63,933 bases of DNA, filler included, from Basidiobolus ranarum (GCA_040143965.1; 46 parts of 46 records of this genome joined end to end with filler, not necessarily neighbours in it), one strand, 5' to 3'. Shown: positions 1 through 63,933, counted from the whole stretch's first letter. Notes: generated from the sequence alone by a model not told the origin. Translations and numbers: made by a program.

Positions 1-1074
1 AATGGCTAAGATTCTGCACTCTTACCAAGAGAGCAGCCTGGAATAAGTGGTAGCATTACAGGACAATACCACCGGTTCAAGCAGTGTTACAGGACGGTAT
101 GTTTATTAACAATTATAGATATTGCAAAATTAATATGACTAAAAGCTAACAAACATCATGATTAATCACATATGCGGTAAGAAAATCCTATAAAATGGAT
201 AGTTTTTACAAATAGCATAATCAAAATGTTTCATATTAAAGATGATGTTAATTTTCAAGTTCCTTATAAAAATTTTCACTTCAGGACTTTTATCTAGTAA
301 TACTTTTACCCGGTAGAATAACTGTATTTAGACAAGTTCAAATTACCACAGTGGCGTGATAGTAGATAAGGGCGATCTTTAGCTTTCAGATCATCCATTG
401 CTTCTACAAGCAACAACCGCGCATCATCAGAACAATTTTCGGTCAGATCCCAGTGGACTACTAGCAAGGATTACATGATGACAGGCGAGACAATGCAACG
501 TGTTTGATGTGATGGAGGCTAGAAGAATGCAGTAGCTATATAGAAACTACTTCATTTACCATCAACAATATACACAATCCACAGCCCTTTTCTTATAGTC
601 TGAAGCTTTCTATCTTTCTCCAACTATCATAATTGAGGTCGAGTCTTATTTCACTGTTTATACTCACCACTGTCATTTATAGTAAGATGAGTGCAAACAA
701 ATTTCGTACTCCGAGCAAGTAATAGAAATACCCTCACGTTGAAATTTTTTTGAAATGAATTAAGTAATTAGACTTCTGATTTAGCAAAAAATTAGAATTT
801 TCCTTAATGCTTAAGTAATGTGCCATTCGCGCACCCTGAGCTGATTCCGTACCATTTTCATACAAAAAAGATGTCTGGGCAGTGATGCTCATGGCTGACC
901 AGGAGCAAATAAGATATCTCAGGCGCATAATTGTCTAATCAATTGGCCATAAGTGGCATCTGATGATTAACCACAAATGTAACTAGACAGAAAGGAAAGG
1001 GGATCTCTTTTCAGCGAAGATGGTCCATGCTCCTGTATAATATAAAGCTATTCAAAAATTCCATGTTCAACATC

Positions 1075-1298
1075 ATGAATTGGTTTCTACTTTTGCTAAT
1101 CTACGTTCAGTACGCTCGAGGGGTCGATGTAAGCTTAAGCTTCGAGGACTACTCGGGTGAGGTAGATATCAGGTCCATTTATACAAGCTTTGAAGCTCCT
1201 GAAGGATATACCCCCCCTGGCACTTATTGGTGCGTTGCCGCTTGGTGGGGTGGCTACTTTGGTGTTCAGAGAGCAGGCAACGGATCTTATAACTACAT
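1075..1298 (+). CDS. Secreted protein with DUF3472-like N-terminal domain (3' truncated by contig end)
   Basis: MNWFLLLLIYVQYARG looks like a signal peptide. YTSFEAPEGYTPPGTYWCVAAWWGGYFGVQ resembles the DUF3472 motif (Y..V.VP.G....+YF...GF..GYFG+Q). TATAA/TATAAA at ~1037-1046; CpG normal. An alternative start is ATG 1063. Confidence 0.6.
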
Positions 1299-1398
1299 NN
1301 NNNNNNNNNNNNNNNNNNNNNNNNNNNNNNNNNNNNNNNNNNTTAATTAATTAANNNNNNNNNNNNNNNNNNNNNNNNNNNNNNNNNNNNNNNNNNNN
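1299..1398. other. Artificial contig spacer (first of 45 identical ones; last at 62548-62647)
   Basis: 44 N + TTAATTAATTAA (stops in all six frames) + 44 N, recurring about every 1.39 kb; contig lengths fall steadily from 1298 to 1286 bp. Confidence 0.99.
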
Positions 1399-2033
1399 AT
1401 GCACAAGTACTGCTTTGATTTCAACAACGGTTACTTCAGATTGATTTAGCAGTTGGTGTTTATATTGATGCTACGGATAGGGGCCAACACGATGGCCAGT
1501 TCGAAGTATTCCAACTATTTTGGTGGCTGTGTTTGACCCTTGCTGGTCTCGAGGAAATTTCGATGAAGTCTAGCTTTCATTGTTGGCATTTTTTCAAAGT
1601 TAATTTTTCCTGAATACAGTGATCAAATGTAGCCGAAAAGTAAGGGCAGTTCCTCATCGTTCAGTCAAATAGTTCAAGCAATTCAGCGAGGAAATGAATG
1701 AAAGGTATATGTGCGCCTTTTCTTGCAGTTTAACAATTACTATGGTCTGAAGATAAACCGCGAGTAATGGTGCGCCACATTAGAATATAGTCACAATTGG
1801 ATTCAAGATATCCACTATCATGCATTCCATTGGGTCAGATTACAAAATACCTGATACACATCTGGTTTCCGGCCATAAATACTCTCAAGTAAAGTGACTT
1901 GAGACAAGCTCACCAGTAAACCGGTTGAAAACGTGTGGGATCGATAGCATGTCTTGCCTAGTACGATATTAATATACCAAACGAATTAGCTCCTATCTTC
2001 CAATGTACAATGAACACCCTAAATAGGAGTAAT

Positions 2034-2054
2034 TATATACATATATATATATAT
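2034..2054. repeat. (AT)n microsatellite
   Basis: tatatacatatatatatatat. Confidence 0.7.
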
Positions 2055-2185
2055 GATAAAGGGTTTATTCAATACTTATGTTGATGCAACCTCTATGGGT
2101 GGAATACACTGGGCTATAAAAATGGGGAAGATTCAAAATGTACAATTAAATATTTTAAAGCGCTTGAATAATGAACAGTAAAATA

Positions 2186-2656
2186 TCAGGAAAATATAGT
2201 CAGAAACAGTGGCAAAAATATGCAAAGCAGGGTTATAGAAATTAAGGTTAGAATCCGGTTCCAGAATCTCCATTTGGCTTGGTATTTTGTAGCCGGCTGT
2301 GAAGGGAAAAACGCAAAGATCCACCAGATGAATGGCAGAACAAATCCAGAGAAGAATGCTATTCTACCGTAGTTGGAGTATCGTTCGGTGATGGTAGATT
2401 CATAAGTGGATGCTATCTCGGATGCCTTTTCCGTATTACTTGTGGTTGGCTTGATTTTGATGGAGTTCAAGCCCCACTGCCTCTTTGGTCGAGACATTGT
2501 GCTTGGTGAAAGGTACACTGGGGCTAGCTGTGTTATTACTGGGTAATTGGCATTCGCTAAAGAATGTTGTAGAAAATCAGCTGTGATTTCATATTCCATT
2601 GAGCCAGGACCAAACTCTAAGCGGACATCATTTCTTTCAAAGGGGGCCGAAGTCAT
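2186..2656 (-). CDS. Fungal-type hypothetical membrane protein with two C-terminal TM helices
   Basis: Intact ORF with normal CpG. C-terminal pattern FFSGFVLPFIWWIFAFFP...KWRFWNR plus hydrophobic tail. Start is ATG 2656, or an upstream exon spliced at CATTAG (2675). Confidence 0.6.
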   Translation of the reverse strand: MTSAPFERNDVRLEFGPGSMEYEITADFLQHSLANANYPVITQLAPVYLSPSTMSRPKRQWGLNSIKIKPTTSNTEKASEIASTYESTITERYSNYGRIAFFSGFVLPFIWWIFAFFPSQPATKYQAKWRFWNRILTLISITLLCIFLPLFLTIFS

Positions 2657-2795
2657 GGAGCGTGAATACAAGATCTAATGTGTCGACGGGAGGATNNNNN
2701 NNNNNNNNNNNNNNNNNNNNNNNNNNNNNNNNNNNNNNNTTAATTAATTAANNNNNNNNNNNNNNNNNNNNNNNNNNNNNNNNNNNNNNNNNNNN

Positions 2796-3123
2796 TGAAT
2801 AGGGAATATACTGTGGCAAGTTTGAGAGTTGGGGTGTCAGGGACTACAAGGACCAATACAAAGAGGGATGATGAAAGGATGATGTAACAATGATCGGGTG
2901 ACCTTCCATGGAAGGTCTTGGTGGAAATACACTATGTGGGGGATGATGTGATTGGTTAGGCTTCATGGAATGTTCCAAAGAACATGACTTCCATCTAAGG
3001 TAATCTAGATGAACTAACACCAGATTGCCCAGAAGGGATGGCACAGCAGATATGATGTCATAATCTAATAATAGAAGAGTTCTATTTGCAGTGGATCAGT
3101 ATGCCAAGATCAGAATCATGACA
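2796..3123 (-). mobile_element. LTR family A (TGTCA...TGACA, gypsy-like), partial
   Basis: Reverse strand begins TGTCATGATTCTG at 3123; homologous to 9779-10293, 13967-14359, 33473-33561 and 58488-58933. Confidence 0.8.
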
Positions 3124-3967
3124 TATACTAGCTGCAATGTTCTTTGAAATCGAACAGAAAAAAGTTCATATCTAATCAAAAATGACTGTAAACTTAGCCA
3201 GCAGGATCTAGATCAAGGATACACCAGGAGTGATGTATCCATGAATATGAAAGTTCCTTGTGTAAGGAGATAAAGCTATGGGAAAAAGTATTTAGTATCA
3301 TAGATAAAATACCAACCTTACAGTACATTCTTTGAGCCAGTCAATTCCTTTCCAGTCACAATGTACCTCTAACTGTCTCTAGTAGTCTCTCTTGAGCTTC
3401 CTCTTCAAAGGTCTTGTAAGCAGTGCTGCAACTAAGGGGTGATCACAAGTAGTAATTATTAGTTAAAAACCAGGATGATTTTTATTTGAAAAGATATGAC
3501 CATCATTTTTACTTTTCTAAAGGCAAATATGAATACTAATGAGAATTTCTGGAAAGTTCAAGAGAGTTCTATTAGTGAGGATCTGAGAATATTATATCAT
3601 GATAAATCATAAGCTCAATAAGCCATGGAATATTCCAGAAGGTTGTAGATTACTCCAGAAGGTCATGGCATATTCTGGCAAAATCAAGTTTTAATTGGTC
3701 AAAATTCAATCACATATCCAATATTCCAAGAATGTTGTGGAATATTCTGGAAGATTATAGAAATTTCCAAAAATAATAGGGCTAAGGTGGTTTAATACTG
3801 ACAAAACTCAAATAATAGGGGATAATACTAAGAGTGCAATATGATTAGCTAGTAATATCAGCAAATCAAATATGGATAATAAAACTGAAATTCTGAGATT
3901 GTAATGATATGAGCTAGGAATGGAAATAGGTCAATCTGCCAGTGTGTAGCAATGCTACCCTACTACA
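3124..3967 (-). mobile_element. LTR family B (gypsy), inserted into CACTA-type transposase sequence
   Basis: Homologous to 23978-24792; terminus TGTAGTAGGGTAGC at 3967; transposase-like DNA follows at 3968-4092. Confidence 0.75.
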
Positions 3968-4192
3968 ACAGTAGTACTGACAATTTCACATGGAGCATCA
4001 TTTCTCTGCAAGTGCACTCCATTGGCAACTCCCAGAATGTATATAAAGGGCCTATAATCTGGAAGAATTGTGAAAGATGCAGCAGGGAATGTNNNNNNNN
4101 NNNNNNNNNNNNNNNNNNNNNNNNNNNNNNNNNNNNTTAATTAATTAANNNNNNNNNNNNNNNNNNNNNNNNNNNNNNNNNNNNNNNNNNNN

Positions 4193-4728
4193 CAAAATCC
4201 AAGAGCTTATTCTCATTGTGAATGGTAACAAGAGTCAGCTATTTGCCAAGTGTCAATGCTATTCAGAATTTCAGATGTTTAGCAACTTTTCCACCGTTAG
4301 TTTGCTGGTAAAGCATATTGATGTTGTTGAGTGATCTCTAATCAGTCAAATATGTGCATATGTAGAGACTAAACACAACAAGATTCATGTATTTTTTGAT
4401 TCTCATTATGGCTGGAATACAAAGCCTAAAATATCTAAATAAAGGTATGCATATTAATTCAAATTCCTACAGTAGTAGACCCAGTAATTTGCCATTCAAA
4501 AAACATATTTTTGCAAAAATTGCTGGATATTGAATAATACATGATAAATTTGAGGATCAATATTTTAACATATATAAATAATGTTAAGATACCATGAAGA
4601 AACAGCCATTACACCATCAAAATCCCTGGCAGAATGCAAGCCAACAATATTGTGATGGCTCTCTGATGGTTTTGCTAATTTGCAGGGTGGATCCAATCCG
4701 GATCAGATTAATTTTATTTTTGTCAGGG
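4193..4728 (+). mobile_element. CCCTA-type En/Spm (CMC) transposon, 3' (R) end
   Basis: Ends ...ATTTTATTTTTGTCAGGG, the reverse complement of the shared TIR CCCT(A/G)ACAAAAAT; homologous to the other R-end copies. Confidence 0.75.
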
Positions 4729-5489
4729 GATCCATCTTACCAAAAAGTCTCTCTTGCAGCTTTCCTAAAAGTACCATCAGTTTATTACACAAGCAAATTA
4801 GTCCAATTATAGAGGGACTTACTCGGTGTCCATGGATTGGGCTTTGTTGCAGTTATTGTGCTCAAACAATGCAAGAACCCTTGAGTGCATTGAAAAGAGC
4901 CCTTTGTTGGCAGGTTAATATTCTCTGGAGTCTCCTTAACCAATTACATTACATTCATCACTGATTTAGCTGATACATTGTTAATCAGATTAGCATACGG
5001 TAATACTGATACTTTCACATGGACCATCATTTCACCACAAGTATGCTCCATTGGGAACTCCAAGAATGTATAGCAAGGGCCTATAATCTCTGAGCATTGT
5101 GAAATATCCAGCAGGGAATGTAATGAATACCAGCATAGATTCAGTCTATCTTCTTTAAACCTGTGATGAAGTTTTTCATATCCAATTACAAAATCTTTAC
5201 ACAGTTGCTGTATCTGCCTGAGATCTGCCAATTTGAGTTTATGCCATCAGAATATATTAACAATATCCACAAACAACTCCCAATGCCCCCAATACTAATC
5301 AGGTATAAATCTCTTCAAAGTTCTACTTGAATATATACAAATCCAATACTTCCAGTCTTTGCAATGGAATAAATGCCAAGATGAGTGGATATTGATGGGA
5401 GTCCTGGTAAAATATGATGGTATCTTGATGTTTTCAAGCATTTTCCCAATTGATTCAAACTTTGATCCTTTCTCAAATGGCTCATTAAT
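4729..5489 (-). pseudogene. En/Spm (CACTA) transposase fragment (DUF4218-like C-terminal region)
   Basis: HSLLDISQCSEIIGPCYTFLEFPMEHTCG corresponds to the H.LLH+...I...GP....W.FPMER.CG motif; frameshifts and stops. Confidence 0.8.
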
Positions 5490-5884
5490 NNNNNNNNNNN
5501 NNNNNNNNNNNNNNNNNNNNNNNNNNNNNNNNNTTAATTAATTAANNNNNNNNNNNNNNNNNNNNNNNNNNNNNNNNNNNNNNNNNNNNAACACATTGTG
5601 TATGATGAAAGACCTAGTTGGCTACACAAGCCAGTGCAATTTAACATGGGAAAAAGCCATATAGAACTGTAATAGATCAAAGTTTGTTGAGAGTGTGAAG
5701 ATAGTAGCTGTAGTAACATATTAGAGCTACTTATGTACTGACTTCTCAGCTTGCTGCTAGAAAATATTGGCAGTTTAAAAACCCTAGATATCACCAGCTT
5801 TGAAACTTTAGTCACAGTATGACATGCTTTTGCAATTGCCTAACATCATAGGTAACAGGCATTAGGTGCATTGACACAAAATAT

Positions 5885-6232
5885 TGTTAAAATTGGGCAA
5901 ATAGCATGTCAATATTTATAGTTTGTTTGTTTGTATTCTGATTATTTAGCACAGAGTTCTGCCATTCAACAATGTGCGTTTATAGCTCTAGATGATAAAA
6001 ATACCAATTAGATCACCTTTATCTATTTTCACTATTTTCTCAAAAACTCACCAAATCACCTCAAATTTTCACACATGTTTAACAGACGTACTTGTTATGA
6101 TCTAAGTATGTCCAATATTCCCATGTCACAGTAAACTCTAAATAGGACAAATTCAATTTAATAAAGCTTAAGTGTCTGATTCACAAAAAATCTTGTTCAA
6201 AACACTTCCAAATGCCCTAAACACTTTTATCA
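5885..6232 (+). mobile_element. Solo copia LTR, family C (348 bp)
   Basis: TGTTA...TATCA termini with perfect 5-bp TSD AATAT (5880-5884 / 6233-6237). Confidence 0.9.
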
Positions 6233-6327
6233 AATATGATGGGAGGCAACAAATTGCTTCAATCTTTATGGAAGTAGCATGTATTGTGAGTAGAATTTTC
6301 AATCATTTTTAAAATGGTAGCTAAACC

Positions 6328-6679
6328 TGTTGAAATTAGGTAAATAGCAACTCATTATTTAGTAGTTAGTTTATTCATAGTATGTTTATTTAGCACTTAA
6401 TTCTGTCATTCAAAAATGTGTGTTTATTGCTCTAATCGATGGAAATATCAGTTAGATCACTTTTACCAATTTTCACTATTTTCTCAAAACTTCTCCAAAT
6501 CACCTCAAATTTTCACCCATGCTTAACAGGCATGTTTGTTATGATCTAAGCACATCCAATAATCCTTTTTCATAGTAACCTATAAATAGGACATATTCAA
6601 TTCAATAAAACTTAAGTGTCTAATTCACAATTCCAAGTTTTGTCCAAAACACTTCCAAATCCCCTAAACACTTTTATCA
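6328..6679 (+). mobile_element. Solo copia LTR, family C (352 bp)
   Basis: TGTTG...TATCA, flanked by AAACC/ATACC (4/5 TSD); homologous to 60626-60967, which is followed by PBS and gag. Confidence 0.88.
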
Positions 6680-8128
6680 ATACCATGAAAGGTTTGATCA
6701 TTACAGTTTAGGCCTGGCCCACATCTTTAAAGTTAGCTTTCACTACCACAGCTCAGTAATCAACACCAAAAATTCAATCATCACTTATAATGCAGGCTTG
6801 ACTAAATATAATTGTCATTTTGCCAGCAATGATTTGACAAATTTCAGTGCAGGCATCCACATTGCAGTTGTGGGCCATTCTTTTGCNNNNNNNNNNNNNN
6901 NNNNNNNNNNNNNNNNNNNNNNNNNNNNNNTTAATTAATTAANNNNNNNNNNNNNNNNNNNNNNNNNNNNNNNNNNNNNNNNNNNNATGATGACCTCCAT
7001 GTCATACACTTGCATTGAATTCTCTTTCCCTATTGATATGTATAATAATCCTTAGAGCTATTGAATTACAAATACTAGAATTGAATGCTATCTACTGATT
7101 CTCGATTCTTCCGTGGGTTAACATCATTTTTTGTCTGTTGGTTGGTTCTCAATTGGTTCACTGTATCTATTCATACGTTACGCAGAGTATACTCTGGTGC
7201 GGTATTTAACGCACCTTGTCTACAACAATTGCCTTGTCAACCAAAAGTCTCTGATCCAGAAATGCAAGCATGCACAAATTAGAAAAGCATAATCTGGATT
7301 GTATATTATTCTCAAACTATTAGATAACTACTGTTGTAACTTAGACATGTTTATATTCAATACAATGTTAATAAAGCATATTACTTCCTCTTTGTGATGA
7401 GTTGGATTCCTGTGTACTAATAGGGATATATAGTCTGCTAGGCTGGTAACTTCGACATAACTTTAATATATCCCTCCAGGGAGGGAACAACCATCTTTGG
7501 TTACTATCTTCGATGCCTAAAAAAGCTTAAACTTGTTAGTATGGTAAAATAGATACGATAGGGTGATAGTATTTACTGTCAAAACAACTTAAATCCAAGG
7601 TTTCGAAACGTATGCTGAAGACCGGATACTTGGAGATAAGATATCCTATTATAACCAATTAATCCATTTTGTAATTGGTCATGGCTCAATCGGTTATGGC
7701 TTCCTCAAAATGTTCAAGTGAGTTGTGATGATTTTACTGCAATAAGAAAAGGCCTACAAACAAATGCGCAATTAAACCATAATTTATTCAGATGCGGCAA
7801 AACATTTTGAATCATCCACTTGAAATATAAATCCTGGGTAAGTATTCTGTCGGATCGCCATATACGAAAAATACTACCCCAAATGGTGCATGATAGAAGA
7901 GTGTTGGGAAATTCTCTGTCTTCGCTATAGATAGCGACCTGATGAAGAAAATATTCCTATGAAGTATCGGACCACTCATGATCGGCTGGTTAATTCGGTC
8001 AGAAATTCTGAATGATCATTTTCCATCGGTACGGAGCTAAAACCTTCATTGAAGTTTATTTACTATAAATACTGCCTTATCTCTGAGTTATACATTAGAT
8101 TTTTATTATCTATTCTCTCAGTCTTACG

Positions 8129-8282
8129 ATGAAAACACCATTTTCAACGCTAGAGCATCCTCGCGATATTATTAGAGGTTTCATTCCAGGATGGTTTGCT
8201 GTCAATATGGGTACAGGCATTACAGGCATTGTCATTGCTAACTTCCCTTTCCCATTCCGTGGTATGGTGACCATTGGTTCGA
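8129..8282 (+). CDS. TDT/SLAC1-family transporter (Ssu1/Mae1-like sulfite or dicarboxylate efflux), 5' fragment
   Basis: IIRGFIPGWFAVNMGTGITGIVIANFPFPFRG matches the family N-terminal F.P.WF...MGTG motif; TATAAAT at ~8064. Confidence 0.85.
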
Positions 8283-8382
8283 NNNNNNNNNNNNNNNNNN
8301 NNNNNNNNNNNNNNNNNNNNNNNNNNTTAATTAATTAANNNNNNNNNNNNNNNNNNNNNNNNNNNNNNNNNNNNNNNNNNNN

Positions 8383-9298
8383 CATTCCAACATCAAACTT
8401 GGTATTAGCTGTACGCCTAAGATTATCTAGCTAAAGGGGAGCAGCGGGCGCCAGAGCTTCCCATTAGGCACTATGCGCTTACTATTCAACAACATTCCAA
8501 TACTACTTACTCCGCTATGTAGTGGAAAATTCAATATGAATGAGCCATGTGAGATAGGATCAAAGTTTGAATTGATTGGGAAAATCCTTGAAAATGTCAA
8601 GATACCATCATATTTTATCAGGACTCCAATCAATATCCACTCATCTAGGTGCTTATTCAAAGGTAAAGACTGGAAGTATTGGATTTGTATATATTCAAGT
8701 GGAATTTTGAAAGGATTTCTGCCTGTTAACTATTGGCAACATTGGGAGTTGTTTGTGCATATTGTTAATATATTCTTACAGCATCAACTCACATTGGCAG
8801 ATCTCAGGCAGATATAACAACTATGCAAAGATTTTGTAATTGGATATGAAAAGCTTTATTACCGGTTTTAAGAAGAACGACAGTATATATGCTGGTATTC
8901 AATACATTACCTGCTGCATCTTTCACAATGCTTAGAGATTTCAGGTCCTTGCTATTCATACTGGGAGTTCCCAATGTAGCACACCTTTGGTGAAATGATT
9001 CTCCATGTGAAATTGTTGTTATTACCATATGCTAATATGATATAAAATGTATTGGCTAAATCTGGGATAAATGTATTGTAATGGTTTAAGGAGACTCCAG
9101 AGTATATCAACCTTGCAACAAAGGGCTCTTTTCAATGTGCTCATGGGTTTTTGTATTATTTGAGCACAATTACAGCAACAAAACCCAATCCATGGACACA
9201 GAGTTAGTATCTCTATAATCTGGACTAATTTGTTAGTGTGATTATCTGATGGTATTTCTAGGAAGGCTGCAAGACAGACTTCTTGATGAGATAGATCA
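8383..9298 (+). pseudogene. En/Spm transposase fragment
   Basis: FPLGTMRLLFNNI...FKGKDWKYWICIYS; homologous to 54326-55613. Confidence 0.8.
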
Positions 9299-9678
9299 AC
9301 ACATCTTCTCCCTCTAAAGTTGCAGTCATACCTTCCAGTTGTTTTGCCAAAGATCTCACATTTGCAATATTAGTAACCATACTTTCAGACTTTTCCATTG
9401 TTATATTGAAGAATTTTTGTCTGAGAAAGAGTCTATTAGCAAAACTCTTTGCTTCATGACACTCTTCTAATATAGTACAAGCTTGATGGGAAGTCTTTGC
9501 ATATTGAATATTGACAAGTTGTGAATCCTTCAAACTTTGACAAATGACATCACAGGCCTTCTTGTCTTTTTCTTGTAAGCTTCCAATAAAGAAGGGTCAG
9601 AAGGTTCCTTTTCATCTCCAGAGACTACATCCCAAAGCTCCCTGTCTTCCAGCATAATTTGCATCTTGAACTTCCAGA
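9299..9678 (-). pseudogene. Ty1/copia gag fragment
   Basis: WKFKMQ.MLEDRELWDV...SFANRLFLRQKFFNITM (UBN2-type gag). Confidence 0.85.
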
Positions 9679-9778
9679 NNNNNNNNNNNNNNNNNNNNNN
9701 NNNNNNNNNNNNNNNNNNNNNNTTAATTAATTAANNNNNNNNNNNNNNNNNNNNNNNNNNNNNNNNNNNNNNNNNNNN

Positions 9779-10293
9779 AACTCTGCTATTATTAGATTAT
9801 GACATCATATCTACTGTGCCATCCCTTCCTGGCAATCTGGTGTCCGTCCATCCAGATTACCTTATATGGAAGTCATGTTCTTTGGAACATTCCATGAAAC
9901 CTGACCAATCATGTCATCTCACACAAAGTGTATTTCCACCAAGACCTTCAATGGAAGGTCACCTGATCATCCTTACATCATCCTTACATCATCCTTGCAT
10001 CATCCCTCTTTGTACTGGTCCTTGTAGTCCCTAACACCCCAACTCTTGAACTTGCCACAGTATATTCCCTATTAAGTGTATTATGTTTCACCTTGCAATA
10101 TTCATATAAGCACCATGTATTCCTTGATCAGATCTCAGTCTGATCAATGTTAGTTATCAATAAAGATTCTTACCAAAGTATCTTACTTGTCCAGTATTGT
10201 CTTGTCTTGTCTTATGGTCTACACGCAAGTACTCTCCTGCCTTCTAGCCTCTGGTCATTGTTTGCAGTCCTTGTTCAGTTCCTTATTGTGACA
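9779..10293 (+). mobile_element. LTR family A, 3' part, inserted into copia RT
   Basis: Ends ...TTATTGTGACA, immediately followed by copia RT MEVKTAF. Confidence 0.8.
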
Positions 10294-10458
10294 ATGGAAG
10301 TTAAAACTGCTTTTGTGAATAGGGACTTGGAAGTCAATATATTCATGGATCAACCAGATGGTTTTGTGGATCCTGAGCACCCTGAGAATGTGTGTAAGCT
10401 TCAAAAATCACTTTATGGACTTAAACAATCACCAAGGGCCTGGAACACTAAGATAGAC
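10294..10458 (+). pseudogene. Ty1/copia reverse transcriptase fragment
   Basis: VKTAFVNRDLEVNIFMDQPDGF...LQKSLYGLKQSPRAW. Confidence 0.9.
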
Positions 10459-11074
10459 CTCTAACAGAAATTTGAGGATTGTTATTGTGGGAAAACCATC
10501 ATAATTTTAATTCATTTGGGATTCACTGTTTACTTACCATCACAAAATTGTTTAGTTTGATTTGATTTTAAGCAATTTTTTCAATTTCAGGAGTGAAGTT
10601 TCAAGATCTTGCAAAATAGTTGCACATGATTGGCTAAAATCTCAGAGAACTTTTGATCAACACAAGTGCAAAAAATGTAACTCAAATTTTACATAATTAC
10701 CACTTGAATGCTTATTTGTCATCTTCAAAATCCCTAGTCTCTTTGATATATTCTGCTGAATATTTTTATAGAGTTCTTCATACCCAAGGTTTAGATCATA
10801 CCCAACACATGTTTGTATTGATATCCCCATCAAAGCTGACCATGGTATTAACATTGCTGAATCATCATTCTTCCAGCTATCTGTCAGATACCCTGTAATA
10901 TTGTGCCACTCTGTATTAAGTTCTTCCCAGATATCTGCAGGGTCAACACCAGACTGAATGTCAAGTTGAATGTTCTTCTTCTCAAGCCACTTTCTGCATA
11001 CTTGCACTGCAATTTTCCCTTCATACTTTTGAAAATATTTCTCAAGCACTTTGACTATTTTTGTACATCCTTGT
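10459..11074 (+). mobile_element. CCCTA-type transposon 5' (L) end with decayed ORF2 on the minus strand (10657-11049)
   Basis: Starts C(T)CTAACAGAAATTTGAGG and interrupts copia RT; the same end occurs at 17809, 23977, 26272, 36524 and 46931. Confidence 0.7.
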
Positions 11075-11174
11075 NNNNNNNNNNNNNNNNNNNNNNNNNN
11101 NNNNNNNNNNNNNNNNNNTTAATTAATTAANNNNNNNNNNNNNNNNNNNNNNNNNNNNNNNNNNNNNNNNNNNN

Positions 11175-12470
11175 CATAGCAAGTTTGAGAGGCTGTCTTC
11201 GATTGGTCTCCTGGTTTGATTCTTACAAGATTGTAAGCACCTGTTGGATTGCTCTTTGTAAACACCTTGGCTGAAGCAAGCTGGTCCAAGAGTGAGTTAA
11301 TTAATGGCAAGGGGTACCAATTTTTGACTGTAATGCTATTTAGGCCTCGATAATCAACACAGAGATGGAGGGATCCATCCTTTTTCTTAACAAATAAGAT
11401 TGGAGAGCCTGCTGGGGACTTTGAATGTTGGATAAATCCTTTCTCCAGATTTTCTGCAATATACTCTTTCAGAATGTTGAGTTCTGGCTGAGTTAGCCCA
11501 TATATAGGCCCAAATGGTGGTTGTTTTCCTTCTTGTAGATCTATAGGGCAATCATATGGGTGGTGAGCTGGGAGTATATCAGATTTCTTCTTGTCAAAGA
11601 CATCAGCAAAGGCTTGGTATTTGGGTGGGAGCTTATGAACCATAGGTTTTGTTGGTTTCAGCTCTTCAGCAATACTGTCAATGGATATTGGCTTTATAGA
11701 TGTTTTTAGGAGTTGGGCTGGTGATGAGTTGGATACTTGGCAGGTTGGCAAATATGGACTAAGAGGTGGAGTTTGCTTGAATATGATAATCTTCTTCTTC
11801 CAATTGATTACTGGGTTGTGCTGCATGAGCCATGAGATACCAAGGATGACTGGGTGGTGAGGTGAAGAAATGATATTAAAGGCTATTTCTTCTTGATGAG
11901 CAGTGGACATGAGTGTAATAAAGGTTGTCTTATGTGTTACAGCAGCTGATGATAGCAGCCTTCCATCAATTACTTCTACAAGGACTGGACTAGATTTCTT
12001 GATTGTTGAGATAGAGTGGCTTTTACAAAGGCAGTGTCAATAAAACAGGAGGAAGCACCTGAATCAAGAAGTGCAGTTGTTTTTATTGACTTGAAATTTG
12101 GTAGCAGGAGTGTAATGGGCAGCTTTAATGATTGGTATGACTACAGAGATTGTGATGTATGGTGAAGGTACATTTTTGAAGATGGTTTGCCCAACTGTGT
12201 GCCTATTATTGCAGCTGGGTGTTGAAGTTTTCCAAGGATTGGGAAGAGTTCTCTTCTACTTGCATATTGTTGATCTTAAATTCAGGATTTTTTTTTAGAC
12301 ATGTTCTAGCTACATGTCCAGGAGCTCCACAATAGAGGTATAGTTTCTCTTGTTAGCATCAATATTTCTCCTGAGAGCTAAGCTTTCTGAAGTGAGTTCC
12401 ATCAATTTGCATTGGTTGATCAGCTTGAGCTGTATTTTGTGTTTGATTGAAGGGAGGTCTGAAAGTAGAT
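11175..12470 (-). pseudogene. Ty3/gypsy gag zinc knuckle - protease - RT fragment
   Basis: LYCGAPGHVARTC, ALLDSGASSCFID, PAGSPILFVKKKDGSL.LCVDYRGLN. Confidence 0.92.
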
Positions 12471-12570
12471 NNNNNNNNNNNNNNNNNNNNNNNNNNNNNN
12501 NNNNNNNNNNNNNNTTAATTAATTAANNNNNNNNNNNNNNNNNNNNNNNNNNNNNNNNNNNNNNNNNNNN

Positions 12571-13399
12571 ATACATTCTGGGAGTTCCCAATGGAGCACA
12601 CCTGCGGTGAAATGATGCCCATGTGAAATTGTCAGTATTACCATATGCTAATCACATTAACAATGTATTAGCAAAATCAGTAAAGAATTTAATGCAATGG
12701 GTTGATGAGACTTAACACTATATCAAACTTCCAATAACATCCTCTTTTCAATGTGCTCATTTGTTTTTGCATTGTTGGAGCACAATTACAGCAACAAAAT
12801 AAATCTATGGACATAGGGTAACTATCTATATAATTTGGACTATTCTGTTTGTGTGATAATTTGATGGTATTTCTAGGAAAGTTTCAACACAGACTTTGTA
12901 AATGGTAACACAAGTGAGCTATTGCCCAGTGTTAGTACTATTCAAGATTTCAGATGTTTAGCATTTTTTCCACCATTAGTTTGCTGGTAAAGCACATTGA
13001 TGTTGCTGAGTTATGTCTGATCAGTCAGGTAGAGGCATATAGAGAGATTAAAAACAACAAGATTTTTGCTTTTTTTGATTCATATTATGGCTGGAATACA
13101 AAGCCCAAAATATCTAAATGAAGACATGCTTAGTAATTTGAATTACTATAGCAGTAAACCCAGTAATTTACCATTTAAGAAATAGTTCTTTGTGAAAATG
13201 GTTAGAAATTACATAATGTATGTTTGACAAGATGATCAATATTTTACTGTTTATGATTACCTTCCTAATATCATCAAGAAGCCACCATCTCAACATCAAA
13301 CCCCTGACAGAATGCAAGCTACAACACTGTGATGTTCCACCAAAGGCTTGGCAATCCAGAAGGGTGGATCCAATCAAATCAATTTAATTTTTGTCAGGT
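12571..13399 (+). mobile_element. CCCTA-type transposon: transposase C-terminus and R end
   Basis: TFWEFPME.TCG at the start; ends AATTTAATTTTTGTCAGGT (degenerate TIR). Confidence 0.75.
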
Positions 13400-13489
13400 T
13401 AAAAGGCTTTGTGAAACCTTCCTATGAGGGTTGCAAGCACTACCAGAAAAAGCATCAAACATTCTGTGATTAATATAAAAGCACTGGTT

Positions 13490-13674
13490 CTCTGATAAAT
13501 ATAAGATTGATTTGATCCAGATTGGATCCACCTTTCTGAAGTATAAAACCATTGGAGGACCATCATATTAATGATGGCCTATATTCTGCCAGAGTTCTTG
13601 ATAGTGAGATGGTAGCTTCCTAATGATATTGAGAAGGTAATCATAGAAAGTTATTATGCCAGTAATCATACATG
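13490..13674 (-). mobile_element. Second, inverted, degenerate CCCTA R end
   Basis: CTCTGATAAATATAAGATTGATTTGATCCAGATTGGATCCACC is homologous to 28770 onward. Confidence 0.6.
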
Positions 13675-13866
13675 TGTTGAAATTAGGTAAATAGCAACTT
13701 GTTATTTAGTAGTTAGTTTATTCATATTCAGATCATTTAGCACTCAATTCTGTTGTTCAAAAACGTGTGTTTATTGCTCTAATTGATAGAAATATCAATT
13801 AGATCACTTTTACCAATTTTCACTATTTTCTCAAAACTTCTCCAAATCACCTCAAATTTTCACCCA
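13675..13866 (+). mobile_element. Copia LTR family C, 5' part
   Basis: TGTTGAAATTAGGTAAATAGCAAC, as at 6328. Confidence 0.85.
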
Positions 13867-13966
13867 NNNNNNNNNNNNNNNNNNNNNNNNNNNNNNNNNN
13901 NNNNNNNNNNTTAATTAATTAANNNNNNNNNNNNNNNNNNNNNNNNNNNNNNNNNNNNNNNNNNNN

Positions 13967-14359
13967 GCCATTGATCAGACCTCAGTCTGATCAAGGAATA
14001 CATGGGGCTTATATAGAGATTGCAAGGTGAAACATAATATACTGAATAGGGAATATATTGTGGTAAGTTTGAGAGTTGGGGTTTTGGGGACTACAAGAAC
14101 CAATACAAAGAGGGATGATGTAAGGATGATCAGGTGACCTTCCATAGAAGGTCTTAGTGGAAATACACTACATGTGGGATGACATGATTGGTTAGGTTTC
14201 ATGGAATGTTCCAAAGAACATGATTTCCATATCAGGTAAACTGGATGAACTGACACCAGATTGCCAAGAAAGGATGGCGCAGCAGATATGATGTCATAAT
14301 CTAATAATAGAGGAGTTCTATTTGTAGTGGATCAGTATGCCGAGATCAGAATCATGACA
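13967..14359 (-). mobile_element. LTR family A, partial
   Basis: Terminus ...CAGAATCATGACA at 14359. Confidence 0.8.
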
Positions 14360-14789
14360 ACTAGTGTATCCTCATTCAAGACTCTGCTGGCTGAGTTTAC
14401 AGTTGTTTTTGATTGGATATACCCTTTTTATCTGATCATTCTCAAAGGACGCTCAAGCCAGTATATTCTTTTGTCAGGTGTCAGCATATTATTCAACAGA
14501 AAGCTGGACATTGCATTATGGTTTATCAGTCCTTAGACATTGCTACAGGCTTGATTCCCTTTCACAAAGACCCAAGAGGCAAGAGACAGACCTATATTAC
14601 GGCACATCCCAGAGTTATTCAACCATGGTTATCGCACCCTTTGGACACCTCACAAAACCCTTAGGATATTGCAGTTATAGTTGCTGCTTACATCCTAAAA
14701 CAACTACACTGGATAGTGCCAATCATGCCAATTTGTGCTGGCACACCTTTTGGCTGGCCTGATCTGGCTCAATAAAATGGAACAAGTCT
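14360..14789. mobile_element. Probable PIF/Harbinger-superfamily element end
   Basis: Terminal ~85 bp (GTGCCAATCATGCC...ATGGAACAAGTCT) is shared with ~53000-53082, and its terminus matches the TIR of the MITE at 41530-41711. Confidence 0.5.
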
Positions 14790-14908
14790 AATAGTGGATT
14801 GCTATACTGCTCATAATTAGATCTTCTGTCCTTGCTAGTTTTTCTTCTTTTCTGCTAGCAGGCTGTTGCTTGGAAGCCAATTCTATACTAGATCAGAGAT
14901 ATTTATCA

Positions 14909-15097
14909 TGTTGAAATTAGGCAAAAAGCAACTCATTATTTAGTGTTAGTTTATTCATATTTGTATTATTTAGCACTCATTTCTGCCATTGAAAAATGTG
15001 TGTTTATTGCTCTAATTAATAGAAATACCAATTAGATCACTTTGAACAATTTTTACCATTTTCTCAAAACGTTTTGAAATCACCTCATATTTTCACC
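14909..15097 (+). mobile_element. Copia LTR family C, truncated
   Basis: TGTTGAAATTAGGC start; then fused to copia internal DNA homologous to ~62110-62270. Confidence 0.8.
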
Positions 15098-15361
15098 GGT
15101 GATTGGTCAGAAAATTATTGCCTTGTTTCTGAGCCCAATTTCCTGATGCATGATTGGCTGGAAAAATATCCTTTTTCTGATTACCATATTTTTCATTGGC
15201 AGAGATAATATGCTGATTTCCAGAAGCTGGTTCCAAATTATCAGTATCCTCAGAGTAATTANNNNNNNNNNNNNNNNNNNNNNNNNNNNNNNNNNNNNNN
15301 NNNNNTTAATTAATTAANNNNNNNNNNNNNNNNNNNNNNNNNNNNNNNNNNNNNNNNNNNN

Positions 15362-16547
15362 TATTAGCTTTAATAAAATATTCACCCATCTGAACCCATT
15401 AGATAACCATTCAAATTCCACAATCAAAGGCTCCAAGAAGCTATCTATAAGCACTGGTGATTTGGGTCCAGATATGATGGATAGTATCAAAATATTATGA
15501 CTCTAATACTGTTAAGAAGGAGGAAGATATAAGTTGACTAAAATTATTGGCCAGCAAGCCTTTCCAATGGTATATTTGCTTGGTGAGAAACCATCCAGTG
15601 CCAATGCAAATGCATGATCATATGTGTTCTTGAAGAAACCTTGACTTTTCAGATTCCGGTAGTGATATCCACCAAGTATGTTGGTAATACCATCAGCTTA
15701 ATGGTGAGTACTTCAGTATTGGATCAATGATCTATATTTGGGTGATTTTATCGAAACTTTCAGGCAGGGAATCAATGGTATGTAAGCCAAATATGAATGA
15801 TAATTACCTGATTCAGTGATTGCCAACTGTGTGCAAACAGTACATGACTTCAGGTTTTTCACATCACCGGTGAAAGCCAAACAACCATTTGGACATAAAG
15901 GCAGTTCAATTACTGAAGGATTTTAAGACATACAATTAGAAAGTGTTTTCCACTTGTACAAGGTCCGTGGCAAGCAACACTTGCCAATCAACTGTGGTAA
16001 AAGTGTAAGAAAACCAATAAACACCTGGTTGCTAAGATCGAATTGAACTCTCCACTCCTCAATAGTCAAAGCTGCTTCCTTTACTGTAAGTGTTATAAGT
16101 GGACTAATATTTGCTGATAACAAAGAGTCTGTAACAAAACTGTTGTCTTCTTCTTCAACTTCTGATATACTACTATTGGTACTGGAATAACCAAGGGCAA
16201 CATCTAACAGCAAGTCCTCAGAGTTGTCTGGACTTACTGGTTTGACCAAAGTTGCATATTGACCTACATCATTCTGGTCATATAACTGTGGCAACTCCAT
16301 GTATCTTGACTTTTGGAAAGTGTTACCAAAACTTTGAGGCAAACTAAAAGTCAGTGGACTCAATAGGCCAAACTAAAGTCAATTTAGTGCCCTTATCACT
16401 GTTGTTATACACCAGGCTTTGTGCAGCTGGTGGCTTTGTACAGTGACCATGCTTGGGATTATTTATTCTATGAGGCCTCTGGCTTTCATAGCGCAAGAAT
16501 TTGCAATAATAATAGCAGGGCTTCTTTAAACATTTGTGCTGTGGCAT
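15362..16547 (-). pseudogene. En/Spm transposase N-terminal half (Transposase_21/tnp2-like)
   Basis: Starts MPQHKCLKKPC; later ALDGFS...ACWPIILVNLYLPP; homologous to 19720-20300 and 54326 onward. Confidence 0.8.
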
Positions 16548-17099
16548 GGGAAGGATATTGTAGAAAAAAGAACACCTCCCATGTAAGGGGGGTATTTTAG
16601 GTATAGCCCATCAATATCATCAGCTGCTTCTGAGATGGTGGAAAAGCAGCTAAAGANNNNNNNNNNNNNNNNNNNNNNNNNNNNNNNNNNNNNNNNNNNN
16701 TTAATTAATTAANNNNNNNNNNNNNNNNNNNNNNNNNNNNNNNNNNNNNNNNNNNNAATTTGAAGAGAATCCATTGGCTGGTTCAAAAGTTAGCACTAAT
16801 TTTGTGAGCATCCTGAGATCCTGAATTCCTGTGTTCTGAATATATGCTAGTGTTGATTTTTGTGTTGGCAATTTTGAAATGATTGTAGCTCCACCAATGT
16901 TTGATCAAATCTTATGATTCTTGCATGGTTGCAAAGCTCTAATTCCGTAGTTTTGATTGCAACTTGAATTGCTGTAATCAGTTAGGTATTGATGTGACTA
17001 TGAGTGATTGAATATTCTTGTTCTTTTTCTTGAGCTGTAAAATATTTTAAGATAGCAATATATAATATTCTTCCTGCTTATTATGTGCAAGATATGATT

Positions 17100-17808
17100 G
17101 GAATATTTCCTACACTACAAGGTGATAAGGCATCAGGTTTTCCTTGCTGGCTACCTGGTCAATATGTAATCATAAAATCAAAACTGGCAAGAATTAGTGA
17201 CCATCTTGCTTGATGATGGTTGAGAACTTTGGTTGTACTAAAATACTGAATATTCTTGTGATCACAATAAACTGTGATTTTGTGATTTGATCCATCCAAG
17301 TATTGTCACCATGGTTCACACATAGCTATAATTGCTAATTATTCTTTGTCATATATGTCATAGTGGATTTTTGTGGTAGAGAACTTTCTTGAGTAAAAGG
17401 CAACAGGGTGCAGTAAATTGTTGTCATCAAACTGTGAGAGTACTGCACCTAGAGCAAAGTTGGATGCATCAGTTTCAACAATAAATGGCTTGTCTAGCTT
17501 GGGATGTGCCAGGATTGGTGCTGAGGTAAAAGCACACTTTAAAGTTACAAAGGCTTGTTGGCAAGATGGGTTCCAGTCAAATGGGAGTTCTTTTTTTGTA
17601 AGGTTTGTTAATGGAGCAGATATTTTGGAGTAGTCCTGACAAACCATTGGTAAACATTTGTGAATCCAAGGGAAGATTGGATGTCCTTCACATTCTTGGG
17701 AATATCCCAAGACAGAACAGATTCAACCTTCTCAGGGTCCATGGAGATGCCTGATGGCCTGATGTTATATCCAAGGAATTCAACTTGAGCTTGATCAAAT
17801 TCACATTT
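17100..17808 (-). pseudogene. Ty3/gypsy RT-RNase H fragment
   Basis: PFIVETDASNFALGAVLSQ...LHPVAFYSRKF...YDIYDKE. Confidence 0.92.
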
Positions 17809-18051
17809 CCCTAACAGAAATTTGAGGATTATTATTGTAGAAAAACCATCAAAATTTTAATCCATTTGGGATTGACTGTTTACTTACCATCATAAAATTG
17901 TCAAGTTAGATTTGATTTTAATCAATTTTTTCAGTTTCAAGAGTGAAATTTCAAGATCTTGCAAAATAGTTGCACATGATTGGCTACAATCTCAGAGAAC
18001 TATGGATCAACACATGTGCAAAAAACATAACTCAAATTTTACACAATTACC
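17809..18051 (+). mobile_element. CCCTA-type transposon L end inserted in gypsy RT
   Basis: CCCTAACAGAAATTTGAGG. Confidence 0.75.
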
Positions 18052-18151
18052 NNNNNNNNNNNNNNNNNNNNNNNNNNNNNNNNNNNNNNNNNNNNTTAAT
18101 TAATTAANNNNNNNNNNNNNNNNNNNNNNNNNNNNNNNNNNNNNNNNNNNN

Positions 18152-18223
18152 AGTTGAGGGATCTGTCTCTGAATTGTCGTGTTGTAGCGGAGTGATCACT
18201 GCCTTCTGATGGATGGCCGCCAT
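18152..18223 (-). CDS. Possible 5' end of an unknown gene (MAAIHQKAVITPLQHDNSETDPST...)
   Basis: ATG at 18223 stays open to the contig edge in a CpG-normal contig; only 24 codons. Confidence 0.25.
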
Positions 18224-19210
18224 AGTCTTTCTACATGAGGATGAATAGCTACCTTGTGCATAAACGGAAATAAATTACAATCCTCAGAGGTTTAGATACG
18301 GAGTGGAGGGCGTGTAAATAGCTGTGCGCAGATGTTGGGTGCTTGCAGTGCTCAAGAAAAGGGAACCATTGATGATCCGAAGCTAAACTTTAAACACAGC
18401 CAACTGGTTTCTGCAATCTGGTACTGATTTCGGGTGAAATCGCTCATGACACGTGATAACATTTGCAGCAATTCTGTGCAAACCATCCAATTTTGGGACG
18501 CTCGTTAACACGTACCACCTGGAGCCAGTATATCTTAAATCTTAGATAAACTGCAAATTCACGCACCGCACCCCCTTAACAGAAGTCCACCATATCAAGC
18601 GGTATTACTTTCATTATCGTGAGATTAAGATTCGGCCATCATCAGTCAATCTGAATCTGATGTAGTACTCAGATGCAGTGTATGGGGACATTAATAGAAA
18701 ATAACCTTTCTCTATACATGTGTACACGTCGAACAATTTGACACCAGTCGTCGGGAAATAGCTACAAGTATACCGAGTTGATCCGCCCCCTTTCTGTGAA
18801 ATCGATTAATTGATGAAGCTTACCACATTCAACCTCAGGAGCTACCTGAGTTTGGGTTCCTATTTGGCCACTTGAAACATGCTATTATCTTTACCAATAA
18901 TTCACCCATTATGCTAACCTCTAAATTATGCTAGATCAAGGATTTATACAATACATCAGCACAATACTAATATGCTAATTACCCTGATTTTGGCCTAGTT
19001 AGCAATTAAAACTATCGTAATTCCTGAAAAATCATTCATCTTACTAATAAAAAAGGTCTACTCAGTTCTGGTAGAGATCAAACTGTTCTTTTCTCTGTCA
19101 TTTTCATCTGTTTGTTATTTATTTCTTTAATTTCATTCATAGTTAAACCGCTTTTCCTTTATCCCTTCGAACTTTTCTCCCTTTCTTACTCATTTCTTTC
19201 TCCATTCTTC

Positions 19211-19325
19211 ATGTCAAGTGTCCTCAACCATTCCTACGCGTCTACTTCCTCACAAACGTCCAGTTCAAGCAAAGCTATAGTGAAAACTGAGGACAATAAT
19301 ACGACACAGAATTCAAACGACTTTG
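19211..19325 (+). CDS. First exon of a gene, possibly an HSF-domain transcription factor (Skn7/Prr1/Hsf-like)
   Basis: Pyrimidine-rich leader, then MSSVLNHSY...VKTED...QNSNDF+G|GTATGT donor. NSNDF(V) recalls the S.DFV.KL start of HSF DNA-binding domains. Confidence 0.4.
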
Positions 19326-19719
19326 GTATGTTTTCAGTTCACTGCAGTTCGACAGTTGTTCGAAGCCTGTCATTTATTTCCATTTAAACCTCGAAGCCAC
19401 TTGTTCTTGCATGTTTTAATGTCTGTCAGCGTTACATAATTACTTNNNNNNNNNNNNNNNNNNNNNNNNNNNNNNNNNNNNNNNNNNNNTTAATTAATTA
19501 ANNNNNNNNNNNNNNNNNNNNNNNNNNNNNNNNNNNNNNNNNNNNTGTTTAGAAACACTTATAATAAAACAAAATTGCCATCCATTACCAGATATATCTT
19601 GTAATTCCCCCAATGACTCATCTGTGACACTGTCTCAGAATCAGCTGATGATATTCATGGGCTATACCTAAAATTCCACACTTATATAGTTGGTGTTCTT
19701 TTGTGCACAATATCCTTCT

Positions 19720-20302
19720 CATGCCACAACACAATCCTGTAAAGAAGCCCTGCTTATATTGTAAAAAATTCTTGTCCGATGCAAGCCAGCGGCCTCATAG
19801 AAAAATAATCACAAGCATGGTCACTGAACCAAGCCACCTATTGCACAAAGGTTGCTGAAAGACAACAGTAATAAGTGCACAAAATTGCCTTTAGTTTTGC
19901 CCAATCAGTCCACTGACTGTACTTTGCATCAAAAAAGCTTTGGTAACACTGCCAAAAGTCAAGGCTCTCTGTGGTTACTACAGTTATATGAACAGAATGA
20001 TGTAGATAGAAATGCAACTTTGGTCCAACCAGTAAGTCCAGACAACTTTGAGGACATGCTGCTGGATGTTGACCTCAGTTATGCCCGTACCAAAGGTAGT
20101 ATTTCAGAAGTTGAACAAGAAGAGCATGGTTTGGTTAGAGACTCTGTGTTATCAGCAAGCACTAGTCCACTCATAACAATTACTCTAAAGGAAGTAGCTT
20201 TGATTATTGAGGAGTGGAAAGTTCAATCCAATCTTAGCAACCTGGTATTTATTGGTTTTCTTACACTTTTATCTTAGTTGATTGGCAACTGTTGCTTGCC
20301 AC
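19720..20302 (+). pseudogene. En/Spm transposase N-terminus
   Basis: Homologous to 15960-16547 (reverse); fused directly to gypsy RT. Confidence 0.75.
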
Positions 20303-20839
20303 AGACAATATTTTGGTATTCTCAAGCTCTCAAGAAGAACATAATATTCATGTTTCCCAAGTCCTAGAAACGTTGAAAACCTCTGGGCTCTATGCTAACT
20401 TGATAAAAGTGAGTTTCATCAAGCTCAAGTTGAATTCCTTGGATAAAACATCAGCCCATCGGGCATCGGCATGGACCCTAAGAAGGTTGAATCTGTTCTG
20501 TCATGGGATATTCCAAAGAATGTGAATGATGTCCAATCTTTTCTTGGATTTGCAAACTTTTACTGACAGTTTGTCAAGAACTACTCCAAAATATCTGCTC
20601 GTTAACAAATCTTACAAAGAATGAACTCCCCTTTGACTGGAACCCATCTTGCCAACAAGCATTTGGAACTTTAAAGGGTGCTTTCACCTCAGCACCAATC
20701 CTTGCACATCCCAAGCTAGACAAGCCACTTATTGTTGAAACTGATGCATCTGACTTTGCTCTAGGAGCAGTATTATCACAGTTTGATGATGACAACTTGC
20801 TACACCCTGTTGCCTTTTACTCAAGAAAGTTCTCTGCTG
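20303..20839 (+). pseudogene. Ty3/gypsy RT-RNase H fragment
   Basis: DNILVFSSSQEEH...ETDASDFALGAVLSQ. Confidence 0.9.
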
Positions 20840-20939
20840 NNNNNNNNNNNNNNNNNNNNNNNNNNNNNNNNNNNNNNNNNNNNTTAATTAATTAANNNNN
20901 NNNNNNNNNNNNNNNNNNNNNNNNNNNNNNNNNNNNNNN

Positions 20940-21390
20940 ATCTTTGGTCTCTAAAGTTGAGGCTGCAATGGTTGCTTCTGGTCCATACAAGCAAAAATGC
21001 AATTGGAATTGTATCTTTGTGGACTCAAAATCAAAATTCCTATTTCTCAATTCACACTTTCTATCCTCATGAGTCTTATTTTATGTTTCTTGCAGACTTC
21101 TGAAGGCATGAAGATATAGTATTCTCTCCAAAGCAGAGTCAAAAGTTGCTTCCACTTTTGTCTAATGCCCCCTTTCCCAGCTTCTGTCAAGTTTATCACT
21201 AACTCCCATATATCCAAGCAAGAATTCATAGTAGATACCTGGGCATCTGTAAAATCATTAGGCGCATGCTGCTTTGTGCCACACATACCTTCATTTTACT
21301 CTGCATGCAAAATTTTGGAAGTGGTGGTTTCCTGTACCAAAGTGGTTGTGAATCAGGAAAAGTCTGCTGTTACATGATACATAACTACCA
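20940..21390 (-). pseudogene. Divergent decayed ORF, probably the accessory protein of the Harbinger-type element
   Basis: CpG-free; 79-aa ORF remnant (21047-21286) oriented head-to-head with the transposase. Confidence 0.3.
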
Positions 21391-21728
21391 TATATATCTA
21401 TGATGTTAGACTTTACTTGTTTCAATTGGAATTAGGGATCTTTGTATATTATTGGTTAAAATGTCAAAGTTAATTTCCTACAGTGTGATCAAGCAAAATC
21501 ATTCTGCTTTGAGCCATTTCAATATGTATGCTAAATAAATTGATTTGGATTGAACTATGATTAACTTTGCTATGCAGTTTACTATATAATTTTAATGAAT
21601 TTACACTTAATTGAAACAATTAGGATAATACACAAACAGAAATTTTATTATACAGAATGTAGGGAATTTTACCATGATAATTGAAATTCTGGGATAAATA
21701 ACTTGCATGCACCAGATCAATCAGTATC

Positions 21729-22232
21729 ATGCCAGCTCAATACAAGATTAATATTATGCTCTCCATCTACTCTAAATGATCATTCCTCATTAATCCAAAA
21801 GCAACTACTGGCTTTCCTAAGACCACCCTAGAAGCTATATTTGAGAAATACTGTGGCTCATTTACTCCAATACCTACCAGAAAGCAGCTAGTCAATTTGT
21901 TTTGTAGCTACAAAAACTATTGTCCAATCAGATTTCAGTGCACTATTAATGGTAGCAAAAGTGGGGGAAGCTTCCATACCAGGTTTCAAGTAAGTGAGAA
22001 TTATCTAGCTTCAGTGATACATGATGATGAAGATGCCTGGGACAAAAGATTTAGAGACTCTAATTTCCTTCCATTTCCTGGAGTATTTCCTAATAGAGTT
22101 CATATCAGAAGTATTCTTGACACATTTCCTGTCAGAATTAACAGGCCCAAAAGCAACCAAAAGCTATTCAATTCTGGCAAGTACAAAGCCCACTCTGTAA
22201 AGTTCCAGGCTTTGACAGATTTGGAAGGAAAC
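21729..22232 (+). pseudogene. PIF/Harbinger (ISL2EU-like, DDE_Tnp_4) transposase, 5' part
   Basis: ILDTFPVRINRP...FNSGKYKAHSVKFQALTDLEG matches ID.T...I.RP...YSG.K..H..KFQ...D..G; one in-frame TGA after ATG 21729. Confidence 0.8.
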
Positions 22233-22332
22233 NNNNNNNNNNNNNNNNNNNNNNNNNNNNNNNNNNNNNNNNNNNNTTAATTAATTAANNNNNNNNNNNN
22301 NNNNNNNNNNNNNNNNNNNNNNNNNNNNNNNN

Positions 22333-23625
22333 CTTATTCTCATAAGAATATGTGTATCTTAATCCCAGATCAATTGTCCCCTTCAAATATCTGAAAATCC
22401 GCTTAACTGCTGCATAATGCTCAGATCCTGGGTTTTGCACATGGGAGTTGCTACTGGCTAACAATTCTCCATCCTGTAAACTCTGACAATATCTGAGAAG
22501 TATTTAAATGGATTCAGAGTAATAGATTTGCTCAATATATCTGTATGGATCTGCAGGCCTAAAAATTACATAAGTTCATCTAAATTTGTCATTTTGAATT
22601 GGACTGATAGTATTGGGAAAATATGGGCTGTTTGGAGGAACTTTAGAAAAGTGGAGTTATGAATAGTTTTTTGAGAGAATGATTTATTGTCCAGAAATGA
22701 AGCATTTATACATTTTGGTGGAAATACAGAAAACTAACATTGGGGCTGTGTTCAGAACATATGTGGGAGTAAAATGAGCTATCTTTGGGGCAATTTGGAC
22801 AAGTTTGAAAATTCCAATATGTATTTGCTAATTCTCACATTTTTCAGATATATATACATAGTATATGTTCCAATTTTCAGTTAAGTGATATTGGACTAAA
22901 TAATGCTAACTAACTTATATGTGATATATGAAATAGTTAGGTGTATAAAACAGAGATAACAAATATGATAAAGATAATAAACTTCAACAGATAAATCTCT
23001 TTTGGTGTTCCTGAGAGCGTTATCATTATTGGCTGCTATAATCAGATCATATACATATAAAGCAAGTATTGCCATCCTGTCCTTGTTTGTTTTAAAGTAG
23101 ATCCCAAAATACACCGTACACTTTTGGAAATCAAGTGATTCCAAGTATGTGTCTATCTTAGGGTACCTGGCCCTGAATAATTGTTTAAGTCCATAAAGTG
23201 ATTTTTGTAGCTTACACATGTCTTCAGGGTGCTCAGGATCCACAAAATTGTCTGGTTGATCCATGAATATATCCTCTTCCAAGTCCCCATTCAAAAAAGC
23301 AGTTTTAACATCCTTTTGATGGATTTTTAGGCTGTGTTTTGCTGCTACTGCTAGTACATTTCTGATGGAATTAAACTTTGCTACAGGAGCTAATGTTTCA
23401 TTGTAGTGCACTCTTTCCATTTAGAAATATTCTTTAGCCACAAGTCTGGCTTTATATCTTTCTACAGATCCATCAGCTTGCTGCTTAACTTTAAACACCC
23501 ATTTGCATCCAATTGATTTTTGGTCATCAGGTTAGTTAACCATAGTCAAGTTTAGTCATCTATGAGTGACTGATACTCCTCTGCCATTGCAGCACTCCAA
23601 AATTTCATCTTGGGACTCTTAATAG
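22333..23625 (-). pseudogene. Ty1/copia RT interrupted by a solo LTR
   Basis: RYKARLVAK, APVAKFNSIR, DVKTAFLNGDLEEDIFMDQP, LYGLKQ. Confidence 0.92.
22611..22989 (-). mobile_element. Solo LTR family E (379 bp), TGTTG...CAATA termini
   Basis: TSD GATAG/GATAA; an uninterrupted homologous target (GACTGATAGATCTC) is seen at ~25496-25509. Confidence 0.88.
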
Positions 23626-23725
23626 NNNNNNNNNNNNNNNNNNNNNNNNNNNNNNNNNNNNNNNNNNNNTTAATTAATTAANNNNNNNNNNNNNNNNNNN
23701 NNNNNNNNNNNNNNNNNNNNNNNNN

Positions 23726-23977
23726 CATTCAACTGGTAATTGTGTAAAATTTGAGATATGTTTTTTGCACATGTGTTGATCCATAGTTCTCTGAGATTTT
23801 AGCCACTCATTTGCAACTATTTTGCAAGATCTTGAAATTTCACTCCTGAAACTGAGAAAATTGATTAAAATCAAATCTAACTTGACAATTTTATGATGGT
23901 AAGTAAATGTTCAATCCCAAATGGATTAAAATTGTGATGGTTTTCCTACAACAACAATCCTCAAATTTCTGTTAGGG
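23726..23977 (-). mobile_element. CCCTA-type transposon L end
   Basis: ...CAAATTTCTGTTAGGG; inserted in LTR family B. Confidence 0.75.
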
Positions 23978-24792
23978 GAATGATCTCATAAAAAGGGTAT
24001 ATGCAATCAAAAACAACCGTAAACTCAGCCAGCAGGGTCTTGAACAAGGATGCACCAGTAGTGATTCATCCAAGGATATGAAAAGTTCCTTGCCTATGCA
24101 GACAAAGCTAGGAAAAAAAACATAAAGTATCAGAAATATAACACCTACCTGTCAGTACTTCCTTTGAGCCTGTCAAGTCCTTTCTAGTCACACTGTAGCC
24201 TGAAACTACCTCTAGTAGTCTCTCTTGAGCTTCCTCTTCAAAGGTCTTGTAAGCCGTGATGAAAATAAGGGGTGATCACAAGTAGTAATTGTTAGTTGAA
24301 AACCAGGATTATTTTTATTTTAGAAGATATGGCTCTTATTTATACTTCCCTGAAGGTAGATATGATTACTAGTGAGAATTTCCAGAGAGTTCCAGAGAAT
24401 TCTATTGGTGGGGATCTGTGGTAATGATATCATCATAAATCATAAGATTAGTAATCCATGGAATTATCCAGAAGGTTGTAGAATATTCCAGAAGGTAATG
24501 GAATGTTCCGGCAAAACCAAGTTTTGATTGGTCAAAACTCAATCAATCATCAAGTTTTCCAAGAATCTTGTGGATTGTTCTGGAAGATTGTAGAATTTTC
24601 CAGGCAATGATAGGGCTCATACTGATTAATCTGAAATCATAGGGGATAAAACTAATGGTGTGAAATGATTGGCTAGATAATATGGGTAAGTCAAATATGG
24701 ATAATAAAATAGAAATTGTGCAATAGTAATGATATGAGCTTGGAGGAGAAATAAGTCAACCTGCCAGTGGGTAGCAATGCTACCCCACGACA
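23978..24792 (-). mobile_element. 3' LTR family B of a gypsy element
   Basis: Starts TGTCGTGGGG at 24792, preceded on the minus strand by a polypurine tract (AGAG, G-run, TGGA; 24793-24804). Confidence 0.85.
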
Positions 24793-24804
24793 TCCACCCC
24801 CCTC

Positions 24805-25018
24805 TGAATTTTGAGCTCAAGTGAAAAACCAAACTCAGCGGTTGAGTTGTTTCCCCTAGTCTTGAGTAACTTTAGTCAGTTCCCTGCAACTGGTAGTCTG
24901 AGTTCTGTTCCATCTAGTACTGCAGTGTAATAGCTTCAATGACCTACAACTTTCACAATTTAGTATGCGCCACTCCATTGGTTGGCAAACTTCCTACGCC
25001 ATTGTTTGTCAAGAGCCT
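24805..25018 (-). pseudogene. Gypsy integrase C-terminal GPY/F-like module
   Basis: KFANQWSGAY*IVKVVGH*SYYTAVLDGTELRLPVAGN*LK. Confidence 0.7.
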
Positions 25019-25329
25019 NNNNNNNNNNNNNNNNNNNNNNNNNNNNNNNNNNNNNNNNNNNNTTAATTAATTAANNNNNNNNNNNNNNNNNNNNNNNNNN
25101 NNNNNNNNNNNNNNNNNNCTTCAGAAAAAAACCAACGCTTACATAGCCACGCGGATACTCGCTTGCCCAATAGGTATGAAACCTTGATCATACGGTTATG
25201 TGCTTTACTCTCATGTCGGGTGTGTGTATGTTTGATAAGGGAACTCAGGGCTTATGAATGACATATTTTGAGCTATATTTGGCCAATTTTCATTTTTATA
25301 ATGGGATTTATGACTTGTTTCACAATGTA

Positions 25330-26271
25330 ATCCATGGGAGTGGGTACTGGCTTACAATTCCCCATCTGTTAGCATCTCAGAATGTCTGAGATATATTTAG
25401 ATTGACTAAGAGTAATAAATTTGCTCAATGTATCTCTTTAGATTTGCAGGCTCAATAAATACCCAAATTCACCTAAATTGGACATCTTGAATTAGACTGA
25501 TAGATCTCTCTTGGTGTTCCTGAGAGCTTCATCATTACTGATAGCTATAATCCAATTCTCAACATATAGGGCAAGTATCACCTTACCCTCCCTATCTGTC
25601 TTAAAGTAGATCCTAACATCTGCTGTTCTCATTTGGAAATCAAGAGATTCCAAGTGTGTGTCTATCTTAGTGTACCATGCCATGGGTCATTCTTTAAGTC
25701 AATAAAGTGTTTTCTGTAGCTCACCCACATCCTCAGGGTGTTCAGGATCCACAAAACCATCTGGTTGCTCCATGAATATATCCTCTTCCAAGTCCCCATT
25801 CAAAAAAGCAGTTTTAACATCCATTTGACAGATTTTTAAGCTATGTCTTGCTGCTACTGCTCATATGGTTTGGATGGAATTAACCATTGCTCCAGGAGCA
25901 AATGTTTCATTGTAGTCCACTCCTTCCATTTGAGAGTATCTTTTAGCCACAATTCTTGCTTTATATCTTTCTACAAATCCATCAGCTTGCTATTTGACTT
26001 TAAACACCCACTTGCTTCAAATTAATATTAGGTCATCAGGTAACTTAACCAAAGTCCAAGTTTGGTTATCTATGAGTGACTGATACTCCTCTGCCATTGC
26101 AGCACTCCAAAACTTCGTGTTGGGACTCTCCATAGCCTCCTGTACTGATTTGGGTTCATCAGAAAAGGCTAAATTAGCACTAGGCTCCTTTTGGCTAGTG
26201 TGAGAGTAGTAATCAGGTGGAGATCTCATCCAATTGGATCTCCTAAGATGGGAAATTGGCACTACAACTTA
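25330..26271 (-). pseudogene. Ty1/copia RT fragment
   Basis: EPKSVQEAM...WSAAMAEEYQSLIDNQTWTLV; QMDVKTAFLNG. Confidence 0.9.
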
Positions 26272-26411
26272 CCCTAACAGAAATTTGAGGATTGTTATCA
26301 TAGGAAAACCGTCACAATTTTAATCCATTTGGGATTGACCGTTTACTTACTGTCATAAAATCGTCAAGTTAGATTTGATTTTAATCAATTTTTTCAGTTT
26401 CAGGAGTGAAA
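26272..26411 (+). mobile_element. CCCTA-type transposon L end
   Basis: CCCTAACAGAAATTTGAGG. Confidence 0.75.
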
Positions 26412-26511
26412 NNNNNNNNNNNNNNNNNNNNNNNNNNNNNNNNNNNNNNNNNNNNTTAATTAATTAANNNNNNNNNNNNNNNNNNNNNNNNNNNNNNNNN
26501 NNNNNNNNNNN

Positions 26512-26751
26512 TTAGATTATATTTACCAACTTAGAAGTTCTTAGATATATAGACTTTCAAACTTGTGGTAGAAGCCCCAAACTCTGCACACATGCTCCTG
26601 GGACCTTTCTAAACACATTCTACACATCAGTTTCCTTACATCATGAGAAAACTATAAATGTCAACTTTCTACTCAATAAATCAATAAGTGAAAACCACCA
26701 ATTTCTCTAATTCTCCAAACCACTTCCAACAGGCTCCCAAATACTTTTACA
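26512..26751 (+). mobile_element. Copia LTR family D, 3' part
   Basis: Ends ...CAGGCTCCCAAATACTTTTACA; homologous to 56613-56959. Confidence 0.8.
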
Positions 26752-27904
26752 ATTTCAATGTGTCTGGCCAGAATCAGCATGTGAATGCTGGCATTCTCCC
26801 ATATAATCATTTTGACTGAGTTACATAGGGCTTGATGTGTGCTACTCGAACTGACAGCTCATATAGATTCCAATATTTTGAAAATATCAAAAGGCACAAA
26901 TTTTGACTACCAAATGTATTATAGTGTCTGATAGTATGGCCAATTCACCAAATGATATTTGCACATGGAAAGTAATCAGTATTGTGGTAGTAAAGCCTGT
27001 ACACTAATCTACCAAGAAATCATATATCTTTTGTTAGATCATTGAGTGGAAATTAATGATACTCAACTGTCTTTGGAGTAAAAATCTAGAAAAACCAATT
27101 TCTGAGCTTTCTTTGGATACTATCTCTAACTGAATTTACTCCTAATAACAGGAAGAACTCTGAAGTCTAGACTTGACATTTGTCAAAATTAATATACAGT
27201 TCCTGATATCCTTGCTATTTCAATATTTGGATATTCAAAACATTCTTGCTCTACAGCCATCATTCAGCTAACTATGAAGTCAAATATGATGTACATCTAA
27301 TACTATTATTGGGCATGTTTCAGCAGCCACTTCCCCATATATGTGAAGAATAGCTCTATATTTGCGTGAATCAAGGCAATGGATCAGCAGGAATGGGAGC
27401 CCAAATGTAAATGGATAAAATAACTCGCTTTACTCCGGTAGAACCAGCTACAGAACAACTGATAAGACATAAGAGTAAATAGCGATGTGATAGTAGGACA
27501 TATTTTTCTGGTTATCGTGTGAGTCATATTGGCTTAGATGAATTGCGATGTCTTTGACTATCTACTAACAAGTACCACATTAGCTGAAAGCTCACCAAAT
27601 AGAAAAACAAATAACTGTCGTATAAACCAATTGAGCACTACTATATATGCTCGCCTTACCGTTAAAACATAACCCTGCATCAACAGCCGAATCCTGGCAA
27701 CATTTTGCTTTCAGCTACAACAATAAGTCAACATCGCGATCATTCTTGGAAATACCATAATATTTTGCAGAATTCCGGTACAACGAAAACAGTCGGAAAC
27801 ATGANNNNNNNNNNNNNNNNNNNNNNNNNNNNNNNNNNNNNNNNNNNNTTAATTAATTAANNNNNNNNNNNNNNNNNNNNNNNNNNNNNNNNNNNNNNNN
27901 NNNN

Positions 27905-28769
27905 AGTATAAATGCCATATTTCTATCAATAAGTCAATAAGAGGAAACCAATTCTTTGTAGTTCTCCAGACCACTTCCAACAGGCTCACAAGTACTTTAA
28001 CAGGTTATGAGCATTAAGCTTGCACTCTCTGTAATATCAACTTCTCAAATTTCTGGAACTTTTCCCTCTTCTGAAAAATGATTGGAACTAATTATCAGTT
28101 TGGAAAATTAATAAGAAAATGCTGCTGCCAGAAAAAGGACTTTGGGACACTATTGGTGAGAAGAAAACAACTCAAAACTATTTGAAAACAAAGTTTTACT
28201 CCAGGTTCAAAAGAACAAAGGGCCATTAACACAATTTGTTTTGATGTCAAAAACTAATTGCTAGTTAAATGTTCAAGTGACACAACTGCCAAGAAGGTGT
28301 GGAAAGCCTTGGAAGACACCTACCAAACATATTCTGCTGCCAACATGGTGTTTCTAAAAGTCAATTCTTTAACTTAAAGATGCAGACAGGAGGAGACATT
28401 AATTCACTAATTAATATAGTCACTCTTTTAGTGGATGAAATGGAATGCATTAAAGAGCCAATTAACAACCTGGATATTACAGTTGCAGTCCTGAATAGCA
28501 TGCCGCACATGTTTTGGAGGCTAACCACGGCTGTAGAATTAAGAACTGAGAATTTAACTCTAAAATCTGTATATGTCAGACTATTGGATAAAGATTGACA
28601 AAATTCAAGATTTCACCAAAAAAATGAAAAAAATGCATCAAGAGGCTATGGGAACCCTTCCTATAAAGATCACAAGCACTTTAAGAAGAAAAGTAACACA
28701 TTATGGGATTACTGTAAAAGAACTGGTCATTGAAGCCAAGGTTGCTCTACAAGAATAGAAAAAGAAGTA
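27905..28769 (+). mobile_element. Copia 5' LTR (D) end, PBS and decayed gag
   Basis: ...TTTAACA|GGTTATGAGC at 28003; NYQFGK/WK motif; zinc-knuckle remnant DYCKRTGH. Confidence 0.85.
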
Positions 28770-29196
28770 CCCTAACAAAAATAAAATTGATTTGATCCGG
28801 ATTGGATCCACCCTCTGAAATAGCAAAACCATCAGAGAACCATCACAATATTGTTGGCTTGCATTCTGCCAGGGATTTTGATGATGTGACAGTGGTTTCT
28901 TGATGGTATCTTAGTGGTACTCATACATGTCAAAATATTGATCCTCAAATTTGGCATGCATCATTCAATATCCAGCAATTTTTGTGAAAATATAATTTTG
29001 GAATGGCAAATTACTGGGTTTATTGCTGTAGGAATTCAAATTAATATGCATGCCTTTATTTAGATATTTTAGGCTTTGTATTCCCGCCATAATGAGAATC
29101 AAAAAATACAAGAATCTTGTTGTGTTTAGTCTCTACATATGCACATATTTGACTGATTAGACATAACTCAACAACATCAATATGCTTTACCAGCAA
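28770..29196 (-). mobile_element. CCCTA-type transposon R end inserted in copia gag
   Basis: CCCTAACAAAAATAAAATTGATTTGATCCGGATTGGATCC. Confidence 0.78.
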
Positions 29197-30155
29197 NNNN
29201 NNNNNNNNNNNNNNNNNNNNNNNNNNNNNNNNNNNNNNNNTTAATTAATTAANNNNNNNNNNNNNNNNNNNNNNNNNNNNNNNNNNNNNNNNNNNNCGTC
29301 ACAACACTTTTTGCAATAAAGATAAAGATTGCGTAACTGACCTCGATCTAGTCGAACTTGTTCTATATCGACTCTCAAAATAGCTATGGACACACGTATA
29401 TTGCAGGTAAGTCCATAAGTACACAGCACATGAACACAATCCTAAGAAATCTCGAAGTCAGGCTATTAATAAGTATCGGATCAAGCCGTAAAACGTGCTA
29501 TCTTTTTTCAAATGTAATTGTTCAGATTAAAAAATATATTATTCCCTGCTGGTATCGAATTGATAGCAGGTTAGTGTCAGAGTATAATCCTGCATTTCTG
29601 AATTAAAGGGTTTGATAGTGCTATTTACTATATATTATTAGTTTATAATACTTATTGAAGCCTTACTAATATAACATAATGAGGAAATTTTCAGTACTTG
29701 AATAGTATTTGACTACTTGTTTATATTTGGTTTCACTACTGGCACAGTTGCATCTAATATTAGGAAAGTGACACATTCCAACACTAAGGTAATGTACCGA
29801 CATCATTCCCCCTTTGATACTTCCATCTTAACCTTACTAACTCTTAGATAATTCAGATACCTCTTAATACATACTCTGATTTTGACTCAATAATATATGA
29901 CTGCTTGTATTAATACACATGCAGATAATAAAATAAAAAATTAGATATAAGAAAATGTGATTAGCAGATATATTTGGTCAACTCCAAAGATTGTAAGAAC
30001 ATGCAATGTAATTTTTAACTAATACTGAATCTTCAAGAAAAGTGCCAAAAGTCTTGAACTTAACCAAACTAAGTAACAGCAAAGTGCAGTACTTTAGAGT
30101 AGTCTAAGTAGAAAGAATAGGTGTTAAAGTATCTTGAAAGCATGTTGGAAGTGGT

Positions 30156-30503
30156 TGTTAAAGTATTTGGGAGCTTGTTGGAAGTGATTTGGAGAATTAG
30201 AGAAATTGGTGGTTTTCACTTATTGACTTATTGAGTAGAAAGTTGACATTTATAGTTTTGTCAAGATGTAAACAAACTAACATGTAGATTGTGTTAAGGA
30301 AGGTCCTAGGAACATGTGAGCAAAGTTTGGGACTTCTAGCACAAGTTTGAAGAATCTATACATCTAAGAACTTCCAAGTTAGTAAAAATATTCCAAGTAA
30401 ATTCCAATTGAGAATAATGGATAATATCTTGGTGAATTATAAGAAAACAAAGTTCTAAGCTATGTATGACTATATAGATGTTTAGGAAATGCTAATTTCA
30501 ACA
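30156..30503 (-). mobile_element. Copia 3' LTR family D with PPT, nested in another LTR-D-like end (30122-30155)
   Basis: Minus strand reads AGTTGAGGGAGAG|TGTTG...TTTAACA. Confidence 0.85.
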
Positions 30504-30688
30504 CTCTCCCTCAACTAAATAGTCATATAAACTAATCATATTTTTGCTTCTATTATGAAATGTGGGATTTTTAGCTAATTTGATCCAANNNNNNNNNNNN
30601 NNNNNNNNNNNNNNNNNNNNNNNNNNNNNNNNTTAATTAATTAANNNNNNNNNNNNNNNNNNNNNNNNNNNNNNNNNNNNNNNNNNNN

Positions 30689-31015
30689 TTGATTTCCAAA
30701 AGAGTATAGTGGATTTTGGGATCTACTTTAAGACAGATAAGGACAGTAAGGTGATACTTGCCTTATATGTAGATGATCTGATTATAGCTACCAATAATGA
30801 TGAAGCTCTTAGGGACACCAAAAGAGATCTATCAGTCCAATATAAGATGACCAATATAAGTGAACTTATGTATTTTTTAGGCTTGCAGATCCATACAGAT
30901 ATATTGAGCAAATCTATTACTCTGAATCAATCTAAATTCATCTCAGACATTCTCAGATGTCACAGGGTGGAGAATTGTAAGCCAGAAGCAACTCCCATGG
31001 ATCCAGGTGTGAAAA
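30689..31015 (+). pseudogene. Ty1/copia RT fragment
   Basis: ILALYVDDLII...YFLGLQI. Confidence 0.92.
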
Positions 31016-31980
31016 TGTTGAAATTAGCTTTGCCTAAACACCTGTATAGTCATATATAGCTTAGTAAATAGTTCTCTAATAATTTATTAAGATATTAACC
31101 ATTATCTTTAATTGGAATTTACTTGAGATATTGTTACCAACTGAGAAGCTTGCAGATATATAAATTTTTCTGACTTATGCTAGAAGCCCCAAAATTTGCA
31201 CACATGTTCCTGGGACCTTCCTTAAGAAATTCTACATGTTAGTTTATTTACATCTTGACAAAACTGTAAATGTAAGCATTCTATTCAATAAATCAACGAG
31301 TGAAAACCACCAATTCCTCTAATTCTCCAAGCCACCTCCAACAGGCTCCCAAAGACTTAAGCAGGTTATGAGCCCCAAGCTTGCACTCTCTGTAATTTCT
31401 CCTTCTCAAATCTTTGGAACTTTTCTCTCTTTGGAAAAATTGGATGGTACCAATTATCAAATTTGGAAAATTAAAATGTAAATGCTGCTGTCCGAAAAAG
31501 GACTTTGGGAGACTGTTGTAGGAGAAGAAAATAGTGCAAAACTATCTGAAACCAAAGTCTTACTCCTGGTTAAGAGAGAACAAAGTGCTTTTAACACAAT
31601 TTGTCTTAATGTTAAAGACAAGTTGCTAATTCAATGTTTAAGAGCTTAAACTGCCAAGAAGGTATGGAAAGCCTTAGAAGACACCTACCAAACAAGTTCT
31701 GCTGCCAACAAGATGTTTCTAAGAAGATAATTCTTTAACTTAAAGCTGAAGCCAGGAGAAGACATTAAATCAATAATTGATTGAGTTACTATCTTAGTGG
31801 AAGAAATGGAATGCATTCAAGTACCTTTTACTGATCAGGATATCATAGTTACAGTTCTGAATAGCCTGCCACATGAGTTTCAGAGCCTAGTAATGCCTCT
31901 AGAATTAAGAACTGAAAATGTGACCTCAAATTAAGTATTTGGCAGACTTCAAGATGAAGATCTAAACAAATCAGGATCCA
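31016..31980 (+). mobile_element. Copia 5' LTR family D (31016-31363), PBS (31364-31375) and gag
   Basis: TGTTG...AGCA|GGTTATGAGCCC; EKLDGTNYQIWKIKM*MLLSEKGLW. Confidence 0.9.
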
Positions 31981-32080
31981 NNNNNNNNNNNNNNNNNNNN
32001 NNNNNNNNNNNNNNNNNNNNNNNNTTAATTAATTAANNNNNNNNNNNNNNNNNNNNNNNNNNNNNNNNNNNNNNNNNNNN

Positions 32081-32626
32081 AAGCAATGGTCACAGCCATA
32101 ACAGGACTTCTTTTGCTTCTTGAGTTGATTCCAGGGTAGACTATATCTGTTAGAATTTGAAGGCGTTTGATTAAGTCTTCAGTATTAATTGGCTGAGTAG
32201 AACATCTTGATAGTTCTGTAGTCAGTTGAATATTCTTCCAGATATAAGTGAGAATGAAGTGGTTCCATAGAGTGCAGCAATCTTAGTGTTGATAGCATAT
32301 TGAACCATTGGAATTGACTTGTCCCAATCCTTCTTGACTCCTTTGATAGATTTACAGAATATGTTCACAGAGGTTTGAACATGTCTTTCTGCAACTCCAT
32401 CAGCTTTAGGATGATAGGGAGTGATCAGTCTGTGATCAATGCCCAAGTTATTGCAGAGTTTGTGATGACTTGGTTCACAAAATCAGTTCCATTATCCAAT
32501 TAAATGATTTTGGGAAATCCAAAGAGGCAGAATAGCTTGAATAAGGCTTGGGCAATGGTAGTAGCAAATTTGTCTGGTAGAGCTTTGTGAAAAACAAAAC
32601 ATGTACAAACATCTATTATCACAAAG
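32081..32626 (-). pseudogene. Ty3/gypsy integrase fragment (second family)
   Basis: FGFPKII..DNGTDFVN; GIDHRLITPYHPKADGVAER. Confidence 0.88.
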
Positions 32627-33194
32627 TGTTGGATAATTAATCTCTATTCAACAGCATAGCTAATTTTAGTTATGATACATATATCCGAAACAGAAAGCAA
32701 CATATCTATGGCCCATATATTCCACATAGGAATATCTCTACATCTATATAACAAGTATGTCTTATTACCCCCACTTATCTATTATAATATATTATATCTT
32801 ATTAGACAGACTCCTGAATATGTCAAACAATTGATTTACTTTTCTACTTTATAAGTCACCTTAAACTCTTGAGAATAAAGTAACTAAAACACACTATCAT
32901 AAGTTGCTTCTGATACTCAAAGTCTACCCCCATTATGTCAAGATCCTCCAACATGGTAATAGCAAGTGAATTAGAGTCTTCTTCTTAAAAGGAGATTACT
33001 AATATTCCACATTCAATGGGGAAGATTTCCATGAATGGAAACTCAAGATGCAACTTGTGCTTGAAGGGAAACATGTCTGGCAAGTAGTTCAACCAGACAA
33101 AGAAGAAGAAACTTCTGGAGAAGAACATACAGATTCTGACACTGAAACAAAGAATCCAACACAAAGAGGTAGTGATTTCCATCATGACTGGTTG
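32627..33194 (+). mobile_element. Truncated copia: LTR family F (32627-32953), TGG-type PBS and gag start
   Basis: TGTTG...CAACA|TGGTAATAGCAAG; FNGEDFHEWKLKMQLVLEGKHVWQVV. Confidence 0.8.
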
Positions 33195-33372
33195 TGAATG
33201 GTCCAATGATAATGCCTTTATCAGCCCATTTCTGTACTACTTCATCAACTAAAGGTTGTAGTGTATGTGGAATTGGATATTGTCTTCTCCAATATGTTTC
33301 TCCAGGAGGTGTTTCCAAGGTAGTAAGAGACTCTGGTATAGTGCAGAAGCTTTTCTTTGGGATATTCTGGTT
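33195..33372 (-). pseudogene. Ty3/gypsy RT N-terminal fragment
   Basis: TPPGETYWRRQYPIPHTLQPLVDEVVQKWADKGII. Confidence 0.75.
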
Positions 33373-33472
33373 NNNNNNNNNNNNNNNNNNNNNNNNNNNN
33401 NNNNNNNNNNNNNNNNTTAATTAATTAANNNNNNNNNNNNNNNNNNNNNNNNNNNNNNNNNNNNNNNNNNNN

Positions 33473-33561
33473 TCTTGTCTTGTGGTCTACACCCAAGTAC
33501 TCTCCTGCCTTCTAGCCTCTTGTCGTTGTTCCCAGTCCTTGTCCAGTTCCTTATTGTGACA
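33473..33561 (+). mobile_element. LTR family A 3' end inserted in a CCCTA element
   Basis: ...CCTTATTGTGACA. Confidence 0.8.
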
Positions 33562-34303
33562 CATTCTGCCAGGGATTTTGAGGATGAGACAGTGGCTTCT
33601 TGATGGTATTGTGACAGTATTGATACAAGGTAAAATATTGATCCTCATATTTGGCATGTGTCATTTAATTTCCAACAATTTGCACAAAAAACTAATTTTC
33701 AAATGGTTAATTATTGGGTTTACTGCTGTAGGAATTCAAATTAATATGCATACCTGAATTTGGATATTTTAGGCTTTGTATTCCAGCCATAATGAGAATC
33801 AAAAAATCCAAGAATCTTGCTGTGTTTAGTCCATACATATGCATATACCTGACTGATCAGACATAATTTAACAACCTCAATATGCTTTACCAGCAAACTA
33901 ATGTTGGAAAAATTGCTAAACATCTGAAATTTTAAACAGTACTGACACTTGGCAAATAGCTTACTCTTGTTAGCATTCACAATGAGAACAAGCTCTTGAT
34001 TTTGGCAAATTTCCATAAAGAATTCAACCAAAATATCCTCAACTTGCAGTCAATAAATGTCCTGCCACAAGTGGATGTGTCATGGCTTGAATAGATGGCC
34101 CCATGGCTAAAACAATAATACTGTGTATCTCAGTCTATCACACTAAGAAGCCTATCTTGTAGCTCTCCTAGAAATACCATCAGATTATCACACAAACAAA
34201 TTAGTCCAAATTTTAGAGGTTCTTACTCTGACTTCATGGATTGGGTTTTGTTGCTGTTATTATGCTCAAACAATGCAAAAACTCATGATCACATTGAAAA
34301 GAG
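33562..34303 (-). mobile_element. CCCTA-type transposon 3' region
   Basis: Homologous to ~49160-49905. Confidence 0.75.
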
Positions 34304-34662
34304 AGTTAGGGGGGAGACAGTCACCAACAGGTGAAATCTTTATTTCAAACAAAACAAAGAAGCCATAACTACTTTTGTGGTTTCTTAATCAAAGTGCAAA
34401 GTTCTGGAGTATTGGTGTGAATGTTGCACAGTAGAAAAGTTAAGGCAGTACAGTCTAAGACACTATTAAGTGGAGTAAGAGGGAGAAATAAAGGTAAAAA
34501 TGGTTTGTCAACAATAGAAATAAGTGGAATGAGGCTAGGATTAACACAAAGCATAAAGGGAGTGTGTTTCTGAAGATATTGTTGCCAAATGTCCACCAAG
34601 TATTCCTTGTAGGCAAGGGAGGACTTCTCAGCTTGTTCTATAGAGGAAGCAAATTTACTGAC

Positions 34663-34764
34663 TATTGGGAAAATATGGGCTGTTTGGAGGAACTTTAGAA
34701 AAGTGGAGTTGTGAATAGCTTTGTGAGATAATTGGTTATTGTCCAGAAATAAAGCATTTATACT
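34663..34764 (-). mobile_element. LTR family E 3' end
   Basis: TATTGGGAAAATATGGGCTG, as at 22611. Confidence 0.8.
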
Positions 34765-34864
34765 NNNNNNNNNNNNNNNNNNNNNNNNNNNNNNNNNNNN
34801 NNNNNNNNTTAATTAATTAANNNNNNNNNNNNNNNNNNNNNNNNNNNNNNNNNNNNNNNNNNNN

Positions 34865-36156
34865 AATGACAAACCTTACCAACACACAACTTCCCTTTGA
34901 CTGGACCTTATCATGCCAATAAGCATTTGTAACTTTAAAGAATGCTTTTATCTCAGCATCAATCCTGGCACATCCCAAGCTAGATGAGCCATTGATTAAT
35001 GAAACTGATGCATCCAACTTTGCTCTAGGAGCAATACAATCACAGTAAGGTGATGACAACTTACTGAACCTGGTAGCAGGTAGCCAGCTTGGAAAACCTG
35101 ATGCATTATCATGTAGAGCAGAATATCAGCCTAAAGAATGGGATGAAATCTGTGGCCAATAAAATACTTCCTTACTGAAGCCCCACCAGCTTCAAATTAG
35201 TGCAACTGCTCTTTCTCTGCCTAGTTCAAGCACATTCCATGAAGACATCTGCAAACTTCAATCTAAAGACCCATTGGTTATATCAATCATGAAAGCCCAG
35301 GATACACCCAAAGGCCTCTCAAGCTCCAACCTCTACCACCAATTTTCTATCATCAATGATCTCTTGTTTTATAAAAGGCACCTTTATACTCCAGACCATG
35401 CTTCTGGACTCAAAAGCATGAAGGAAAGATATGACTCACCACTTGCAGGACACTTTGGTATTGCCAAATTATATATGTTTGCTTCCAGGGATTATTGGTG
35501 GCCTAATATGTTTGCATCTGTCAAGACTTATGTTTTCACCTGTGATACTTGCACTTTAGTGAAGACTCCAAAGCATCAGCTCTATGGCCTCCTAAAGCCA
35601 CTTCTAATTCCTGATCAGCAGTGGAAATCCTTATCCCTGGATTACATAACTAATCTACCATTGTCTTCCAAATATGATTCCATTCTCGTAATTGTTGACC
35701 ATCTAACAAAAAGGGCCTACTTTGTGCCCTGCAACAAGTCAATTGATGCAAAACAAATAGCATAATTGAAAACTCAAAACATCTTCCACTTACATGGACT
35801 CCCTGAAACTATCATCTCTGATCAAGGACCTCAGTGTGCTTCCAAATTCTGGAAAAGTTTCCTCCATACCTTGGGTATTGGTGCCAATGTCTCCACTGCC
35901 TTCCATCCCCAATCTGATGGCCATACAGAAAGAGTCAATCAAGTTTTGGAACAATATTTGCAATGCACTATCAACTATAATCAGAATGTTTGGACACAAC
36001 TCTTGCCTCTTGCTGAATTTGGTTACAACAACTCTTATCATACCTCAACAAAACAAACTCCTTTCTTTGCAAATTATGGATTCCATCCTGGTTTCACGAT
36101 TCACCAACTATCCAATCTACCTTGCCCTGCTGCCTCAGACCATGCCACTTTCCTTA
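34865..36156 (+). pseudogene. Ty3/gypsy RNase H-integrase fragment
   Basis: GHFG...YWWP...CDTC; SLDYI; ISDQGPQ; FHPQSDGHTERVNQVLEQYL. Confidence 0.93.
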
Positions 36157-36256
36157 NNNNNNNNNNNNNNNNNNNNNNNNNNNNNNNNNNNNNNNNNNNN
36201 TTAATTAATTAANNNNNNNNNNNNNNNNNNNNNNNNNNNNNNNNNNNNNNNNNNNN

Positions 36257-36524
36257 AAAGGTGACAAAGTAGCATTCAAGTGGTAATTGTGTAAAATTTG
36301 AGTTACATTTTTTGCACATGTGTTGATCCATAGTTCTCTAAGATTTTAGCCAATTATGTGCAACTATCTTGCAAGATCTTGAAATTTCACTCCAGAAACT
36401 GAAAAAATTGATTAACATCAAATCTAACTTGATGACTTTGTGATGGTAAGTAAATGGTTAATCCCAAATGGATTAAAATTGTGATGGTTTTCCTACAATA
36501 ACAATCCTCAAATTTCTGTTAGGG
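36257..36524 (-). mobile_element. CCCTA-type L end inserted in an En/Spm transposase
   Basis: ...AATTTCTGTTAGGG. Confidence 0.75.
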
Positions 36525-37240
36525 GCATATTTCTAGTAGAAAAAACTCTGTGATTTGACAAAATCTACAGCAAGATCATACATTGTGCCCACAAAAGCCT
36601 CCAAGTTTACTATGGCAGGAGTGTCAACAATGCTTACAATTAAACTCTCTTTAAAAAGATATTCATACATCTCATATGATTAAGTTTCAAATCCCACCAT
36701 TAAATGCTCCAAAAAGCTATCCATGAGCACTGGTGATTTAGGCCCCAATGGGATGGATAGTATCAGAATATTATGACTCTTATGCCATTCAGAAGGAGGA
36801 AGATGTCAGTTAATTAAGATTATTAGCCAGCAAGCCTTTCCAATGTTTTATTTGCTTAGTGACAAACCATCTGAGCTAATGCATATGTGTGATCATACAT
36901 ATTCTCAAAGATACCTTCACTTTTCAGATTCTGGTAGTGCTATCCATCAAGTGTATTGGTAATTCCATCACCTTTACAGACAGTACTTTGGTAATGGTTT
37001 ACTCATCTATATTTGGGTTATTTCATCAAAATGTTAAGATAGGGAATCAATGGTATATATGCCAAATATGAACAATATTTACCTGATTCAGTGATTGCCA
37101 ATTGTGTGCAATCAGTACATGACTTCAGGTTTTTCAGATCACTGGTGAATACCAAACAACCATTTGGACTTGAAGATAGCTTAATAATTGTAGGATTATA
37201 AGTCATACATTTGGCAAGTGTTTTCCACTTATACCAGGTC
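36525..37240 (-). pseudogene. En/Spm transposase fragment
   Basis: YLAYIPLIPYL; homologous to 54326-54900. Confidence 0.75.
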
Positions 37241-37500
37241 CTTAGTTGAGCAAGATCAGCCATTTTGAATTAGGCATACAAATTGGATTTGGTTTTCTTC
37301 AAATTCTTCAAGTCATTGGTTGCTATAAAAAGGTCATCTACATATAAGGCTAATAGAACTAGTTTTGTCTTATCTGGCCTGAATTAGATACTATAGTCAG
37401 CATTACTCTTTTAGAATTTGAGTGTTTTCATCAAAGCATCTATCTTGCTTTTTGAAGCTCTTGGAGATTGTTTAAGCCATATAGTCTTTTCCAGAGCATG
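37241..37500 (-). pseudogene. Ty1/copia RT fragment
   Basis: LWKRLYGLKQSPRA...LLALYVDDLFIA. Confidence 0.8.
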
Positions 37501-37648
37501 CAAGCTTTTTTAGGCTTTTAAGGGCCCCATATTTATCTCGCCGATATANNNNNNNNNNNNNNNNNNNNNNNNNNNNNNNNNNNNNNNNNNNNTTAATTAA
37601 TTAANNNNNNNNNNNNNNNNNNNNNNNNNNNNNNNNNNNNNNNNNNNN

Positions 37649-38939
37649 TCTTGTTACTGTTCACAATGAGAATAAGCTCTTGGATTTTGGCAAATTTCTG
37701 TAAAGAATCCAACCAATATATCCCCAACTTGCAGTCAACAAATGTCCTGCCACAAATAGATATGTCATTGCTTGAATAGATTACCCCATGGCTAAAACAA
37801 TAATATGGCATATCTTGCTCTGTATCACCAAGAAGTTGGTCTTGCAGCTTTCCTAAAAATACCATCAGATCATTGCACAAGCAAATTAGTCCAAATCATA
37901 GAGGTACTTACTCTGTGTTCATGGGTTGGGCTTTGGAGCTGTTATTGTGCTCAAACAATGTGAAAACCATGAGCACATTGAAAAGAGCCCTTTGTTGGCA
38001 GGTCAATACACTCTGGAGTCTCCTTAGCCCATTGCATTACATCCATCAGTGATTTTGCCCTAACAAAATAAAATCAATTTGATACGGATTGGATCCTCCC
38101 TCCAAAACAGCAAAACCATCAGAGAACCATCACAATTTTGGTGGCTTACATTCTGCCAGGAATTTTGATGGTGTAACAGCAGTTTCTTGACAGTATTCTT
38201 ACATTTTAAAATATTGATCCTCAAATTTGGCTTGCATTATTCAATATCTGGCAATTTTTGCAAAAAGAAATTTTCAAATGGCAAATTACTGGGTTTACTG
38301 CTGTAGGAATTTGAAATAATATGCATGCCTTTATTTAGATATTCTAGGCTTTGTATCCCAGTCATAATGAGAATCAAAAAATACAAGAATCTTGTTGTAT
38401 TTAGTCTCTACCTATGCACATACTTGACTGACTAGATATAACTCAACAACATCAATATGCCTTACCAGCAAACTAATGGTGGAAAAATTGCTAAACAACT
38501 GAAATTTTGAATAGTACTAACACCTGGCAAATAGCTGACTCTTGTTACTGTTCACAATGAGAATAAGCTCTTGGATTTTGGCAAATTTCTGTAAAGAATT
38601 CAACCAATATATCCCCAACTTGCAGTCAATAAATGTCTTGCCACAAGTAGTTGTGTCATTGCTTGAATAGATTACCCCATGGCTAAAACAATAATACTGC
38701 ATATCTTTATCTATCTCATCAAGAAGTCTGTCTTGCAGCTTTCCAAAAAATACTGTCAGATTATCACACAAGCAAATTAGTCCAATTATTGAGATACCTA
38801 CTCTGGGTCCATGGATTAGGCTTTGTTGCTGTTATTGTGCTCAAACAATGTAAAAACCAGTGAGCACATTGAAAAGAGCCCTTTGTTGGCAGATTAATAT
38901 ACTCTGGAGTCTTCTTAACCCATTGCATTACATCCATCA
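37649..38939 (-). mobile_element. Two nested CCCTA-type elements (inner R end starts at 38058)
   Basis: 37649-38057 is repeated in the same orientation at ~38540-38939, with TIR CCCTAACAAAAT at the junction. Confidence 0.8.
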
Positions 38940-39039
38940 NNNNNNNNNNNNNNNNNNNNNNNNNNNNNNNNNNNNNNNNNNNNTTAATTAATTAANNNNN
39001 NNNNNNNNNNNNNNNNNNNNNNNNNNNNNNNNNNNNNNN

Positions 39040-40191
39040 TTATTGATTTATTGAGTAGAAAGTTGACATTTATAGTTTTGTCAAGATGTAAACAAACTAA
39101 CGTGTAGAATATGTTAAGGAAGGTCCCAGGAACATGTGTGCAAAGTTTGGTGCTTCTAGCACAAGTTTGAAAAATCTATATATCTGAGAACTTCTAAGTT
39201 GGTAAAAAATATTCTAAGTAAATTCCAATTGAGAATAATTGATAATATCTTAGTGAATTACAAGATAACTAAGTACTAAGCTATATATGACTATATAGGT
39301 GTTTAGGCAATGCTAATTTCAACAATATATAGCTTATTACATAATTATTGTATATTTTGCTACAATATTATCCATTATTCTCAATTGATATTTACTTGTA
39401 AGATTTTTACTAACTTGGAAGTTCTGAGATATATAGATTTTTCAAACTTGTGCTAGAAGCCTCAAACCTTTCACATATGCTCCTAGGACCTGTTAAAGTG
39501 CTTGGGAGCCTATTGGAAGTGGTTTGGAGAATTAGAGAAATTGGTGGTTTTCACTTGTTGATTTATTGAGTAGAAGGTTGTAGTTTGTAGTTTTGACAAG
39601 ATGTAAGCAAGCTAAGATGTATAATATGTTAAGAAAGGTCCCAGGAGCATGTGTAAAAGGTTTGAGGCTTCTAGCACAAGTTTGAAAAATCTATATATCT
39701 CAGAACTTCCAAGTTAGTAAAAATATTCCAAGTTAATTCCAATTGAGAATAATGGATTATATCTTAGTGAAATATAAGATAACTAAGTTCTAAGCTATAT
39801 ATGACTATATAGGTGTTTAGGCAATGCCAATTTCTTCAATATCAGTATAAAGAAATATCCTTAGAAATCTTGGCTATCTTGTTCTTTTGAGCTTATACAT
39901 TTTTACTATATTAGTAAGTCATCACATATTATGTTGAAATTAGCATAGCCCAAGCATCTATATGGTTGTATCTAGCTTAGTATTTAGTTATTATATATTT
40001 TGCTAAGATATCATTCACTATTCTCAAGAGGAATATACTTGGAAGTTCTTAGATATATGGATTTTTTAAACTTGTCCTAGAAGCCCCAAACTCTGTACAC
40101 ATGTTCCTGGGACCTTCCTTAACATATTCTACATGTTAGTTTGTTTACATTGTGACAAAACTATGAATGTCAACTGAATACTCAATAAATC
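39040..40191. mobile_element. Cluster of four LTR family D copies/fragments in both orientations
   Basis: 39040-39324 (-), ~39325-39490 (+), 39491-~39841 (-), 39932-~40191 (+). Confidence 0.8.
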
Positions 40192-40330
40192 AGTAGCAAA
40201 GTTTAATTCCATCAGAACCGTACTTGCAGTAGCAGCAAAACACAGCTTAAAAATCCATCAAATGGATGTTAAAACTGCTTTTTTGAATGGGGACTTGGAA
40301 GAGGATATATTCATGGATCAACCAGATGGT
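40192..40330 (+). pseudogene. Ty1/copia RT fragment
   Basis: VAKFNSIRTVLAVAA...HQMDVKTAFLNG. Confidence 0.88.
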
Positions 40331-40430
40331 NNNNNNNNNNNNNNNNNNNNNNNNNNNNNNNNNNNNNNNNNNNNTTAATTAATTAANNNNNNNNNNNNNN
40401 NNNNNNNNNNNNNNNNNNNNNNNNNNNNNN

Positions 40431-41529
40431 TGTAACAGCAGTATATCTGAACAATAGGAGTTTCACAAGAAGTCTGTCCAACTCTACACCATATCAAGCT
40501 TGGTTTGGAGTTAAACCTGATGTAAAACATTTGAGGATTTTAGGATGCATTGTTTATGTCAAAATTATGACCAAAAATCGGTTTAAATTTGACTCAAAAA
40601 GTAAGAAATGCATATTTCTGGGTATTGCACTCAAACTAGAACCTACTGACTCTATGATACCAGAATTTCCAAGATAATCAAGTCCAGGGAGGTTTTGTTA
40701 AACAAAAATGAAAATGTTCACCCAAAATGACCTCAGTTGATGACAAAAATCAATTTTCTCCTGATCCAATCATTCAAATTGATTCAAGCCAAAACAATGA
40801 AGAAAATAGTAATCTTGTGGACACTTCAACCAAATTTTTGCCTACTGAAGTGCCCAATACAATGCCAGAAGTTATGGTACCTTTATCCTAAACCATGTGA
40901 TCAAACCAGATTGGAAATTGGGCTGATGACTATATCAATGAGTCCCAGAATTGGGCTTATGCCTGCACAGCTCAAATACATGAACCCCAGACTGTAAAAG
41001 AGGCCCTTAATGTTCCCTGCATGAATTTTTGGAGATCTGCTATGGCTGATGAGTACCAGGCTTTGATTGAAAATCAAACTTGGATTTTAACTAACTTACC
41101 TGATGATAGAAAATCAACTGGCTGCCAATGGGTGTTTGAAGTTATATACAACTCCAATGGCAATATAGAAGGGTACAATGCTAGACTAGAATCCGAAGGC
41201 TATTCCCAAACACCAGGTATAGATTATAAAGAAACTCTTGCTCCTGTAGCAAAGTTTAGTTCAATTAGATTGACTTTGGCAATTTCAGCTATATATCAGT
41301 TTATTAAGCATCAAATTGATGTTTAAACTGCTTTTTTGAATGGTGAGCTTGCTGAGGAGATCTATATGGACCTGCCAGACATATATGTGGACTCAGAACA
41401 CCCTAAAAATGCTTGCAGCCTCTGGAAAACACTCTATGGCTTAAAACAATCTCAAACAGCTTGGAATAGCAAGATTGATGATTTTTTTGAAGCATTCAAA
41501 TTTGAAAGGAGTAATGCTGACTATAGTAT
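40431..41529 (+). pseudogene. Ty1/copia integrase C-terminus - RT fragment
   Basis: KPDVKHLRILGC; AMADEYQALIENQTW; LYGLKQ. Confidence 0.9.
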
Positions 41530-41711
41530 GGACTTGTTCTCTGTGATAGTGCCAGATTGTGCTGTATAGATCATATTGGATAAAGTATTCTAAAATTTAT
41601 GCGGCACAATTTGGCACTATCCATCACCCTCTGGCATGATCAATTTCAATCACATTTACTCTAATATATTGATCCAAGGTCTGATAAATCTTGGCACAAT
41701 GGAACAAGTCC
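41530..41711. mobile_element. 182-bp Tourist-like MITE (PIF/Harbinger superfamily)
   Basis: Perfect 10-bp TIR GGACTTGTTC/GAACAAGTCC and 3-bp TSD TAT; interrupts copia RT right after ADYS. Confidence 0.75.
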
Positions 41712-41821
41712 TATCAATTAGNNNNNNNNNNNNNNNNNNNNNNNNNNNNNNNNNNNNNNNNNNNNTTAATTAATTAANNNNNNNNNNNNNNNNNNNNNNN
41801 NNNNNNNNNNNNNNNNNNNNN

Positions 41822-42800
41822 AGCTGTAATGATTGGTATGACAGCAGAGATTGAGATGTATGGTGAAGAAACATTTTTGAAGATGGTTGGCCCAACTGCT
41901 TGCCCAATATTGCAACAGCTCATTGAAGTTTTCCAATGGTTGGTATGTGATCCCTTCTACTTGCATATTGTTGATCTTGAGTCCATGATTCTTTTTTGGT
42001 GATGTTCTTGCTACATATCCAGGAGCTGCACAATAGAGGCATTGATTCTCTTGTTGGCATCAATATTTCTTCTCAGGGCTAAGCTTTCTGAATTGAGTTC
42101 TATGAATTTGCATTGGGTCATCTGCTTGAGCTGTATTTTGTGTTTAATGGAAGGGAGGTTTGAAAGTTGATGAGGAAGGAGAGAAGAAAGGAGCCATAAA
42201 TCTTTGTTGTTGTCTTTCAGACAACCAGTTGCCATATTTGACTGCCTGATGGATTGAATCAGTCAAGATCACTGGGTCAGCCATAGTGAGTAAAAGATCC
42301 TTCATATTCTCTTGGAGTCCATATTGGAATTGGCTGATCAAGGCAGATTCTCCCCAATTGTGATCACAGGCCAGAAGGTGGAAATCTGCAGCTAAAGTTG
42401 ATGCAGGCTTTGACCCTTGTGTAAGTACACAGAGCTTGGTGGCTGAGGTTCTTTCCTTATCTGCATTTCCAAATGTGGCTTCCAATTCAGCAAGAAAGGC
42501 AAGGAAGTTTGACAGAAGTGGAGATTGCCTTTCTATCAAAGGAGCAAACCAATATAGAGCTGCTCCTGATAATAGTGTTCCCACTAGGCCTACTTTTATT
42601 TTGTCAGAGGGGTAGCAATGGGGATGCAGCTGGATGATGAGTTTTACTTGGTTAATAAAACCACAATAGTTTTTGCAAGTGCCATCACACTTATTTGGTA
42701 AGGAGATCTTGGGTTCAGGAGTTGGATTTGCAGGATAGTTGGGTGGAGCTGGATTCTGTACTTGAGCAAGAGAAGTGCAAAGTTCATGATTTTCTTGCTG
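41822..42800 (-). pseudogene. Ty3/gypsy gag (PEG10/Retrotrans_gag-like)
   Basis: EPKISLPNK.DG...GTLLSGAALYWFAPL...WGESALISQFQYGL; overlaps in homology with 12120-12470. Confidence 0.88.
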
Positions 42801-43211
42801 AAGCTAAGTGCTCACATGTAATCTTCTATTGTGGGGGCTGGTGTGGACATAATACTTATTATGTTTGGAGGGGGAAGTTTTAAAATATCTCAAGTTTCTC
42901 TAGGAATATTAATCACAATGCAGTGTCCAACTTTCAGTTGAAGAAATGATTGGCATCTTGACAAAAGAATATGCTGGTATCAATGTCCATTGATCTTGAT
43001 CCAGTACTAAAGCTTCTTTGATCAAAAACCACTGTAAACTCAACCTGTAGTGTCTTGACAAGTATGCCCCTAGATCAATTATCCAGAGGTGAAAGGTACC
43101 TTTTCCTTGGCNNNNNNNNNNNNNNNNNNNNNNNNNNNNNNNNNNNNNNNNNNNNTTAATTAATTAANNNNNNNNNNNNNNNNNNNNNNNNNNNNNNNNN
43201 NNNNNNNNNNN

Positions 43212-43961
43212 GTGAAATTAATCAAAATTTCATCCAATTTGGCCCAAAATGACTCAAATCAAAGCCAGTAGTTCCCTTATCAATCCATGGTGGGTAGTTT
43301 AATGTATACCATGGTTGGGACACATCCAGACATTGCTGTGGCAGTAAGAACTGTCAGTCAATATCTCAAAAATCCAGGATCTGAGCACAAAACTGCAGTA
43401 AAATAAAAGTTCTGGTATTTGAGAGGAACTGTAGATCTAGTTCTGGAACACTCTGCCACTCCTGATGCATGCAATTTTGAAGGCTACAAAGATGCAGACT
43501 GGGGAAGAAACCTTGATGATAGAAGATGAACAACTGGGTACACTTTTCTCAATGGTAATGGAGCCATAACTTGGAATAATAAGGAGCAACCAACTGTAAC
43601 ATTTTCCACTACAGAAGCAGAGTGTATTGCTGCCTCAGCTACTACACAAGAAGCTATGTGGTTAAGGAAGTTATTTACAGACTTACGATGCATGCCAAAA
43701 CATGCTATTAATGTATTTGCAGACAATCATAGTTGTATTTCATTAGTTAAAAACCCAACATTTCATGCTAGAACACAACATATAGATATTAGGCATCATT
43801 TTGTTAGAGAAGCAATAGAGAATGATATAATTGAACTTGTCTATTGCGTAATGAAGAAATGATAGCTGATATCTTAACAAACCTTTAGCTAAAGCACAAT
43901 TTGAATTATTAAGTTATAAGTTAGGTTTAAGAGAAATACAAAGTAATTAGTTAAGTGGGAA
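43212..43961 (+). pseudogene. Ty1/copia RT-RNase H 3' end with PPT
   Basis: DADWG, STTEAE, NPTFHARTQHIDIRHHFVRE; PPT AGTTAAGTGGGAA. Confidence 0.92.
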
Positions 43962-44235
43962 TGTTGAAATTAGGTGAATAGCAACTCATTATTTAGTAGT
44001 GAGTTGATTCATATTCAATTATTTAGCACTCAATTCTGTCATTCAAAAACATGTGTTTATTGCTCTAATTGATAGAGATATCAATTAGATCAGTTTTACC
44101 AATTTTCACTATTTTCTCAAAACTTCTCCAAATCACTTCAAATTTTCACCCATGCTTGAGAGGCATGTTTTTTATGATCTAAGCATGTCCAATAGTCCTA
44201 TCTCATAGTAAACAATAAATAGGACATATTCAATA
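43962..44235 (+). mobile_element. Copia 3' LTR family C, interrupted at ~44235
   Basis: TGTTGAAATTAGG start directly after the PPT; homology stops ~75 bp before the normal TATCA end. Confidence 0.88.
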
Positions 44236-44259
44236 TGGAAAATATTTAGGGACAAATAT

Positions 44260-44332
44260 TGGTCTGGCCAGGATTTGAACCTGGGACCTCCTTCACTCTA
44301 GCAAGGAGCTCTAACCACTGAACTACCAGTCC
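44260..44332 (-). ncRNA. tRNA-like sequence (73 nt, anticodon position AGA, short variable loop); probably pseudo-tRNA or tRNA-derived element
   Basis: GGACTGG TA GTTC AGTGGTTA GAGC T CCTTG CTAGAGT GAAGG AGGTC CCAGG TTCAAAT CCTGG CCAGACC A. Box A and box B are intact; mismatches at 3:70 and 31:39. Confidence 0.8.
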
Positions 44333-44601
44333 TTTTATGCTATGCCTATATTGCTAGGGAACCTTAACCTAGTCTGTCAATGTATGATACTTTGGCATTT
44401 CAGCTATACAAGCAACTGATTGGCCTTAGACTTTGTGTCCAGATGCAGTCACCATACTCCATATTTTCCTCTTTGGGATTTACTGCTTGTACCACAAGTC
44501 ANNNNNNNNNNNNNNNNNNNNNNNNNNNNNNNNNNNNNNNNNNNNTTAATTAATTAANNNNNNNNNNNNNNNNNNNNNNNNNNNNNNNNNNNNNNNNNNN
44601 N

Positions 44602-44898
44602 TAGGAGGGCACTGGAGAAGCAACCGCCATAGATGATTTTCTGGACGGATGGATAGGCAGCGACAAAAGCGGGGTCCAAACCACCACCAGCGGTATAGGC
44701 AAAGGTACCAATTAGCGCAACGAAAACACCGGCCATGAAACCATTCATGCATTGTCCATACCAGGTTCGTTCCGCTTTATGAATAGCAATGTTACAAATC
44801 TCTTGCTCAACTTCGGCGGCGGTGTTGTACATTCGTGGCAGTGATTTAGCATCAATGGCCGTTTCACTTGAATCTTTGTCAGTAAACGGAAGTGACAT
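44602..44898 (-). CDS. Formate-nitrite transporter (FNT) family, 5' fragment
   Basis: IHKAERTW...GFMAGVFVALIG...PSVQKIIYGGCFS; CpG normal; TATA-like upstream. Confidence 0.85.
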
Positions 44899-45749
44899 AG
44901 TGAACTAGTATCAGCAGTAAATTAGAATTACAGACTAAGGATATACGTCTCTTATGCGCCATTAGCTATTTATATGTGAAGCATGTAATGCTTGAAGGAC
45001 TCGTGGCCAAGATACTAAAAGATTCTCATTATTCCTCATTATTACCATCGACTGAACTAGCCACATTTCTGTCCGATTTGCCTATATTTAGTGCCGGAAG
45101 CTTAATTTAAGGTTGACTCTTTGATGATTTCGTTTAGCTATATCAGTCCTTTATCTACATTATACTTATCACTAATACTAAGATGGTAAAGCTTAGATAG
45201 ATACTATGTCACCAACCGATACTTCATGACAGTGGGTTCTCGACTGACTGCAGCATATCGATTCCAGTCAAATCGTCATTAGGTTATCGATCAAACCTAA
45301 ACGAATTCCGCCGTTCTCGCCATATTCCAATATTGGCCAATAAATGACTCTATGATTCAACAAAATTACTTCACCTACCAAATTCAGTTTCCCAAATTAG
45401 AATAGGCTAAAGTAGTTCTAAAATAGAAGGTATTTAGACAGTACGCGATCACTTCAAATCTTTCCGATGTTCTTAAAACTCGACGACTTTTCGTTAATTC
45501 TTATCAGCTTAGTCTGGATCCTTAGCCTACACCAATTTTGTCATTAGAATAGTGGAGTTGAACTGCAAATATTTTGGATTCAACATAAGCTCAAAGGTTA
45601 ATTGTAATGAATAAGCCGTATTTGAATATGTGAATAAACTCAAGTGTCTTCTTAGATACATTCTATCTGGTTTATTTAGGAATATTCAGTAATAGAAATA
45701 ATATATGTACAATTAATGTGCATCTCCAGCGAGGAAAGAAAAGTCTAAT

Positions 45750-45890
45750 TTAATGATGCTTCGGGTTAAGGAAGAACGCATTGAGGCCAACAAATGCGCC
45801 ACCAACGATGTTACCTAGTATGACTGGAATCAGATTCTTGACGATGAAATCAGCCACAGTAACCTTGGCACCATACATCATTCCGATGGG
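45750..45890 (-). CDS. Second FNT-family gene, 3' fragment (not in ORF track)
   Basis: PIGMMYGAKVTVADFIVKNLIPVILGNIVGGAFVGLNAFFLNPKHH*, containing the FNT C-terminal signature NLIPV.LGN.VGG. Confidence 0.88.
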   Translation of the reverse strand, partial: PIGMMYGAKVTVADFIVKNLIPVILGNIVGGAFVGLNAFFLNPKHH

Positions 45891-45991
45891 GNNNNNNNNN
45901 NNNNNNNNNNNNNNNNNNNNNNNNNNNNNNNNNNNTTAATTAATTAANNNNNNNNNNNNNNNNNNNNNNNNNNNNNNNNNNNNNNNNNNNN

Positions 45992-46288
45992 TATACTCCT
46001 GGTGTATTACGGCTAATATTCAAATTGCTACAGCAGTAAACCCAGTGATATGCCATTCTAAAATTAGATTTTGTAAAAATTGCTTGATATTGAACAATGC
46101 ATGCCAAGTTTGAAGATCAATATTTTAACATGTATGAATATCATCAAAATACCATCACAAAACTGCTATCACTCCCTAAAAATCCCTGACAGAATGCAAG
46201 CCACCAATAATTTGACAGTTTTCTGACAGTTTTGCTATTTTGACGGGTGGATCCAATCCGGATCAAGTTGATTTTACTTTTGTTAAGG
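45992..46288 (+). mobile_element. CCCTA-type R end
   Basis: ...GGATCCAATCCGGATC...TTTTGTTAAGG. Confidence 0.72.
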
Positions 46289-46930
46289 TAAATTGAATTC
46301 CTTGATGTATTGCTCCTTTCAGATAGCATATTATCTGACTCACAGCTATCCAATGTTCCATTGCAGGATTTTCCATATATTTGCTTACTATGCTTACTGC
46401 TGTAGCAAGATCAGGCCTGGTACTAGTTGTTGCATATATGAGACTTCCAATTGCACTATGGTAAGGAATATGCTTCATGATTTCAATATCTTCAGAGGTC
46501 TTTGGTTCCATATCCTTAGTGAGTTTCTATATATGTAGTGGATTTGAATCTGTTTACATTGTGACATATTGAAACTGTTTAAAACATCTCCAATATATTT
46601 TTCTTATGTAATATGGAGTGTTACAGTAGTGGAATTTTGATGTACCTGAATTACAAGACAATATGCTAGTGATCCAAGATCATGCATTTCAAACTTGGTA
46701 GATAGCCAGGTCTTAGTTTGTTTCATCAGATTTGGGCAATTACTAACTATTATGATATCATCAACATCGAGAGCATTTATCACTTTCATGGCTTTGATAG
46801 TCTTGAAATATATGCAGTGATCAGCTTTGCTACAATGGAAAATATGTTTCATGAAAATCTGATTGATTTTGGTATTTCATGCACAAGGAGCCTGTTTCAG
46901 ACCATATAGACTTCTCTGTAGTTCACATAG
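46289..46930 (-). pseudogene. Ty1/copia RT fragment
   Basis: DVDDIIIVSN; PYHSAIGSLIYATTSTRPDL. Confidence 0.9.
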
Positions 46931-47281
46931 CCCTAACAGAAATTTGAGGATGGTTATTGTAGGAAAACCATCACAATTTCAATCTATTTGGGATGGACCA
47001 TCTACTTACCATCATAAATTGTCAAGTTATATTTGATTTTGATTAATTTTTTCACTTTCAGGAGTGAAATTTCAAGATCTTGCAAAATAGTTGCCCATGA
47101 GTGGATACAATCTCAGAGAACTATGGATCTACACATGTGCAAAAACCATAACTCAAATTTTATACAATTACCACTTGAGCACTAATTTGTCACCTTCAAA
47201 ATCCCTAGTCTCTTTGATATATTCTCCTGAGTATTTTTATAGAGTTCTTCATACCCAAGGTTTAGCTCACACCCAACACAA
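46931..47281 (+). mobile_element. CCCTA-type L end
   Basis: CCCTAACAGAAATTTGAGG. Confidence 0.75.
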
Positions 47282-47381
47282 NNNNNNNNNNNNNNNNNNN
47301 NNNNNNNNNNNNNNNNNNNNNNNNNTTAATTAATTAANNNNNNNNNNNNNNNNNNNNNNNNNNNNNNNNNNNNNNNNNNNN

Positions 47382-48671
47382 ATCAGCAGCCAATTGATTT
47401 TCTATCATCAGATAAGTTGGTTAGAATACAAGTTTGATTATCCAATAAAGCCTGGTACTCATCAGCCATTGCAGATCTCCAAAATTCTGTGTGAGGGCCA
47501 TTCAGGGCCTCTTTTACAGTCTGGGGTTCATATATTTCAGCTGTGCAGGCATAGGCCAAATTTTGGGACGCATTGATCTAGTAATTAGGGCTATTTCTGA
47601 TCCAATTTGATCTCCTTGTTTGGGATAAAGGTACTACAACTTCTGGTATTGAATTGGGCACTTCAGTAGGCAAAACTTTGGTTGAAGGGTCCACAAGAAT
47701 GCTGTTTTCTTCATTGTTTTAGTTTGAATCAATTTGACTGATTGGATCAGGAGAAAATTGATTTTTGTCATTATCTGAGGTCATTTTGGGTGAATATTTT
47801 CCATTTTCATTAAACAAAACATCCCTGGACTTGATTAACTTGGAATTTTTGGTTTCATAGAGTCTGCAGGCCTTAGTTTGAGTACAATAACCCACAAGTA
47901 TGCATTTCTTACTTTTTGGATCATATTTGGACCAATTTTTAGTCATAATTTTGACATAAGCAATGGATTCAAAGATCCTCAAATGTTTTACATCAGGTTT
48001 AACTCCAAACCAAGCTTGCTATGGTATAGAGTTAGAAAGACTTCTAGTAAGGCTCCTATTCTTCAGATATACAGCTGAAGCAACAGATTCTGCCCAAAAG
48101 TAATGAGATAAATTTTTTGCATTTATCATAGATCTTGCCATTTCTATTATAGTCCTGGTAGCTCTTTCAGTGACTCCATTTTGTTGAGATGAATAGGCAG
48201 CAGTAGTTTCTTGCTTAATTCCATGAACTTTGCAAAAGTGCTTAAATAGTGGTGAAGTATATTTTCCACCATTTTCAGTATGTATTTTCTTGATTTTAGT
48301 TCTAGTTTCAGTCTCCACCATTGTATCTTGTATAATCATCAATAAATATGATTAAATATATTTTTCCACCTAAAGATAAATTTTGCATAGGTCCACACAA
48401 ATCTGAATGAATTAGATCCAATTTTTTGACAGATTTGATTAAACCAGAGCTCTTGAATGGCTGCCTGGCTTGCTTTCCTTATATACAACCCTCACAAATT
48501 TCCATTTTGGTTGGGGGGGGGTTAATTGAATTCCAAAAATTAGGTGATGTTTGATCATTTTGCTAAAATAATCAAATGCAATATGGCCAAATCTCTTATG
48601 CAACAGTTGAATAGTTTCTTGATTGGAATAACTTATATTTACACATAAACCTTTTGGATTACATGTAAGTT
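47382..48671 (-). pseudogene. Ty1/copia integrase region
   Basis: IHSDLCGPM; ENGGKY; SSQQNGVTERATRTIIEMARSM; FWAESV. Confidence 0.92.
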
Positions 48672-48935
48672 NNNNNNNNNNNNNNNNNNNNNNNNNNNNN
48701 NNNNNNNNNNNNNNNTTAATTAATTAANNNNNNNNNNNNNNNNNNNNNNNNNNNNNNNNNNNNNNNNNNNNGTTATTGCTGGAATAGATTACCCATGGCT
48801 AAAACAATGATACATCATATCTTGATCTATCTGACCAAGAAGTTGGGCATGCAGCTTGCCTAAAATACCATCAGATTATCACACAAGCAAATTAGTCTGA
48901 TTATAGAGGTAATTGCTCTGTGTCCATGGATTGTG

Positions 48936-49067
48936 CTTTATTGCTGTTATTGTACTCAAACAATGCAAAAACCCATGAGCTTTGTTGCTATTATTGTGCT
49001 CAAACAATGCAAAAACCCATGAGCTTTGTTGCTGTTATTGTGCTCAAACAATGCAAAAACCCATGAG
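48936..49067. repeat. Three tandem 44-bp units
   Basis: CTTTGTTGCTGTTATTGTGCTCAAACAATGCAAAAACCCATGAG at 48936, 48980 and 49024; single-copy in other transposase copies. Confidence 0.9.
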
Positions 49068-49069
49068 CA

Positions 49070-50060
49070 CTCTAACAAAAATAAAATCTATTTGATCTGG
49101 ATCAGATCCACCCTCCAAAATAGCAAAACTGTCAGAGAACTGTCACAATATTGTTGGCTTGCATTCTGCCAGGGATTTTGATGGTGTGATGGCAGTTTCT
49201 TGACAGTATCTCACCTGTATTTATACATGTTGAAATATTGATCCTCAATTTTGGCATGCATTATTCAATATCCAGCAATTTTTGCAAAAATATAATTTTT
49301 GAAAGGCAAATTACTGAGTTTACTGCTGTAGGAATTTGAATTAATATGCATGCCTTTATTTAGATATTTTAGGCTTTGTATTCCAGCCATAATGAGAATC
49401 AAAAAATACAAGAATCTTGTTGTGTTTAGTCCTTACATATGAACATATTTGACTGATTAGACATAACTCAACAACATCAATATGCTCTACCAGCAAACTG
49501 ATGGTGGTAAAATTGCTAAACATCTGAAATTTTGAATAGCACTGACACTTGGCTAATAGCTGATTCTTGTTACTGTTAACAATGAGAATAAGCTCTTGGA
49601 TTTTGGCAAATCTCCGTAAAGAATTCAGCTAATATATCCCCAAGTTGCAGTCAACAAGTATCATCCTACAAGTAGATGTGTCATTGCTTGAATACATTAT
49701 CCCATGGCTAAAACAATAATACTGGATATCTGCATCTATCTCACCAAGAAGTCTCTCTTGCAGCTTTCCTAAAGATACCGTCAGATTATTACACAAGCAA
49801 ATTAGTCCAATTATAAAGGTACTTACTCTGTGTCCATGGATTGGGCTTTGTTGCTGTTATTGTGTTCAAACAATGCAAAAACCCATGAGCACATTGAAAA
49901 GAGCCCTTTGTTGGCAGGTTGATATACTCTGGAGTCTCCTTAAACCATCGCATTACATCCATCACTGATTTTGCTGATACATTGTTAATCAGATTAGCAT
50001 ATGGTAATACTGACAATTTCACACAGAGCATCATTTCACCGCAGGTGCGCTCCATTGGGA
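49070..50060 (-). mobile_element. CCCTA-type R end and transposase C-terminus, nested in another copy (48772-49069)
   Basis: CTCTAACAAAAAT terminus; PMERTCGEMM. Confidence 0.8.
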
Positions 50061-50160
50061 NNNNNNNNNNNNNNNNNNNNNNNNNNNNNNNNNNNNNNNN
50101 NNNNTTAATTAATTAANNNNNNNNNNNNNNNNNNNNNNNNNNNNNNNNNNNNNNNNNNNN

Positions 50161-51449
50161 TCAGCTGAAACCAACAAAACCTATGCTTCATAAGCTCCCC
50201 CCCAAATACCTAGCCTTTGCTGATATCTTTGACAAGAAGAAATCTGATATACTCCCAGCTCACCACCCATATCATTGCCTTATAGATCTACAAGAAGGAA
50301 TAAAACCACCTTTTGAGCCTATATATGAGCTGACCCAGCCAGAACTCAACACTCTGAAGGAGCATAGTCCAGAAAATCTAGAGAAAGCATTTACCCAACA
50401 TTCAAAGTCCCCAGCATGCTCTCCAATCTTGTTTGTTAAGAAAAAGGATGGATCCCTCCATCTCTGTGCTGATTAACAAGGCCTAAATAGCATTACAGTC
50501 AAAAATTGGTACTCCTTGCCATTAATCAACTCACTCTTGGATCAGATTGCTTCAGCCAAGGTGTTTACAAAGATTGCTGTAAGAGATGCTTACAATCTTG
50601 TAAGAATTAAACCAGGAGACCAGTGGAAAACTGCCTTTGAACTTGCAATGGACACTTCAAATACAATATCATGCCATTTGGACTTACCAATGCCCCTGCA
50701 GTCTTTCAGCACATGATGAATGATATCTTCAGAGAGTATATTGACCAATTTGTGGTAATATACCTTCACAATATCTTGGTCTTCTCAAGCTCTCAAGAAG
50801 AACATGATATTCATGTTTCCCAAGTCCTAGAAAAGCTGAAAACCTCCGGGCTCTATGCTAAACTTGAGAAATGTGAATTTGATCAAGCTTAAGTTGAATT
50901 CTTTGGATATAGCATCAGCCCATCAGGCATCTCCATGGACCCTAAGATGGTTGAATCTGTTCTGTCTTGGGATATTCAAAAGAATGTTAAGGATGTCCAA
51001 TCTTTCCTTGGATTTGCAAACTTTCACCAACAGTTTGTCAAGAACTATTCCAAAATATCTGCTCCATTAACAAACCTTACAAAGAAAGAACTCTCATTTG
51101 ACTGGAACCCATCTTGCCAACAAGCATTTGTAACTTTAAAGGGTGCCTTTACCTCAGCACCAATCCTGGCACAACCCAAATGAGACAAGCCATTTATTGT
51201 TGAAACTGGTGCATCTGACTTTGCTCTAGGAGCAGTATTATCACAGTTTGATGATGACAACTTACTACACAGTGTTGCCTTTTACTAAAGAAGGTTCTCT
51301 GCCACAGAAATCAACTACAACATCTATGACAAGGAACTATTAGCAATTATTGCTGAGTTTGAATAATGGCAACAATACTTGGATGGAGTAAATCACAAAA
51401 TCACAGTTTATTGTGATCACAAGTATCTTCAGTATTTTAGTACAACCAA
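50161..51449 (+). pseudogene. Ty3/gypsy RT-RNase H fragment
   Basis: [25 protein letters not shown] (decayed YLDD); QSFLGFANF; YDKELLAI. Confidence 0.93.
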
Positions 51450-51549
51450 NNNNNNNNNNNNNNNNNNNNNNNNNNNNNNNNNNNNNNNNNNNNTTAATTA
51501 ATTAANNNNNNNNNNNNNNNNNNNNNNNNNNNNNNNNNNNNNNNNNNNN

Positions 51550-52836
51550 AACTCACTAATGCTTCCAACAATACTTCGAAGCTGTTGGCAATCTGCTGAG
51601 CATAGTGCTTCGATATCAAGCTGCTAACTGCATCCAAGTAATATGTGATCTCACTATTACCCACATTCACGCTCAAAGTTAAAGGATACTAAGATAAAAG
51701 TATTGTTAGATATTTGTCTATAATGTAATACAAATATTTTCGTAAAACACTACTCCATGACTTACCTCAGTAGCTTCGTTTCCTTGAATCGGAACAAGCT
51801 TAAATTCACCTTCATCATCGATTTTATCTTTGGGTGTTTTTGAGTGTTCTTTCTGAGTAGATGAGTTGACTCTATAGTTGATTATACTGTCGAATAAAGG
51901 AGATACCCCCACCCATTCTTGAATATCACGTAAGCTACTTTGCTGATAAGACAGTGCAAATGTGTAACTTTCATGGATTTGCAAAAGTAACTCAGCAATG
52001 GTAGTTTGGTTATCACAGAGTGTACGACTTGGAAGAGTATTGATACAAGGGCCGACGATGGTTGAAACACCCTCCAGATCTCCATTTCGTCCATTGAGCA
52101 CATAGCCAAACACCACATCATTACTTTGAGTATACTCTCGCAACAGAATAGCCCAAGCCGCCTTGATCAGTGTAAATGCGGTTACATGAAGTTGCTGAGC
52201 GCATTGTGATATCCTCTCGACCGGTAATTGTATGGATCTAGCAATTTGATTCCTTGTTGGACCCGACTCCTGAGGTGCTCCAAGACGGGGGATAAAGGCC
52301 CTACTCAATTGTGCGAACTTATTCAGCCAATAATATTTTTCTTTAGCAACGTCATCTGAGGTTTTACTATAAATTTCTTCCACGAACTTTGCGAAAGGGT
52401 ATAAGGAAACACGTGGTTCACCATGATATACATCATGAAAGTCTTGTTGGACTAGTTCCCACGATGTAGCATCAAGAATAGCATGATGCCAATTGACGAG
52501 CAGCAATCGATACTTCTGCCCTGTTTCAACTATTGAAAATCTCAAAGTTGGTTCACCCAAATGGAATGTATTGGCTTTATCAGTAGTTAGGTACTTGGTA
52601 ACTGTCTCACGAAGCGAGTCGTAATCACACTTGATGTATGTCCAGTCTGGCTTATACTTTTTTAGTACTACTTGCATAAAGTTAAAGCAAGATACACTTG
52701 TGGGGGACTCCACAAAGATTGTCCGCAGGATTGGGTGATCGCGAAGAATAGTCTCCCAAGTGCTTTCAAACTTGATAAGATCAAAATCGCCAACAAGTTC
52801 AAACTGTTGTTGAATGTGATAATAGTCCGCATCCTT
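51550..52836 (-). CDS. Nonribosomal peptide synthetase condensation domain, internal fragment; exons 52836-51766 and 51688-51550
   Basis: RDHPILRTIF, catalytic WHHAILDATSW, AAWAILL, DVVFG...NGR, VGPCINTLP. A 77-bp intron at 51689-51765 (GTAAGT...TTAG) joins EATE|YPLTL in frame. Confidence 0.92.
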
Positions 52837-52937
52837 GNNNNNNNNNNNNNNNNNNNNNNNNNNNNNNNNNNNNNNNNNNNNTTAATTAATTAANNNNNNN
52901 NNNNNNNNNNNNNNNNNNNNNNNNNNNNNNNNNNNNN

Positions 52938-53082
52938 ACTTTTCTTAAACATACCACATAAGTAAAATAAACTGTTTCCAAAATGGTAAATAACATTGTG
53001 CCAGATAGTGCCCAATCATGCCAATTTGTGCTGGCACACTTTTTAGCTAGCCTGATCTGGCTCAATAAAATGGAACAAGTCT
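52938..53082. mobile_element. PIF/Harbinger-like element end inserted in copia integrase
   Basis: Shared with ~14705-14789; ends GGAACAAGTCT. Confidence 0.5.
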
Positions 53083-54071
53083 ATTACTAGTATGTATTTG
53101 CTTGATTTTGTTTCCAGTGTCAGTCTCCACAAGTGCTTTAAAGTCTCTAGCAATACAGAGAGCTTCTTTTTTTCCTTCTACAAAGTTGGCCCAAGTGTAC
53201 TTTATTAAAACATCAATCTATGTGAATAAATATCTTTATCTGCCTAAAGATAAACTTTGCATTGGTCCACAAATATCTGAACAAGTTAGATCCAATTTTT
53301 TGACAAATTTGATTAAACCAGAGCTCTTGAATGGTTGGCTTGCTTGTTTTCCCTATATACTGCCCTTGTAAATTTCATTTTGGTTGGGGGTTAATTTGAA
53401 TTCCCAAAAATAGACAATTTTGATCATTTTGCTCAAATAATCAAATCCAATATGGCCAAATCCCTTATGCCATAATTGAATAGTTTCTTGATTGAAGTAA
53501 CTTATATTTACACATAAACCTCTTGGATAATTTGTAAGTTTGTATCAGCTCTGATCTCATTTGCCAGAAGCTAAATAATTACTATTTTGGTCAGTGATGG
53601 TGCATCCTGACTTATCAAAATTTTATTTTAGCCCTTCTGAGATGGACTTGCATACAGATACTGAATTCTTGGCAATATCTGATAAATGTAGTACATCCTT
53701 AAAAGTATACACTTTCTCTTCAGAAGCTCCAGTTGAATTGACTTGAATTGTTCCCATTCCAATGGCATCCAATGTGCAGTCATCTCCCATGAAAACCATT
53801 CTATTTGGGATTTCTTCATAATCCACAAACCTATGTTTTTCATTTATGAAATGTTGGGAGGCTCCAGTATCAATATGCCCTGTCTGAGAATTCTTGTGGT
53901 GGTCACAGATAGAGCAGTTATGATCAAGTAATCTTCCATTATAACCTCATTTCCAGATTCAGTGTATTTTTCTTCTTTTGCAAATCTTTTAAAGGGATCT
54001 TTGCTTAAATGGCCAGTTCTTTTACAGTAATCACTGAATGTGTTACTTTTCTTCTCAAAGTGCATTAGACC
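53083..54071 (-). pseudogene. Ty1/copia gag knuckle - protease - integrase fragment
   Basis: DYCKRTGH; IDTGASQH; FKDVLH; LWHK.FGH; SDICGPM. Confidence 0.88.
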
Positions 54072-54225
54072 TATTGAGAAAATGTGGGCTGTTTGGAGGA
54101 ACTTTAGAAAAGTAGAGTTGTGAATAGCTTTGTGAGATAATTATTTATTGTCCAGAAATAAAGCATTTATACATTTTGGTAGAAATACAGAAAACTAACA
54201 CTGGGGTTGTGTTCAGAACATCTGT
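54072..54225 (-). mobile_element. LTR family E 3' end
   Basis: TATTGAGAAAATGTGGGCTG. Confidence 0.8.
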
Positions 54226-54325
54226 NNNNNNNNNNNNNNNNNNNNNNNNNNNNNNNNNNNNNNNNNNNNTTAATTAATTAANNNNNNNNNNNNNNNNNNN
54301 NNNNNNNNNNNNNNNNNNNNNNNNN

Positions 54326-55613
54326 CTGAAGTCATGTACTGTCTGCACACAATTGGGAATCACTGAATCAGGTAAATATTGTTCATATTTGGCTTACATA
54401 CCATTGATTCCCTGCCTCAACATTTTGATGAAATCACCCTAATATAGATCATTGATCCAATACCAAAGTACTCACCATAAAGCTGATGGTATTACTAATA
54501 TACTTGATGGATATCACTACAAGAATTTGAAAAGTCAAGGTTTCTTTCAAAACATGTATGATCATGGAATTGCATTGGCTCTGGATGGTTTCTTGCTAAA
54601 CAAATATACCTTTGGAAAGGCTTGCTGGCCAATAATTTTAATTAACTTATATCTTCCTCCTTCTGAATGGTACAAGAGTCATAATACTTTGATACTATCC
54701 TTGATATCTGTACCTAGATCACCAGTTCTTATAGATACCTTCTTGGAGCCTTTGCTTGCAGAATTTGAACAGCTATCTAATGGGGTTTAGATGGGTGAAT
54801 GTTTTATCAAAGCCAATATCATTGTATATATTGGTGACACTCCTGCCATCAGTACACCGGGAGGTTTTTGTGGGCACAATGCACTATCTTGCTGTAGATT
54901 TTGTCAAATCAATGGAGTTTACTCTATCAGGCATACACATTCCAGCTGTCCAAATTCAAAACTAAACTCCATGATTTTACTGTCAAGAGCCTGGGCAGAT
55001 TTCAGCATGATCACTGATATCAATTCACCAAATAGTCAGTTCAACATCAAGCTTGGTGTTAGCCATAAGCCTAAGATTCTATTGCTAAAGGACATCAGCT
55101 GGAGCCAAAGCTTCCCATTAGGCACTATGCACTTGCTATTTGACAATATTTCAATACCACTTATTCAGCTATATAGTGGAAAATTCAATATGAATGAGCC
55201 ATTTGAGATAGGATCAAAGTTTGATTCAATTGGGAAAAAACTTGAAAAGGTCAAGATAGCATCATGTTTTACCTGGACTCCTATCAATATCCACTCATCT
55301 AGGCATTTATTCAAATGCAAAGACTAGAAATGTTGGATTTGCATATATTTAAGTGGAATCTTGAAAAGATTTCTGCCTGACAAGTATTGGCAACATTGGG
55401 AGTTGTTTATGGATATTGTTGATATATTCTTATGGCATCAGCTCACATTGGCAGATACAGCAACTGTGCAAAGATGTTGTAATGGATATGAAAAACTTTA
55501 TTACAGGTTTAAAGAACATAGACTGAATCTATGCCAGTATTCAATACATTCCCTGCTGCATCTTTCACAATGCTTAGAGATTATAGGCCCTTGCTATACA
55601 TTCTGGGAGTTCC
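54326..55613 (+). pseudogene. En/Spm (CACTA) transposase core (Transposase_21/tnp2)
   Basis: ALALDGF...CWPIILINLYLPP...PRSP.LIDTFLEPL..E...L..G; GDTPA...GF.GHNA...CRFC; FPLGTMHLLFDNI. Confidence 0.9.
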
Positions 55614-55713
55614 NNNNNNNNNNNNNNNNNNNNNNNNNNNNNNNNNNNNNNNNNNNNTTAATTAATTAANNNNNNNNNNNNNNNNNNNNNNNNNNNNNNN
55701 NNNNNNNNNNNNN

Positions 55714-56612
55714 CTGCACCAGTGTTTTAAAATCTCTAAAGACAGAGAGAGCTTCTTCTTTTCTTTCCATAAAGTAGACCCCAGTGTATCTTGTATAATC
55801 ATCAATAAATGTGATTAAATATCTTGTTCTGCCTAAAGATAAATTTTGCCTAGGTCTGCACAAATCTGCATGAATTAGATCCAATTTTTTGACAGATTTG
55901 ATTAAACCAGAGCTCTTGAATAGTTGCCTGGCTTGTTTCCCATATATTCAACCCTCACGAATTTCCATTTTGGTTGGGAGGTTAATTTGAATTCCAGAAA
56001 TTAGGCAAATTTGGATCATTTTGCTCAAAAAATCAAATCCAATTTGGCCAAATCTCTTATGCCATAATTGAATAGTTTTTTGATTGGAATTACTTATATT
56101 AACATGTAAACCTCTTGGGTTATATGTAAGCTTGTATAAGTTTAGATCACTTTCTCCCAAATCTAAATAATTCCCATGTTGATCAGTGATGATGCATCCT
56201 GACTAATCAAAATTGAATTTTAGCCCTTCTGAGGTAGCCTTGCATAGAGATATTAATTCTTGGCAATATCTAGAACCTGTAGTACATCCTTAAAATTAGA
56301 TACTCTCTCTTCAGAAGCCCCAGTTAAATTGACTTGAATTGTTCCCATTCCATAGCATCCCATGTGCAGTCATCTCCCATGAAAACATTTCTAATCGGGA
56401 TTTCTTCATAGTCCACAAACCAATGTTTTTCATTTGTGAAATGTTAGGAAGCTCCAGAATCAATATACCACCTCTGAGAATCCTTGTTGGTAATCATAGA
56501 TAAAGCAGATGTGAACAAGTGTTCTTCTGTTGTAACCACAGTTCCAGATTCAGTACATTTCTCTTCTTGTGCAATTCTATTAAAGCAATATTTGCTTAAA
56601 TGGCCAGTTCTT
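55714..56612 (-). pseudogene. Ty1/copia protease-integrase fragment
   Basis: WYIDSGAS; LWHKRFG; IHADLC; FIDDYTRY. Confidence 0.92.
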
Positions 56613-57000
56613 TGTTGAAATTTGCTTAGCCTAAACATCTATATAGTCATATATAGCTTAGTACTTGGTTATCTTATGATTCACTAAGTTATTATCCATT
56701 ATTCTCAATTGGAGTTTACTTGGAATATTTTTATCAACTTATAAGTTCTCAAATATATAGATTTTTCAAACTTGTGTTAGAAGCCCTGAACTTTGCACAC
56801 ATGTTCCTGGGACCTTGCTTTACACATTTTACATGTTAGTTTGTTTACATCCTGACAATACTATGAATGTCAACTTTCTACACAATAAATCAATAAGTGA
56901 AACCACCAATTCCTCTAATTCTTCAAACCACTTCCAACAGGCTCCCAAATACTTTAACAGGTTATGAGCCCCAAGCTTGCAATGTCTGCAATGTCTACTT
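56613..57000 (+). mobile_element. Copia 5' LTR family D (56613-56959) and PBS
   Basis: TGTTG...TTTAACA|GGTTATGAGCCC. Confidence 0.9.
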
Positions 57001-57100
57001 NNNNNNNNNNNNNNNNNNNNNNNNNNNNNNNNNNNNNNNNNNNNTTAATTAATTAANNNNNNNNNNNNNNNNNNNNNNNNNNNNNNNNNNNNNNNNNNNN

Positions 57101-57497
57101 TAGGGTCCATGGAGATGCCTGATGGGCTGATGTTATATCCAAGGAATTTTACTTGAACTTGATCAAAATTGCATTTCTCAAGTGTAGCATAGGGCCCAGA
57201 GGTTTTCAACTTTTCTAGGACTTGGGAAACACAAATGTTATGTTCTTCTTGAGAGCTTGAGAAGACCAAGATATTGTCAATGTAGATTACCACAAATTGG
57301 TCAAGATAATCTCTGAAGATATCATTCATCATGTGTTGAAAGACTGCAGGGGCATTGGTAAGACCAAATGGCATGACATTGTATTTGAAGTGTCCATAGC
57401 GAGTTTGAAAGGCAGTTTTCCATTGGTCTCCTGGTTTGATTCTTACAAGATTGTAAACACCTTGGCTGAAGCAAGCTGATGCAAGAGTGAGTTGATT
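57101..57497 (-). pseudogene. Ty3/gypsy RT fragment
   Basis: [33 protein letters not shown]. Confidence 0.92.
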
Positions 57498-58387
57498 AGG
57501 TTTTTGTGGGCACAATGCACTATCTTGCTGTAGATTTTGTCAAACCAGTGGATTCTACTCTATCAGGCATATACATTACTAATATCCAAATACAAAACTA
57601 AACTCCATGATTTTACCATCAAGAGTCTGTCAGATTTCAAAATGATCACTGATATTTGTTCCCCAAATAGTCAGTCTAACATTAAACTTGGTATTGTCCA
57701 TAAGCCTAATATTTTATTGCTAAAAGGGATCAGCTGGAGCCAGAGCTTCCCATTAGGCACCATGCCCTTACTATTCAGTAACATTCCAATAGTACTTACT
57801 CAGTAATATAATGAAAAATTTAATATGAATGAGGCATTCAAGATAGGATCAATGGTTGAATCAATTATGAAGATGCTTGCACACATCAAGATACCATCAT
57901 ATTAGCAGGACTCCCATAATATCCACTCAACTAGGCAATTATTCAAATGCAAAGACTGTAAGTATTGGATTTTTGTATATTCAAGTGGAATTTTGAAAAG
58001 ATTATGGCCTGATAAGTATTGGAAACATTGGGAGTTATTTGTGGATCTTGTTATATATTCTTATGGTATCAACTCACATTTGCAGATCTCAGATAGATAC
58101 AGCAACTGTGCAATGATTTTGTAATTGGATATGAAAAACTTTTTTATAGGTTAAAAGAAGATAGACTGAATCTATGCTGGTATTCAATACATTCCCTGTC
58201 TCATCTTTGACAATGCTTAGAGATTATAGGCCCTTGCTATGCATTCTGGGAGCTCCCAATGGAGTGCACCTGTGGTGAAATGATGCTCTGTGTGAAATTG
58301 TCAGTATTACCATATGCTAATCTGATTAGCAATGTATCAGTAGAATTGGTGATGGATGTAATACAATGGGTTAAGGAGACTCTAGAG
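57498..58387 (+). pseudogene. En/Spm transposase fragment
   Basis: Homologous to 54860-55613 and 8383-9100. Confidence 0.8.
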
Positions 58388-58487
58388 NNNNNNNNNNNNN
58401 NNNNNNNNNNNNNNNNNNNNNNNNNNNNNNNTTAATTAATTAANNNNNNNNNNNNNNNNNNNNNNNNNNNNNNNNNNNNNNNNNNNN

Positions 58488-58933
58488 CAAGACAAGACTG
58501 GACAAGGAAGATACTTTGGCAAGAATCTTTATTGATAACTGGTGTTGATCAGACTGAGGTCTGATCAAGGAATACATGGGGCTTATATAGATATTGCAGA
58601 GTGAAACGTAATATACTGAATAGGGAATATACTGTGGCAAGTTCCAGTGTTAGGGTGTTGGAGACTACAAGGACCAATACAAAGAGAGATGAGGTAAGGA
58701 TGATCTGGTGACCTTCCATGGAAGGTCTTGGCAGAAATACACTATGTGTGGGATCACATGATTGGTTAGGTATCATGGAATGTTCCAACAAACATGACTT
58801 CCATATAAGGTAACCTGGTTGAACTAACACAAGATTGCTGAGAAGGGATGGCACAGCAGATGTGATGTCATAATCTAATAATAGAAGAGTTCTATTTGCA
58901 GTGGATCATTATGCCAAGATCAGAATCATGACA
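58488..58933 (-). mobile_element. LTR family A, partial
   Basis: Terminus ...CAGAATCATGACA at 58933. Confidence 0.8.
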
Positions 58934-59244
58934 CCTTCAATTTAGATCATGGCTGCTTGTTCATCAATAACCAAATGATACTTTGAAGGGATTTTGGCCT
59001 CAGTGTTCAATGCATAAATATTAGCAACAATTCAATCTTGTTTTCACAATCCAAATCCTACATACTGCCCATTTCTGTTTATGAATATTTTGTCTTTGGC
59101 ATTTGGACAGACTTCTTTTTAATATTAATTATATTTATTACAACTAACATGATGATTGTAGCTATGACAGACTTGAAGATTGAAACAAATACTAAAATTT
59201 GAATTGCCTTAGTGATATAACAATCATGATTAAAATAGTATATA

Positions 59245-59774
59245 CCCTAACAAAAATAAAATTGATTTGATCTGGATCAGATCTGCCCTTCTGGATTGCA
59301 AAACTGTCAGAGAACCATCATAATATTGGTGGCTTGCATTCTGCCAGGTATTTTGATGGTGAGATGGTGGCTTCTTGATGGTATTTTGACAGTATTCATG
59401 CATGCTAAAATATTGATCCTCATATTTGGCATGCATTGTTTAACTTCCTACAATTCTTGCAAAAAACTATTTTTGAATGGCAAATTGATGGGTTTACTGC
59501 TACAGGAATTTGAATTATGATGCATGCCTTTATTTAGATATTTTAGGCTATGTATTCCAGCCATAATGAGAATCAAAATAGCAAAGATCTTGTTGTGTTC
59601 AGTCACTATATATGCACATGCTTGACTGTTCAGATCTAACTTAATAACATCAATATGCTTTACCAGCAAACTAATTGTGTCCATGGATTGGGTTTTGTTG
59701 TTGTTACTGTGCTGAAACATTGTGAAAACCCTTGAGCACATTGAAAAGAGCCCTTTGTTAAATGGTTAATATAC
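59245..59774 (-). mobile_element. CCCTA-type R end with an internal deletion
   Basis: CCCTAACAAAAAT; relative to 49070-50060 it jumps from CAGCAAACTAAT to GTGTCCATGG. Confidence 0.78.
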
Positions 59775-59874
59775 NNNNNNNNNNNNNNNNNNNNNNNNNN
59801 NNNNNNNNNNNNNNNNNNTTAATTAATTAANNNNNNNNNNNNNNNNNNNNNNNNNNNNNNNNNNNNNNNNNNNN

Positions 59875-60625
59875 GTTGAATTGGCCTCAGATACAGCTGG
59901 AATCCTATCTGACAATTCATAACTAGTGCCAATTTTGTTTGTGGGATCAAGAACTCTGACTTGAGGTGAAAAATTTGCTTTCACATCAATATTACATTTC
60001 TGCTCTGCATTGACTGACAATTTTCTGTAGGCAATATACGGTGCAACCAAAGATCCTGAGATGATCCACACTTGGTTTGATCCATATAGGGCTTCTAATG
60101 GAGTAGAATATCTCAGCACTCTTGTTAAGCATTGCTTTTAGATATAGACTGCAATGGAACCATATTCAGCCCAATATTGGTAATCTGACTTTGATCTTGT
60201 CACATTGATCTTGGCATCTCCACTTTGATCCTATTACCTGATTCTGCAACTCTATTTTACTGTCAAATATATGGTAAAATAGCTTTTGGCTTAATTCCAA
60301 TTTTAGAGCATAAACTAGCAAAGTCTTTAGTGCAGTATACTCTACCATTGCTCAGTAGTGTTTAAACATAGCTTAGGTTTCAGGTTCTCAATTGAAAAAG
60401 AATACCTAAGTAAATCTTGTTTAGTCATCAATAAGATCATAGAGTGCATTTTGCAACCTAGTGTGACATTTTTTGCAAGCCCACCTAGTTTGGAATGAAT
60501 TGGTGAAGAATTCTTAATAGATCTGATCCCTACAGAGCTTGAAAAAGGTTGTCTGCAATGTTTTCTATATATGCCACCTTTTCACACAACTAATTTGGCA
60601 ATATTTTCATTTTCAAAGCCAAAAC
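59875..60625 (-). pseudogene. Highly decayed Ty1/copia integrase
   Basis: DDY.RF.V remnant; AVYL...LTRVL...TPLEALYG.KP.VDHLRIFGC. Confidence 0.65.
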
Positions 60626-61161
60626 TGTTGAAATTAAATAAATAGCAACTCATTATTGAGTACTTACTTTGTTAATATTCAGATTATTAAGCACTCAATT
60701 GTGCCATTCAAAAACATTTATTTATTGCTATAATGAATTGAAATATGAAACAGATCACTTTTATGGATATTGACTATTTTCTCAAAATTTCTCCAAATTT
60801 ACACCCATGCTCAAAAGGCAAGTTTGTTATATTGTAAGCATGTCCTATAGCTCTACTTCATAGTAAGCTAGAAATACAACATATTCAATTCAATAAAACT
60901 TAAGTGTCTAATTCATAAATCCAAATCTTGTCCAAAACACTTCCAAATCCCCTAAACACTTTTATCAGGTTATGAGCCCCAAGCTAGCTGTTAAAGGAAT
61001 GTCTACCAGTACTATTACCAACATTTTTGCATCCACAGAGAAGTTTGATGGTGAAGACTTTCACCTTTGGAAGTTCAAGATGCAAATGGTGCTAGAAGAC
61101 AAGGACCTTTGGGGATTTGTTACAGGAGAAGAAATAGAGCCAAAGGGACCACCAGAAGCTA
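60626..61161 (+). mobile_element. Copia 5' LTR family C (60626-60967), PBS (60968-60979) and gag start (60972)
   Basis: TATCA|GGTTATGAGCCC; EKFDGEDFHLWKFKMQMVLEDKDLWGFVTG. Confidence 0.92.
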
Positions 61162-61261
61162 NNNNNNNNNNNNNNNNNNNNNNNNNNNNNNNNNNNNNNN
61201 NNNNNTTAATTAATTAANNNNNNNNNNNNNNNNNNNNNNNNNNNNNNNNNNNNNNNNNNNN

Positions 61262-62547
61262 CAATAGTGTAATTTTGATGTATCTGCATTCCAAGACAAT
61301 ATGCTAGTGATCCAAGATCTTGCATTTCACACTCTGTAGATAGGCAGGTCTTAGTTTGTTGCATCAAATTTGTGCAATTACTAACTATTATGATATCATC
61401 AACATAGAATGTAATTAATCCCTCTAGTTGACCCATGTATATATCTTCATCAATTTCTCCATTAAGAAATGCTGTCTTGACATCCATTTGTTCAGTCAGC
61501 ATTCCTTGATGGGTAGCAATGGCTAGGATTACTCTGATTGAGGTAAACTTAGCAACAGGAGAAAACTTTTCATCATAGTCAATCCCATGTTCCTGATCAT
61601 GGCCTTTTACTACTAATCTTGTTTTGTACTGGTTGATAGATCCATCCAAATTAAGTTTCAGTTTCAGCACTCATCTATTACCAATAGTTTTTCTTCCAGT
61701 AGGTAAGTTCACAAGGATCCATGTACTATTCTTGATTAGGGAGTGAATTTCATCATCAGTGGCTTTTCTCCATTCTGTTGCTTCATAAGATTTCACAGCT
61801 TGTGTCAAATATTCTGGTTAAGAAAATGCTATATATGTAGTTATTTTCCACCTTTCTTCTGAATTGATTCTGCTAATTTCATGCTCTGATTTGAGATATC
61901 CAAAGTCCTTGGTAGAATGGTCAGATGTTTCACTTACAGGATGTTTCTGATTTCCACTTGGTAGGATTTCTGAGACCTCATTGCCTTAAAGTTATGATTA
62001 ATTAAATACTTGTTGTGATTGATTACTTTTTCCAATAACTGATTGCATACTTCCAATAATTGATTGCATCCAATTCCAGCCAAATTGAGAGTAAATATTT
62101 TTTAGGTATGTGATTGGTCAGATAAGTATTGCCTTGTTTCTGAGGCCAATTTCCTGATTCCTGATTGGTTAGAAAATATCCTTTTTCTGATTACCATATT
62201 TTTCATTGATAAAGATAATATACTGATATCCAGAAGTTGGTTCCAAATTATCAATATCCTCGGAATAATTATTTGGTTTCTGATATAAATCAGTGCATTT
62301 CCAGTGCTGCCTAATAGTTGACTACTTGTATAGCTGCTTGATTCCAGAATAGCATGTAATAGTTTGTTTTGCTTGGTTTCAGTACTCATAGTGAAGTTTG
62401 AGACAGGATTATTGCTTGTTGGTTTTCTACTAGAAATGTTCACCACAGGGATTGGCAGTGAATTGAGCTTTGTCATATCATTATTGGTGGCTGATGTTTT
62501 AGATCTTGTCCCAGATGTGATATTTTCTAAATTTGGATAATGTTGAT
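61262..62547 (-). pseudogene. Ty1/copia INT-RT spacer and RT fragment
   Basis: YKTRLVVKG; FSPVAKFTSIR; QMDVKTAFLNG; YVDD with an internal deletion. Confidence 0.9.
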
Positions 62548-62789
62548 NNNNNNNNNNNNNNNNNNNNNNNNNNNNNNNNNNNNNNNNNNNNTTAATTAAT
62601 TAANNNNNNNNNNNNNNNNNNNNNNNNNNNNNNNNNNNNNNNNNNNNCATTGCATTAAATCTTTGGAAGCACTCGGACACAATGTTACCAGATTAGCTAC
62701 CACACAATGTGTTGTTCAAGCAGTTTCCAGACTACCAAGTGGATATTTCTAGATTACTTGTCAATTAATGCAAACAAATAAATAGGCCT

Positions 62790-63685
62790 TGGGCTTTGTA
62801 GTACTTTCTCCTCTGTTTGGTATTTTACTTTGTAACTTTCTTCACTTATGTCCTGGATCCTTGCTTTCCTTGTTTGCTGAAAATATAAAGATTTCCAATT
62901 CCTTTCTTAGGCCAGACACTGCCAGTTTTGAGAGATTATGGTCAGAGAAGGACTTCAGCTTTCCATAGCCAGTTTTATTCAACTTTTCTGAAAAACATCT
63001 GTTTGTTGAACTAAATTGCCTCTCATATGCCATGCAACTGTTATAATATTTGGGAGCCTATTGGAAGTGGTTTGGAGAATTAGAGATATTGGTGGTTTTC
63101 ACTAATTAATTTACTGAGTAGAAAGTTGACATTGATAGTTTTGTCAAGATATAAGGAAACTCACATGCTCTGGAGATTGTTTCAAGCCATAGAGTGTTTT
63201 CAGAGTTGGCAAACTTTCTTAGGGTTTTCTGAGATGGGCTTCTCCTATCTGAACTGAAGTAGACACTTTAGTTAGCATTACTTTTTAGAGCTTTCTGGGT
63301 CAACAAATCTATATTGCTGGTCCATAGAGCTTTCCTCAGCAAGCTAATCATTCAAAAAAGCAGCTTCAACATCTGTTTGATATATAAATAACTGATATTT
63401 AGCTGAAATTGCCAAAATCAATCTAAATGAATTTAACTTTGCTACAGAAGCAAAAGCATCTATGCAGTCTATTCCTGGTTTTTGAGAATAGCCTTTGGCT
63501 ACTAGTCTAGCCTTCAACTTTCCTATATTTCCATCAGAGTTGTATTTAACTTCCAACATCCATTGGCAGCCAATAGATGTTCTATCATCAGGTAGGTTGA
63601 TTAAAATCCAAGTTTCAATATCAAACAAAGTCTGGTACTAATCAGCCATTGCAGATCTCCAAATTTTTTTGTGAGAGCCATTCAT
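62790..63685 (-). mobile_element. Copia fragments (pre-integrase, LTR-D piece ~63040-63165, RT)
   Basis: LKARLVAKGYSQKPGID; LYGLKQSP; LTR-D homology. Confidence 0.8.
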
Positions 63686-63933
63686 AAGTTAGTTAACATT
63701 ACTTAGTCAAATATCATTTAGCTGAAAATTGGAACATATATTATATACATATGTGAATAATGTGAAAACTAGCAATTCCGTATTGGAAATTTCAAACTCA
63801 TCCAAATTGTCCCAAAGATAGCTCATTTTACTCCCACAGATGTTCTGAACATAACCCCAGTGTTAGTTTTCTGTATTTCCAGCAAAATGTATAAATGCTT
63901 TATTTCTGGACAATAAACAATTATCTCACAAAG
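63686..63933 (+). mobile_element. LTR family E internal part
   Basis: Reverse-complement homology to ~22670-22917. Confidence 0.75.

Follow-up and report, generated by a model that had tools for sequence, protein, structure and literature searches.

The 266-nt segment at positions 44236-44501 of the window (the whole stretch of 63,933 nucleotides that was analyzed) carries a decayed tRNA-like sequence close to the point at which the segment interrupts a dead copia element in its 3' LTR. With about even confidence, we interpret this segment as the 3' LTR of a decayed TRIM of the Helenus type (TRIMp3) that is nested in the 3' LTR of the copia element, and the 3' part of the TRIM that is present here would most likely consist of the whole 226-bp 3' LTR plus the polypurine tract (PPT). 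The initial annotation of this DNA had proposed an LTR 3' end that contains an internal Pol III promoter, and this is the interpretation that the anatomy of the segment supports best, namely the CA at the break, the purine tract followed by TG, and the location of the tRNA-like sequence near the 3' end, although it is unproven. In contrast, the suggestion of a possibly undescribed fungal TRIM family was an overstatement. Elements of this kind have already been described as Helenus/TRIMp3 (PMC10886601), and thus novelty would be confined to the family and possibly to the lineage of the host.

Composition of the window and CpG depletion

The window comprises 46 contigs, sorted by descending size from 1298 to 1286 bp, which are connected throughout the window and at regular spacing by 45 identical 100-bp linkers of the form N44-TTAATTAATTAA-N44. 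The contigs have thus been joined artificially, so that neighborhood across any linker means nothing, and features near a linker are cut by the end of their contig. The tRNA-like segment belongs to a contig of 1290 bp (43212-44501), which is mostly repeat, and one of the artificial linkers, which has no strand, splits it at 44502-44601 from an unrelated contig. Because the linker begins at 44502, the gene beyond it is unrelated to the tRNA-like segment, a point that had been overlooked in the initial annotation. Past this linker, an exon resembling formate/nitrite transporters was found (Pfam PF01226, 32.4 bits, slightly below the cut-off).

The majority of the contigs have a G+C content of 31-41% and a ratio of observed to expected CpG of 0.00-0.21 and are repeat-like; a few contigs, with ratios of 0.6-0.94, are gene-like. 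In the neighboring gene-like contig, 46 CpG dinucleotides were observed versus 48.8 expected. The respective numbers are 2 versus 23.6 for the copia side of the contig under study (43212-43961), 0 versus 11.7 for the 266-nt segment, and 0 versus 5.0 for its tRNA-like part. The DNA upstream of the tRNA-like part had been described as CpG-free over 170 bp; the lack of CpG is real (0 versus 6.5 expected in 169 nt), and the stretch to which it applies stops at the contig end at 44501.

A dead copia element with an interrupted 3' LTR

The contig begins with the C-terminal part of a copia-type pol on the plus strand (43212-43862), which was recognized by translation and protein matches and is dead, its translation being interrupted prematurely by three stops in frame, at 43269, 43404 and 43527. 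The 110-aa open reading frame at 43530-43862 yielded 90 protein matches at E<=1e-10, mostly to long proteins, and the matched proteins mostly carry the domains PF07727, PF00665, PF14223 and PF13976. The copia stop is separated by about 90 bp from the purine tract AAGTGGGAA (43953-43961, plus strand), which, according to sequence and alignment, is the polypurine tract of the copia element and is located immediately 5' of the 3' LTR. This LTR, denoted LTR-C, begins with TGTTGAAATT and was delimited by blastn and alignments to 43962-44235 on the plus strand. Blastn against the other contigs revealed five further copies of LTR-C on four contigs, with identities of 78-93%. Three of the copies are full (6328-6680, 5885-6233 and 60626-60967), have a length of about 353 bp, and end with ...TTTTATCA; these copies, with their TGTTGAAATT start and ...TTTTATCA end, identify LTR-C as a TG...CA LTR.

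The copy that starts at 43962 stops after CATATTCAAT. Its homology extends to 44234, which corresponds to position 274 of about 353, the base at 44235 being ambiguous, and the missing 79 bp or so comprise TCAATAAAACTTAAG...TTTTATCA. The bases of LTR-C that adjoin the junction are CAATA (44231-44235, plus strand). The interruption of LTR-C at 44236, which had been noted earlier, was thus confirmed, as the alignments to the full copies stop at 44234 and unrelated DNA follows.

The truncation of LTR-C at the junction means that the junction was not made by the integrase of the copia element. Retroelements that target tRNA genes are known, for example, Ty1/Ty3 in yeast and TRE/DGLT-A in Dictyostelium (PMC5006619, in the part available to us), and the contig shares with them an LTR element beside a tRNA-like gene; however, targeted integration leaves a complete LTR, whereas the LTR in this contig is devoid of its last 79 bp or so. 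A copia element that had targeted a tRNA gene was therefore ruled out, as the adjoining LTR is truncated.

The junction could also stem from a deletion or from an assembly error in the 1.29-kb contig. With respect to the latter, it seems highly improbable that the junction at 44234-44236 reflects a chimera of the assembly, in which a short-read assembler would have connected a fragment of the copia LTR with unrelated DNA that contains a tRNA pseudogene. The contig, with its 1290 bp, is indeed one of many small unplaced contigs that consist mostly of repeats, but the two sides of the junction have no repeat in common that could have misled the assembler, and the loss of CpG is equal on both sides.

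Several of the other LTR-C copies deserve mention. The copies at 5885-6233 and 6328-6680 (contig 5590-6886) are 82% identical and are arranged head to tail, 94 bp apart, so that the LTR/spacer/LTR arrangement at 5885-6680 could be a TRIM-like derivative or a tandem array of LTRs. The copy at 14908-15105 is cut after about 190-199 bp and runs into another repeat, which is shared with 62110-62271, showing that repeats in these contigs are commonly nested or truncated. Directly after the copy at 60626-60967 lies GGTTATGAGCCCC (60968-60985). A PBS of the GGTTATGAGCCCC type opens most of the internal sequences of fungal Helenus elements in the available passages of the supplement of PMC10886601, and it has been attributed to the anticodon loop in tRNA-iMet (PMC10886601). 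Judged by its sequence, a copia element with LTR-C and GGTTATGAGCCCC is a possible type of autonomous partner within the window.

The tRNA-like sequence

The 73-nt cloverleaf at 44332-44260 on the minus strand, which had been recognized in the initial annotation, is real, as it was both called by ARAGORN and matched by the Rfam model RF00005. ARAGORN reported it as the sole tRNA of the window (Ser, anticodon AGA), and the RF00005 match (51.7 bits, the gathering score being 29; with the whole window as the search space, E 3.5e-08) is the only match in the window that reaches an Rfam gathering score; further tRNA-like Rfam matches in the window were absent at E<=10. The cloverleaf has a decayed class I body. 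As had been described, the cmscan alignment features a variable loop of 5 nt (AGGUC), a perfect T stem and two stem mismatches, A3:A70 and G31:G39, so that 2 of the 21 stem pairs are broken. The anticodon loop is CTAGAGT. Box B (GGTTCAAATCC) contains GGTTC, and in the box A region (TAGTTCAGTGG) the motif TAGTT...TGG agrees with TRGCY...YGG at four of five positions, with C replaced by T. A B-box scan of the window with at most one mismatch yielded seven matches versus 4.2 expected, and the other six are not accompanied by a box A.

A long variable arm is the main identity element for seryl-tRNA synthetase, and tRNA-Ser is a class II tRNA. Being without a long variable arm, the copy is not a working tRNA-Ser, and the earlier statement that it is not a normal Ser tRNA holds in view of the 5-nt variable loop and the two mismatched pairs. 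Furthermore, the minimum-energy fold of the naked RNA is not the cloverleaf (z -0.84), and 37 of 200 shuffled sequences fold equally well. The lack of CpG, the non-cloverleaf minimum-energy fold and the missing long arm clearly indicate that the tRNA-like sequence is not a healthy tRNA gene. A live but unusual tRNA, i.e., a class I tRNA that reads UCU or a mis-sense tRNA, which was hit by the copia element by chance, would be compatible with a score of 51.7 bits versus a gathering score of 29 and with boxes A and B that are near consensus. It is nevertheless extremely improbable, since the 2 broken pairs out of 21, the absence of CpG where about 5 are expected, the deviating fold and the lack of the long variable arm all argue against it, as does the truncation of the adjoining LTR, which makes the junction something other than an integrase product.

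A weak antisense match of the tRNA-like sequence to the Rfam family Plastid-ycf2 (21.4 bits) is regarded as meaningless; it is accounted for by prokaryotic-looking metagenome tRNAs with the same D- and T-arms (see below).

A candidate LTR around the tRNA-like sequence

Along the minus strand, the segment is made up of 27 nt, a purine run, TA, TGGAG, 124 nt, the 73-nt tRNA-like part, and a 24-nt tail. The 27 nt (44475-44501) represent a candidate internal region, which is ended by the end of the contig. The purine run is AAAGAGGAAAA, 11 purines at 44474-44464, located 2 nt ahead of TGGAG; with the subsequent TA, it forms a PPT-like tract (44462-44474) just 5' of the candidate LTR. The candidate LTR extends from 44461 to 44236 and thus has a length of 226 bp (TGGAG...TTCCA), with TG...CA ends and the terminal inverted repeat TGGA/TCCA. 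Its boundary at 44461 is suggested by the sequence, i.e., by the PPT-like tract together with the TG...CA and TGGA-TCCA termini, and its putative U3-like part would comprise 44333-44461. The tRNA-like part occupies positions 130-202 of the candidate LTR and is followed by the T-rich tail ATATTTGTCCCTAAATATTTTCCA (44236-44259, 24 nt), which includes a TTT and a TTTT run and has CA at the junction. It had been correctly stated that the segment ends 24 nt past the tRNA-like part in ...ATATTTTCCA at 44236. The whole 266-nt segment is non-coding; stops interrupt all six frames, and a similarity to proteins was not found within the window. As the contig extends for only 40 nt upstream of the candidate LTR and covers one side of the insertion, it shows neither a second LTR, which would lie past 44501, nor a PBS or a target site duplication (TSD).

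The frequency with which such an arrangement arises by chance was estimated with 20,000 dinucleotide shuffles of the 169 bases upstream, which were searched for a purine run followed within 3 nt by a pentamer that starts with TG and matches the end at four or more of five positions. The test was devised after the pattern had been seen, so that the following figures flatter it: the pattern occurred in 125 of the 20,000 shuffles for runs of at least 11 purines, in 301 for at least 10, in 518 for at least 9, and in 1057 for at least 8.

Two other delimitations of the element were considered and rejected. If the PBS were located at TGGTACAAGCAG (44494-44483, TGGTAC), the internal region would have only about 33 nt, and the seven preceding bases, TGACTTG, are unlike the end of the candidate LTR. 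An LTR start at TGTGG (44496) would be without a PPT, and its flank is not LTR-C.

An alternative that has to be weighed against this anatomy is that the tRNA-like sequence formed the head of a minus-strand SINE2, and that the body and tail of this SINE2 either were lost in a rearrangement of the copia LTR region or are located beyond the copia element. tRNA-related SINEs do exist in fungi, with the AfuSINE2 families in Aspergillus fumigatus as an example (PMC5063351, in the part available to us), and a tRNA-like head that contains a Pol III promoter with boxes A and B and has no plausible tRNA function would fit an element of this type. However, a SINE starts at the tRNA head and runs 3' into the body and tail, so that the insertion should begin at the 5' end of the tRNA-like part with LTR-C upstream of it, whereas the 169 nt upstream are without homology to LTR-C. 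The element-like DNA ahead of the tRNA-like head measures at least 129 nt, as against only 24 nt behind it, up to a CA end at a break that has neither an A-rich nor a simple-repeat tail. In addition, there is no other copy in the window. A SINE2 origin is therefore regarded as improbable.

Searches for further copies

When the segment at 44236-44501 was compared with the other 45 contigs (about 58 kb), no matching contig was found. Blastn with a word size of 7 against the 45 contigs returned only matches at chance level (E>=0.79), nhmmer with the 266 nt against the contigs returned only the self match, and a six-frame tblastn of the 266 nt against the 45 contigs yielded nothing below an E value of 0.045. 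The missing second copy is weak evidence either way, about 58 kb being a tiny sample of one genome.

A scan of metagenomes with a pattern reaching from the D-arm to the variable loop, in which the anticodon and the flanks were left free, gave 0 loci. With the D-arm and the T-arm fixed and the anticodon arm free, the metagenome scan gave 87 loci, none of which is related. They represent 37 distinct tRNA sequences, mostly with the loop CTCATAA and in some cases with CTGATAA or CTTATAA, which have acceptor stems of the GGGCC type and look prokaryotic; neither GGACTGG nor CTAGAGT occurs among the 37. These tRNAs, which were forced by the pattern to share 35 positions, are identical to the cloverleaf at 42-54 of 73 positions, leaving aside two that end at the end of their record and score 18 and 44.

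Comparison with Helenus and other known elements

TRIMs that bear a tRNA were named Helenus/TRIMp3 in a study entitled 'Helenus and Ajax' (Kojima 2024, Biology 13:119; PMC10886601), and within the limited collection of papers that was searched no further primary description of Helenus was found. Fungal Helenus elements are TRIMs whose LTR contains, close to its 3' end, a tRNA-like sequence that includes a box A of the form TRGCY...YGG and a box B of the form GGTTC (section 3.5); they have 5-bp target duplications and are apparently mobilized by copia elements (PMC10886601). In rust fungi (Pucciniales), 113 families have been described, and a few were found in the Agaricomycetes Agaricus, Coprinopsis and Amylostereum; most of the hundreds of genes for tRNA-Ser-AGA, Thr-AGT, Ala-AGC and others that have been predicted for the genomes of rusts represent LTRs of Helenus (PMC10886601). 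According to the available passages of Table S1 and the supplement, the LTRs of fungal Helenus elements are 116-274 bp long, and in their consensuses (8 + 3 + about 12) the tRNA-like part is located close to the 3' end and precedes a tail that measures about 16-46 nt, includes T runs and ends in CA or TA; some of the internal regions finish in purine tracts (...gagggggaata before tgt...) (PMC10886601).

The segment resembles these elements in its overall organization. Its tRNA-like sequence includes boxes A and B, has the sense orientation, and is located close to the 3' end of a candidate LTR, and the length of the latter, 226 bp, is within the range of 116-274 bp given in the available passages. 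As in these passages, the tail (24 nt) is T-rich and has a terminal CA, and a purine tract is located just before the start of the candidate LTR. The segment is non-coding, it resides in a genome in which copia elements employ a PBS of the iMet anticodon-loop type, and it is called as tRNA-Ser-AGA by a tRNA finder although its body is without the long arm of tRNA-Ser. In an alignment made by eye, the cloverleaf agrees with Helenus-1_AmAr from Amylostereum at 58 of 74 aligned positions, a value that is favored by selection, this being the best of about 40 consensuses in the available part of the source. The features shared with the Helenus-1_AmAr consensus given there are the anticodon AGA on a class I body, the AGGTC loop, acceptor arms that agree at 6/7 and 6/7 positions, and A73. 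In comparison, the tRNAs from the 87 metagenome loci, although forced to share 35 positions, attain only 42-54 of 73. In addition, the loop CTAGAGT is, by eye, identical to the anticodon loop of Helenus-6_CroRib as it appears in the same passages.

There are also differences. Only one truncated copy with a candidate single LTR was seen here. The candidate LTR starts with TGGAG, whereas nearly all Helenus LTRs in the available passages start with TGT; its PPT is A-rich, whereas most fungal PPTs in these passages are G-rich (AAGGGGG); and neither U3 nor tail has a similarity to the consensuses given there that would be evident by eye. Furthermore, the host is probably neither a rust nor an agaric, in contrast to the fungal range given for Helenus, which comprises Pucciniales plus Agaricus, Coprinopsis and Amylostereum. 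The sole clue to the host is an NRPS fragment whose best named relatives belong to Basidiobolus ranarum (see below), which suggests an early-diverging fungus similar to Basidiobolus.

The comparison also bears on the strongest of the alternatives, namely that a normal nuclear tRNA gene died in place, was silenced and lost its CpG inside repeat-rich methylated DNA, while the LTR lost its last 79 bp, together with the intervening DNA, through a deletion or other rearrangement. This course of events appears unlikely. In its favor, the segment is a single copy in all data searched, it has an A/T-rich upstream sequence (AATATAGGCATAGCATAAAA) and T runs 5-20 nt downstream like real tRNA genes, and truncated repeats are common in these contigs, as exemplified by the LTR-C copy at 14908-15105. 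However, it would require several coincidences, namely the CA at the break and a PPT with TG 226 bp upstream, which was found in 0.6-2.6% of the shuffles. A further coincidence would be the class I body with AGA and the CTAGAGT loop, features that are also present in Helenus consensuses. In addition, the upstream 169 nt are CpG-free like transposons (0 versus 6.5 expected).

If the segment is a TRIM of the Helenus type, as we prefer to assume, the element would lie on the minus strand, and its insertion would have divided the 3' LTR of the copia element at position 274 of about 353. By analogy with the published biology of Helenus and Cassandra, boxes A and B of the 5' LTR would recruit Pol III, and the transcript would run from the tRNA-like head via weak T runs, the PBS, a short internal region, the PPT and U3 to the 3' LTR. 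Reverse transcriptase and integrase of a copia element would then copy and insert the element in trans, generating 5-bp target duplications. The PBS of such an element would probably be similar to GGTTATGAGCCC or TGGTAGCAGAGC. The present copy is a relic, as every CpG has been lost by a methylation-type decay, like in the neighboring repeats, and two stem pairs are broken.

A further step, which is doubtful at present, would be to regard the segment as the first trace of a Pol III-promoted TRIM of the Helenus type in an early-diverging, Basidiobolus-like zoopagomycete, with a head that is related to the one of the Agaricomycete family Helenus-1_AmAr. An age of about 130 My has been proposed for the rust lineage (PMC10886601). 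Should the further step be true, fungal Helenus elements would be far older than about 130 My, or they would have moved between distant fungi together with their copia helpers. Confirmation would add a new host lineage to a recently described class of mobile elements whose promoter is borrowed from a tRNA, and it would mean that 'tRNA-Ser-AGA' calls with a short variable loop in this genome are transposon relics and not genes, as was shown for rust fungi (PMC10886601). No new mechanism is opened, and the single, decayed and truncated copy is mainly a pointer for the annotation of repeats.

Cassandra, a plant TRIM with a Pol III promoter derived from 5S rRNA in its LTRs (PMC10886601 and PMC10853983, in the parts available to us), is comparable in that an internal Pol III promoter that stems from the gene of a small RNA resides within the LTR of a non-autonomous element. 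It differs in its 5S origin and its plant lineage, whereas the segment carries a tRNA-like sequence, and no match to 5S rRNA was found in the window, neither at the Rfam gathering score nor at E<=10.

Observations on other contigs

The fragments of gypsy and copia elements in the window have mostly metagenome matches; the few named matches originate from amphibians, ferns, insects and a plant, and rust fungi are not among them. For a gypsy-type pol fragment at 11176-12036 on the minus strand, the best named matches are from Ascaphus, Phyllobates, Pristimantis, Aquarana and a fern, with identities of 43-59%. These amphibian and fern matches could be due to contamination of the respective assemblies by a gut fungus or to horizontal spread.

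Matches to the Rfam family SNORD81 below the threshold were obtained at 58849-58916 and at 3039-3106 on the minus strand (29.1 and 28.1 bits, respectively, versus a gathering score of 50). Both lie in contigs that have a repeat family in common and probably arose by chance inside a repeat.

For the open reading frame at 54791-55327, a Pfam search gave no match. A 372-aa open frame at 51721-52836 on the minus strand encodes a condensation domain of the NRPS type (PF00668, 159.9 bits). Among the named relatives, two proteins of Basidiobolus ranarum rank first with identities of 45-47%, followed by others with 27-31%, and the nearest Atlas clusters are all bacterial condensation-domain clusters.
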